A stretch of DNA of 64,000 bases from Protoeuglena noctilucae (Eukaryota): NCBI GenBank assembly GCA_958009085.1, contig OY253681.1, positions 620,001-684,000 of the forward strand. The letters run 5' to 3'. The position numbers were made by a program, and so were the translations under genes. Position 1 is the stretch's first letter. Each line of letters begins with the position of its first letter. The notes below the pieces were generated by a model. The model had not been told where the DNA came from and searched no databases. It saw nothing but the letters and a program-made list of their open reading frames with translations. Below, piece after piece: positions 1-64,000 of the stretch.

Positions 1-302
1 GCGTGGGGGCGGCTCTCGGGGCCCATGTGGAGTTGAGCGCAGTGCAGATCGAGCGGGCGGCCAGCTTCGGAATCGAGTGCTACGATTCCGGCAGCCAGGT
101 GGCCGTCTCCTTGGGCACCGTGGCCCATGCGGGGGACTCGGGGGTGCACTGCGAGCGGGGCGGGCGCGTCACGCTGTCGGGCACCGTGCTGGCGGACTGC
201 GCTCGCTGGGGTGTGTACACTGTAGGCAGACAGAGCGTGGTGGTGCAGGACAGCGTGACCTTCGCCCGCTGCGGCAAGGGGGTTACCCGCACAGTTCGCT
301 GA
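1..302 (+). CDS. 3' end of a right-handed beta-helix (pectin-lyase-like) repeat protein, truncated by the window start
   Basis: Open frame to TGA at 300-302. It has repeated G-[VI]-x-C / V-x-L-x-x-x-x-[VIL] units (FGIECYDSGSQVAVSLGTVAH; SGVHCERGGRVTLSGTVLADC; WGVYTVGRQSVVVQDSVTF) typical of beta-helix rungs. Confidence 0.55.
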   Translation, partial: VGAALGAHVELSAVQIERAASFGIECYDSGSQVAVSLGTVAHAGDSGVHCERGGRVTLSGTVLADCARWGVYTVGRQSVVVQDSVTFARCGKGVTRTVR

Positions 303-562
303 GCTGAGGGGAAGCTGGATTGATTCGGGCCTTCCACGGTCGGGCAATGTCCTGACGTTCTCGAGTTCTGGTGTGCAAGGCTGTCGTCTCCTATTGCAAT
401 ACCAGGGACGTCATCTGCCTTATACGTCATACTGCTTGAAGAAACGTGATTGGCTCACGTCATGTTGTCTGGCACTGCTCGGTCACAGCAACAGGGGCAT
501 ATTGAAGACTGGATGCTCTGGTACGCATTTCAACCGGGTGAGAAATAGCTATGACATGCGGA

Positions 563-1534
563 TCACTTGACGCCGTCCTCGCCACCCGAGAGGGCGTGAA
601 TGAGGTGCCGCAGCAGCGTCGTGAGGTGCTTGCGCATGTTGAAGCTCTCCCGGATCAAGAACGCCACGTCCGAGTTGACGACCTTGAGCTCCTGCAGACA
701 GGGCCGGAGAGGCTATTGACCCATCGACAGCAGGCCTGGGTGCCTGCCCTGCGGCCCTATTCGCTCCTGCCCTCGCCTGGCGGAGGAGCGAGTACCCCGA
801 AATGAGCACCGGCGCCCCGTTGATGGCCAGGTTGGCCGCAACCAGCGCCGCCAGGGGCACCAGGGTGAGGAACATGCCCCCCAGGCGGCCCATAACCGAG
901 AGACGGTTGCTCATGAACGTCCGGCCGTGGATGAAGCGGCCGCCTGCGAGCGTGAGCAAGCGCCGACGGTCAGCGAACGCGTTCGGCTAACAATCACCGC
1001 GGGGGAGAGCGCGCGCTGCTCACTGATGAAGACGGCCGATGCCAGGGCGAGGTAGATGGTGCGGACGACCCCCTGGTACTGCGCGAGAGGGCGACGGGCG
1101 GCTCATCAGAGCGGGACTGGCGAGCGAGCGAGTTGAAGAATGACTGCACGAGCGGGGCTTGCCTCGGCGATGAAGAGCGTGAGGAGGAACATGGGTGTGT
1201 ACTCGGCGAAGTTGCCGTGCGCGCGGATGCGGCGCCCCATCAGCTTGTCGCCGCCATCCCTGCGACACGCGCGAGCAAATGTAGGTTGTTGTCGCCGTGC
1301 CGCGGCCAAACAAAGCATCAGCCGCCCTAAGAATCCCTCGCGGCAACGAACTCGCCCGTACGCAATCGCCTTGGCCCTCCGCGTGCGGATCACCACCAGG
1401 GAGAGGATAAGGAACCACACTCCCAGCACAGATGCCGTGAACGAGGTCACGGGGAGCGCATGGAAAGCGCGGAAGTCGACGGCCTGCGCGCAGGACTTTG
1501 TGATGTTGGCCGATGGCTGCAGCCTGGGGCGCAT
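563..1534 (-). CDS. MAPEG-family membrane protein (YecN-like), 5 exons
   Basis: Spliced: ..LPVTSFTASVLGVWFLILSLVVIRTRRAKAIAYG|DGGDKLMGRRIRAHGNFAEYTPMFLLTLFIAE|YQGVVRTIYLALASAVFI|SGRFIHGRTF...YSLLRQ|ELKVVNSDVAFLIRESF...GVK*. RAHGNFAEYxP and GRxxH are MAPEG signatures. The start codon is uncertain. Confidence 0.85.
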
Positions 1535-2090
1535 GCCGTTGGCTTCTTCGGCCACTCTTCGGTCCACCCATCCAGACCGCGCTCAGAGCGATACTTGGCC
1601 GAGTCGGGAGGGCACGAATTACGGCCGGAGAAGGCGCGAGTCGCCCCCCGCACACTGCAAGCCGAGATGACACGCCAACAAGTCGATCGAGGTCGCGCCG
1701 CCTCACCATACCCGACGAGCCAGCAAACACTCGTCCTGCGACAGCAGGGACCCCCTCTTCACCGCCTCAAATGCTGACCACCCCGTGCTTGATCCACTGA
1801 AGGCACAGGCCTCTCTCGCGATCCCCGCTGCAGATCCTGGCGAATGGGCAAGCAAGTGGTGGCGCACGCAAGCTCCAGGACGCTTCCAAAACGCGTGGTC
1901 AGAAAGTGGTGTCGGTGTCATTACACTCGGCGAAGCAGATGTCCAGTTGTCAGCTGCTTGCCCGCCAAATACTCGCTTTGAAGTCGAGACGGCCACAGAC
2001 TGGCCTCCGACTGCTGCAATACTTAATCTGGAACACGTTTGGCTTCCTTGCCCCTCCTCGCTGGGCTGTGCAGCGCTCCTCGAATCAAAG

Positions 2091-4531
<2,441 letters not shown>

Positions 4532-5128
4532 TATATACCCTATACAGGGCAGGGCGACACAATGACCTCGTTGCGCTGGCACGATGGCGATGTCTGCCAT
4601 GCTGGCTACTAGATTTGAACGCCGGCATTCTGCTGACGAATTATTGACTCTCACTCCTGCGTCCGGCGCCTCCCCACCTCGCGGATACGTCCTGGAGACC
4701 ATACTTAACCATACTTAATTATCAGGTGAAGCGCAGAAACACCTCAAGTCCCCGCAGGTATGCGTGTCCAACCAGCTTGCTAGCACGCATCCCATGTTTC
4801 AGCTCGCGTTGTGCATGCAGATTGTCCGACCGCGCACGAAGGAGACGAAGGGGCTTGTCCATGCACGGCAGTCATCGATTTGCGCTGAAAGCTCAGTGCT
4901 TGTGACGAGCTCTCATGGAATCACCACGTGTGAACGTGGGGGCCGTGGAGCGCAGGTGTGTGCGGGCCATCGGCGCAACTTTCCTGCCGTCTGGGTCGAT
5001 CCATTGACATGGCCCGCCAATCGCATCCATCGAGCCGCAGATCGCCGAGCGCGACTCATCGTGGACGCCGCTTTCTGCCGCTGTTCGTGTCGGGGGGGCA
5101 GCGGGAAAAGAGCCGCAGCGCCGCCAGG

Positions 5129-5548
5129 ATGCCCACGAGTTTGCCATCGGCGTTGACAAATCCCGTCCTGGGATGGTTCAGCGTGGCCGTCGGGGGGGCC
5201 GTCGGTGCTGTGGCGCGCTACGGAGTGAGCATGGCCTTCGACCCGTGGCTTCAGCTGTTCCCCTTCGGCACGCTGGTCTGCAACGTGATTGGGAGCTTTG
5301 TGATCGGCATCGGCGCGGGCGTCTGGAAGCAGGAGGCCCGCAAGACCTTCTACGCCCTGTTCTTAATGACGGGGTTCTGCGGTGGCTTCACGACCTTCAG
5401 CACGTTCAGCCTGCAGACGCTGGACCTGATCATGAAGAACAAGTGGGGCCGAGCCTTTGCTAACATGGTCGGTTCCGTGGCGGTCTGCATCCTCTTTACC
5501 TTCTTTGGCATGCTCATAGGCGACGCGATACGCGAAGCAGGGTCTTAG
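5129..5548 (+). CDS. crcB: Fluoride channel Fluc/CrcB, single domain, CDS without introns (139 aa)
   Basis: GGAVGAVARY, FPFGTLVCNVIGSFVIG and TGFCGGFTTFSTFSLQT are canonical Fluc motifs. There are four hydrophobic helices. ATG 5129, TAG 5546-5548. Confidence 0.95.
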   Translation: MPTSLPSALTNPVLGWFSVAVGGAVGAVARYGVSMAFDPWLQLFPFGTLVCNVIGSFVIGIGAGVWKQEARKTFYALFLMTGFCGGFTTFSTFSLQTLDLIMKNKWGRAFANMVGSVAVCILFTFFGMLIGDAIREAGS

Positions 5549-5583
5549 TTCAAAGTGAAGCCACAACACAAAGTCACACGCCT

Positions 5584-8500
5584 CTACCGCTTGCGGCGCA
5601 TCGCCCGCACCGGTGGCTTTGCAGCGCCCAAAGTGAAGCCCCCTTGCCCACCAAACGCCCCGGAATTCCCCGTCTGACTGTCGGACTGAGCGGGCCCGCC
5701 CTGGCCAAACGGCCCGCCCGGCTGCCCCATCGCAGCACCCGCCCCGAAGGCGAACCCCCCGTTGGGCGCGCCAAAGCCCGGAGCTGCTGCGGGGGCACCC
5801 GCGCCGGACTGCGGGCCACCGGGCGCCTGCTGCTGCTGCCCGAACTGTGGCGCTGCGGCACCAGGGGCAGCAGAGCTGAAAGCGTTGGTAGCAGACGCAA
5901 AGCCGAACGGCCCCGCAGGAGCAATGGCCCCGAATGGCCCTGTCGAGGCGGCTGCGCCAAACGGCGCTGTGGAGGCAGTCGCCCAGAACGGCCCCGCAGG
6001 AGCAGTGGCTGCGACCGACGAAGACGACACGGCGGGGGCCGAGGTCGCAGCTGAGCCAAAGCCAAAGGGGTTCGACGCCGGCGCGGGTGCCGATGCGGCA
6101 CCGAAGGGGCCCGCGGAGCTGGCCGGCGGTGCCGTGCTGGACGACCCAAAGCCCGCGAACGCCGGGAAGGACGGCGCCGGCGCACTGGACTGGCCCAGCT
6201 GCAGCTGCGTGGAGCCTGCCCCCCCGAACACGAACGGCGTCGTGGCCTGGTTGCCGTACAGGCCCCCGGAGACCGCAGGCTGCGAGGTCGAGGCCGTGCT
6301 TGCCCCGAACACGAAGGGCGTGGACGAGGCAGACGCAGAGCCGAAAGAGAAGCCCGTTCCGGACCCTGGCGCCGCCCCGGAGGCGCTGGCAGCTGGGGCG
6401 CCGAACGCGAAGCTTGGCGCACTGCCCGAGGACCCAGGCGCTGCCGCCAACACACAAAGACCGGGCGGCGCCTCCTTCCCGGACGCGCCAGCTGCCGACG
6501 CGAGCCCCGCAGATGCCGCGGGGGCGGCCCCACAGGTGAAGGGCTGAGAGGCGGCCGCCGAGGATGCGCCAAAGGAGAACACCGGGGCAGAAGTCGTCTG
6601 GGGTGCAGACGCAGACGGGGCGCCAAACGAGAAAGCGCCCGCGCTCCCGGCAGCGGTGCCCCCGACGGCGAACGGCGACGAGGGCGCCTGCGAAGCGCTG
6701 GCAGCGGTCCCGGCACCGAAGGGCGCAAGGGACGCGCCCGTGCCGTTCGAGGTGCTGTTGGTTCCGGACCCAAAGACGCCAGCGGAAGCCCCGAATGCGA
6801 AGGCGGGCGCTGCGGCGGACGACGCCGACCCCGAGGCGACGCCGCCTGACGACCCGAAGCCAACTCCACCCGTCGACGCTGCCCCAAAGCTGACACCGCC
6901 CGTCGATGCGGACCCAAAGCTGATGCCGCCGGTCGATGCTGACCCAAAGCTGATGCCGCCGGTGGACGCTGACCCGAAGCAAATGCCGCCCGTCGATGCT
7001 GACCCAAGAGACGGACCCGTGGCCGTGGCCGGCTGGGATGCTCCAAAGACCGGTGCGGATGCCGTGGTTCCGGCAGAGGTGGCCCCGAACTGGAAGCCCC
7101 CAGCTGCTGCCGCGCCAGACGTCGCCCCAAAAGAGAAAATGCCAACGGAAGGGCCGGAGGTGCCCCCGGTCGGTGCGGCAGAGGACGTGGGGCCCGACGG
7201 GGACGGGCCTTGCGACGCCGCCGTTGCCGACCCCGCCTGGCTCGCCGGGAACGCGAACGCTGTCGTCAAGGGGGCTCCCGTGCCGAATTGGAAGCCCCCG
7301 GGAGCCGCGGAGGACCCGGCGGGTGCAGCGCCAAACGTGAACGCCTGCGCCGTGGATGGACCAGCAGTGGAGGTCGCCGGCGCAGATGTGGAAGCGGCTC
7401 CGGGACCAAACCCAAAGAGGTTGCCGCCCGCAGGTCGCTGCGGCTCGGTTGCCGGCGTGGTTTGGACGCCCCCGGTGGTGGCTGCGGTGGCCGCGGCCGT
7501 CGACGTGCTCGTCTGGGGCTGGGACGTGACGGCGGGAGCAGCGGCGGTGGCTGGAGCCCCGAACGAGATTGAAGGTGGTTGCGACGCGGGTTGGTCAGAC
7601 AATAGGCGAGCCTGCAGGGCATCAAGTGGAGGCGGACACATGAGGGCTCATCAAGATGCTCGACACACGCAACCCATCCGGTGCTGATATGCGCAACGTA
7701 CAAACGATCGCGGCGGACCATCTCCGAGAGCACTGCACCATGCAAGGCCCTTCCAAGCACAGATGCATGTGCATCTCACCTCGGCCACTCCCGCCGTCCC
7801 CTTGGTCCCGGCTTGCTCGCCAGCGGGGCCTTCTTTCCGCCCTTCCTGCTGCGTCCCGGTGGCGGCTGCGGCCTTGGCGCCACCAAAGCTGAAGGTTGTC
7901 GCGGGCGCGCCTGCACTGGCCCCGAACGTGAAAGTGGACGTCGACGCTCCCGACGCTGCCGAGGCCGCGCCGAACATGAAGGAGCTTGCCGCAGGGGCGG
8001 AACTTGACGCAGGGGCAGGCGTGGATGCAGGGACGGCCCCGGACGCCGATGCGAACGAAAGCGGCGGTGCCCGGGCCGCCCCACGGTCGTCCGCTTCCGC
8101 GTCGCGGGCGGCGGGAGCCTCGATGCTTCGCCGCGCGTCGTCGCCGAAGCGGAACCGCGGCGGCTTGTCGAGCGGCGACGGCGCCACTCCCGCCGTGGCC
8201 CGCGCCACCGCTGCGTCCTCCGGGGTGGCCTCCCTGGCAAAGCTGAACGAGGGGCGCTGAGCCATTGAAGGGCCCGCGTCCTCTTCCGACTGCAGGAGAG
8301 CGCAGATGCGGGCCGAGGGTGAGCTGCATGGGGTGAGGCGACCCCACCGCAGGATCGGCGTTGCAACGATGACTTGACCCTCAGCACAGGCATCTTAAGC
8401 CACGGCTGAGATACATGCCGTCCACCCACCTCGCCATCGGCACTGATGCTGCCGCTGTCGTCCTTGTCCCCACTGGGCGTCCCCGACCCCGTCCCACCTC

Positions 8501-11054
8501 CCTCGCTCTCCGACTCTGTGCCTAGATTCGAGCCCTTGGCCACGAGAACCGCCTCCTGCAAGGAACCACGAGGTCAGTGCAACTCAGCACCGTCCCATAC
8601 GACCCACCACCCCACACACAGCAGCCACGCCATCCATGCGCGCCCAAGTCTCCACCCAGCTACGCTTCACCTCCGTCTCGGGCGCCAACGCGCGGCTCAG
8701 AGGTCCCTGGGATCCACGGCCTTGAGGCGCGACATCCGCCCCCGCCTTCCCCGACACCGCCGGCGCGGTCCCCGTCTTACGCACGGGCTCCTCATCGTCA
8801 CTGTCGATGGAGAACACCACGCCGCTTTTGGTCCCGCGCCCCGCGTCCTGCCATGTCTTTGCCCCACCGTCCCGACCCCCCTTCTCTGCCCCGCGTGCGC
8901 CCGCGCCCGGCCACAGTCGTGGGGACGCCGCCCGCGTGAAGCCCTCCTGCTGCACGTCGAACTGGAACTCGCGCGCCACGGGGCCGTCCCCCGGCACCTC
9001 CCGCGACGCTGCTGCTGGCGCCGGTGCCCCCGCCGTGGCCGCCGCTTTGGTCGTGGCCGCAGCTGTGGGCGCTGCTGCTGCTCCCGCACCCGCCCGCCCC
9101 GCCGTCGCGCGCTCCGCCGCGAGCTCCAAAGGAGACGGGTGCCCGGGAGGCCGCGTGGACGCCCCCACGCGGCTCCCCGCCAGCAGCCCCGGGCGCGCGG
9201 GGGCCGCCCCTCCCTCGTCGTCGTCCAATGACTCCACGGGCGGCGCCATCGGCCGCGGCCTTGACAGAGCCGCGGGGCGCTCCCCCGGCGTCGCGAGGTC
9301 CAGCCGCGCGGGTGTCGCGGTGGCAGGCCCCGCGTGGTCCAGCTCCCGCAGCGCTTTGAGGATCTTCTGCGCCGTCTCGGTTGCGTTGCGGGGCGGCGGC
9401 GGGACTGCAGCCGCGGTGCGCGGGCGCGGAGGGAGGGACGTACTTGATCCGCCCGGGAAGGTCGGCGCGGGGAGGGCGGGGGTCGTGGCGCCGTCCAGCA
9501 CCCCCCGGGGCCTGGGGGCGGCAAAGGGAGCGGCAGAGGTGAGAGGCGGACAGAAGTCGTGGGCGGGCCGGGGCAGCAACGGGGTCGCCCAACGGGCACA
9601 GCCGAAAGAGAGATCGCAAGCCAATCATAAAAAGACTGGCATTGCAATCAACTAGCCTACAAGCGCGCCGGGCGAGCCTCACTTGACGCGTCGCACGAAG
9701 GCGGCGGGCGCAGCGTGGGTGTTGGCGGAAGCCAGGGCGCGCAGTCCCTCCCCGGGGGGTCCATGCGCCAGGTATGTCGAGCCTTCCAGGTCCTCCGAGT
9801 CGTCTCGAGGCCGTTTGGCGCCCACAGGGAGCGTCTGCAGGGGGGGTCGCGATGCCACATGTTAGACAAAGCCGCTGCTGTGAGAAGGCTTCATGGCGGC
9901 CTCGTCGCTGCGATGGTGGCGCCACCGCTCACCTGCTGCAGCGGGACGCTAATGGGAGTCCACGACGAGGCCGCAGGGGTGGCCGTCACGCCGAAGCAGG
10001 GCCCCACGGCCGAAGCGGGGGCCGCGAGGCTCCGAATGCCCGCGTACGTGCGGGGAGGGACTGCGACTCGCTGCCGGGATGGCAGCGGCGCGGGGCCAGC
10101 CGTGGCGCGGCTGGGGCCAAAGAGCGTGCCCGAGGCAGGAGCGGCAGCCTCGCTGGCTGGGGACCCACGGCTGAGGGCGCCGGAGGTGGTGGCGGCAGGC
10201 GGCAGGTTGGCCGATCCCGTAGCGGTCCCAGTGATGCGCATCGGGGCCCGCAGGAACGCCGGCGGTGGCGCGGACACGGTCGGGCGCTCCTGGAGCAGAG
10301 ACAACACGGCATCAAAGGTCGACGGTCCCGCGGATGTCCCTGCCAACGCTCCGTTGGCCGCGATGTGCTCCGACGTTCCATTCGCAGCTGCTGTCGGCGG
10401 CGGCGACCGCGCGGGGGGCGGCGTCCGGGCGAAGGGGCGGGAGACGTCGCGTTGCCCGTCCGCTGGCGTGCCCTCCTCTGCGGAGCCATCTCTCTCCTCC
10501 TCGGTCACTTCCGCGTCCTTCGCACCCCAGAAAAAGCTCAGAGAAGGGGCCTGCAGAGCGAGGCGAGGGCAAGGTTGCGAGGGGCGTCTGCAATGGTCGG
10601 CGTCGCTCGTGGGGGCCGTGCTCCCTAGCCATGCGGGGCGGGGCGCCCATCCTGCAGGCTCGCTTGCTATGCAGTGCCACTGCAACCAGTCAAACGCCTG
10701 ACCGACGCACCCCGCGGCCTAGGCGCGGTGCTCACTCCCAGCTCCCGGAAGTGCCGCCGCGCCGATCGCGGCCGGCCCCCCGGCCAGCAGCTTCGATAGA
10801 ATGCGATGAAATGTGCTTTTGCCCGAACTCACCCATCCCCTGGCGCGTCCCAGCGTCTTCTCAACGAGTCCCCCGAGGACCCCTCGCAGACCCCCCGCCC
10901 CCTCGCGCTGGGGCGCACCACCTCTTGACGGTCCCGCTCCCGCTGCGTTCAGGCGCGCATACGGACCGCGGGGGGTGCTCTGCGCAGTGAATCTTTGGCG
11001 GGGAGCCTTCCCAGGCCCCCCTCCCGCCTCCCTTGATGCAGGGCTGGCGGACAT
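5584..11054 (-). CDS. FG-repeat nuclear basket nucleoporin (Nup1/Nup136/Nup153-like), multi-exon
   Basis: The N-terminal EAGGGPGKAPRQR..TPRGPYAR resembles plant NUP1/136 N-termini. It also has a TETAQKILKALRELD segment, many FxFG/PFG repeats, and a basic C-terminus GFTLGAAKPPVRAMRRKR*. Confidence 0.8.
6851..7010. repeat. 30-bp coding tandem repeat (~5 copies) encoding (GISFGSASTG)n in the nucleoporin
   Basis: The unit gacccaaagctgatgccgcc(c/g)gtcgatgct recurs with a 30-nt period. Confidence 0.9.
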
Positions 11055-11667
11055 CGTCCCCGCGAAGCTCCTCGATGAGTACGCACACCCTCACGCACAG
11101 GACGTCAACAGCCTGCCATCGAAGCCGCAATGACGGCGCGAGCACGGCTAGCAGGTCCGCGGGAGGCTCGAAAGCACCGCGAGCAACACTTGGCTTCGCG
11201 TCAACCTCTCCAGCCGGTCCGATGGCTGCCCAAGCTGGCCCTCGTTCCGCGTCGAAGCCAAATGCCCCTTTGACCTGCCCCGGCAGGTCGCAATGACCAC
11301 GGGTCCACTCAGGCCTGAGTCGGGCCTGCCAGCGATGGATGCGCTGGATGCGCGCGATGACACCGACGACACGCGCAGCCACGTGCTGCAATGTGAAGTG
11401 GAGGACTCGAGGGCGTCAACGTGCTCCTTATTGCGGCGTAGAGAGACGAGGGGCGCTAAAGACAGACCAAGGTCCATTTCGAAGCTCCCATCGCAAGCGC
11501 CGACCCTTGCAGCGTGCACGTCGCGAGGATGTCTCGCGCATAGTGTCGAGAGAAGGTTGCGCAGGTATGGTGGCTTGAGACGCAGCGTCGCACGCCCGCC
11601 AGGCTCAGCAGCGCCTTCGGGCTCCTCCCCACGCCCTCACTCGTCGCAACGTCACGCGGTTGCAGAG

Positions 11668-13377
11668 ATGACGCACCAGGGCGTCTCATCGGAGCCATGG
11701 GAGCGTCACACATCTCTGCACAGGGGGGAAGAATCCATCGCAGGTTCCTCCGGTCGACTATCCTTGGCCGTGACGGGAGGCGACCCGCCTCGGCCAGGGG
11801 AGACGCCGCCGCTGCAAAGTAGCCACGAGGGCGCAACCGGCGCTGACATTGTGCGCATCGGTGGCGTGGACATCTACATCCCGGCATGCAAGCGCCCCTG
11901 CAAGCGCCCCTGCCCTGAGCCTGGTGGACGCGCCATGGCTGCGACGGTCGACAGGGATGCGAGGGCCCCGCCTTCGGTTGCGAGCATATCCTCTTCAAAC
12001 AGCTCAAACGGCGGTGGCGGGGGAGAGCGGGAGTTCCATGTGCCTGCGACATCAGAGCTGCACAGGTTCAACAGCATAGCAAGCACGGCTGTGGGTGGCG
12101 CCGGGCGTGGTGGGAAGAGCCGTCCACGCAGTCCCTGCGGAGAAGGGAGCCCCGAACTGCTCGTGGGGATGGCTGGCAAGAGGGAGGGCGACGGTGGGGT
12201 GAAAGCGGCAAGGGCCATTCCAAGCAACGAGTTGTTGGGATCTCGGGGTCTTGCGCCCCTTTCCAAGCCTCGCCTGCGTCAGATGCACCTGGACGCTGGG
12301 CAGCGAGGGTTTGGACCCGCACCATGCCCTCGGTGTGGGATGGTGTACACCAAGGTGACGTGCACGCGGGGTTTGGCCTGTGCCGTGGTCAGAAGATTGG
12401 CAGCCCAACATGGCCAGTGAAATTGGAACCTTTGTTCTCCCGCCTTGCAGGGAGTCCCAGAGGACGAGGCGCTTCATCGCACCTACCACGATCGTGCAGT
12501 GAAGGGTGAGCGTCCCTCGCTACACGTCATGCCCGTTCATGGGGTCACGTCATTGCACAAGCAACACCTGCTTGCTGACCATGCAAAGTCCCATCCGTTC
12601 TCGTGCAGGTCTGAGGGTGACCCTGCCCGGGTGGGCCCGGTCGAGCGCCACACCCCGGCCCGATGGCACGAGCATCCTGGTCGTGTCGCCCACCGACGCT
12701 GCGGCGCGTAAAGGGGGCCAGCTCGCGCGCCTGCTTCAAAGCGTGGCGGGTGTGCGTGCATCTGAGCCGGACACGTGGTTCGTCATCCGCGGAAGGGCGT
12801 CTGGGACCGTGGATGGCGTGCTGGGTTTCCAGCGGTGCCGCCGGGGGGCTCCTGTGAGGGTGCTGCGCCTTGAGGGCAGCGCAGCGGAGCCCGCGGGGCC
12901 CAGGGCGTCTGCGGCATGTCACGGGGAGACGGAGGGAGAGCAGGGTGCGGGCCAGGGGCCGGGATCACTTGGGGGCGTGGGCGACGTGCGTCCTCGTCGC
13001 CCCGTCCTGGTCGTCACGCTGTTGTGGGTGGCGGGGGTGGCAGCGACGGACGAGTGCGTGTTGGGGTGAGAAGGCGCGGAGTGCTGTGGCCCGTCGCTTG
13101 CAGAAACAGGTTCCATGAAGCCCAGTCTTCGATGGGGATTTTCTTCGGCTTTGACTAAACGCGGCAATGGCAGTGATGCAGGTCTCAGCACCGCCCCCGC
13201 AGTCCTGTGCATGAGGCGCTGCTGGACGTCGCTGCAGCCAGCGCCGTCATCAGCTACCGGGCACAACCTGCGGAGGTCGCCTTCAGCCCAGCTCTTCGGG
13301 CCCTGGGAAGGCAGTTCGCGCGCAAGCACGGCCTCCCATGTGCACTGGAGATGGATGCACAGAGCGGGGCCCCTTGA
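11668..13377 (+). CDS. ECO1/ESCO-like cohesin acetyltransferase homologue with a divergent acetyltransferase domain; start uncertain (frame open from 11293)
   Basis: PIP-like LRQMHLDAGQ followed by the zinc finger CPRCGMVYTK|GVPEDEALHRTYH. The last exon (13203-13377) reads PVHEALLDVAAASAVISY...VAFSPALRALGRQFARKH, matching the Eco1 C-terminal LLD..AFS..G..FA pattern. Confidence 0.75.
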
Positions 13378-13621
13378 CATGCTTGGAAAGCAATGATCTA
13401 GTCGGCATTGAATTCTGCGCCCTACATCGGCGAATAGCTCACAAATGCCTGAAGTAGCTTGCTACGTTCCTTCCTAACGATCCCCAGCCCCAGATGACCA
13501 GCTGGCTTCTCCCGCAAGCTGCCAGTCCCGCCGCCCTGTCCCTTCTCGCTACGGTCACGCGTCGCAGTCACAAGCGAACTGCGCCATGATACTGTCTAGA
13601 GTATAAACACATCGGGGCGCA

Positions 13622-15398
13622 TTACACGAGCGGCCGTGGGGACCGAGGAGTGTGGTCACCCGAGGCTGGCATGAAGACCCCGGCAGTGCCCCGACCTCCG
13701 TTGGCCTGCGCACGCGACTCCTGAGCCGCGGGGCTCAAATCGATCAAATCCTCTTCGTTGTGGACGACGACCAGGTCCCCGGGACGCGTCAGGGCCGGTT
13801 CGGGCCCAGTCGGTGCGCGCTGCGGGTGCGGAGGCATCGAGGGCAGGTCTGCAACCTGGGACGGGCGTTGCAGCTCCCGCAAAGCTTTCCGCAGCGCTTG
13901 GCCACGCACCTGCGCGCGCCCGTCCTGCACCCACCACCGGGGATTCCACACGGCCTCCCTCTCCGCCTGCGATAGCGCCCGCCGGGCGAGCAGCTGGTCA
14001 ATCTGCGCCGTGAGCCCCGCGTCGCGGGTGGGGTTCTCCTCCACGAGCGCCCGCGCCCGCAGGAGCGCCTCCCGCGCCTCCTTGCCCCTCGCCAGCATCA
14101 TCAGGCACAGGCCCCGCAGGTACCACGCCTCCGTGTCCTCCCCGTCCTCGCGGGACAGCTCCTCCAGGATGCGGGCGGCATCCGCGTAGTCGCTGAGCTC
14201 CACGAGGAGCCGGGCCGTGACCATGCGGAAGTCATACGTGGGAACGAGGCCCGCAGGGAGCCGCGCGCACACCTCGGCCGTGCGGCGGGCCAGGAGCAGC
14301 GCCTCGCCCTGCCGGCCCTGAGTCAGGCGCAGGTCCGCCAGCGCCTGGCACGCCTCGGGGTTCTCGCTGTCGTACCGCAGGGCCTTGTCAAGCAGCTGCT
14401 CGCACTGCTGCTCCGCCTGGGGCTCGGAGAATATGTCCGTCAAGTACACCTTGGCCATCGCGGCCATCACGGCGCCCATGCGGCGGCGGACGCCGTTCAG
14501 CTCGTCCACCACCTCCCGAGGAGCGTCGTCCTCCGCCATCTTGGCCTCCAAGTCGCTGCAACAGAAGGGGCGAGCGTGGACGGTGGGTGCATGCTGTGAA
14601 AGGTGTCGTGGGTGGCTGCTCGTGCTGGCGCGCAGGGAGGCGAGTCCTACCTGTGCTCCCTGCCCAGCAAAGCCAGCGCCGTCGTGAACGCCGCGATCGC
14701 TGCCCGCCCGTGCTCCAAGTGTCCCAGGAGGACGTACTTGGAGTAGCCCCCATCCGGCTGCAGCTCCACGGACCGGGTCGCGAGCTCCCGGGCGCCCTCC
14801 GTGTCACCCATCTCGGCCATGATCTGCGGGGGTCGGGGCAGGGACCCAAAATCAACCTTGGGGCATGGCAAGGCAGGCGTGGCGATGGTGCCAGCTTGGT
14901 CCTCCTCGCTCGCCTCTGCGGCAGAGTCCATCGCTGGCGTGTAGTCCGGGTGATACTCGAGGACCTTGACGTAGAGACGCAACGCTGCCTCGTCGTTGCC
15001 CTTCTCCTCGAGGCGTTTCGCCCGCTCGCACCCCTGCTCGGGGTCCATGAACCGCACGCCGATCTCCTCGAGAAGCCGCGAGGTGCTCCGGTTCGCGTCT
15101 GGCTCCTGTCCCAACAGCTCAATCAGGCTCTGCGAGATACGGGGCGCGAGCGGCGTGGATAAGCGACTGTCGCCGCGCACGGCCTGCAAAGATGACCTGC
15201 AGAGAGCCCCCAGGCGTCGCTGGTCCTACGCGCAGCCTCCCATGGCTCCTGAGATGTCACCTCAAGGCACCGAATGAGCCATTGCAGCGCCGTCGCGATC
15301 CATAGGGCCACGCTGCGGAAGGCCACCGCCACGGGGCCTGGCCGCCCCCGCGCGCGACCCTGCGTGCCCCGGTGGTAGGAGAGAAATGAAGAAAACAT
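13622..15398 (-). CDS. TPR protein similar to ACL4 (assembly chaperone of Rpl4), 4 exons
   Basis: TPR helices: IMAEMGDTEGARELATRSVELQPDGGYSKYVLLGHL; MAKVYLTDIFSEPQAEQQCEQLLDKAL; PEACQALADLRLTQGR; YDFRMVTARLLVEL; EAWYLRG. These follow my recollection of the ACL4 pattern. First exon MFSSFLSYHR..LQWLIR splices in frame. Confidence 0.7.
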
Positions 15399-16006
15399 CT
15401 TGGAAGCAGGACAGACGTCTAGCGATGGCGTCGATTCGCAAAAACCCCCGTGGCCCACCACGCTAGATGTCGAGGCCTGCGCGCGGACAGCGGGCGCCGG
15501 CGTCGCCCCGCGCTCCCCGCGCAAGGCAACTACAGCTTCTCTGAGCCTATGGACGAAAGGAAGCGACTCGGCGCGCCGTCCCCTCGGATGTTGGCGCGGC
15601 GGGGTCCAGCGCAGCAGCCGGAAACACGGCGAGTCACGCTCCGCCCGTGCCTTTCTTGCATTTGTCGCCTAAGAACGAATCTTCCCTACGCGCAAGGCCC
15701 TCCCGCGACGCAAGGGACGCCCAAAGTCACCTTCATGCGTGCCTCCTTGCCCGAAGAGCCACCCCAGCCTGCCCTGCGACCCTCCAAATCATCAGCATGC
15801 AGCGCCTCGGCTCCTGGCCCGCGCCCTCGGATGGTCAACGCTGAGATTTCTTTGCGCGCCCTAAAAACGTCTTCTAGCCGCGTACTTCAATTCTTCTTCG
15901 CCAAGACGACGACTGCAGAGCGCGGGGCTTGCGAGGAGGTCCAGAGCGCATAAAACGCCAGTGCCCACATATGCGAGCGTCAGACAGGACTGCTACCCGC
16001 CGCCGT

Positions 16007-18334
16007 CTAGTCGAGCTCATCGGCAGCCGAGACATTGACGCGGACCTTGACCCCCAACACCGGCCTCGGGCGCGCAGCCTCCCCAGACGCCACTGGGCCC
16101 GACCCCGAAGAGCCCTGCCCAGCGTCTCCGGCCTGCGCGGGGTAGTACCCCAGCCCACGCTCGCCCGTCTTGAATACCATGCCTGGGCGAGGGCCGAGGA
16201 ACTCGGTGGCTGCCACGAACCCCCCAGCAGGCGCCTCGGCAGCTCCAGCACCGCTCCTGGCGCCGCCCCCGACCGCCGTGGCCTCGCCCGGCGAGGCTGC
16301 CGTGCCAGCCCGCGCGGTGTCCACTTCCCTGTGACGACAATGAATGCCCCTTTTCACATTGCAATGCGCCGGCATCACGAGCATCGAGCGGTGCATGGCA
16401 CCGCGCTACTGGGATGCCACAACGCAACGCCTGCCATTTCTTCTCACCTGCTGCGCTGGGCATGGACCTCGCGCCACCGCCGCATATTCTCCGACTCCTC
16501 GACTAAGGCCTGGTCCCCTCCGCTCTCTGCCTCCTTGGGTGGGCCCTCTACGTGCCCGCCACACATCGGCCCCGTCTCATCAGCCTCGGCCTCAGGTCTC
16601 TGGACCTCAGGTGATTCCGCCGTCCCCTCCACGTCTGCATCGGCACCCTGGTCAGCAGCCTGTGCGGGTGTGACCGTGGCCGGTGGCGCAGGTGGGGGTC
16701 GAACCGGCAGTGTCACGGAGAGCTCTTCCCTGGCCTTGTCGAACTTAGCCTTGCCCTTGGCGTCGTCCACTGCGAGGGCCGAGAAGCTCCGGCAATGAGG
16801 CTCCTCAGCAGCACCCCTGCCAGGTGTGCACGCATCTCGGCAGGCACATAGTGGGCCGACAAGCCACGTCGCAGATGGAATGCATATTGCAACCCCCCGG
16901 CTAAGCCAGCGCACCTGGGTAAGGTAGTGCGATCTCCAGGCGGTACTTCCCCGGCACGACGAGGCTGAGGGACCGCTCCGACACATCGAGCGTGCAGGCG
17001 GCCGCTCCCTCCACGCCCGGCAGGCGCACGCGCACGTCGAGGGAAGCGGGGCGCGTGTGGTTCGCGTGGATGCGCGCGTCGCGCCACACGTCCGGCAGCT
17101 CCGCGAGGCCCACGTGCAGGATGCGGTGCGCGGGAACAACCTCCCCCGATGCATAGCGGTACCCCGCCTCGCCCTCGGCCTTGGGGGCCTCGGGGCCCTT
17201 GACGGCCTTGCCGAAGTCGAAGGCGGGGGCGGAAGGGCGCGCGGCGGGGGCCACCGGAGCCGGGGCGGGCTCCGAGACGGTCGGGGCGCCCGCGCTCGGC
17301 AGCGGCGGCACTCGGCCCATGGTGGACGGGGACGCACCGCTGTTGGAGCGCACGGCGAGGACGGACGGCTTGTCGTAGCCCTGCGTACGCAACGTGGGGC
17401 GGAGCGTCAGGGGGCGTGGTTTGATCACAACGCTTCCAGGACGGCACACGCATGCGCAGTGGCAGAGGCGTGTCGCCGCGCAGCGTCATTGCGCTCTGAT
17501 CCCCACTCCTCACCTCCACGCCCTTGTAGCTGGCCTTGGATAGCTTCCACTCCCTCGACAAGGAGAGCCCCCGTGCCTTCTCGACCTCCTCCACCGCGCT
17601 CATCTCCACCATGCGCCGGAAGGCAGCGTTGCGCTGGGCCAGCTGGCGCGTCTCCGGGTGGATGACAAAGTCGTGCGTGGTGTAGGCGCGCCCCTTTGAG
17701 TCCTTGCCCTCCCTGCACGCGTCAAGTGCTGGGCGAGTCGAGTCCTCCCGCTTGCCGGCAAACGTTGCCGGCAAGCGACCTCAAGCGTCGCCGAGGCAGC
17801 ACACTGTGCTGCCGAAGTGGCGATGGCCCCCGTTCCGTCACCTCTGGGGCCCCAGGTTCAGAGGGATGCTCCACTGGCCACCCGCGCCGGCCTTGGCTGG
17901 GTCGACCTTCTCGCTGATGCACACGTTTACGTAGCACCGGCGCTTGGACTCCACCTCCTCTGTACGGAACACCCACGCCGGCTCGGGGATGACCAGCACC
18001 ACGCCAGGCCCGTACACTTCGCCCGCACGCGCCTCCCGCTCGATCTGGCGGAGGTACTCGTCGGTCTCCGCGCGCACGCTCGGGTCCGAGATCTCCTTCA
18101 GGTAGTCCTCGAACATGTCCCGGAATTTGGGGTCCTTCATCGCCTTGGCCCATCGGTCTGCACGGCGGCGGGGCGGACCAACCGTGGACCCGTGGCAGCC
18201 CCATCTGACCCCACAGCGCCATCTGCGCGCGTCCCTGTGTCCTCACCCGTCTCCTCCGCGCTCAGCTTCATGTCCTTGAAGCCCTGCATCGCCGCGTCGA
18301 CGAATTCGTCCTTGAAAGCCGGCCCCGTCGTCAT
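16007..18334 (-). CDS. DNAAF2: Kintoun/PF13 (DNAAF2), PIH1-domain axonemal dynein assembly factor
   Basis: KAMKDPKFRDMFEDYLKEISDP..RAETDEYLRQIE, PEPAWVFRT, YVNVC, WSIPLNLGP, DSKGRAYTTHDFVIHP, and a CS domain RPASLDVRVRLPGV..YRLEIALPY|AVDDAKGKAKFDKAREELSVTLPV. Confidence 0.9.
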
Positions 18335-18811
18335 TCCTCCCGCGGCGTCGCGCAGGGCCGAAGGCCGTGCGATGCTTGAACGCGTTACCTTGAGGACAGG
18401 AGCCACAGATAACAACGGAGATCTGCGGACCGCGGGGAGGCACTCAAGCCTGGTAAGACCAAAAATAGGACTCTTCCTGTTGCGCACGGGGCGTCGGCGA
18501 GGTCCGCAACGCCGTTCAGGACAAGGTCTCAGCAGTGACTTTCATCTACCGAGCTCGGGCGCCCTCCTCGCCCCTCCTCGCACCTGGGCACGAGCTGTGC
18601 GCGGAGAGCACCGGGACGGTTGCCTGAGCAATGCTCCAGGTTACGACAGCGGCGAGCCTAGTTTAGCCATGTGTGCATGCGACAGCAGAGGGTGACGAAG
18701 TGATGACCTCGTCCAGGCTTCAAAAACGCTTCTACTGGCGCTGCGGCACGGCCCGCCGAGCAATCTTAGCAAAAAGAGTCACTCAGTTCATTCAATAATC
18801 ATCCAGCAAAG

Positions 18812-19493
18812 CTAAGATTTCGCGTACTTTGGCGCGTAGGCCTGCTTCTTGGTCTCAGCCCTTGACTTGAGACTCTCTGCAGCAGGAATAGGGGCAGGGT
18901 CAGCTGAGGATGAGGACGCAAGGGCGTGACGTGCGCAGCACAGCTCAATCACGCACTCGTCTGGCGCAAGGGGGCCAGCAACCAACGGTCACCTCGGTAG
19001 ACATCCGAAGAAATAGCCGCAAACGTGGCCCGTGCCGTCGTGGTCGCCCCATCCAGCCTGAGCGTAAAAGCACATGGGGCTAGGTGCAACCAAGCAACAC
19101 CTCACGGGCACGGCCCCTAGCGTCGGGACATGCGGACGTTGAAGTGGTGTCATGACCCTCCATTTCCTGCTCACCCGGTGCTCGTCGGGTGGTGCTGCAG
19201 GATGTTGGCCTGGCGCCCCTGAACGAAGCCCGAGTAGTCCTCCTGCCAGTTTCCAATTAAGACCCTGCAGGTGACGGGAGGCTCGAAAGCTGTCTCCGGG
19301 CGCGGCAGGGGCAGCTACGCCATGTCACATGTGTGCGCCAGGTGGGGCGCACAGAGGCGCAAGCTTTCACGGCCCAGACTGCTCACCCATGACGGTACTG
19401 GTTCTTATGAGCGCTCAGGCCGACCCCAGTGCCGCATGCTCGCGACCAGTGCGTGAGGCCGATCCCCTCCTCCTCCACGTAGTCATCCGCCAT
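18812..19493 (-). CDS. Small GNW-motif protein (~105 aa), probable flagellar microtubule inner protein of the CFAP68/CFAP95/CFAP107 type; 4 exons
   Basis: Not intact in the ORF track. Spliced by hand: MADDYVEEEGIGLTHWSRACGTGVGLSAHKNQYRHG|VLIGNWQEDYSGFVQGRQANILQHHPTSTG|LDGATTTARATFAAISSDVYR|ESLKSRAETKKQAYAPKYAKS*. All junctions are GT-AG and in phase. Confidence 0.7.
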
Positions 19494-19781
19494 GGCGACG
19501 ACTCCGATGCCTCCTCTAATCCTCAGTGCTTCGCTGAGACGAATGCCGGCCCCTTCACCGGGCCGCAATGAACGCGAGGACCAGCTTACTTCCAATCCTC
19601 GCCTCTGCGCTCAAGGATCGTCTCCAGCACACCCCAAGGCTCACTCATCAGGCGGTTCTCTAACGCCGCAGCGTGCGAGGTTGTGGCGCGCGAGGCCAGA
19701 GGACTCACGATGCGCCAGTTGTGCTGCAGGAATGGCTATGCGTGCGTTATTGGATGCTCTCCTGGACCTTGCGCCAGGTCA

Positions 19782-20872
19782 ATGCTAAGGCTTGTGTCCC
19801 ACACGTCGGAGGCTGCGGCGGGCGCGAAGATGGAGCACGTTCGCGTGCTGAGCGCTCCCCCGCTCACCCACGTGCCCCCTGTGGCGCGCCGGAGCTCCTT
19901 TGTACTCGCGCTGAGAAGGTAATTGCATGATATCTGTACCTGAGCAAGAGTTTGGGCTGTCCATCGGTCCGATGCCTCTCATGGGAGCATGGGGCATTGC
20001 GCCTTGTTTGACTTGGCCCATGGCCCCGTCACGGCATCGATCGGAGCTCTAGATTGCATGTCGCAACCCTTTCAAGCCTGCCGGACATGACATGGGTTGG
20101 CAGCACTCCGTCCTCCACAGGGCGGGCAATGGGGGGAGTGGCTGGGGCGGGGGTGGCCGGTCCGGGGGCGGGGGCGGGGGCGGGGGCGGGGGCGGGGATG
20201 GCGAGAGGAAGGAGGAAGGAGGGTTTGACTGGACCGTGGCTGCTGTGGCTGCCCTTGTGGGCCCGCCATACCTGCAGCCAACCACGGCAGAGGCGAAGAC
20301 AACCCCCAAGCCCCGCGGCAAGCAGTCATCCAAGCAGGAAGAGTTCTCGACCGACGCCCTCATCGACGCCATCAAGGTACGGGGGGATGTGTGCTCTTGA
20401 GGTGGCAGCCCAGCAGCGCACACCCCCCCATACATTATATTGTGCCCTTTTTTGCCCATGCACAGGGTCCGGTAGGGAAAAATATGGGCATCTCGTTCCT
20501 CGCCGGCCTGTGCTCGGCGGCTCTCTTCAAGGCCGTCGCGCGCGGCGCCGCTGTGGCCTTCGGCCTCGTCTTCTGCTCCATCCAGCTCCTGGCCATGGCG
20601 GGCATCGTGCAGGTGGACTGGGTCAAGGCGGGCAAGATGGTGGAGAGGTTCACGGACTTAAACAGCGATGGTGACCCGTGCGCCTAGCCCAGCACATCTG
20701 CGAGCTCCCCGTGCCCGAGGCGAGCCATCTAGCGAGGCGCTTCTCTGCAGGCAAGTTCGACAACGAGGACGTCAAGCTGCTCGTCAGCCGGGCCACGGGT
20801 GTCCTCGGGGACGGGCTGCCCTCGGTGGGGGGCTTCATTGCCGGACTCCACACGGGGCTCAGCTTCTTCTAA
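19782..20872 (+). CDS. FUN14-family membrane protein with a probable organellar transit peptide and poly-Gly linker, 4 exons
   Basis: MGISFLAGLCSAALFKAVARGAAVAFGLVFCSIQLLAMAGIVQVDW and LPSVGGFIAGLHTGL* match FUN14. Exon 1 (ATG 19782 or 19830) splices in phase to RAGNGGSGWGGGG. Confidence 0.8.
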
Positions 20873-20971
20873 CGCTGTGCTACTACTGTGCCATTGCACG
20901 ACCCAACACCGGCACTGAGACGTACTTCAAAGTCGGAGTTGGGAAGGGTGGGATGTGGCAACAGAGCTGGT

Positions 20972-22157
20972 TTACACCCCCATAAAAGAGGGTCCCGCAA
21001 CGCGCGGCTTCGACGTGCAGACGTCCTGACCCTGGCACTCGAGCTTGAGGTCGTCGGTGATGAACTTGACGCCGCGGCCGAACTCAGCCTCGTTCTCGCA
21101 GCCCAGGAAGTTGAAAGGGAACCTGTGGGACGGAAGGGCAAGAGGAGTGGTACGCCTGTTAACCACAGCATACCCTCTCATCTGTGCGATGCAAGGCTGC
21201 AAGTGGCTCACTTGCAGGTGCCGTCCGTGACCGTGCGAGAGCGGGCGAAGTTGGCGTACGACGTGTACAGGCGCTTCTGTGGCAACGAAGGGGAAGACGA
21301 CGTGCGTGAGACTAGCCAAGTCAGCTAGCCCTACTTGCCCAGGCTTCGTGAACTACCCCTGCTTGTCCAGGCGTGCTCTTTGATGCTCACCTTGTCGTTC
21401 AGCTCCTTGTTGGCCTGCGTCTTGGCCAGGAGGTCCGACTCGAGCGAAGCGAACGCGGGCGTGGCGTTCAGGAGCACCAGCGCGGCGGCCGCGGCGGCGA
21501 AGGAGGCCTTGCCGGCATCGGCACGGGCAACCTGCGCGGATGGCACGCAATGGGGCCGCGTCGGGGGCCCGCCAATCGCCCAACGCGCACCACGTGGCTT
21601 CCCGTAGCCACTATGGCTCCTAGCTGAAGCACTGGCCCTGATGACCACCTCTGACCATTGCTTGCGTTTGCAGCCTCGCAGCGGAACCGTTCGCGGCCCC
21701 ATCAAGCGGGCCGGGGACCCCCGCGCACGCGATTTGGCCAGCCTGGCCATGCAAGCCCCCGGGGCGCCTGGCGACGAGACAAGGGGCGCGATGTGCGCGA
21801 AACGGGAACACTCGACCAAAGAATGAGCCCGGGCCCGCGTCTCACGCCCGGCGGTCGAGGAGAGATCATCGTCCGAGCGGGACGGATTCGCGAGCTCCAG
21901 GTGGGGCCCCGCGCGGCGCAGGGCTGCAGCGCCACCCAACGTGATCGGAAAAACGCTGGCGGCAGGAAACCGACGGGCCTGGCGCCGGGGCGGGCGACAT
22001 CGGGGCACCGAATCTGCGCGGCCCCGTCGTTGGGGGCGCGCGCGACGAGATGACATGCACATCGTTCGCGATCTGAAACGCATGGCGGCGTGCTCACCAC
22101 GCGGGCCCGGGTGGTCTTCGCCTGCACGGCGGGGGGGACACGGGAAGCGCAGATCAT
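20972..22157 (-). CDS. PSAN: Photosystem I reaction centre subunit N, 4 exons
   Basis: MICASRVPPAVQAKTTRARV|VARADAGKASFAAAAAALVLLNATPAFA (bipartite transit peptide, AxA cleavage) SLESDLLAKTQANKELNDK|KRLYTSYANFARSRTVTDGTCK|FPFNFLGCENEAEFGRGVKFITDDLKLECQGQDVC..*. The four conserved Cys are present. Confidence 0.93.
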
Positions 22158-22560
22158 CTTTGTTGGGTGGACTGTTGTGCCAGCGCGGGGGTGCTACAAG
22201 GATGCCGGGTCTCTCGGCGAAAGTCCAGCGGCGAGGGCAGTTGGAGACGCTGGGAGACAGGCAACTGGCGCGTCGACGCGCGACGGATCGGCGCGAGGAG
22301 GGGTGTTTTCCACAGCAACCAGCATTCACACGGCGCCTTGTTTGACACACACAAACATGCAAGCGCAGGGAAAAAAGCAAGCAGCAGGACATCATCAGGG
22401 TTCGGCCGTGGAGACGCACTGCCAGCGGAAACGGCAGGATCCTGGAAACGTGAGGAGCTGCCAAAAGGGGCTGAGTAAAGAAGCACGGGCAAGTCAAAGA
22501 GGAAAGGCGCTGGCAGCAGAGCACTATCAACATCATGATGAGCATCAACCCTCACGTGTG

Positions 22561-25500
22561 TCATGACCATGGGAGGGACAGCATCGGGACGAGCTTGGCC
22601 CGCACCTTCTGCGGCACCGCGCCCCAGTGAGCCTCCCACGTGCCATCCTTCGTCAGGAGTTGCTGGTAAGACTCGAAGGTCTGCTTCATGGCATCCTGGA
22701 GGCAAGGAGCGCTTAGGAGCTTTGAACTGCGCAGCCAATGCGACATGCAAGTGGCAGCGAGGCGAGGACGTTCCGGGTGTCATGCTGGCGATATCACTGC
22801 GGATGTCCTGCCCACACCAGCCAGCCAGCCAACCCCTGCACGGTTCTCACCTGGAGGGTGGGGAACTGCGCGAGCCGCCGCGGCGACCAGGACGCGAAAG
22901 CAGTGCAGAGGGCGGCGAAGGCCTGGGGGGACACCAGGGCCCCCCGTGGGTTCTTGGCCACGCAATGGCAGAGGCCGAGGCAGGCGTGGGACTTCTCGTC
23001 ACCGTCCCTGCGTGCGCAACGACCCATGGGTGACAGACCCGCGTTCCCCATCCATGGAACCATCTGGTACTATCCTTGACAGCCCACGGGGCTCCTTTTT
23101 GGCATTGGAACTCAACCACGTCACGTCACCCATGGGGCGGCCCCTGGGTCACCCCGCCACCTCAGTCCCATAGCCCTCACCTGCCCATGGCGTCCAAGGC
23201 TGCACTCCACGGCACCACGAGGTGCTCGAGGAATGGGGCCACCTCGTCGTCGCAGCGCATGGCCACGCGCCCCAGGGCGATGGCGGCGTTGTCCACGATC
23301 GAGCGCGGGAAGTGGCCCCGGCTGGCCAGGAGGATGCCGTAGAGGCGCTCCGCCGCGGCACGGGCGTACTGGCGCACCGAGTCAGCGTCGAGGCGCATAG
23401 TCAGCTCCCTGAGGGTGGCAGAGGGTAGCCATCAGCATCGCCCACGATACCACCATACCACCACCGCCACCATCCCAGCTCCACCTGGGGATTGACAACA
23501 GCAACAGACAAACCATGCAGGGGCGGGAGAAAGGATTACCGCCCTCTGCGCGTGCCTCACCCCAGGCACCAGCACGCGTTGTTGGAGGCGTTGACGGTGG
23601 CCGTGTTGATGACACGGACATCGGCATTGTCCAGGCACAGACCCACCAGGTTGGCCGCCACAGGGCTCAGCAGCGACACGCACGACTTGGCCATCTCTCC
23701 CGCGACACTGCGTGGGCCAGGGGTCACGGCACAGCTTGCACACGCGTGGCGAGATGAGCTGCGACTTGTTGCGCGGATGCAGTGCTCCAAGAGCCGAGAC
23801 GGGCCACAGCTGGCCCAGCGCACCTGAACCCACACTGCCGGATGTCCGGCATATCGTCCGCCACGCACGCCATGGCCAGCTGTGCCGCCTTGCCGGCCTC
23901 CAAGGCTCCCTGACACGACGCTCCCAGCGCCTCCACCAAAGCCGACAGCAGGTCCATGGCCACGATCACAAAGTAGCAGTCGAAGTCGGGTGAGTGGCGC
24001 TGCGGGGAGCGGGAGCGGCGATTCACGGTGGACTAGACTAGGCGGAACGGGACCTACACCACACTGTCTTGCCAGAACAAACCACTTGCCATCTCCCTTA
24101 CCTGGGTCATGTGCATCTGGGCGATGTGCAAAGCACGCTCCACCACGCCGCCCGCATAGGGCGCGAAGGCCGCCCCTGCCGCCTGGACAACGCTCGTGAG
24201 CCCTTCCAGCAACGGCAGCAAGCCGCGGTCCGTGTCGCCCATCCCCTGCCACTTGCTGCGGAGGAGCGAGCGGGTACGGGCGGTGTCAGAGACAGGAGGG
24301 GGTCGAGCAAAGGAACAACGCGGTCCATTCACCTCAGTCTCGACCGATCGCGTCGCCTTCCTGACTCAGTGCCAGCCCCGCACTCCCTCACCCGAGGATG
24401 GCAGGCACGATGGCTGCGAGATGTTCGGGCGTCCCCATGACGGGCCCCGCTGCCTCTGAGATGCTGGCCAGGGCGTCGTACAGACGGACGAGGGACGACG
24501 GCCCAAACTCCTCGATCCCCGAGGCGAAGACCCTCAGCAGGTGCTCGAGCTGCAGGGAGAGCTCTCCCTGGGGCACGTCTTCCGCCAGGTTGGCCAGGGA
24601 ACTGCATGCGGCCTCCTGCACGCGTCGGTTGCGGTCGCGGACGCGGGCGATGATCCCGGAGAGGACTCCCTGGACGGCGTCGGGGGGCAGGTTGAGGCCC
24701 GGGGGCACCTCGATGGGCGCGCACGAGACAAAGAGGTTCATGAAACGCGACAGCGTCCAGCAGGTGATGGACCTGCACGGCGGGCGCAGGCATTGTGGGA
24801 AACGAGCACAGGTGTGGGGAGAGGGTACGGTTGTTCTTGCAAGGTTGCGCTTTTGTGCTGGGTGAGGTGGGCGGGCAGGGGCTCGCCTGACGAGGGGGTG
24901 TGGGTGGTCCAGCTGGGGCAAGAGGGTGGCGTAGATGCCGCTGATGTGTGGGGTGAACCCTGCAATGAGGGAAGTCAGTGCAGTTCATGTGGGCCCCGCA
25001 GAACGGGCCACCGAAGCAGCCACACGCGCCGTGTCGCTACCTCCTCACCGTTGTAGCACCCCGCAGCCATGGCCCCCAGGGCCAGGGTGGCGCTTTCCTT
25101 GCTCTTCCAGTTCCCCGGGCCCTCGCCGAGCTTCCGGTGAATGACGGGCAGGGCACTGGGCAGCATCGCGTCTGCGTCATCACGAAGTTGGGTTCTATGG
25201 TCAAACACCGTGAGCTGACCAGGGAATAAACGCAGGATATAGTGCTCGTTCGGAACCCCGTGCGCCGCCTCTCACCGTCAAACACCGTGCACAGGAGGTC
25301 CAGTGCCTGCGCCGCTGCCTTGCGCAGCGACCAGTGCCACCCCGAGTCGCCACCCTCCTCGTCCTCCGCTGCCCCTGCGCCTTGCAGCAGACCCTTGGGG
25401 ACGAACGGCCGGGCCTCCGAGGGACGCTCCGGGAGCTCGCCCTCCTCCGCTGCCAGGACGTCGTCGTCGTCGTCTTGGTAATCCATCTGTGAAAGCCGAG

Positions 25501-27338
25501 GGGTAGCAATCCACATGGGGGCAGCAAGGGGAGGCGAGGGGAGAAGGAGAGACCATGGAAGGCAGAGCAAGCAACAGATCTAAGTCAGGTGTTTGTCAGG
25601 AGGCAGGCAAGCGAAGACTGCCCCACCTTGTTGAGCAGGCGCGGTACGATCTCCGGCAGGTGGGGCTGGACGGCGGCGAGGTCAGTCCCCTGTGCCTCTG
25701 CGTACGTGCTGAAGAACTCGCAGGCCTGGAGCGCCACGTCGGCGTCGGGGGTGGACAGGCAAGCGAGGATGAAGTCCATGATGCCTTTGAGATGGGGACG
25801 GAGGTGGTCCGCGCCCGTGGGGACTGCGGAGGAGCAGAGGCAGGGGTACAGGGTGGCAAATGGTCATTGGAAGACTTGGCATGAGTCAGCGGCGTACCGC
25901 TGACGTTCCGGTCCCGCAGTGTACAGCAGCTGCCAACGACAGAGCAGCATCAGCGGTGCCAGACTCCGCACGCACCCGTGAGCATGAACGCGAGGCCCTG
26001 ACACACGGCCCTGCGGACCCCGGGGCTCTCGTCCTGAGTCAGGTGGAAGAGGGACGACAGGAACCGCGGAAGCAGGGGCAGGTCCAGGCCCGTGACCGCC
26101 TGTGGGGATCGGAAAGGCGATGAGTGAAATGCCAGGAGAGCGGCAGGTACTTCCAACTGCCCACTCCCAAGGTGCATGGCCCGACAGAGGAGCGGAGGAA
26201 CACGGTCGTCGATGTCAGCCACCTCGGGCTCCCGCCCTCACCAGGGCATTGTACATCATGCGCAACGTCTCCAGCGCTTCCTCCCGAAGCTTCCCATCCA
26301 CTGCGGCCAAGGCACGCTCCCAATAGTCTCTGCCAGGCCCCGGCAGGATGCTCAGCGCACAGGCGAGTGAGGCCACGCTGGGCGAGGCACCTTGGCAGAC
26401 GACACGCAGGACCTCGTCGACCATCAGACGCGCGATCGTGTCCCCGCCGCCGTTCCCGGGGGTCACGAGCAGCGCCGCTGGGGCGTCCTCCGCCACGTTA
26501 TGCAGGGCCTGGAGGCTGCCGTCCTGCGCCGCGGCGTCCGGGCCGCGGACGCCTGCCACGAGGGCATCCGCGATGCCATCCCAGCCCTGCTGCGCGACAA
26601 ACGCAGGCAAGGCGGCGGCCGAGGCGCGCCGGAGGAAGCGCAGCGAGTGCCGGATCATGCCCGCCAAAGTCTCCTGCACCGTTGCCCGCGCCGCCTCCGA
26701 GAGCGTCGCGACCGTGTCAGGCGAACGCCACAGGAGATTCTTGAGAAGAATTGCGGATATCTGGCGAATCTCCGGCGCGCGGCCCTCGTCCTTGAGGATG
26801 TAGGCGCAGTAGGCACATGCTTCGGGGACAGCCGCAAAGCTCTCCAGCTGCTGGACCACCTGAGAGCGCGGCGAAGCAGTCGACGAGCTCAATAAACAGA
26901 AGCTTCGAAGATGGCCACCAACTTCGCCGCCATCGCGTCGCAGGGGTGAGCGAGACCCATGCCTGGCAGGGAGTGAGCAGCAGGCAGATCTGGTGGCAGC
27001 CGAGCGCAACAACGGATGAAACCAGGGTACCCTGGCATGTGCGGGATCGTCCCCCGCGGCATGGTGGCCGCCCGGCCCGGCATCTTCACCTCTCGCTGGT
27101 CAGCAGTCGGGTCCTGAGATCTCTGCAGGACGTCGAGCAGCGGCACCATCACATGGTCTGCAAGCAAGGAGAGATGCGATGTCGCCGATCAAATGCGATT
27201 GGAGCGCCCAGGGGCGCGGGAGACTGCAAATGGGGGCGCTTGGCCTGAAGGATGAGCAAGGGGCGGTGCAGGTGCTCCAAGGGCGCGCGGGGCGTCCACG
27301 GGTCACCCATCTTCAGCTATGATATCGGAAAGCTCCAT
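22561..27338 (-). CDS. TNPO1: Transportin-1 (importin beta-2), many exons
   Basis: IRQISAILLKN, VALQACEF, the acidic H8 loop followed by WSLRKAAAQALDLL, WKSKESATLALGAMA, RSITCWTLSR, DRNRRVQEAACSSLANLAE, DRGLLPLLEGL, SNNACWCLG, DNAAIALGR. Confidence 0.9.
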
Positions 27339-27758
27339 GCTGTCCACGAATGAAGAGCACCACGCGCACCTGAGGGCTGCCAAGACATCCTGCTCGCCGG
27401 GGGCCCGCCCGCCCCGCGCTCTCCGACCCAGCCGCAGGTAAAACCCGCTCCTGTCACCAGTGAGCAGCACTAGAGTCCTCGCGCGGTTGCCCACACCAGC
27501 GCTGCGCGCGAGTTCATGGCACGTTGCCACCGGAACCTAAGACACCACGCGCTCGCCAGGGGCAGGCACCGGTGACACGGGAGCTACAGTTGTGCGCTTC
27601 AACCAGCAGCAGCTTCCTGAGAAGACCGGAGCCGGGCCCAGCACACACGTATGTCAGAAAACAGGGGCTTGCACCCCGCTGGCCGGCGAGATCCGCACAC
27701 CATAGCGGACCGGGATGAGCGCAACTAAGCGACGCTACCGGCGGGACGCGTACTGGAC

Positions 27759-28609
27759 CTACTTGGCCTTCCCCTGGGCGGCTAGAGCCGCCTCGACCTC
27801 GCTGCGCCGCCGCTCCTCGACCAGGTGCTGCTGGTCGGCGCGAACCATCCAGTCGGGTGGCTCGGGGTACGGAGTGGTGCCCCATGCCTTCTGGCCCGTG
27901 CCCTTGAGGTAGAGGTCGTACAGAATCGAGCCAGCTGCAGGGAGGCGAGGTGCGGCGTCGTCACAGGTCCCTGAGCCAGCGTGCCTGGAAGCGCTCGGGT
28001 GCAGCTACTGAGCATTAGCGATCAGCAGGGGGGTCCTGCCAGGCTCACCCAAGTAAAGCATGGCCAGGTTGGTCGCCCCCCGCAGGCCCCGGAACCACCA
28101 GGATGCACGCTGCTTCGACTCCCGCTCCTTCTTCCAGTCCTCGGGCATGGCCTGCCCGAAGCGGAGCTGCAGATGGCCCAAAGTCGCAGAATCCTTTCAC
28201 TGAGGGAAGCGCCACCCCAAGCGCTGCCCCTGCGCCCTCGATACGCTTAGGCAGCCCTTCAGCCGCTTGCCTGGTTAGGAAGGCTCTTCTTTAAGTGCTC
28301 CTGGATCTGCCGCTCCTCCTCTAGCGAGGCGTTCGCATTCTGCCGCGCCTTCTCCGCGTCGTCCGAGCTGCGCGCATCAGACCGTGTTCGAGATACGACG
28401 CTGTATTATTGGCTGCATCCACTTCACACATCGAGGCGGCCGAGCGACCCTGCGGTCCGCAGCCATCACCTGAAGGGCCGCGTTCCACGGCGTCGAACCC
28501 ATGCTGCCTCTCCCTGCTCGGGAAGGCCCGCGCGGAGCCCCTCCCCCGCTCGTCCGAGCCCCCAAAACGCGCCGCCCTCCCGTGCCAGCCTCGCGGCCTG
28601 CCGCAACAT
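27759..28609 (-). CDS. Hypothetical small protein with an Arg-rich presequence and one hydrophobic segment (possibly mitochondrial), 4 exons
   Basis: MLRQAARLAREGG..TRPF|SVVSRTRSDARSSDDAEKARQNANASLEEERQIQEHLKKSLPNQ|LRFGQAMPEDWKKERESKQRASWWFRGLRGATNLAMLYL|GSILYDLYLKGTGQKAWGTTPYPEPPDW..AQGKAK*. All three junctions are phase-compatible. Confidence 0.6.
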
Positions 28610-28952
28610 CCTTCCCCTCCGCGCCACACACGCCGACGTGCCTCGCCCCGATCGCAGGCCCCTGGGCACCCCTCCAATCGCTGGTCAGGGGATTGCTTGG
28701 AGTCTTACAAAGTCGGCACGACGTCGCTGCCGGGGCGGGGAGAAGGCGCGGAGCAAAGGAATGGCTTTGGGCCCCAAAGGACGAGAATGAGCTCTGGCAG
28801 CAAACAAGTAGGCCTCCTGGTCCTCAGCATGCAACTACCTGATCTGTCATGGCCGACAAAAATCTTCTCTCTAGCCGGCTGCCTCTGCATCAGGTTAGGG
28901 CTCTGGCGCTGCAGCACAGCCTGCGTGCAGTCTGCAAGTGTGGTGCCCAGCC

Positions 28953-31634
28953 TCATCGGAAGGCGCTGGATGCCGACAGCCGCCACTGGCCGTCCCCCTG
29001 ATACTCCAGAACGTGCGTGTGGTGCTCCAGGAGCTGCGTGCGGTGGCCCACGCTGACGTAGGCCCCCACCGCAGAGCGCAGCTGCCTGCAAGGGACGAGT
29101 ACACCACGGTTTCCGCGCCGCCGCTGCCCAGGCCTGTGGCACCCCCGCCGGCTGTGCCCGCACCTGTACAGCGACGCTTCAGTCGCCATGTCCAGCGCCG
29201 ACGTCGCCTCGTCCAGCAGCGCCAGCCGCGGGCGGTGGAGCAGCAGCCGCGCGAACGCGACTCGCTGCTGCTCCCCTAGGCTCAGCACCGACGCCCAGTC
29301 TCGCTCGGACGACAGCCCCCCCTCACGCGACGCGAGGTACCCCAGGTGACATCGATCCAGCATCGCCTCCAAGTCCGCGTCGGTCGCGTCCAGCTCCGGG
29401 GCCTCCGCATGGATCACCACCCGCTCGTCCGTCAAGGGGGCGCCCGTGCGCACATCGAAGCCCAGTACACGGCCCAGCGCACGGCGCCACGGGGCCGGGG
29501 GAGGCCCCGAGGGCACTCCGCCCCACTTGACCCGGGACTGCGGGCCCACTTGGCTCGGGAAGACCAGCTGGTCCCGGAGCGTGCCCAGCGCCATGTAGGG
29601 CTTCTGGGGCAGGAAGAAGGGCTTGGGACAAGCCCGCACCTCGCCCAGGCCCTCCTCCCACAGCCCCGCCATGGCCCTGAGGAGGCTGGACTTGCCGCAG
29701 CCCGACATGCCCATGATCAGGAGCGAGTGGCGCTGCCGGAGGAGGAACTGCAGGTCGCGCGCGATGAGGCTCTGCCCGCCGGGGGTGCGCAGGAGCCGCA
29801 AGTCCACCTCGAGCAGAGCGTCGTCCAAAGAGGGGCTCGCAGACGCAGAGAGCTCCTCGGCAGGGACCGAGATGAGGCGGTGGTCGACCTTGGGCGGGAG
29901 CTCGCCCGACGGCGTGCGCGAGAGGGAAGAGGGGTCGTCCAGCGCCGCCAGCAGAGCCATCAGACGCTGCGAGGCACGGGCAGGCTCTGGGTGTTTGCCA
30001 CCGTGACATGAGCCAGGACGGTACTGCTATCCTGTTAGCTGCATTCTTGGCAAGTGGCACACGGAGTGGCGACACAGCGAGCGTCTCACCTGCGTTTCGG
30101 CTGCCAGGCCGGACAGAGAGGAGAACTGCTGCACGATGGTGCCCAGCGCGCGTTCCAGCACGGAGAAGGCGTAGGAGGCCTGGGAGATGGCCCCAAAGGT
30201 GATGACGCCGGCAAAATACCGCGGGGCGAGCACTGTGAGAGGCTCATGATCACGGGGTGGTTGTGTGGGTCGTGCTCACGGGTGTGGAAGCATGGCAGCT
30301 GCAGACACTCGCAGTCGCATGCGCATGCGCTGAGGCACCCCTCCACGCACCCATCGGTGGGATGATGTACGTCGAGTACATGTAGTACATGTACTCCCTC
30401 CACAGGTTGAGACCGAGCTGCCAGACCAGGTAGTGGGAACTGACGGCCAGGAGGGACGCAAGCCGCTCCCACGCGTTCTTCCCCTCTGAGGCCTCCCCAC
30501 TGCGTGTTAGGGACGCGCCGGGTGTGGGTGGCCTCGGCTCTCACGTTGCAAACATCGATAGAGCCCACGAGCACAGAGAACAAGCGGACTCGCCTGTAGA
30601 ACGCCACCGACTCGGCGTTTTCCCGGACGCGCACCAGCGAGTACCGGAAATCTCCCTCGCGCTTCACCACGGTCCAGAAAAGGGCCATGAGGGGCCGGCC
30701 GTACACGACCGTCGTGAACCAAGTGCCCAGCAGTGCGAAGCCCATCAAGCAGTAGACGAGGAAGGGCGAGGCCGACCACAGGACGGAGATGAAGGCCACT
30801 GCGCAGGGACGAGTGATGGTCCACGCCCATGCTCGCTGCGTCTCTGACGTATCCCAGCACACGTTCCAAATGCATGCTCCACCCCTGGCATGATGCGCAG
30901 CGAACGGCGCCTGCACCGACCTGAGTTGGAGACGTTGCGGATGACCACCAGGCAGACCGTCACAGACGTCTCAGTGAAGCTCTTGATATCATTGCAGATG
31001 CGCTGGTCGGGGTTGTCCAGCCCAGGCTGCACCATGCCGCTTTGCTCATTTGGCACGGCCCTCTCCCCGTCAACCCTCCGCCCCGCGTCCATGTGCGCCG
31101 CATGGGCCGACTCGGCGCTGCCCGCCAGGCTCAGCCGGAAGAAGGCCTTGCCGCTGAAGTACTTGGCCAGCGCCTTCTCCGTCATATACCGGCGCCACTC
31201 GAGCGAGAAACGGTCCTCCAGGTACCGGTTGAGGGCGAAGAGGGGCGAGCTGCCGAGGACGAGCAGCAGGAACTGCCACAGCGCCGCCCTGAACCGCGCA
31301 TCGTCCTTGTCAATGAGCGAGTTGGACACCTCCTGCGGGGGGAGGGGAGGGGTGACGGCGATGGGTGCATGGAGGAGTAGCCAAGGATGATTATGAGTGA
31401 CAGCCACACACCCACAGCCACACCTACCTTCTGGATGCTGGAGAACCAGACGAGGAGCCACGACGTCACGAAGCTCCCGAGCACCGTGATGCCCGCGAGG
31501 ACCCATGCTTGCGTGGTCCTCTCGCCCGTGAAGTAGTGCCGTGCGACCTTCGCCCAGGCCACGGCCAGGGCCCTGAACGTGACCGGGACCGGCGCAACAG
31601 GCTTTGGCTTCATGGTGTGCACACTTATGAGCAT
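28953..31634 (-). CDS. ABC transporter subfamily D half-transporter (plant ABCD2 / YddA-like); start uncertain
   Basis: LDNPDQRICNDIKSFT, EAA motif KREGDFRYSLVRVRENAESVAFY, LAPRYFAGVITFGAISQ, Walker A GMSGCGKSS, FLPQKPY, signature LSLGEQQRVAFARLL, Walker B LDEATSALD, SVGHR. Confidence 0.92.
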
Positions 31635-31967
31635 CGCGTTGCCATCCGCCCGATGTGGTTGGCGCACGTGACTGCTGATGAGGTGCAGAACTCACGGTTC
31701 TTCGTGCCTTTGAACGTCCGGGCACGAACCCACGGCCGGTTTCTGACTGACCGAGTTCCTGCGCAAGGCGAGAGGGGGTGGCGTGAAAGGGGAGTGTTGC
31801 CGTCTTTCCTCGGCATATCTTGTAGTCGACAGCAATATGCTGAATCGGCCATCAGCTGCTTGAGGCTTCAAATCTTCTTTTCCAAGCCCGGCAAAACCAA
31901 GCAGCGCGTGCTCGCCCGGCACAAGCCCTGTTGCACCAAAGCCATGGTGCAGAGCTGCTCCTCCGGG

Positions 31968-32987
31968 ATGGAGGACGACGAATGGATGAGCGGGGGACAC
32001 TGCCGGGCTGCTCACGGGACACGTTCAGGTGTGCCGCCCGTCCTGAGCCGGTCCCCGGCCTGCAGTACCCGCTCTGGAGCCGATTTGAGGCTCTCCTTTT
32101 GCTCAGCCAGCTTCGGGTCCCAGCGTGCGTCGCGCTCGCGTGCTCACGTTCAAAAAAAGTGCAACGGGCCCGCAGACGACGAGGAGATGCTCGTGGAAGT
32201 GGGCAACACCGTGCTGTCGAGCGCCAGGCGGCAAGCGGGGATGCATCACGCCATCGGCGGCCCCGACGCAGGCGCGCAGTGGGGAGCTCCGAGGCGCCAA
32301 GGCAATTTCGAGGTGCGCGGCAATGTTAGCCCCGTCGCGCTCACGATGCGGCAGAGTGTTCGTCAACACAGGTCCTGACGAGCCTCTCCTTCCGTTTGGC
32401 CCGCAGATGCCGCACAGGGGCGCCGTGCAGCGGCTGGCCCCGTCCGGCAGCCAGCGCGCCAAGCTGGGTTCCTTCTGGGCGGGCGCGCCCGCATGGGGCT
32501 GCGCGGAGAGTCCAGATGTATCGCGCGAGCTGCGGGCGGGGTCCGCGTGCGCCAAATCGCCGCGCCGCAGGAAGCGAGGCGCCGAGGCGGCTGGGATGCC
32601 CGAGCACGTGCACCTGCTGCCGACCCTGAAGCGCAGCAGCGCGCGAATGGGAGCACGGAACACGCGGGAGCTGCTGCTGAGGCGAGGCAGGCCGCGGCGG
32701 TCGTGGCGGCGCCGGACGGGATGGCTGGGAGCTCAGGGTGGCACCTCCCCGTGGCACGCAGGAGCTCGACGTACGGCGCGTCGGCGATGCAGCTGCACAC
32801 GTATCAGGGCGCTCAGATACTCCGCAAGACGTGCGGGCGCGCCTGCCACGACCACGCGACGCCCAGCGAGGGGCGCCCCGGCCTCTTCCGCGTCTCCTTA
32901 GTGGAGGACCCGAACTGCTTCGCTCGAAGGGGAGCGAACGAGGCGTGCTTGGATCCGAACGGGCCCAAGGCGCCCTGGGAGACCTGA
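31968..32987 (+). CDS. Possible hypothetical protein; exon structure unresolved
   Basis: A plausible in-phase splice gives MEDDEWMSGG..TRS|DDEEMLVEVGNTVLSSARRQ..GNFE|MPHRGAVQRL... No recognisable domain, and the 3' frame is ambiguous. Confidence 0.3.
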
Positions 32988-33123
32988 GCCTGGTGGTGCG
33001 TCGTTGTTGTGGGGTGCCAAGACTGCCTGTGGCTTCATGCAATGCCGTTCATGATGAGGAGCCGCTTTCAAACGCAAGTGAGCTAACGGTCTCATTTTTG
33101 TTTTTGGGATGCCGTTTTGTCTT

Positions 33124-34857
33124 TCACATCTTGGCCATCTCGTCCGCGCGGTTGGCGGCACCGAGGACGGCGTTGATGAAGGCAGCGCGCACGCCCGCCT
33201 TCTCCAGCTCGTGCACCCCCGCGATGGTGGTGCCGCCTGCGAGGAGTCGAGCGTGCCGATGTAAGGCTGGCGGCCCTGCTGCTTCCTTGAAGGGTGGATA
33301 GTGCAATAGGTTGCAGCGCCAAAAGCTCATAGCAAGTTGCAAACCTCGGCTCGCCCGGATATTGGACCGCCACCGCGCGAGTCACCGGGGGATGTGACGG
33401 CGTCCTTGAGCGCACCGGGGTGCTTGCCCGTCTCCAACACCATCTTTGCCGACCCCAGCACTGCACGCAGGGTCGAGAGCACGGTCGGTGCTGGCCCTCG
33501 GCTGCTTGAGTCGACAGCTCGCGAGGGCGGCACGGCCCAGTCGGGCGCCCGCACCTGTCTGCGCGGCCAGCTGCAGCGCAACGTCCCTGGGAAGCCCCGC
33601 GCGCACCCCGCCGTCCGAAAGGGCCTGCAAGCAGGACGCTTGGGACCCCCTTCCCGCATTGGAGAAGACCATACAAACCATCAAGCACGCTCCTGCGGCG
33701 GCCTGCGGTGGACCCACCGGCAGAGAGCTGCGCGGCGTGCATGCCTCACCTCGATCATGATGAAGATGTACGCAGGGCCCGACCCCGACAGCCCCGTGAC
33801 CGCAGATAGCAGGTTCTCCGTGCAGGTGAAGATCTTGCCCACGGAGCCCATGAGCGTCCGCACGTCGGACTCGTCCTGGGTCGACGCATTCTTTCCCAGG
33901 CACATGGCTGCCGCAGCCTCGCCGACCAGGCAGGGGGTGTTGGGCATGACGCGGATCACCTTGGCAAAGTCCTGAGGGGAAAAGCCAGGGCCGGCTCGGT
34001 CAGCCCATGGCACGGCCGGCGCCCCGCCGCGCCCCTCGGTGCGCCGACAAACAGGTGTCACCTGCTTGCATGCGCTCTGCAGGGTGTCGATGGAGACGCC
34101 CGCTGCGATGGACACAATCAGGGACTGCGGCGTGAGCACGCCTGAGATCTCGTTCAGCACCACCGACACGTACTGCGGCTTCACGGCGATGAAGATGATG
34201 TCTGCGGGGGGAGGACGCGGCAGCCATGAGCGCGGCGCCGGCACGCATGCGCTCCAGGTGCCCTCGACGACCCAGCGCTCACCGCTGGACTTGGCCAGGT
34301 CGACGTTGCTCTCGGCGACCTGCGGGGAGGACGCGGAGGGCCGTCGCGCGGAGTTGGACCCGATCCCCGCCATGCAACGAATGCTGCAAATGTCAAAATC
34401 GTCTCGCCTTGACCCCGAAGGACTGGAAAACCTTCTTGCGCTCCTGGGAGGGGTCCGTGCAGAGCCTGCATCAAACGGACCGCGGGCTGCCTCGGAACCC
34501 GGCGCGCCAGCGCGATCTGTCATGTGGCTGTTCCACGATATGTATGCGAACCCTGATCGGCCACCGCCCCGCGTGGAGACCGTCTCGGACGCGCGGGACG
34601 GGGGGTACAAGGCGGAGGGCCGGAGCAGGGCAGGGCGCAAAGAGTGTACTAAAATCTCGCACGGCTCCGCGATGCCTCTAAAGATCGCGTTCATAGGCTC
34701 CCGAGCCCGCCACCCGAGCCGCGGGCCGTGCACAGCCATCGGCGGCGGGCCCTCCTCACATGTTCTCCGGCTGGCTGACTCCCTTGGAGATGAAGCCCTT
34801 TGCGAGGGCCTCAGCCATCTGGCCCGCGCCGATGAAACCGATCCGCTTGGGCAGCAT
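33124..34857 (-). CDS. P5CR: Pyrroline-5-carboxylate reductase, multi-exon
   Basis: IGFIGAGQMAEAL, DIIFIAVKPQ, IVSIAAGV, RVMPNTP, VTGLSGSGPAY, ALSDGGVRAGLPR, HPGALKDAVTSP|GGTTIAGVHELE. Confidence 0.96.
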
Positions 34858-35158
34858 CGTGAAGATCTCTTTTCGCGCAGTGGTGAACTCGTCGCCGTGG
34901 TACTGATGGACAAGGGGGGAGAACAAAGGGTTTTTCGGGGATCCTTGATGGAAGGCAGTGCTCAGACGCTGCGATATGCCGCTGCGTACCCGCTGGGCCC
35001 ATCGTTTGACGATGGGCCTGGTCTGCCTGGGGCTTCTCTGGCGGGGAGGTTTTTCAGGGCCGGCCCCCACGTGTGCGCTTGATGGATCCCTGCAGCGGAC
35101 ACCAGACATAGCGCAGCGTCAACTTTCCCTCGAACTCGACTGCATTAGCTATCGACAA

Positions 35159-35979
35159 ATGCTCTTGCAGCTTCCCTCCCGCCCGGCCTCCATCCTCAGC
35201 TCGAGGCGATCCGTCGTGACGAGGGCGATGAGTTCCTTCTACGATCTCAGCGCAAATGACATCTCCGGTGAGTGCCGATCTCCGCGACTCCCAGAAGCGG
35301 AGCGTCTCCGCGCACACATCGATTGGTGTTGGCGCACCCGGAGATATCTTAGCGCACCGACCTTAATTTCTGCAGGGAAGCCGATGAACTTCTCGGACCT
35401 GAAGGGCAAGGTGGTCCTGATCACGAACGTGGCGTCCGCATGCGGTTACACGGACAGGAATTACAAGGACCTCGTCGCGCTGTACGAGGCCAACAAGGAC
35501 AAGGGCCTCGTGGTCATGGGCTTCCCGTGCAACCAGTTCGGGGCGCAGGAGTGAGATACTTTGCCGCGTTGCCGCAGACGGCCAAGCCCCGCGGTGCCCA
35601 CATCGCCCGGTCTTCGCTCTGTCGCGCAGGAGCGGCAGCCCGGACGAGATCAAGCAGTTCTGCGAAACAAAGTACCGTGTGACCTTCCCAATTATGGAGA
35701 AAGTGGACGTTAATGGGCCTCGGACGAGCCCTGTCTATTCCTGGCTAAAGGCCGCGTCCGGGAACTCCGCCGACGTGCGGTGGAACTTCGCGACCAAGGC
35801 GAGCCCGATACTGCGTGCTGGGTGACGATGCCATGTGGCGTCGCGAGTTTCGACGCTTTCTATGACCATCATTCGTGCCCCACACCGCGCAGTTCATCGT
35901 GAGCAAGGACGGCAAGGTGGAGCGCATCGACGACGGGCAGGTGGGCTCCTCGGCGGCCAGGGTGGCTGCCCTGCTGTGA
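35159..35979 (+). CDS. GPX: Glutathione peroxidase (Cys-type, PHGPX-like); possible transit peptide from ATG 35159, mature-like start at 35228
   Basis: KGKVVLITNVASACGYT (TGC = Cys), GFPCNQFGAQE, FPIMEKVDVNG, VRWNFATK|FIVSKDGKV. Confidence 0.95.
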
Positions 35980-36017
35980 GCGAGCCAGCAACGCGACTGC
36001 CACCAGCTGATTCATCC

Positions 36018-36973
36018 CTATGCGCCGATGCGACCCTTGGTGAGGACCTTGGCGTCAGCTGCCGTGTCGGGGTCGTAGAAGAGCCTCGTGGTGGACATGC
36101 TGGCCGACTTGTCCTCAATTTCCTTGAACGCCTCCCTGGCTTGGGTCGCCCGCGTCGGGCTGCGAGCAAGGCGCGGTCAGCTTCCGCTTCCACCATGTCG
36201 GCGGCCCTGGAGAGGCTGCCCGGCAACGCTTTACGCTCGGCCACAGCGCACCTGTGCGGGGCCGCGTAAGTCCGATGCCGGTATGTGTCTACCAACTCCT
36301 GGACCACGAGCTCTGTGGGGGCGACAAAAGAGACGAGAAGGGGTGCTTAGAGAGGAAAGACCAACGCGTGCGGCCTTCTGGGATCCATGGCTCACGAGCG
36401 GCAACGGGTCTCGCCTTTTACGGCCGTGGGTTTGCCGGCCGCGTACGTGTTGATCGTCCGCTTGTATGGGGTGGGCTCCGCGAAGGCCAGCTGCGTCATC
36501 GACAGGTAGTGGTCGTGCATGGTGTTGGGCGCAGACATGTGCACGGGGAGAATGCTGTCGCGAGCTGCCCCTGTAGCACGGTGCTTGACCTCGCGGCGGA
36601 GCTGGTGCTGGTGCGACGCCGCTGCCGTCTCGGTTGGCCCAGGAGCCCTGCGTGCGCGGCTAGTGCGTTTATTCCGTCCAAAATGCAGCGATGGAGGGCC
36701 GCGTCTCGTCTCATCTCGGTCATGCGTCACACGGACGCGCACATCACGCGGCATGTCCCACCTGTACGTCGCGGCTGTCGTCGTGCTGGCCTGGAAAGGA
36801 ACATCCATGTCCAGGAAAGCTTTGCCGCGTTTGAATACTGGCTGCGGGCGCTCCAGGGTCGCGTCCTCGACCCAGTTCGCGATGCAGACCGACGAGCTGT
36901 AGCGGTTCTTGTGCCCGCTGAGGCCTATGCCCCCGGCACCCAGCGAGAGGTAGTCTTGGTACAGGTTCGCCAT
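36018..36973 (-). CDS. Second GNW-type protein (ANW), probable flagellar microtubule inner protein of the CFAP68/CFAP107 type, multi-exon
   Basis: MANLYQDYLSLGAGGIGLSGHKNRYSSSVCIANWVED..STTTAATYR..HYLSMTQLAF..SMSTTRLFYDP..GRIGA*. It has repeated T-T-x-x-x-[YF] motifs like those of tubulin-lattice-binding proteins. Confidence 0.65.
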
Positions 36974-37358
36974 GGGTGCGCTGCTACAAAGGCCGATACA
37001 AGGGGAGCAGTCTTTATTGCCATGCCATGGGATGGAGCGGAGGGGTGGGACGAAGAAGTTCTCAAGCGCGCAACGCTGCCTGTTCACCGGGTCTTCCGGA
37101 AGCAAACGTGAGGATGCGGGGGGGCGCCTCAGGGCGGTGGCACATCGCTGACAGTGACACAGCTCGGCGTGTGCCAGGGCCCTCCTGGAGCGCCCGCCCT
37201 GCTGAAATTGATCCACTCCTTTCTGCCAGCACCGCTGCTGCGTAGGAATTCGCCATTTTACCTTCCTCGTTGCCCAGGCGTCTCGGGATGGAAGGGATGC
37301 CATGCGGTTTCCTGCCTCATGACGGCAGTCGCAACTCGTAGCCGCTGACTCATCAGAC

Positions 37359-40300
37359 ATGTCGTCGACGCCGGGGAAGAAGGCCGAGAGCTCGGCAGTG
37401 TGGCAGTTCCTCGTGCTGCCCTCGTCCGGTGCGTGCCGTGGCCTTGTCTGAGCTTCGGCAACGCCGCGCATATGCGGAGGGAGAAGCAAATTGTATCTTC
37501 CTAGACGTGGTGCATCACACGCCAGCCCTGGCGCCGCGGGGTGACGCGCGCGCCTCGTCGAAAGGCCGCATGGGTTTGTTTCGCCTCTCACTTGCCCGCA
37601 GAGGCGCCCGCACTGCTGGAGCAACTCGCCGTTCGCGAGGTCTGGGGTCCGGTGGGCGATGTCGATTACACGGTGAGCAGCAGCGCCGCGCCTGGGTTCT
37701 GCAATCAAATTTTGTGTCTCGAGGCAAGGCGCTCCCATTCGCAGCCGGGTGAAGCGCTCTCCTCGGCTTCCGCAGGAGCTGTCCAACTCGGCCACGAGTC
37801 GAGACGAGGCGACGGACAGGTACAGCGACGTGTGCCACCTCTGGTACGGCGGCCCCGGCGACGCCTTCCCTCTCAACATCGTGCATTTGCGGCAGACGCT
37901 GGGCCCCGCGAAGCGCATTGCGGTGAACCGCCTCGAGAATCGCGACCAGGTGCTCCACCTGGGCTCGCTTACCAAGAACCTCCGGGACCTGGAGCGCCGC
38001 ACTGGGGAGCGCATCTCGTGGGTCACGGATTGCCACGTGCTCACGAGCCAAGTCAGCGGGGAAGCGCAGTGGAGCCGCTTTCAGGAGTCGTTCGAGCAGG
38101 TGAGTTCGGGGCGGCTAGCGTGCGCTCAGGCATGCGCTCCCGGCTGCACCAGTGCCTGGGCGACGGATGTGGAGTGCCAACGCGACTCTCCTGCGCTGCA
38201 GAACGTGCGAGATGGGAACGGGAGCCCCGTGGCGACGTGGTGGGTCGTCAAGGACGTCAACGGCCGCTCGCGCTCCAAGTTCGTTGGCAACACGTTGGCG
38301 ACGATCAAGAGCTCCGTCAATTCACGTCCCGCGGGCACCTCGTGTGCGGTGCAAAAGTACATTCCCAACGTGAGTGTCTGGAGTACACCTGTCGGTTGTG
38401 CTATATAGCACCGCCCTGTGTCTAGCTCCTGCGGGGCTCACGCTGTGCAGCAGCGATGGCACAGCAGGCCCATCATCCCCATGCAACCTTCCTACCTCTC
38501 TGCAGCTGCTGGATCTGGACGGCTCCCACATCTCCGTTCACGTGCCCTGCCTGGTGACCCCCGACGGAGCGGTGTATCTCTACGACACGCTCTTTGCGTG
38601 CACGCGGCAGCCGCTGCTCGTCCACGACCCCGTCGACACCCGCGGCCTCGTGCGGAGGGCGCCGCGCACCGGTGAGACGCGCATGGTCATCGAAGATGCA
38701 CCGTCGAGCTGCGGGTCGCAGCGAATCGTAGCGTGTCGTGCGATGCGGCATGGCATGCGGCAGTGTAGGCGTGTGGAGGGAGACTCCACAGCCCTTCGCG
38801 GCGCCGCGCAGTGTCGGCCCCGGGGTTCCTTCCGGACATGGAGCTGTCCCTCGAGGAGCTGGGCCGCATGACGGCGGGGGCCGTGACACAGCAGAAACTG
38901 GCGGCGGAGGTGCACGACCTGTGCCGGGAGATCTTCACCTGCGGCGCGGACAAGATGTGCATCAGCCAGGTCAGGACCGGCCGCAGCAACGCACGGCCTG
39001 CACGGGCTGAGACAAACGCGCTGGATGGGCAGAGAACGTGCTCATGCGATCGGGGCGGTGCGTTGGTGAGCCCAGGAGCGCCTTTCCTGTCGTGTTTCCC
39101 CCGCAGCTTCAGTACACGTTCGAGCTGATGGAGGTGTCCTTCCTGGTCAACAAGGACGGCCACCTGCACCTGCTGAACGTGGTGTCGGGTACGACGTGCA
39201 CGGAGGTGCGGGGCGGGGCCCGCTTCCGGGACGTCATCCTGCCGAGGATGCTCGAGGAGATACTGCAGCTGTGCATCGATCCCATCTACGCGCTCAACGG
39301 TGAGGGACTGAGCGAGGACCTGAGTCGCGACACCCACCCTCACCCTGCACCGCCACATGCTTGTTCAGCAGAGATGCATACGAGCTGCTCTGCACGCTCT
39401 GCCTTGGGTCGCAGCGGAGAAAAAGAGGAACTCGTCCAAGACAGAACTTACGGTGCTGAAGAAGACGTCCCGGACATCCAAGTGAGCGACTGGGTATACG
39501 AGCAGTGATCTACGAAGCTCTTCACGTGGCTGCGCGCCCCAGTCGTTCCGCACCGCCCATGTGCCTTCGCACAGTGCCAATCGGCCTCTGCACGTGTTCA
39601 CACAGCAGTAGCATCACCAGGTAACTTAGTGTCACTTGCAACATCGCCTCGTGCCATGCAGGAAGAAGACCCGCTCCAGCAACCCGGGGGACAGCGACGT
39701 GAACGTGGACTTCGGAGAGGAGATACGCAAATACATCCGTGAGTGCCGCGCCCATGGCACGTCTGGATAGCGAATAACGCGACATCGTTACGATTTTCTT
39801 ATAATATTGCCTATGGCTATGCCCGCAGTGAGCCAGGGGTACCAGCGTGACGCCGACATTGTCGTCAACTCTGCCGACGACACCCTGCGCGCCATCAAGA
39901 CCGTGTTCAATCCCCAGAAGCGCCTGCAGCACTTCAAGCACCTCAGCATCCGCCTGGGTGGCGGCTCCCGCGCCGCCCCGAAGCCCTACTCCCCCGCACG
40001 GTCCCTGAAGGACCGGGGGGGCGGGTCAGGGGAAGGGCCACGCGCGAGGTGGATGATGCTGGCGAGCCCGGCCGCCGAGCGGGTGGCGGAGGCGCTGGAG
40101 AGACGCGGGATGTGGAGGAGCTTCAGTGCAGAGAGCAGGCGAGGAGTGAAGGATCATGGGATGGGCGTCCGTGTGCGCATGTGTCATTCGGACACCCGAT
40201 TCTCACCCCCCTCATCATGACATCATGTTTAGTCTCCCTTTCCCTCTCCCAGGTTCATCCTGGGCCACCAGGGCGGCAACTTGCTCTTGGGTGCCAGTCG

Positions 40301-43300
40301 TCTGTCGTTTGCCGACGTGGTCCCTCGCGTCGGGCTGTGGTGGCCGACCGTGGCTGACTTTTCCATCGACTGGCAGGCCATCCGCAGCGCCGAGGTGCAG
40401 GACCTGCTGGTGAGGGGGCAGGGTCGGGGTCGGGGGCAGCGAATGCGGTATGGCGACAATGCAGTAGCTGGCAAACGACAAGCTCTAAGCGTCGCAGCAT
40501 CGCAGTCAGCACACCGCAGTCTGTGCACATCACGCACATCACATGACATTCTGCACTGGTGCCCTCAGGTGGCGGGCGTCCCGGGTCTGTGGCACTTGAC
40601 GCGCAAGGACATGTTGCCCGCGACGGTCAAGGCCCACGCCCTGCTGACGGGCACCGAGGTGCCACTCTGGATGCCAGAAACACACGTGGTGGCGCCCCTC
40701 ACCCTCGGGGCCTCGGACCTGGCCATGGCCGCCCTCACGCAGTCCATGGTGAGACCATGAGGGCCGGGGTCTGTGATTTGCCGATGTCTTTTGAGAAGCC
40801 ACCCCTTGCATGTGCATTGTAGGCCTGTGATGGATGTCTTTGCACCGCTTCTTGCGACGCCCTACTGCATGGCCAGTAGACCTCTCTGCTTCCGACTCAC
40901 CCCTGTCCCCACCCGTTACCCCTCAGCGCGACCACGCGGTGCGGGGCGAGCCGCTGTGGCTGGCCAAGCCCGCGGACGGTCGGCAGGGCGAGGGCATCTC
41001 GGTAGTGTGCACGCCCGAGCAGGTGGTGGACGCCGTGAGCGCCCGGGGGACCACCGTCGTGGTGCAGAAGTACCTCGAGACGCCCATGACGCTCCACAAC
41101 TGCGTCATGGACCTGAGGGCGTTTGTGTTGGTCGACCCCGCCGGTCACGCGCTGCTCTACCAGCACTTCCTGGCGCGGCGCAACAGCTCGCCCTTCAACA
41201 AGGGAGCCAGCGACGACCTCTTGAAGCACATGATCGTCAGCGAGGTGAGAGTGCTGAGCGGTGACGACCTCCCCTCATCATCCCCACCCACCGCATGTCA
41301 GCTCCCCGGCGCCGCCCAACGCGTCGCAGCGTCGCCAGCACCGCCGCTCACTCTAACGCCTCATCACCCGGTCCCCTTGCTCCTCACCCCCAGGCCCTCA
41401 CGGATCGCATCGCGGTGCTCTCCATGGCAGAGCTGCAAGTGGAGGCGGACATATCATCCAATGCACCGTCAGATGGCAGCGTGCCACTCAGGTGAGGCCA
41501 GTGTAGCAGATGGGCAGGGAGTGCTGCCAAACAGACCACTGCAAGAATCCCAGTCGCTATCCACCCTCGCCATCACAGCATCCCTCCCGTCTTCCCAGTC
41601 GCTCTCACCCATCTTCACATATGCCTCCGCAGGGCCTCGCTCCTGCAGCAGGTGTCAGACGTGGTCAAGTGGGCCATGGCAGCCGTGTCGCCCCACGTCC
41701 ACGCCCAGTCCGCTGACCTACCCCGGGGCATCCGCACCTTCGAGCTCCTCTCCTTCGACTTCGTGCTCAACACACACCGGTGAGACATGCCTTGACAGAC
41801 ACTAGTAGGACTAGTATACTGCTGTTACATGGTACAACTCTTACTTGATAGGAAAGGCACTAAGCAGGCGGTGCCGGTGGACATCCAACGTCGACATCCT
41901 TTTGTGCCCATCCTGACATTGGCCATCCACTCGCCCCACTTGCAGGCAGGTGGTGTTGGTGGACGTCAACGCGTGCCCATCCCTGTCCGCGACGGACGAG
42001 GGCGGCCCGGACAACATCATGATGCACAAGATGGTCGAGGAGATATTGCAGGCAAATTTTACATGGCTCACTTATTGCGTGCGCACCCTACTCATCCTCT
42101 TCCTCCCCCGTCACTCACCCCTCGCTCGCCACTCACAGCACCCTTCTCCGCCCCTCCTCATGTCCACCCCTCGTGATCCCCATTCCACCCATCACCGCAT
42201 CTTCCTCCCCCAGATCTGCGTCGACCCCTACGTCCCCCCCGCCAAGCTCAACGTGCAGGAGATTCGCCTGCCGCAGCCGAGGGGCGCCCCAGAGGCGGTG
42301 CTTCGCCTGGGGCCCCCTGTGCTGTTGAGAGACTTCCTGCCCATCACGAACGTGGGGAGAGCCGAGGCGGAGGCCAAGCCGAAGAAGACGCTCATGAGGT
42401 GAGAGGGAGATGGGCGGGTGGACGATGAGAGGGTAATAGTCAGGCAGATGATGATGGCTGGAGCGGGTTGAGTGAATCAAGTTCTCTCGTTGCTGGACTA
42501 AGTATGGTTACATACAGCATCTGGAGGTCTGGAGTGCATGTACCAGCACCAATGCATCGCCACACCCGCAGGGGTCCCTCCCAGAAAGGCCCAGACTCCT
42601 CGGACGCCGCGCCCAACGTCCGGGGCCTGTCGCAGATTGCGCAGATGGCCAAGGTCTCCAGCCGGCTGCTCAAGGGCCTGGGCGTGGGGGCCAGGGTCGT
42701 GGACGCGAGCGCGGCCGATGCAATGGTGAGGGTCTGGGCGGCGGTGGGGATGCGTGGCGAGAGCGCGCAGCGCAGCAGTCAAGTGCGTTTGCTAGCGGTG
42801 CATGCGATGAGATGACAGGGGGTTCTCGACATGTCTTTTCGGTGCATGTTAACTGCACCATTGTCGGTGTTTGTTTGATTGGCTGCTCAGTACACTCACT
42901 GTCTTTTCGTCATTCTCCTCTCCCGCAGTCGGTGGCGTCGTCCGGGCGTCGGGGGGCCGACAGCGGCCAGGCCGGCTCAGCCGGGCCGGGGTTCATGCCG
43001 ACCTGGGCGGTGCCGGAGGACCACGAGGCAGGCGGCGACGGTGAGTTGTAACCGAACTCTCAAGCGTAAGCCAACATAACGCGGGTCCTGAGTCTGTGCC
43101 AGGCACACACTCGGTTCCAGCAACCTGCCCTCCCCGACCTCGCAGTTCTCTCCGACGCGGTCTCTTTCCCCCACCCGCCCCCTCGCGCCTCTGCCTCGCG
43201 CATACCCCGCATCGCCCCCGCCGCGCACCCCTCGGTGTCAGCCCTCTCTGCCGGGCCATCCCTGCTCTCCCAGCGCCGCATCCGCCTGCTGCAAGAGCGA

Positions 43301-44804
43301 TCCTCGCGCGATGTCCTCGTGCCCCCCCCGCCGCCGCCCCCGCCGCCGCCGGGCCCCGTGCTGCGTCACGGGCCCTCGAGCCTCGCCCGCACTTCGGACG
43401 TGCTGGGCAGCAGCGGGGCGCCGTGGCCGGACGGGGGTTCCCCGCGGGCCCAGGTCACCGAGGGCGACGCGCTGTCCACGTCAGACGACGCTGGGACGCA
43501 GCACACGGCGACCAACAGCGGAGGGGGTGGTGGCACCCACGCCACCGGCAGCTCGTGGCTGTCGGGGCCCCTGCGGAGGGTGGCGGACGCGGTGCCGGGC
43601 GCCAAGCCCGGGATGCGCATCTGGTCGTCCGCGCCGCTGCGGGCAGATGAGGACGACGGGCTGAGCCGGGAAGGGTCGGTGCACGGGGGCGGCGTGGGCC
43701 TGGGGACCGCCCGTGTCACTGCGACAGGCGCAGAGGGGTCAGACCGCTTGGGCCCGTCGCGGCGGTCCATTGAGGACCAGACGCTGCCGGCGCGCGGCAG
43801 CGGGAGGGCGTCTGCGAACCGCGACGGGGCGTTGTTGCCTGGAGGGTACGGGTCACACCACACGGGCGATGGGGACGCGGGGTCCCTGAAGCTGCCGTCC
43901 ATTCGTTCGGGGCGGAGCTCGGTGGGGGTGAATAAGGCCGGGTGAGCGGCGGTGTGAGGAGCGTGGTGGGATGTCAATGACAAAGGGTGTCGTCAGGGAC
44001 TGATGCGGCGTGTATGTGCCACACCTGATGACATGACACTCGCACGGTTACTTGCTGGACGCAGGGAGGGTTCGTCGCTCCAGGTGTGGCTGCTGCGGAG
44101 CAAGGAGAGCCAGCGCGAGGTGTCCGCCGCCCCGTCGCGCGCGAGCGAGGCGGGGTCACGCATGCGCAAGGCAGCGAGCCACATGCCCCTGGGATCGCCG
44201 CCAGGTGAGCGTTGAGGTATATTATGTATTACTCTCGATCCAGGACGACTTCCCACACCAGCGTCTGCCCATGCCATGCACCAGATGGACTCGACTGCGT
44301 TTGCTGTGCAAAGCGCCCCTGCCGCCCACCCCGTCACGCCACTGATACTGTCCCGCTCGCAGGTGGTGGCCAGCCCGTGGTCATCTCCAGGTCAGGCTCC
44401 AATCGCTCCGGGGCCAGCACCACGCGCCGTCTGTCCCAGGACCCCTCCCTGCTCCTGTCGCGCCCCTCAGAGATCGCGCACGCACCGCCTAAGGAAAACG
44501 CACACAAGGTGCGTGATGGGGGGGTGTCAGCTGCACATCCTGGGCCCATACCGTTACATGATAATCATAATGATGTCACTTTGACTCCTCTGCACCCACT
44601 CAGCCACACCCACGTCATTCCAGCTACCAAGCCAACGAATGCTTGCATCTTTGACCTCTGTCGCAGGGCATGTTCGGCCCCGACAAGAAGCTGGCGTCGT
44701 CGTTCCGGAAGGCGGCCCAGGCGGCGTTTGCCAGCGCGTCCTTCAAGGGCCTCATGGAGGCAGCCAAGGCGAAGGAGGCGGCCAAGTCGAAGGGAGCGAC
44801 GTGA
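37359..44804 (+). CDS. Large protein with two tandem tubulin-tyrosine-ligase-like (ATP-grasp) domains and a disordered C-terminus, about 20 exons
   Basis: Domain 1: WWVVK..VQKYIPN|LLDLDG..FELMEVSFLVNKDGHLHLLNV..ILQLCIDP. Domain 2: WMPETH..WLAKPADGRQGEGI..VQKYLETP..MDLRAFVL..FELLSFDFVL..LVDVNACPSL..ILQ|ICVDP. The 5', linker and 3' junctions I traced splice in phase from MSSTPGKK (37359) to TGA 44802-44804. Confidence 0.75.
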
Positions 44805-45137
44805 GGCGACATTCGCCATGTTCTGTGAAGTGACGTTTTACACTTTGGTCACAACAGCACGGTGCACGGCTGCGCCGTCCTTTGCTCAACACTCCTAGGC
44901 AGGCCCCGTGACGGGCCGCAGTCGTAGAGAATCACGTTTAGAAACACCCGCGTCTGTGCGGGCACTTCTAGCGAATTACTCTTAGCGGAGACAACACGTG
45001 ACGGGGCGATCAAGTGCGCGCTCCCCGCTAGTCTAGGTCTAGAGTCGCGCTCTCTTGGACCGCTCTGGAGGCGGTGCATAGTCACGGCTTCTCCTCGGCT
45101 TCTTTTTGACACTTCAAACACGCCAATCGCACATCTT

Positions 45138-46230
45138 CTAGATGGAGAAGGACCCCGGCTGCTGCAGGGCCATGCGCTCGAGCCGCTCGGCCCGGGCCGT
45201 GTCCATTCCCAGCACCGACCGCAGCTCGAGGATCGTTCCGTAATCCGGAGGAACGCGGGGGCTCAGGCTCGTCAATGCCATGCAGTAAAGGTCGTCGACG
45301 TCCTGCAATGCCGCAGAAGGGAGCTGAGGTCAGGCACGGCCCGGGTGCCACCCTGGACCTCATCTGTACCAGCACAGCGACCGCTGCGGGCCGGAGCACC
45401 CACGCCGCACCTGCTCGGACCCCGCCGAGTTCGGCAGAACGGGACTGCGGCAGACTTCGTGCTCCTTAAGCGCCTTCTGCAGCTCCACCACCGCACGCTG
45501 CGTGTTGCGCACGCGGTTGTAGTCCACCGCCCGCTGCACCGCGATGGCCTGCCGCGTCCGCGCCAGCGCCTGCTGGTAGTCCCTGGAGTAGGTCGACTCG
45601 TCTATCGACGACCTGCACGCGGCGAAGCGGGGCCGGAGAACATGCCAACAAGCACGCTGTGTCACGTCGAGGGCGAACACGGGATCTCCTAAGAGGAGGA
45701 GGAGCATATACGCAGGCCATGTCCATACTCACTTGGATAAGTTGTCCCACGAGCTAATGACCTTGTTCTCCCCGCCAATCTTGAGCCACCGGCGCACGGC
45801 ACGCCGGACCGGGTTGTCCACGACGCTCGCGATGACCCCGGCGACGCAAACGATGAAGAAGGCCTGACCTGGCGGGGGAGCCGGGATGAAAATCCCTGCG
45901 CACGTTTGCGGGATGGCGCTGATCAGTGTGGTGCGCCCGGGGAAGGTAAGCGCCGTGTCTTCCCTCCGCACGGCCTTGTCCAAGCATCCACGCCATGAGC
46001 ACATATGCCACAGAACATCGCGCAGCTCGCCTGCTTGCGGTTTCTGCTGCACGATGACGACTTGGCGCTCCCCCTGGCCCCGCGCCGCAGGCGCTGCAGC
46101 GCATCGCAAGCTACCACGAGGCCGCGCGCGCCACCTGCAGAGCACACAAGAGGCAGATGGCAACGTAGCCGAGGCTATGAGAGACTTAGGGGACGCAGGG
46201 AAGGCCTCGGACGCCCGATAAGCATCGGCA
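45138..46230 (-). CDS. Hypothetical single-TM protein, probably plastid-targeted; start uncertain
   Basis: ..RPRGSLRCAAAP.. (transit-like) |GIFIPAPPPGQAFFIVCVAGVIASVVDNPVRRAVRRWLK..|SSIDESTYSRDYQQALARTRQAIAVQRAVDY..|DVDDLYCMALTSL..LELRSVLGMDTARAERLEH..FSI*. Confidence 0.65.
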
Positions 46231-46773
46231 TCTGTCCTCGGCGTGATGGTCGGTTCGCCCGACTGTCTGCCTCTCGCATCTTGGCCAGACGATGCATGAG
46301 GTCAACAATGACCAAGGAGAGCCTCGATCCGCCCCTTGCGCGTGCTCGCCTGCCGTTCAGGAGAGGCGCGCCTCCATGACCACGGCCCGTCGCGGCTGAC
46401 GTGGACGGGAGCCCCGCGCAGCGCTGCATGGAGCAACTACACTCTTCTGTCCTCGATCAGAGCCCAAGGGCGGTCCAGAGAAGGCGTGCCGCCGACTTGC
46501 TGGCAGATGCAGCCTGCCCACCCTGCTCGAGGCCCCACGCGTCGACAAATCGACCGACCCGCTTCGTGACAGACTCCTTGCAACGCTCTGGCTGGGTAGC
46601 GGCGCACCAATGCTTCTCGTCTCCCTCTCTTGCTGAAATCCTTGCGCGTCAATCGTAAGTCCGGCGTGTTTGATGTGATGTGATGATCAGCGATCATGCC
46701 AGCCTCCCATCTGCCTCTCCTGCTGTTCCACTTGTCTGTCGCCTACGTCGTGGCACGCCGCGGGTGGCCCCTC

Positions 46774-48194
46774 ATGGCCATCGGGCAGCGCGAGCGGCGC
46801 TGGATCGTGGGGGGAGCGGAGCAGGACGTGCGGTGCGATGGGCGGCAGCGGGGAGACTTCCGTCGCGTCCAGATAGAGATGGGCGTCGTGCCACAGGTCG
46901 GGACGCTCGCGTTGCCACGACGCGGCATGATGGCTGGAATGCGAGCGATGTTTTTCAGCCTGGGCTCTGCTTCACCCGTGTCGGATGACATGAATGCGTG
47001 AGGATTCCTGTGTTTGTCCCCTGCAGGCCAGTGGCTCGGCCAGGGTGCGCGTGGGCGGCACGGAGGTGCTGGTGGGAGTGCACGGGACCGTGGGCAACAC
47101 GGATGCGGACCATCCCGACCGCGGCCAGCTGCGCATCGGTGTGGAGGTGTCCTCGCTCGCAAGTGCCAAGTTCGCCGGGCGCGGGGGGGAGGACCTCGGT
47201 GCGCCGCAGCATGCCGGAACGCCGCCCTCGTTCTGCAGCCGATTTCGCGCGCAGTGCGCGGCCGCGACTCTCCATCCTCACTGACCGTGCAGGCGCCGAG
47301 TTGACAAAGTCCCTGGAGCGTGCGATGGCAGCGAGCGGGGCGGGGCAAGGCGGGGCGCTGGACCTACGGTGGGACGCCCCTCGCCCTTTGGCGCCCGCCG
47401 CGCCGACGGTTTCCAAGCCGCGAGCATTCCACTGATTACCGCACCGTATGCGCGTCTCGCAGGTCCCTGTGCCTCATTCCGGGGAAGGTGGCGTGGACGG
47501 TGTACGTGGATGCGGTGGTGCTCGGCTATGAGGGCTCCCTTCTCGACGCGACCTCCATCGCGGCGCGCGCGGCGCTGCTGGACACTCGGCTGCCGCGGGT
47601 GCAGGTTATGAACGGAGATAAGGCAGAGGAGATGGACATTGAGGTGGACGATGACCCCACACACAGGTATGCGGCTTGCCAACACCTTTGCCGTGCTCTG
47701 CGCACTCTTGTCAACTTCAGCGGCACCCACCCACCGCTCCCATCACACCCCTTATTCTTGCCAAGCTCTCCTGTCCCGCAGTGTCCCCCTGGATGCCTCT
47801 CAGGCCCCCATCATCGTCACCGTGTCTCAGATCGGACGGTGCTGTGTGGTCGACTGCACTCCCGAGGAGGAGGCGTGCAGCACAGGTGACACTGTGAACA
47901 TTCTCCTTCTGCACTGTGACCACTTTCCTTCTTCACTGCGACTCCGCTTTGCAGCGCACTGCCCTTCGTCACTGTTTGGGTGTATCTGCAAGGGAGAGAT
48001 CAGCCATGCTGAGTTTGGTTGCAGGGTCGTTGGAGGTGGGCGTGACTGCGGGGGGAGAGCTGTGCGGCGTGACGATGAAGGGCGGGAGCCTCGTGGACCC
48101 TCAGCAGCTGGCGGAGATGGCAGAGATGGGCCGGAGAGTGGGGTCGCGCCTCATGTCCGCTGTCACACAGTACGTGCTCAAGACACAGGGCTAG
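46774..48194 (+). CDS. RRP42: Exosome RNase PH-like subunit RRP42/EXOSC7
   Basis: ERRWIVGGAEQDVRCDGRQRGDFRRVQIEMGVVPQ|ASGSARVRVGGTEVLVGV, SLCLIPGKVAWTVYVD, GSLLDATSIAARAALLDTRLPRV, DIEVDDD, PIIVTV..VVDCTPEEEAC. Confidence 0.9.
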
Positions 48195-48412
48195 CGCTGC
48201 CGGGGAGCCATGCATCGTTGGCTCTGTTGCTGGGCAGCACAGCAGGGCCGATGCACTAGCAGCCTCTGGCAATTGCTTTGGGCATGCATGAGGACACGCT
48301 CGACAAGTGCAAAGCTATGCGGGCACTCCTGCGATCCCTGACCTTTCAACAAGTCACGAAGGTCTCCCGAAAGCTACAGCTGAGACCCGGCCGTTATAAC
48401 AAAGGACATGTT

Positions 48413-51400
48413 TCAGAACTGAGACCCATCCGAGTCATCAAAGGCGATGCTCTGCTCCTGCACCGCCATGGGCCGCTCCTCGGCATGGGAACCATGGGAG
48501 CCACCCCTCGCCATCTGCATCACACGAGAACGAAGGCGGCCGGCATCAGCATTGCATGTAGTGAAACTAAGCACATGCACCAACACTGCCCTCGACCCGA
48601 CCCTGTTTCCCACCGGCCGTACTCACCGCCCCTGCAGTCCCAGATACTGGGACAGTCTCCGGTGCGCCCCAGTCGTCGTCGTCGCTGTACTCCGACGAGG
48701 GCCGCGTCCCCGCACGTGCCACACCCGCTCCGCCGCCCGTCCCCGCCCCGGCAGCCTTCCCCACCCCGCCCGCCGTGCCCCCGTCGGTCCCCCTCGGAGT
48801 GTCGATGGCCCTCGTGCCGCCCGGCGCCACCACCGCGTCTCCAACATCCCGCAGCTCGTTCCCGGAGTTCACTTGACGCAGACCCTGCCCCAGCGCGGCT
48901 CCATGGGACTCCCCAGAGGCCCGACGCGACCCAGGGGCCGACCCGAGGACCACGGGGGCGGGGCCCGAGACCGCCTGCGGCTCGTGGGCCGACGGCCGGC
49001 GAGAGTCGCCGCCGGAGGTGCGGCTGCCGGCGCGGGAGCCGACCGCCGCGACGCCCGGACGCGGCGCAGGCACTCCCCCGCCCGCCCCCGCGCCCGTTTC
49101 TGGCAGTGACGCTGCCCGGGAGCCCGGCGGGTCGCTCTCGGCGTGCAACGAGGCCCTGGCGGACCCGATGGCCATGCGCCGCGCGGCCTCGCCGGCCCGG
49201 GCGACGGGGGGCGCCATGGGCGCGAGCTTGACGGACGGCACGACGCGCGTGCCCGAGGGGGTGTGCGAGGTGAAGACAGGTTCCTCGAATGACGGATTGG
49301 AGAGACTGTCCTCGTCATCAGACGGGAACACTCCACCGGCCACGGGCGGAGGGACGGGGTCGCGCCCGGACTGGCTGCCTTCCCTGTGCGGGGCGGCTGC
49401 CATGCTGGGAAGGCTGGGCATGGACGGCAGGGGCAGCGACGCTTCGCTGGAGACGCTCGACGCAGCCGGGGAGCGCGGGGCTCCTGCCGTGGGCTCCGTC
49501 GCGGAATGGGCAGGTGCAGCGTGGGCAGGTGCGTGGAGGCTGTTATCGTCGTTGTCGGGGGAGGGCGCGACGGCCCTGGCGACGAGCGACGAGGGCGCCA
49601 TGGGATCCGGGGGCAGGGAGATGGCATTGGTGGATGCGGTCTCCATCACGATCTCCGGCGCGTCGCCACCACCGGCCACGGAACCCCGGGGGGACTCTGT
49701 GGTGCTGTGGGGCATGGAGGTGGGGCCAGTGGAGACGCGGAGGCGGGACCCGGCGCCGTCGCTGCGGCGGCGGCCCCCCGGGTGGCTGCCGATGCCGTGG
49801 TCGGAGCCGCGGCGGGGCGAGGCCGGGGACCCTCGCAGCGACGACGGGGCTCGCGGGGACCGCGGCAGGGGCTCCGCGTGGTGCGAGCGGTCGGGAGGGA
49901 AGAGAACATCCGACGACGCGCCCACTGCCGGGGTTCTTTCGGCGCTGGAACGGCTCATGTCTGCGCTGTGGCGGGTCGTGATGGCGGCTCGCCCCGTCCC
50001 TGCCGTCGCCTCAGCAGAGGACGCGGGGCGTCCGGCGAGCCCCTCCGCCCTGCGCGCCCCCGGCATCGCCGTGAAGAGGCCCTCCTGGGAGGACGAGGTC
50101 GGCCGGGGCGGCGGCAGCTGGGACAGGCGGGGCAGCCCGGGGCCCGCATCGCCCTGCGGCGCCGTGGGTTGCGGTGCGGTCGCCTGCCCGGCAGACACCG
50201 GCGCCTGCGTTGCGGCACCCGCCACGGCCGCTGCCAGGGGGTTGGCCCAGCCGGCCTCGTCCTGTCCGGCAGAGGCGGCGGTGGCGAGCGGGGACGGCCC
50301 TGCTGGGCCTCTGGTGTGGCGCGTGGACCCTTCAGTGACCTCAGAGTCCGTGGAGAGCACTGAGGAGGCCTCGGGGTAGGGCCCGAAGTCCCCCGCGCGC
50401 ACGGCCGGCACGGCTTCCGGGTCCGCGCTTGGGCCGGAGGCCTCGGGGCGCGAGGGGCGGCGGGGGCTGGCGACTTGCGGCGCGCCGGGGGAGGAGGTAG
50501 GCAGGGGCCGGTCGGGGAGGGCCGCGAGGTGGCGGAGCATGCCGCGGCGAAGGACGTCGAACTGCGCGGCGCGCGCGGGGCCCAGGGCGCGGGCGACGGC
50601 GTCGCGGTTGGCCTCAAGCTGCCGGCTGGCGGCCACCAGAGCCGCGTCGGATACCGCGGTGGCACTCGGGGCGACGCCGAGCCCGGCGAGGGCGGCGTCC
50701 CGCTGGCTGACCATGCTGGGGACGAGGAGGGCCGTGGCGAAGGCGCGGACCTCGGCGTGCGTGTGGGGTTGCGCGGCCACCACGCCCCGGGGGGCACCCT
50801 GCGTGGAGATGGGGGGGGTCGAGTCGATGATAGGAATTGTTGATAATAATGTCAGTTGTTGCACTGGATGTGCTGCACAGTGCGCGGTATGAGCGGCACT
50901 GTGCTGGGCTTTGGATGGGTGGCTTTGCACCATGGCAACTGCAGTGCAATCTCGTCACCGCCCGTCAACCGCCAGTCACCTGCACTTGGTGAGGGAAGGC
51001 GGCGCGCCACGCGTTGATCTCCGCGAGGGTCATGGGAGGGACCGAGGCGCCCCGCTGTCGGATCTCGGCGGCCACCTCGGCGACTCTGACGGCGTCCTCT
51101 GCGGGGGGCGGCCGGTACGGGTCATATCTATAGTGTGGGGCGACGTGAGACGATGTCATGTGTTGCATGGGTCATACGATAACCATAGTGCAAGGCAACG
51201 TGCTGTGTCAGTCCCTGGCTGACTCTCATGCAGTGTGGGCTGCGTGGGCTTGACGCAACGCAGCCGCACAGCGCAACTTACCCCCCTCCCCCACGTCCTG
51301 CAGCACCCCCAGTGCACTGCGCATCTCGGCGTCGCGAAGGGACGTCTGCGCCTGCCGCAGCTGCCCCTCCGCCCTGGCAGCCTCCACGCCTTTGGCCAGC

Positions 51401-54400
51401 AAAGCGTCGCACCGCGCCACCAGCGCCCGGCCCCTCTCCAGCATCGCCTCCCGGTGGCGCTGCAGCTGCTTTGTCGTGGCCTGCGGAGAGGCGTGGGTGG
51501 CGTGAGAGGCAGCGTTGGGATTGCCGATCAGCTGCACAAGTAGGCAAGCAACCAATGGCATCCCGGCGCGGCACCACCATCACCCTCGTGCATGCTCTGC
51601 ATTCCCCATCACTCATCGCCTCTCGCACTCTCACCCGAATGGGCCCCACGTCCCTCTCAAGGCAATCCATCACCAGCACCAACTACACATCCCCAGCACT
51701 CATCGCCTCTCACCCTCATGGGCCCCACGTCCCTCTCCAATCGGTCCAGCACCGCCGCGCGCCCCGCCGCCACCTCCGACGCCGGCACGCGCTGCCCCGA
51801 CCCCTCCAGCCGCTCCAGCCACGCCTCCTTCGCACGCAAAAACACCGCCGCCTCCTCCGCCGTCGCCAACGCCTCCCTGTGCGCCGCGCTCCCCGCACCC
51901 TCCCAGGGCACCTCCCCAGCCGGCTCATCGTCGTCGGAATGCAGGGACAGCGACGTGAGCGTCGCGTACAGCACCCGCGGCTCGCTCGGGCCCCTGCCCA
52001 GGTGCTTCTCCAGTGAGTCCTCTGCTGTGGCGGCCTCGGCCCCCGACGCGACATCTGCCCCTGTGGTTCCCGCCACCGTACGCAGGCTCGGCTCCGCGTG
52101 GGGACCCGGCGGCGACGGCGACCGTTCCACGGGCGCGCTCTGCCGCCCGACCGCGTCGCCGCCGGCACCCGCGCGCCTTCCCTCGTCCGCCCTCACAGGT
52201 GGCAGCGGCGGCGGCAGCGGCGGCCGACCCCCGTCCACGGCTGGACCCTCCCCGGGGCCCTCGGGGCGCAGGGTAGCAGACGCGGTCGCACTCGCGCTGC
52301 TCCGGAGGTCCCCTGGCGCGGCGCCGCCCTCTGCGCGCCGCCCTGGCGAGGCCGGCTGTGACGCCGGGCTGAGAGGCCTTCGTGGGGGCGAGGTGCTTGG
52401 GGAGTCGGGCGCGGGGCGAATCTTGCTTGGCACTTTCTCTCGGCTCTCCCGGACCTGCACGGAGCGCGGGTGCGGGGCAGGGTAGGGGGCCGACAGAGCG
52501 GCAGTACTGGCGGGGGCACACGCACACAGCCAGGTCAAGTCTCTGTCGCTTGAACACCCAATGACACTCTGCGACCGCCCCAGGTCCCTCCCCTCGCTCA
52601 CCGAGGTGTGGCTGATGTCGGTGTGTCGCGTCTCGGACCGAATGACCTCCCTCTCGCGTATGGTGGTGGTGGGACGGGCCATCTCCTCTCGGAGCTTCGC
52701 GTAGAGATCCTGGCAGCGCCGGGCCAGGTCGTCCCTGCATACGGACACACAGAGACTCTGGCGTGGTTGCTAGCACGTCATCGACACGCCCCTGACATTG
52801 CAAGCACGCACGCCCGGTGCGGCAAGGGACTCGCTGCAGGTCCATCACGCCCGATGCGACAAACCTAGCCAGGTCTGCACAAGCTATGACCGCCCTCACC
52901 GCTCGGACCGCAGCTGGTCGAACGCGGCCTGGGAAACGCCCTTCCCGCCCTCTGCCGCCTCGCTGCGCAAAGCCTCCACCATCCGCTGCAGGCGGGCCAC
53001 CTCACGCTTGGCCGCATCCGCCTCCGCTTCCGCCTCTGCCTTCGCGCGCTGCGGGTGGCGGTGCGCACAGGTCGCGTAAGATAGCTCGTCAGCTGTCTGA
53101 CGCCAAGCAAGCACCCAGGGGGGCGCGAGCGACACCCGCGGTGCCGGGGGCGCCTCACCCGCAACGCCGCTGCCTCCGCCGCCCCCTCCGCCCGCCCGCG
53201 CTCCTCAGCCCGGGCCAGCGCCCCCGCCACGTCCTCGTCCCCGGCCTTGCGCGCCTCCTCCCTCCGCAGATTCTGCCTGAGTCGGTCCGCCCGCGCCTCC
53301 GCGGCTCGCCTCGCCTCCTCCCTCGCAGCCAGCTCCCGCGCCGCCTCCTGCAGCGCCCTGTCGCGCTCCTCCAGCAGCGACACCATGCGGTCCATGCGAG
53401 CCTGGTCCTCCCGACGCCGCCTTTCGTCCTCCTCGCGCCTCCGCGCCGCCTGCCGCGCAAGCGAAGCGGGCCCTTGCAGCGACCCGACACAATGACCCAG
53501 GCCGCGACGGTCCTAAGCAAAGCGCAACGCGCCCCGCATCCTCGCGAGCAGCGCCCTCACCTCGTCCCGCACGCGCTGCAGCTCCATCCGCAGCTTGTCC
53601 ATCTCCCGTGCGAGCGCGTCCCTGTCCGCCGTGACCTGGCTCAGGGTCACCTGGGCCTGGGCCAGGTCGCCACGGAGGTCCCGGGGCGGCGGCGCGGCGG
53701 GAGCGGGGGCGGCGCGCAGGGCGTCCCTGCCCATGAGCGCCAAGACCTGCGAGGGTGGGGTCGCGCTCGGGACCCTCAGAGATGAGCTACGGGTCATCAC
53801 ACGGCGCGCCTTGCAAGTTGTATCCCTGGTGGAATTGAGCAGAACAGAGCAGGGTACAGCCCGTCTCGAGTGCTGGCTCTCGCCTCATACGTTGCCAGCT
53901 GCTTCTTCATGCGCCGCAGGTCGTTCTTCGCCTTGGCCAGGAGGGCCTTGACCTCGTGCAGCCGTGCATCCAGCGCTGCGCACTGCTTGCCCAGGCGCCG
54001 CCTGGACACGCGGGGTGCCGAAGGGCGGTGTCAGGAGGGCTCAGGAGGCCAGCACATGGCAAGAGGCATCACTCAAGCCCACTCCACGCAGACTCACCGA
54101 TCCGAGTCGAGGGCCGCGTTTTGGTAAAGGAGCTCCTCTTGGGAATAAAGCAGGTGCTCGATGCATAGCTGGGCGAGCCTGCGAATGCGCGGGGAGGCTT
54201 GTTGGCCCGACATAGCGTGTACCTCGTGCTGGGAAGTGCTTCTGCTCCCGTCAACTCGCCTGAAGATGCGGAGGAAGTTGATTTCGGACACGTACAGGGG
54301 GTCCTCCGCCTCGATGTCGCCGAAAGCGACCAGGTCGAGGATTGCCTGCAGCGGCGCGACGTCGTTCGTGCGGACGATGCGGTCCACATCGACCCCGTGG

Positions 54401-54632
54401 AGCACGCGCCAGTCGATCCGGTGTCGCTGCTTGGTGAATGAAAAGGGCTTCGGAGCCACCTTCGCCAGCGCGGCTGGGCCTGCAGGCGCTTGGTGGGGAA
54501 GGCGTTTCGGTGGATGCGGCACTTTGCCAAGCTCGCCGCTTTGCACGCCGGCCTCTGCTCGCCTGCAGGCTCGCGCTGCGGACCCGCATCACTCGCGCCG
54601 TCGTCGCGGTCGTAGTAGATGGAGTCGCGCAT
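48413..54632 (-). CDS. DZIP1/Iguana-like ciliary basal-body protein: Dzip-like N domain, coiled coils and a long low-complexity tail
   Basis: FSFTKQRHRIDWRVLHGVDVDRIVRTNDVAPLQAILDLVAFGDIEAED..NFLRIFR|LAQLCIEHLLYSQ is the Dzip-like_N signature. Downstream exons are coiled-coil. The last exon ends DSDGSQF*. Confidence 0.8.
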
Positions 54633-54835
54633 CGCCCGGTCGGCCGTGAGAGACGGCTCGCGTATTTGAAAAACTAGGGGCCCCCGCCGCGTACCGCGGC
54701 CCCTGGCCGCTGCGACAGCAACTACTCGCGAGACTTCGGTTGCGGACAGGTCCAAGGGCCCCGGAAAGGACGCCGCCAGTCTCTTTAGGGCCGCTACTCC
54801 TGCGCTGCAATGAATGAGAGCCTCTACGAAGACAC

Positions 54836-54932
54836 GGCGACGCCCCGGACCGGCGACGGTGCAGCGAGGGTGGCTGCTGAGCGACGAGTCGGGGAAAGGG
54901 GTCGCGGACGAATCGGCGCACCGTGACACGGC
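54836..54932 (+). repeat. Diverged direct repeat, copy A (copy B at 57072-57188)
   Basis: ggcgacgccccggaccggcgacggtgcagcgagggtggctgctgagcgacgag...cgcaccgtgacacggc aligns with copy B. Confidence 0.8.
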
Positions 54933-55293
54933 ACGCTGGCGCGCAACCGACGGGGCCTCCCCCAAGCGGCCCGGGCACCGACCGGGGGGACTCGGGCCCG
55001 GCGCAGCGAACATCTCGCGAGTCGTCGCATGCGAGCTTGAGCCATCGGTCGCGAGCGCGAGAGCGGAGTAAGCTAGAACTTGTTTGGACACAAGTCCTTC
55101 CGGCGTCCGCGCCGCAACGTTCCGGGGCCGACGGGGCCGGGTGTAGAACTTGTGAGTGGGGCATGGAACTGCTTGGCGAGACGGGGCCGGCACAGAGGCC
55201 TCCGCCGCCGCACCCGCGCTTGTGTTGGATGTGCTGCATGCGTGGGCAGTCGTCACCGTGTGCGCGGCCGGCGTGTCCGCAGACGAGGTCGCA

Positions 55294-56584
55294 ATGCCGG
55301 GCGGTAAGAAGGGAAAGCGAGTGCAGAAGGCCGATTGCAGGGTTCCGCGCGTGGGTGAGGCGCAGCGGCGAGGCCGTTTGCATATCGCTTTGGCTAGGCG
55401 TCGCTTTAACTGGGTCGCGAGGGCACCTTGCGTGGGCCGCTCGCGCGCGCAGGGTGGGACGACGTGCCCGGGGAGCTGCATCGCGAAATTCTGCGGCTGG
55501 TGCCCCTGCGCGACGCGACGGCGGCGCGGGGGGTGTCGCGAGAGATGCGCGACAAGGTGGATGAGGTGTGGAGGGAGTGGGGCATCCGTGGCACGACGGA
55601 GGACACGGACTATGAGTTCCTGAAAGAGTTGATGTCTTCAGAGAACGACCATGAGCTCAAGTGCGGCCCGCTGGTGGCATACGCGTGTGAGACCCCCGCG
55701 CACCACCTGACGAGCCTGAGGCTGTGGAGGCTGGCCCTGCTGGAGGCGGACGAGCTGGAAATCAATGGCCAATTTGGGAACATCCAGTTTTGGGACCAAA
55801 CGCCGCTGATGGTGGCGGTGCGGGCTTCGCGGCCGGTGGGGCGCGGGGCGGATGGCAAGGTGAAGTGGGCGCACGCACTTGGGGACAAGGAGGTGGCGCG
55901 GATGGTGCGGGTGGCGAGGGGGTTGGGGGCGAATTTTATTGTCGGCCGGAGAACGCGTGGCCGCTGATGACGTACTGCGCGATGCGGGGCTGCGTGGAGG
56001 CAGTCAAGGCGTGCATGGCAGCGGGGGCGGAGGTGGATGCGACGAGTACCGTGGGTACGTTTAGCAGCAATGGGTGGTGGACGGCGCTGGTGCATGCCGG
56101 ACGCGGGGGTCACGAGGCGGTGGTGGAGGCGCTGCTGGAGGCGGGGGCGTCGGCCACGGCCGCGCCTGGTACCAGCGATGAGAAGCTGGTAGCGGTGTGC
56201 GAGGGTCGAACGACTCCGGGCATCGTGCGCCGGCTGGTGGAGGCGGGTGCGGACGTGACTGCAGAGGTCGGCTACTTACATTCAGCCCTTCTAATCGCGG
56301 CTGAGGAAGGCGACCTGGCCATCCTGGAGGCTATGATGGACGCGGGCGCCGACATTACGTGCGTCGATCTGCTGATGGACGCCGGGGCGAACCTGGAGGT
56401 GCGAGACGAGAAGCTTTTGATGCCCATCTACGTCGCAGCAACAAACTTGCCTCGCAAAGCCGAGGTGGTGCTGCGGATGGCTGACCGCGGCGCGGACCTG
56501 GTCAACACGGGCGGGGAGCCGGGGTTTGTAGAGGGCCTGGTGAAAAAGCTGCGAGCCGAGCGCAGCGGCGGCGGGCCCGACTGA
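55294..56584 (+). pseudogene. F-box plus ankyrin-repeat protein gene with an apparent 1-nt frameshift near 55938 (pseudogene or sequencing error)
   Basis: Exon 1 MPGGKKGKRVQKADCRVPRV, intron 55355-55452, then F-box GWDDVPGELHREILRLVPLRDATAARGVSREMR and ankyrin QTPLMVAVR. The frame stops at 55967, but ankyrin repeats continue in another frame (WPLMTYCAMRGCVEAVKACMAAGAEVD, WTALVHAGRGGHEAVVEALLEAGA, HSALLIAAEEGDLAILEAMMDAGAD). Confidence 0.75.
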
Positions 56585-57071
56585 CCACAGGTAAGGGGTG
56601 TCGGGATGTGGCAGAGCGGCCCTGTGGTGCAGCGTATGGATTGGTGCAGTCTTGGCCGCTGGCAGGCATGGCCAGTCGCAAGCGTGGGTCTGATGGCGGC
56701 GCACTGTGCCGCTAAGTGCAGGTGGTCAAGGGACCAGCGCTGGCGCACGTGGAGGAGCGTGGCGTAGGCTCGCTTGGTTGCTTGGACCCGACACCGGTGG
56801 AGAGCGACCACGTCCGCCCCGTGACAGGCAGCGATCCAACAGATAGATAGAGCCGCATGCGTCACTTGCTCGCGCCCTGCGCCTGCCTCGTGAGTACCCG
56901 TGGGACCTCGGTGCTTGATTCCAAGCGTTTCAATACAGCACGCAAACATACTCGGGGAACTCGACACGGCCTCCTTCCAGCCCCGCCTTGCGCGCCGCCC
57001 GCTCAGGGGCCTGCCTCCCCTCCTCACCGGTCCCCGCGAATCAGCGTGCTTGCGGGGGACGCATGGGGTCA

Positions 57072-57188
57072 GGCGGCGCCCCGGACAGGCGACGGCGCAG
57101 CGAAGGCGGCTGAGCGACGAGCTGGCAAGGTAAGTCCCGGGGGTTTGCGGAAGAGTCGCCGTGGAAGCCCGCCGCATCGTGACACGGC
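57072..57188 (+). repeat. Diverged direct repeat, copy B
   Basis: ggcggcgccccggacaggcgacggcgcagcgaaggcggctgagcgacgag...cgcatcgtgacacggc. It contains an extra consensus donor AAG|GTAAGT. Confidence 0.8.
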
Positions 57189-57393
57189 CCGACCAGCAGC
57201 TGCAGCACACAGTTACTCGGCGCGTTTCCCTGCGCACGCGCTGCCGTCCTGCCATTGCGTCCGCTTGCGACACCCACGCACCTGTCGTGCATAGCAGTGG
57301 ACGCAGAGAGTATCGAAAAGCTCAGCACCACTCCAGGCCTGCCGCGAGACCCGCGAGTGTTTCGGGCCCCGTCTGCGGGCGCCCCTGCCACAG

Positions 57394-60300
57394 ATGGCAG
57401 ACGCGGGATCCAGCCAGGGCGGCAGCAGCTACGATCCGCAGAGGTGTGTCCAGCTGCAGGCCACCGTCGGCGCTTCGTTGACTGCACGCATCCGGCTTGT
57501 GGCAGCGTTGTGGGTCTTTGATGAGCTCATTCGTGCCCAGATGCGATTTCCTTGGAGCTTTGTCTCCACTGGATAGGCCCAAGTCGCAAGCGTTTGGAGC
57601 CCGGGCGCCCGGGAGCGCACGGTCGACCTCTCGTGGCATAGCAGGGTCGTTTGTGACCCATCATCTCCGAGGCGTACAGGTCTTGCAGCGGAAATGGCCT
57701 TGCTTTCGGGAAAAGTTCCTCAAGTCTCGGGTGGTTGGGGTTACCGGCGTTCCCGCCCCCATCCGCCCTGCCGCTCCTTGTGTGATGTTTGTGGCTGCCA
57801 AATATGCCGTAGCTGGCTTCCTGCGCCCTGAGGTGCCGCGCTTTTGCGAAAAGTGTACTCCAACATGCCCTGACATTTGACCGCGCCGTCACCCGCCTCC
57901 GCGGCTCCATTCGCCCCACTGTCCGGCGGCTGCAGTTCCATCGGCTCCCATGATCGTGGCTCCGAGGGGGCTGCCTCGTCTGCGGCCGGACTGTCCCAGG
58001 CGGGGGCCGAGTACGGCGACCAGCTCTCGCGCCGGGGCTCCTTGGCGGATCAGCTGTTCCACTACCTTGGCGCCACCGAGAAGCTCGGCATCGAGAAGTC
58101 ATGGAAGCTGCAGGCAAGCTCCCGGGGGCGCAGCGTCGCCGCCCTGCGCCGCACCATGACAAGTCAGAAAGATGGCCGTGTCGCTCTCCAGCAGGGCCTC
58201 ATCCTGCTCTACCAGGTCGTCTTCCTCGGCATCTACGCGATGCACCCCAACCTGTGGGGGGACAGCATCTCGTGGACCGACAATCCCATCGGCCGCTGGG
58301 CGCTGCGCATCCAAGGGACGGGATGGGCGACCGTGTCCCGCGACGAGCGCGTGCTGGTGAGGCGGCGGTCGATGCCGATGTCCTGGCCACTAGAGCCGTC
58401 TTGATTTTCATTTCCATGTCCAAGGCTCGCCATCGGCGGGGCGGTGCTGTCGCGCGCAGACGGGCCTGGCCCTGTGCGCCATCGTCGTAACCCTGCTGCA
58501 CGCGGCCCTGGCGTTCCATGTCGGCTACTCGGTCCGGCGCGGCAAGGTGCCGCGCAAGGCGGAGCTCGTCATTGTCCGCGTCATCGAGTTCTTCTACTAC
58601 AAGGTCTTCGGGTGAGCTTGGGGGCTCGCTCTTATAGTCCTACATGTTTGTTTAATGCCTGCGAGGCCTTGGGGGTCGCTCTGAGATGCCTGTATGTTTA
58701 TTTAACACCTGCGAGACCCAGACGGACCACGGCGCTTCCGTCCCCGCTCGTCCGCAGGCTCACGGCGCTTGCGGTGCTGGTGGCGCCCCTCTCCTGCAAC
58801 TGGTCGGGCCAGCTGGCGGGCAAGACGTCCTCCAACATCTTCCTCAACTCGAGCCAATGCACGGGGACGCTGACCTTGATCGGACTTGGCGGGCTGGCCG
58901 TCGCCCTCCTCGTCCACGCCCCGATGTACGTCTTGCTCGCAATCAAGGACTGCGAGCTCAACCCCGTGACTCCCGTGCCCTTCGCGGGCGGCTCCATGCC
59001 CGCCGTCGCGCGCATCGCGGTCCTCAAAGTCGTCTCCCTGGTGAGAGAAAGGCCACAGCGCGGTCCTGCACTGGCTTGCTCTGCTCGCCCCTGACCTCAA
59101 CGAATCAAGTCCTCTGCACCCGCAGCTGGTGGTGCACCTGCTGACGGGCGCCGTGCCGGTGTTGTCCGCCATCATCGCCGTCCTCCTCTGGTCCTGGATC
59201 GTCTACGTCACGGTCGTGCGCCTGCCCTTCCTCGGCCACGCCCACGCGCGCGCCCGGGCCTTCTGCGCCGGGGCCATCGCCTGCGCCTTCCTTGCCTCGG
59301 CCGTCCAGGTCGGCGGCATCAACGCCGCGCCGCTGCTGGCCGCGGTGGCGCCCGTGGGGGGCCTCCTGGCCCAGGCGGGCGCGAGAGCGAGGATGTGCAA
59401 CGCCGTGGCCGTGGTTGGCAAGTTCAAGGAGATCCGCAAGAACGTCGTGCAGACGGACGAGCGCCTGCACAAGTTCATCGACCACGAGGACCCCGAGGTG
59501 TGGATGGGAGCCCTCGGCCTCGCTTGCACACACGTAGTCGCAGGCGCGGCCGTGGTCCCCGCACGGGCGGCGCCACTGCACTGGCTGGTTACCTGGCGCG
59601 TGGCTCAGCCGCCTGCTTGGAAGCGAGCCATTCTGCGGCCCTGACACCTCCCCCGCCTCGCCTGCAGCTCATCATCCGCTCGCTGCGCAAGACGGACGCC
59701 CAGCGCACCATTGATCCGGAGGATGTGGACGGCTGCTTCTCGGCGGTCAACCACTCCGTGTCGCATTTCCCGGACCGCGTGGAGGTGGTGCTGGCCATGG
59801 CCATCATCCAGGCCTTCTGCTTAGACGACGTCCACGCCGCCCACTCGTCAGCACAGAAGGCCCGGGGGATGCCCGTGTCGCTGGTGAGTGATGGCACGCT
59901 CGTCAGCTTAGGCATGGGGGGATGCCCGTGTCGCTGGTGAGCTAAGGGGGGCAAGGCCAGTGCAGATGTGTGCATGTTTGGAAGCGGTTGGGTACTGCCG
60001 GGCTCAGTCGCTCGCATCGCTCCCACCTTCGACTGATCATACAAACGATCACATGACCCGATGACCCCGCAGAGCACTCGCATCGAGCTGCTGACGCTGG
60101 AGAAGGAGCTGAGGAAGCGCCAGAACTCCACGGCTGGCGACAGCATGGACTGGAGCACGTACGTGGAGCTGCAGCACCGACTGAGGGTGCTCCTGCTCAA
60201 CAACAAGTGACGCGGCAGCATAGGCTAGGAAAGACACAGCGACCCCTCTGTCGTGTAATGTGCTGTGCAGGGACAGGCCGCTACCCCTGCCATGCCGTTG

Positions 60301-63300
60301 CGTGACTCCCTCCCTTGACTCGCTTCGCGCTCCACAGCGTGGCCTCGTTCACTCGTAGTCCCTGACCTGACTCGCAGGAAGGCCATCGAGGTGTCGCGGG
60401 ACGTGTGGAAGACGCTGCTGAAGAGCGAGATTGGGGTGGACGACGTCGCGGTGGCACTCAAGCGCATGGACAAGCACGAGCTGGCCGCCAATAACCTCTA
60501 CAAGGCCATGATCGGCAGGCACGGCACCTACCCCAAGCTCCTCCAGGCGAGGCTGGAGGCTGGACTGCTGACGAGCAAGCACCGGTAGCTCTAGCGCAAG
60601 CGTGGCGGGCTGACAACAGCACACGGTCTGCGTGCGCTCGGCCCACTGCGGCTCCATCTTCTGCCCGCCGCAGATGAACGGGCGGTTCTTGGAGGACGTG
60701 CAGGACAACGCAGGGCTGGCGATGCAGTATTTCCAGGAGGCGGAGCGTCTGGACGAGGCGATCGTGGCCCGCAACAACGCGGCCACGAGCGACGCCGAGG
60801 GCGTGGCGGGGGTCAGCGGCGACGTGCCGTCCATGACCAACATCGACGAGGCGCGTGACTGCGTGGTCGTGATCGACACCGAGGGGGTGATCAACTTCGC
60901 CAACAGCAACGTGTCGCAGCTGTTCGGCTACAAGCGCGGCGAGCTCGTGGGCCGCAACGTATCCACCCTCATGCCCCAGCCCTTCAGCCAGCAGCACGAC
61001 CGCTTCCTAAAAAACTACGCCATCACCGGCCAGCCCCACATCATCAACCGCGTCATGCCCCTCGTCGCGCTGCACCAGAACGGCACCCTCTTCTCCATCA
61101 CCGCATGCATCACCAAGATCTCCCAGGTAAGAGAGCGGTGTAGCACAGCATGCATCACCAAGATCTGCCAGGTGCGGCCGCCCCATACAGCCTTACAGCC
61201 ACGCACCCAGCACCGCACACCCGCTCATCTCCGCCCACCCCGCTCACATCATCTGCAGAGCTCCTGCCCCCGGCCCTGCCTAGTGCCGCGCTCGGTGCCA
61301 CCGCTCCCTCGCCAGGTCATCTGCTAGACGTGCACCGTGCCCTCTCACCGCGCTCCCTCCGGCATTTCTGCAGAACGGGCGTGATGGGTTCATGGGCGTC
61401 CTGCGCCCCCGCGAGGCCGACGACGGCAAGGCGGTGCTGTACATGACGTCGCTGATGCAGATAGCGTACATCACGAAAGTGTTCACGATGCTCAGCGGTT
61501 GGGGCATCCAGCAGCTCCAGGGGCAGCGCGTGGGCATCCTCTTCCCGGACGAGGCGGGGCTGCGGTCGACGATCGTGGAGGCCACACACGAGTGCGGGGA
61601 GGAGGCGCCGCTGGTGTTCAACACGCAGCTGCAGAGCAAGTTCGGCGAGAGGTTCGAGGCCCGGGCGATGGTCACGTGGGTCGGGAGCCCCAACGCGCGC
61701 CTCTTCATCATGCGCATCGAGCGGACGGACGAGGAGCCGCCGCTGGTGGTGGTGAACGGGCGCACGCAGGTCGTCAGCCACAACCTGGCGTTCAAGCGGC
61801 TCTGCGGGCAGAACGAGAAGAGCCTCGTGGGCAGCCTTATTTCCAAGTCGTTCGCCTACCCCTGCTCGGCCATCTACGGCAGCCGGCTCGAGAAGGCGGG
61901 CGACGACCCCGCGGCACGCAGCGCGACAATCGAGCAGAAGATCGTCAGAATCCCCGCCAGAAACGCCCAGGGATTCGTGTACGCGCAAATCACCATGCTG
62001 ACCAAGGGCGTCGACGACGAGGGCGAGCCGGAGTTCACGTTCCGATTCGTGCTGCTAGACAAGGGTGAGGCATGCCATGCCATGCGAGATGCAATGTGCT
62101 GCTGGACAAGGGTGAGGCATGCCATGCCATCCCATGCGGGATGAGGATGAGGATGCGACGATGAGGCATGAAGGGTGCAAGCATGCTTTGTGAGGGTCGC
62201 AACAGTAGTGCTGGCCCAGTACCGGCTAGCTTGGCAGCAGGCCCTGCGGCGCCGGTAATGATCGCCTCTCGCAGCTGTCCAATGAGCGTCAACCACGCCG
62301 CCTTATCAGTCTTCCAAGGTCTCTGGTCGACCCCTGCACTGCGTTGCGTCCTTTGGCGCAGGGTCCAGCCCCGCCCAGGGCGCGGAGAACCACGCGGCCG
62401 TGACGCTGATGGTGGACGGGCAGGGCGTGGTGACGGGCGCCACGCAGCACTGCCAGTGCACGACGCCCGCGTTCGGCTTCACGTCCGAAGGCCTCGCGGG
62501 GCAGCCGCTGAACAAGGTCGTCCTCATGCGGGGGCCCATGGAGCCCTTCCTGGCCGCGTGGCTCGAGGCCACCCGCGCCCCACCCTTCCAGTCCGAGTCG
62601 CAGCTCGTGTCAGTGAGGCACGAGAACGGTTCGATGCGCTTCGGCGTGGCCTACTTCAACGCCGACTACGAGCTGGTCGGCGAGGGCCGGGACGCCAGGC
62701 CCGTCGGCGAGCCGTCCCTCTCCGTCACCCTCTACTGCCTCGACTTCCTGCCCGTCGTGCTCGACATGCACGACGACACGACCATCCGCCAGGTGTACGG
62801 CTCTGTCTACCTCCTGACCGGGCAGCTCGGCGACAGCTTGGCGGGCCAGCCAGCCGCTGCCGTGGTGCCGCAGCTGTTCCGCCAGGTCGGCAACTCCGCG
62901 AATGGGTTGCTCGTGCTCCCGGGCCAGCGCCGCGCCGGCAGCAACCAGCACCGGCACGTGGTGGGGGCCGAGCACTTCTCAGAGACCCTAGCTGGTACCT
63001 TGGGGGTCAAGGTCACGTGCCAGGCGGCCCGCATCCAGGGGACCAAGGATACAGTCATGATGCTGCTGGAGCCCACGGGTCCGTCGCCGGGGCCCGTGCA
63101 GATGCCAGTGGCCCGCGCCTTCATCCAGGGCTATGACGACGTTCACCAGAGGGCGGGTCTGCGCCAGAGAGACGGTGTGCAGGAGGAGGGAGGCAATTGT
63201 GACGATGCCGCTAAGTGTGGCAACCGCACTGTCTGTGACGAGGAGCCCAAGCATGCTGGCGGGCTGACGGCGGCACCGGTCTTGCCGGACGGCGAGTGCA

Positions 63301-64000
63301 TGGAGGCTGTGCTGAAGGAATCGGGAATGGAGCACGGCGCGGCGACTGCAGATGGCGACGGGGTGCCTTCCGCTGAGGTGGCGACGCAGCCAGCCGAGCA
63401 CGCGCAGCACGTCGACTCCGCTGCGTACGAGACCCGAGACAACCAGGCAGCGGGAGGTGGAAGCGACGGCCGCGTGCCCAGCAAAGCGCCCAGCGGCGGC
63501 GGGGCTTCGCTGGGCCGCGGCAGCAAGGGCAGCAAGGGCCGCGCGTCGAGCGTCCGGGCCGATGGAGCAGCCGATCGCGAGGGTGCCACCGGCCTTCTCC
63601 GCTCGCTGGACCGGCAGCAGACCGGGAGCGTCCAAGGCGTGGCGATGCCCGGGCCCCCGAGGCCCTCTCAAAAGACCCAGGGCGGCCAGAGCGCGGTGTC
63701 CTGCAACGGCAGCGACGGGGAGGAGACGGGGGCTCGGCAGGGCTTTGCGTTCCAGCGGATGCGCGACTGGGTGGACCACGACGGGGCAATCGAGAGAAAG
63801 GGATTGCCTGCGGTGGAGGAGGGGCTGGAGCCCAAGGCGCTGACGGGTGCCGCCATCACGCGCCTGCAGGAGTCGCTGATGAGCGTCGCCAGGGCCGACC
63901 ACAGCGGTGAGGGTCACAGGGTGGGGAGTGGGGGTGGGCGGGTGGGGTAGGGCGCGTGCTTGAACGGGTGTTGGTGCGGGTGGGGAATGGGTGCGTGCTG
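57394..64000 (+). CDS. TmcB/TmcC-like multi-TM, multi-PAS-domain protein, truncated by the window end
   Basis: N-terminal TM exons, then SMDWSTYVELQHRL..KAIEVSRDVWKTLL..ANNLYKAMIGRHGTYPKLLQ|MNGRFLEDVQDNAGLAMQYFQEAERL (TmcB-like helical region). PAS domain: VVVIDTEGVINFANSNVSQLFGYKRGELVGRNVSTLMPQPFSQQHDRFLKNY. Further PAS-like exons follow. Confidence 0.85.

Follow-up and report, generated by a model that had tools for sequence, protein, structure and literature searches.

Can a fluoride channel of the single-domain, bacterial kind be a working nuclear gene of a eukaryote, and if so, in what form would it operate? A locus in the 64-kb stretch of algal DNA analyzed here (the window) raises this question, since a passage of PMC3755343 has eukaryotic Fluc genes all encoding fused two-domain proteins, and an excerpt of PMC12808221 contrasts bacterial dual-topology Flucs with eukaryotic FEX. 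In the full-text literature that we searched, we came across no account of a eukaryote with a single-domain Fluc in its nuclear genome; two reviews and the 2013 PNAS FEX paper lay beyond that search and may mention cases. We think it probable that the gene is a horizontally acquired, domesticated singleton Fluc working as a dual-topology homodimeric fluoride channel.

The Fluc/CrcB coding sequence occupies 5129..5548 on the (+) strand (139 amino acids plus stop; start ATG 5129, stop TAG 5548) and is identified by Pfam and NCBIfam matches, an alignment with Fluc-Ec2, and gap-free RNA contigs. The protein matches Pfam CRCB (PF02537) at E=5.5e-29 and 101 bits (cut-off 32.9), with positions 2-103 of the 103-position profile aligned, and NCBIfam TIGR00494 (crcB) at 94.7 bits (cut-off 80.45). 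The open reading frame and these two matches bear out a preliminary description of the locus, which had recognized a 139-residue Fluc with four transmembrane (TM) helices. Members of the family have about 120-130 residues, four TM helices, and short termini. Within the four-helix layout, the alignment pairs residues 15-130 with 4-120 of Ec2, and the N-terminus of the 139-residue form is 13 uncharged residues longer than in its relatives. In the PDB, the protein matches Fluc-Ec2 (8e-14) and Fluc-Bpe (6e-11) best. The family TM3 motif, given in part of PMC3755343 as GxxGGxTTFSTFxxE, is present as G82..G85-G86-F-T-T-F90-S-T-F93-S-L-Q96, that is, except for the final E, which is Q96.

To establish how the gene is transcribed, we used RNA contigs from four marine metatranscriptome runs (X1-X4) of one study and read the exact intron borders from the window sequence at the contig joints. 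The gene is expressed in all four environmental RNA runs, and the listed contig pieces differ from it by 0 letters in each; sampled words from the window were next to absent in runs X9-X12. The contigs span 5036-5565/5566 without a gap, so the coding sequence is unbroken, in agreement with its earlier description as intron-free. Upstream, leader exon 1 (4654..4725) contains no ATG; the Fluc-only contig that extends furthest traces it back to at least 4654 (run X2; 69 letters upstream of the joint). It is followed by intron 1 in the 5' leader (4726..4820; 95 nt, GT..AG; joint 4722>4818, cut +3; 3/4 runs, X1, X2, and X4) and by leader exon 2 (4821..4955), which holds an upstream ORF (uORF) of 14 codons (ATG 4861 to TGA 4905); splicing brings another ATG of this exon, at 4915, into the Fluc reading frame. 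Intron 2 (4956..5040; 85 nt, GT..AG; joint 4950>5036, cut +5; 4/4 runs) belongs to the 5' leader if the product is the 139-residue form, or interrupts codon 14 of a possible 182-residue form. Exon 3 (5041..5566) comprises leader or possible N-terminal extension (5041-5128), the coding sequence, and an 18-nt 3'UTR, all of these features being on the (+) strand. Poly(A) is added at about 5566: the run X3 contig has 19 non-templated A's behind 5566, and the X1 contig ends at 5565. These contigs thus provide the RNA check that had been called for, a mature, spliced, and polyadenylated Fluc mRNA; the 5'UTR intron that had been proposed at 4758-5127 was wrong, and the two introns above are present instead.

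The flanking genes are also spliced. Upstream on the (+) strand lie the last exon and stop (4352..4531) of a DDX49/DBP8-like DEAD-box helicase gene. Five GT..AG joints lie in this gene (3060>3151, 3238>3331, 3676>3779, 3907>4077, and 4229>4352), and three of its RNA contigs end at 4625-4636; a relative of the last exon carries the name DDX49/DBP8 in its source. On the (-) strand, a convergent, nucleoporin-like ORF rich in FG repeats and with no Pfam match (5584..7641) has a CT..AC joint at 7610>7779, and its RNA contigs reach down to 5548, so that the 3' ends of this gene and the Fluc gene probably overlap by about 18 nt. The earlier account of intron-rich eukaryotic flanks therefore stands as regards the spliced joints in both neighbors and DDX49, while its "nucleoporin" derives solely from FG/GFG repeats. 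An ORF with a PsaN domain indicates that the host belongs to the green lineage.

Could the gene instead be a bacterial contaminant or the product of a chimeric assembly? Together with the idea that it is a fragment split from a vertically inherited FEX, taken up below, we regard this as scarcely credible. The protein is indeed bacterial-like, and prokaryotic gene callers found the gene in ENA assemblies. Contamination is nonetheless refuted by RNA contigs that join Fluc to its spliced leader and, in run X1, to spliced DDX49 exons, and that come from a different study than the DNA runs (P1 vs P2); the mRNA is also polyadenylated and the composition host-like, which upholds the preliminary view that the locus is not a contaminant. 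The third-position GC content (GC3) of the Fluc coding sequence is 0.83, compared with 0.85 in the helicase exon next door and 0.48, 0.52, and 0.78 in three Verrucomicrobiota genes. Domestication of the gene in its host is supported by this GC3, by the introns in the leader, and by the poly(A) tail.

The gene encodes a single Fluc domain. An HMM built from the family matches, run against 1363 stop-to-stop frames of at least 20 amino acids on both strands of the 64-kb window, found one domain (E=1.2e-47), and the next-best frames scored E=8.4-9.8, which is noise; this agrees with the earlier statement that a second domain is absent nearby. Nor can the transcript add one, because only 18 nt of mRNA follow the stop and no Fluc domain is encoded further upstream in the exons. 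The polypeptide thus has one Fluc domain where FEX has two homologous ones, and the TM inversion linker of FEX is without a counterpart, as the alga Fluc has no sequence past its four helices. An Rfam scan of the window returned no fluoride riboswitch and no other family; the same scan of two bacterial loci carrying relatives (L001 and L002) returned tRNAs only.

Where did the gene come from? The sequences nearest to it are Flucs of the bacterial singleton type, with which it shares 47-55% identity, and all 80 genome loci that we kept are bacterial (0 cyanobacterial). In our careful tree of 57 rows, the alga Fluc falls in a clade of 24 (UFBoot 99 / SH-aLRT 91) that consists of three loci from marine Verrucomicrobiota MAGs, whose labels hinge on binning, and 21 unlabelled metagenome proteins; NCBI annotates members of one unlabelled cluster as Verrucomicrobiia or Verrucomicrobiales CrcB. 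Support for this clade falls to SH-aLRT 85 when nine further representatives are added. A quick tree of 94 rows gives a clade of 39 (SH-aLRT 98). The alga branch is long (0.68) and has no supported placement inside the clade. In AU tests, an Acetobacteraceae-type grouping, an alternative picked after the tree was seen, is rejected only marginally (p=0.036), and the stronger rejection of a grouping with all Pseudomonadota rows (p=4e-31) is confounded, as these rows do not form one clade themselves. The trees took in bacterial-type Flucs; of the phylogeny that the preliminary description had asked for, they supply the part that places the alga Fluc among bacterial CrcB singletons.

Evidence on FEX comes from profile searches. 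The clade profile matches bacterial Fluc structures (Ec2) at 82 bits (E=3e-22) and FEX at 45.5 bits (E=6e-11), so the protein is closer to bacterial Flucs than to FEX, which argues against fission of a vertically inherited FEX. A search for longer proteins gave 1106 candidates, of which 73 passed E<=0.001, none of them a FEX, and FEX is also missing among the best 149 of 1.84 billion representatives. Two-stretch proteins of 274-325 residues from the exhaustive search look like bacterial fused forms, and an ESM Atlas search returned bacterial FluC clusters only. The bacterial relatives at 47-55% identity, the well-supported clade, and the difference in profile score together support the horizontal, bacterial origin that had been suggested for the gene.

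Other candidate sources and copies were considered and set aside. The best of 15 loci on viral contigs reaches 52% identity (partial) and the rest 35-46%, and the Verrucomicrobiota type is at least as close as any of them, so a viral vector was rejected. A candidate second eukaryotic copy (P0270; 141 aa, on one 3383-nt ENA contig) has 51% identity and pairs with the alga Fluc at SH-aLRT 52 only. A metagenome scan with P0270 gave nothing above 48%, and its sole long match (L120), considered as an intron-split gene, is actually an adjacent bacterial gene pair. Apart from the protein's own cluster, no match listed in two protein searches exceeds 58% identity.

We then asked whether the sequence bears the marks of a functional channel. 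Of the columns that never vary among 31 bacterial relatives, the alga Fluc keeps 23/23; it also keeps 8/8 columns conserved at >=90% and 34/39 columns invariant in 14 clade members. Mapped via the Ec2 alignment, the pore residues R30, T48, N52, F90, S91, T92, F93, and T124 are present. Part of PMC8315801 lists the Bpe pore and vestibule residues as R22, T39, N43, F82, S83, F85, Y104 or N, and T116; the alga counterparts are R30, T48, N52, F90, S91, F93, N112, and T124, with the Ec2-to-Bpe offset taken from the paired numbering in that portion of the paper and not from a separate alignment. Here N112 occupies the Tyr/Asn/Ser position. The Glu of the triad is replaced by Q96, and Gln is common to most clade members; according to a section of PMC8315801, ~5% of natural Flucs have Gln at this position, and Bpe E88Q retains roughly one fifth of wild-type conduction.

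These data bear on whether the gene is a transcribed but neutral passenger, a recent transfer drifting to loss. The matches listed in the protein searches place it in one species only, its terminal branch is long, and the triad Glu is gone, all of which would fit a passenger. On the other hand, the ORF is intact with every invariant and near-invariant column kept, it is expressed in each of the four RNA runs, and Gln is a natural variant shared with most of the clade, while host-like GC3 and two acquired introns argue for long residence under constraint. We therefore consider a neutral passenger highly improbable.

If the protein is a channel, does it work alone? In the 139-residue form, basic residues (K+R) number four on one face (K67, R71, K72, and R135) and three on the other (K103, K105, and R108), with R30, which is intramembrane, outside the count; the balance noted in the preliminary description is thus confirmed. 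The resulting bias of +1 sits within the range of the relatives (-2 to +2). Each of the five Verrucomicrobiota genomes searched carries exactly one CRCB match, and at L002 no second Fluc gene is adjacent. Structure prediction for a homodimer gave an ipSAE of 0.90 against 0.00 for the best control; the ipSAE mark is reached by 20/30 proteins solved as one-chain pairs and by 1/23 solved as single chains. Partner pLDDT is >=88, and the runs agree in >=98% of contacts. The predicted contacts bring TM2 (52-59) co-directionally against TM3' (90-95) and TM4 (120-125) against TM3' (94-98), which we read as antiparallel packing, although the prediction may merely mirror known structures because Fluc homodimers are solved. 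Dual topology of the alga Fluc would fit the +1 bias, the single-copy relatives, and the predicted antiparallel homodimer.

The same evidence bears on a protein of fixed orientation that works only as a heterodimer with an oppositely biased Fluc from another locus of the genome, or beside a FEX of the alga itself. Bacterial pairs do exist: L120 is an adjacent pair, two further loci (L047 and L069) each have more than one CRCB-like ORF, and La1/La2 are described in part of PMC3755343 as obligate heterodimers. Paired Flucs are strongly and oppositely biased according to the same portion of that paper, whereas the alga protein is singleton-like in charge, the five closest bacterial genomes are single-copy, the 64-kb window is without a second domain, and a homodimer is confidently predicted. 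An obligate partner is thus very unlikely.

A more substantial alternative concerns the N-terminus. On the spliced mRNA, the first long ORF begins at AUG 4915, in frame with AUG 5129 and with no ATG between, which would add 43 codons (4915..5128; 4915-4955 joined to 5041-5128, + strand). A 182-residue protein from a 2410-nt Logan contig (P0002) equals this spliced reading. The extension has 9 Arg, 1 Lys, 3 Glu, 6 Ser, and 4 Ala (10 K+R vs 3 D+E), is rich in Ser, Ala, and Gly, and has its highest helical hydrophobic moment at about residues 19-33. Its GC3 (0.74) lies between that of the leader and introns (0.58-0.61) and that of the coding sequence. Arg/Ser/Ala-rich composition is typical of green-algal targeting peptides. 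It is therefore possible, though on the unlikely side, that the channel is organellar, starting at AUG 4915 with the extension as a cleavable chloroplast or mitochondrial transit peptide, so that insertion from the stroma or matrix would keep dual topology and the channel would vent F- from an alkaline organelle. Several observations weigh against it. The open frame of the extension's 129 nt is no evidence of coding, because it is also open in 6694 of 20,000 shuffles, and residues 1-31 of the 182-residue form are aligned by 0/149 of the best representatives (of 1.84 billion). AUG 4915 has C at -3, while AUG 5129 has A. The 14-codon uORF stops 9 nt short of AUG 4915, and reinitiation after such a uORF would favor the next AUG, 5129.

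If retained, the extension would raise the K+R count to 14 vs 3, which would fix the orientation and block homodimer formation. In the organellar reading it is removed: the 182-residue form would be imported into the chloroplast or mitochondrion, its presequence removed, and the protein inserted from inside by a bacterial-type insertase to form a dual-topology homodimer in the organelle membrane, a sequence of events that we find doubtful. Alb3 and Oxa1 are bacterial-type organelle insertases. A second, non-organellar pool might also arise if ribosomes reached AUG 5129 by leaky scanning or reinitiation.

The horizontally acquired, homodimeric singleton that we favor may be pictured as follows. 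The donor would be a bacterium with the Fluc type found in marine Verrucomicrobiota and the recipient a marine green-lineage alga, in which the transferred gene has since settled in as an ordinary nuclear gene: its codon bias is that of the host, its leader contains two spliceosomal introns, and its mRNA is polyadenylated and expressed in the sea. Because its positive charges are balanced, the 139-residue product would insert in both orientations, and two oppositely oriented copies could pair into a double-barrelled, Na+-centered Fluc channel. Such a channel would let F- leave an alkaline, inside-negative compartment passively, sparing fluoride-sensitive enzymes; the membrane could be the plasma membrane or an endomembrane for the 139-residue form and that of an organelle for the 182-residue form. 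If the singleton works alone, it would be a natural test of whether eukaryotic insertion machinery (ER or organelle) yields both orientations of one polypeptide, and of whether the "primitive" homodimeric state survives in a eukaryote without a FEX-like fusion. Should the organellar reading be true, this would be the first organellar fluoride channel, with natural dual-topology biogenesis in a eukaryote. The locus is also a clean and well-documented case of a gene that passed from a bacterium to an alga and acquired introns there.

Among known systems, the alga Fluc most resembles bacterial singleton Flucs (Fluc-Ec2 and Fluc-Bpe), with which it shares similar length, four TM helices, the TM3 motif, the Phe-box, the vestibule Arg, and the TM2 Asn; its K+R are likewise balanced, its relatives are single-copy, and its homodimer is predicted to be antiparallel. 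It differs in being a nuclear eukaryotic gene whose leader is spliced and holds a uORF and whose mRNA is polyadenylated, and its protein has 13 additional N-terminal residues and possibly 43 more. Compared with Fluc-Ec2, it has Cys120 for the polar-track Ser S110 and Gln for the triad Glu, both common to the Verrucomicrobiota-type clade. With eukaryotic FEX (Fex1p, FEX-CA; PDB 9op1/11wr), it has in common the Fluc fold family and a presumed role in fluoride export in a eukaryote; FEX, as described in parts of PMC3755343, PMC5417652, and PMC12808221, consists of two Fluc domains and a TM inversion linker with one live pore, whereas the alga Fluc has one domain and no linker. Paired Flucs of the La1/La2 type have the same domain, but a passage of PMC3755343 describes theirs as adjacent genes with strong opposite loop charge, in contrast to the bias of +1 in the alga and a window with one Fluc gene.

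The open frame at 5129..5548 (+) comprises 139 codons, and its product matches CRCB PF02537 over the whole profile (Pfam; E=5.5e-29, 101 bits against a cut-off of 32.9) as well as TIGR00494 crcB (NCBIfam; 94.7 bits against a cut-off of 80.45). Its closest solved structures are Fluc-Ec2 (E=8e-14) and Fluc-Bpe (E=6e-11). We searched 1363 stop-to-stop frames (≥20 aa, both strands) of the 64-kb window with a family HMM constructed from these relatives' hits. This returned the Fluc frame at E=1.2e-47 and every other frame at E=8.4 or worse; thus, the window has exactly one Fluc domain, of the bacterial type given in the preliminary description, and the HMM detected no second domain in the upstream exons of the Fluc mRNA. 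Searching the 64-kb window against Rfam gave no match, either to a fluoride riboswitch or to any other family.

Between 59 and 82% of sampled window words are present in four marine metatranscriptome runs (X1-X4), all from one study, and the assembled contigs of these runs, which hold no strand, abundance, or true 5' end information, were aligned to window positions 3000-7800. Four further runs, which share one organism label and may be where the assembly came from, contain every sampled word. Among the metatranscriptome pieces listed over the Fluc gene, there are 0 differing letters relative to the window. The exact intron borders were set by reading the RNA joints against the window sequence, which gave two leader introns on the plus strand: 4726-4820 (95 nt, GT..AG; joint in three of four runs) and 4956-5040 (85 nt, GT..AG; all four runs). 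These replace the single 5' UTR intron previously proposed at 4758-5127. RNA contig cover is unbroken from 5036 to 5565/5566, so the CDS indeed lacks an intron. In run X3, one contig carries a poly(A) tail of 19 non-genomic A's behind 5566, 18 nt past the stop codon; a second contig stops one base earlier. Since the mRNA ends there, no downstream Fluc domain can be spliced on, in keeping with the earlier observation of no second domain nearby. The preliminary description called for RNA confirmation, and the spliced transcript was found in all four runs, with the poly(A) tail in X3: Fluc is a real, expressed eukaryotic gene.

The flanking genes had been named as intron-rich DDX49 and nucleoporin genes. 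Both are spliced eukaryotic genes: the upstream DEAD-box helicase gene has five GT..AG joints in RNA contigs and an exon sharing 50-58% identity with proteins called DDX49/DBP8 by one source, and the convergent FG-repeat ORF (5584..7641, -) has one RNA splice joint. The DDX49-like label follows that naming; the nucleoporin label derives solely from the FG repeats, as the FG-repeat ORF matches nothing in Pfam. Run X1 contains one 2410-nt contig (window 3151-5565) that links the spliced DDX49-like exons to the spliced Fluc exons, passing the helicase stop (4531) and extending to 4722 before joining them. In the other three runs, helicase contigs end at 4625-4636, and a Fluc-only contig begins at ~4654. 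The X1 contig would reflect either UTRs that overlap, the genome being very compact, or bicistronic transcription by read-through. At the other end, the Fluc mRNA stops at ~5566 and contigs of the FG-repeat gene reach down to 5548 (minus-strand stop at 5584); the two 3' ends seem to overlap by ~18 nt.

A word-indexed search of 5.8 billion proteins found nothing above 58% identity to the window protein beyond its own cluster; the next hits (~125 aa) are 47-55% identical, and full-length relatives do not exceed 55%. With HMMER run exhaustively over 1.84 billion representatives, 19215 hits passed E≤0.001, and just two of them reach E≤1e-30: the window protein itself and P0006, a protein whose cluster members NCBI names as Verrucomicrobiia, Verrucomicrobiales, or Verrucomicrobiota CrcB. 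Among loci from named genomes, three marine Verrucomicrobiota MAGs supply the best matches (48-53% identity; MAG taxon labels depend on binning), with Alphaproteobacteria (43-49%) next and then Saprospiraceae and other Bacteroidota (33-48%). Cyanobacteria are absent from the 80 genome loci kept.

A quick tree drew its 94 rows from 27 loci outside Bacteroidota, 13 of the 53 Bacteroidota loci (every fourth one), and 53 metagenome proteins; in it, the window protein falls inside a 39-row clade (SH-aLRT 98). A careful tree of 57 rows, with 37 near-duplicate or very long rows dropped, places it on an end branch of 0.68 inside a 24-row clade (UFBoot 99/SH-aLRT 91) of three Verrucomicrobiota loci and 21 unlabelled rows, with branching order unresolved within the clade. 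When nine representatives are added, the corresponding 27-row clade falls to SH-aLRT 85. Forcing the window protein to group with an eight-row Acetobacteraceae-type group, picked after the tree was seen, changed the log-likelihood by -12.8 units (AU test, p-AU 0.036); forcing it with all 12 Pseudomonadota rows was rejected at p=4e-31, a result confounded because those rows alone form no clade. The phylogeny first suggested was to include bacterial CrcB and both halves of FEX, the fused two-domain eukaryotic exporter. The tree, built from bacterial loci and metagenome proteins, nests the window protein with the Verrucomicrobiota type, and clade-profile scores serve as a proxy for FEX placement: 82 bits (E=3e-22) for bacterial Fluc structures versus 45.5 bits (E=6e-11) for FEX entry 11wr/9op1. 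Altogether, the clade, the 47-55% relatives, and these scores agree with the horizontal transfer originally put forward. Our reading is a transfer from a bacterium with a marine Verrucomicrobiota-type Fluc; the direction is from bacterium to alga because the window protein is the sole eukaryotic sequence nested in bacterial diversity.

One metagenome protein, P0270 (141 aa, on one 3383-nt ENA contig), shares 51% identity and a KWG.AFAN stretch with the window protein. The P0270 ORF begins inside TM1 and ends with a 35-residue tail without homology, as if an intron-split gene had been read by a prokaryotic gene caller. Its pairing with the window protein is weak (SH-aLRT 52), and P0270 may represent another copy from a eukaryote or come from a divergent bacterium.

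The window also encodes a PsaN-domain ORF (photosystem I subunit N; 21331..22545, -), with the domain at its C-terminal end (E=2e-5); the ORF runs to 404 aa, far more than the domain, and part of it is probably intronic or non-coding. PsaN is not known outside the green lineage. Given this domain and a helicase exon that shares only ~50% identity with the relatives named for it, Micromonas pusilla and Amborella, the host appears to be a marine alga of the green lineage without a close sequenced relative in the searched database. Window GC is 0.664, and GC3 is 0.83 for the Fluc CDS and 0.85 for the neighbouring helicase exon; the three Verrucomicrobiota Fluc genes have GC3 of 0.48, 0.52, and 0.78. 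The host-like GC3, two leader introns, and poly(A) tail argue for long nuclear residence and support the domestication that a 5' UTR intron was expected to indicate, with introns at other coordinates.

All 23 columns that do not vary across 31 bacterial relatives are retained in the window protein, as are all eight columns conserved at ≥90% and 34 of the 39 columns that are invariant among 14 clade members; the departures from this last set are L21V, L25V, S27A, R39P, and P74F. Permeation residues were taken from PMC8315801 and mapped via the Ec2 alignment. The vestibule Arg (R30), triad Thr (T48), TM2 Asn (N52), Phe box (F90 and F93), invariant Ser (S91), T92, and T124 are all present. The triad Glu is replaced by Gln (Q96), which PMC8315801 gives for ~5% of homodimeric Flucs, with Bpe E88Q conducting fluoride at about one fifth of wild type. 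Position 112 is Asn, as in ~35% of Flucs at the equivalent position, and the polar-track Ser (Ec2 S110) is C120; the equivalent Bpe S112A appears in a table of that paper among mutants keeping F- permeation. Q96, N112, and C120 are common to the Verrucomicrobiota-type clade.

All five Verrucomicrobiota genomes searched have exactly one CRCB match each. At one MAG locus (L002), crcB is flanked by short-chain-dehydrogenase-like and methyltransferase-like ORFs (labelled by eye), with no second crcB. In the 139-aa form, K+R number four (loop 2 and C-terminus) versus three (loop 3), consistent with the balance across the two faces noted earlier; this bias of +1 lies within the span seen in 31 relatives (-2 to +2). 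Compared with the clade, a loop-1 Arg and one C-terminal Lys are lost and a Lys is gained in each of loops 3 and 2, so that losses and gains offset and charge balance is preserved. Balanced charge is associated with singleton dual-topology Flucs and strong opposite biases with paired Flucs, as described in PMC3755343. Structure prediction with two copies gave an ipSAE of 0.90 (0.89-0.91 in three runs) versus 0.00 for the best control; in calibration, 20 of 30 proteins whose solved structures are pairs of one chain reached the ipSAE mark, compared with 1 of 23 whose solved structures are single chains, and the pass may reflect likeness to solved Fluc homodimers. Partner pLDDT is at least 88, and contacts agree by at least 98% between runs. 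In the predicted dimer, TM2 52-59 runs parallel in direction to partner TM3 90-95, and TM4 120-125 to partner TM3 94-98. Because these inter-subunit contacts are co-directional and neighbouring helices within a subunit are antiparallel, we infer that the predicted subunits are inverted relative to each other.

Orientation would also depend on the start codon. On a spliced mRNA modelled from 4654, the furthest reach of the Fluc-only contig, ATG 5129 (+; A at -3) gives 139 aa, and ATG 4915 (+; C at -3, G at +4), in frame once intron 2 is removed, gives 182 aa, the protein called on the 2410-nt RNA contig (P0002). The 43 extra residues include 9 Arg, 1 Lys, 3 Glu, 6 Ser, and 4 Ala. If retained, this putative extension would shift the charge count to 14 to 3 and fix orientation; if cleaved, it would look like an organelle transit peptide. 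The extension frame is open by chance in 6694 of 20000 shuffles, and its GC3 is 0.74, compared with 0.58-0.61 for leader and introns and 0.83 for the CDS. Among the best 149 of the 1.84 billion representatives searched, none aligns to residues 1-31 of the 182-aa form. A 14-codon uORF in leader exon 2 (4861..4905, +; ATG..TGA, T at -3) may affect start codon choice. Short uORF-to-ATG spacing favors restart farther downstream, and with the uORF stop 9 nt ahead of ATG 4915, restart at ATG 5129 would be favored.

A bacterial-type singleton Fluc is, then, transcribed, spliced, and polyadenylated in a eukaryote. Flucs let F- exit passively from a compartment that is alkaline and electrically negative compared with its surroundings, where HF accumulates as a weak acid. 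In the proposed mechanism, the 139-aa subunit would insert in both orientations, and oppositely oriented copies would pair to form a double-barrelled, Na+-centred channel; F- would leave down its electrochemical gradient, countering HF accumulation.

The longer proteins found (73 of 1106 candidates passed) include bacterial CrcB-Usp fusions and 250-290-aa forms and no FEX. Four metagenome proteins (P0177-P0180, 254-288 aa), read by eye, are fused two-domain Flucs apparently without a separate inversion linker: an extra N-terminal TM1 copy, a full four-helix domain, and a second domain starting at TM2. Such an eight-helix layout would put the second domain in the inverted orientation with no linker helix.

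A full-text literature search, with incomplete coverage of reviews and the FEX literature, turned up no description of a eukaryotic single-domain Fluc; PMC3755343 describes eukaryotic Fluc genes as all encoding fused pairs, and PMC12808221 and PMC5417652 treat the homodimer as the bacterial form. By every sequence test run, the window protein is a singleton-type Fluc/CrcB member. The protein itself is ordinary and the host unexpected; the interest rests on the host because a self-sufficient singleton would require dual-topology biogenesis in a eukaryotic membrane. FEX has two fused domains and an inversion linker, whereas the window protein has one domain and no such linker, and is therefore not a FEX.
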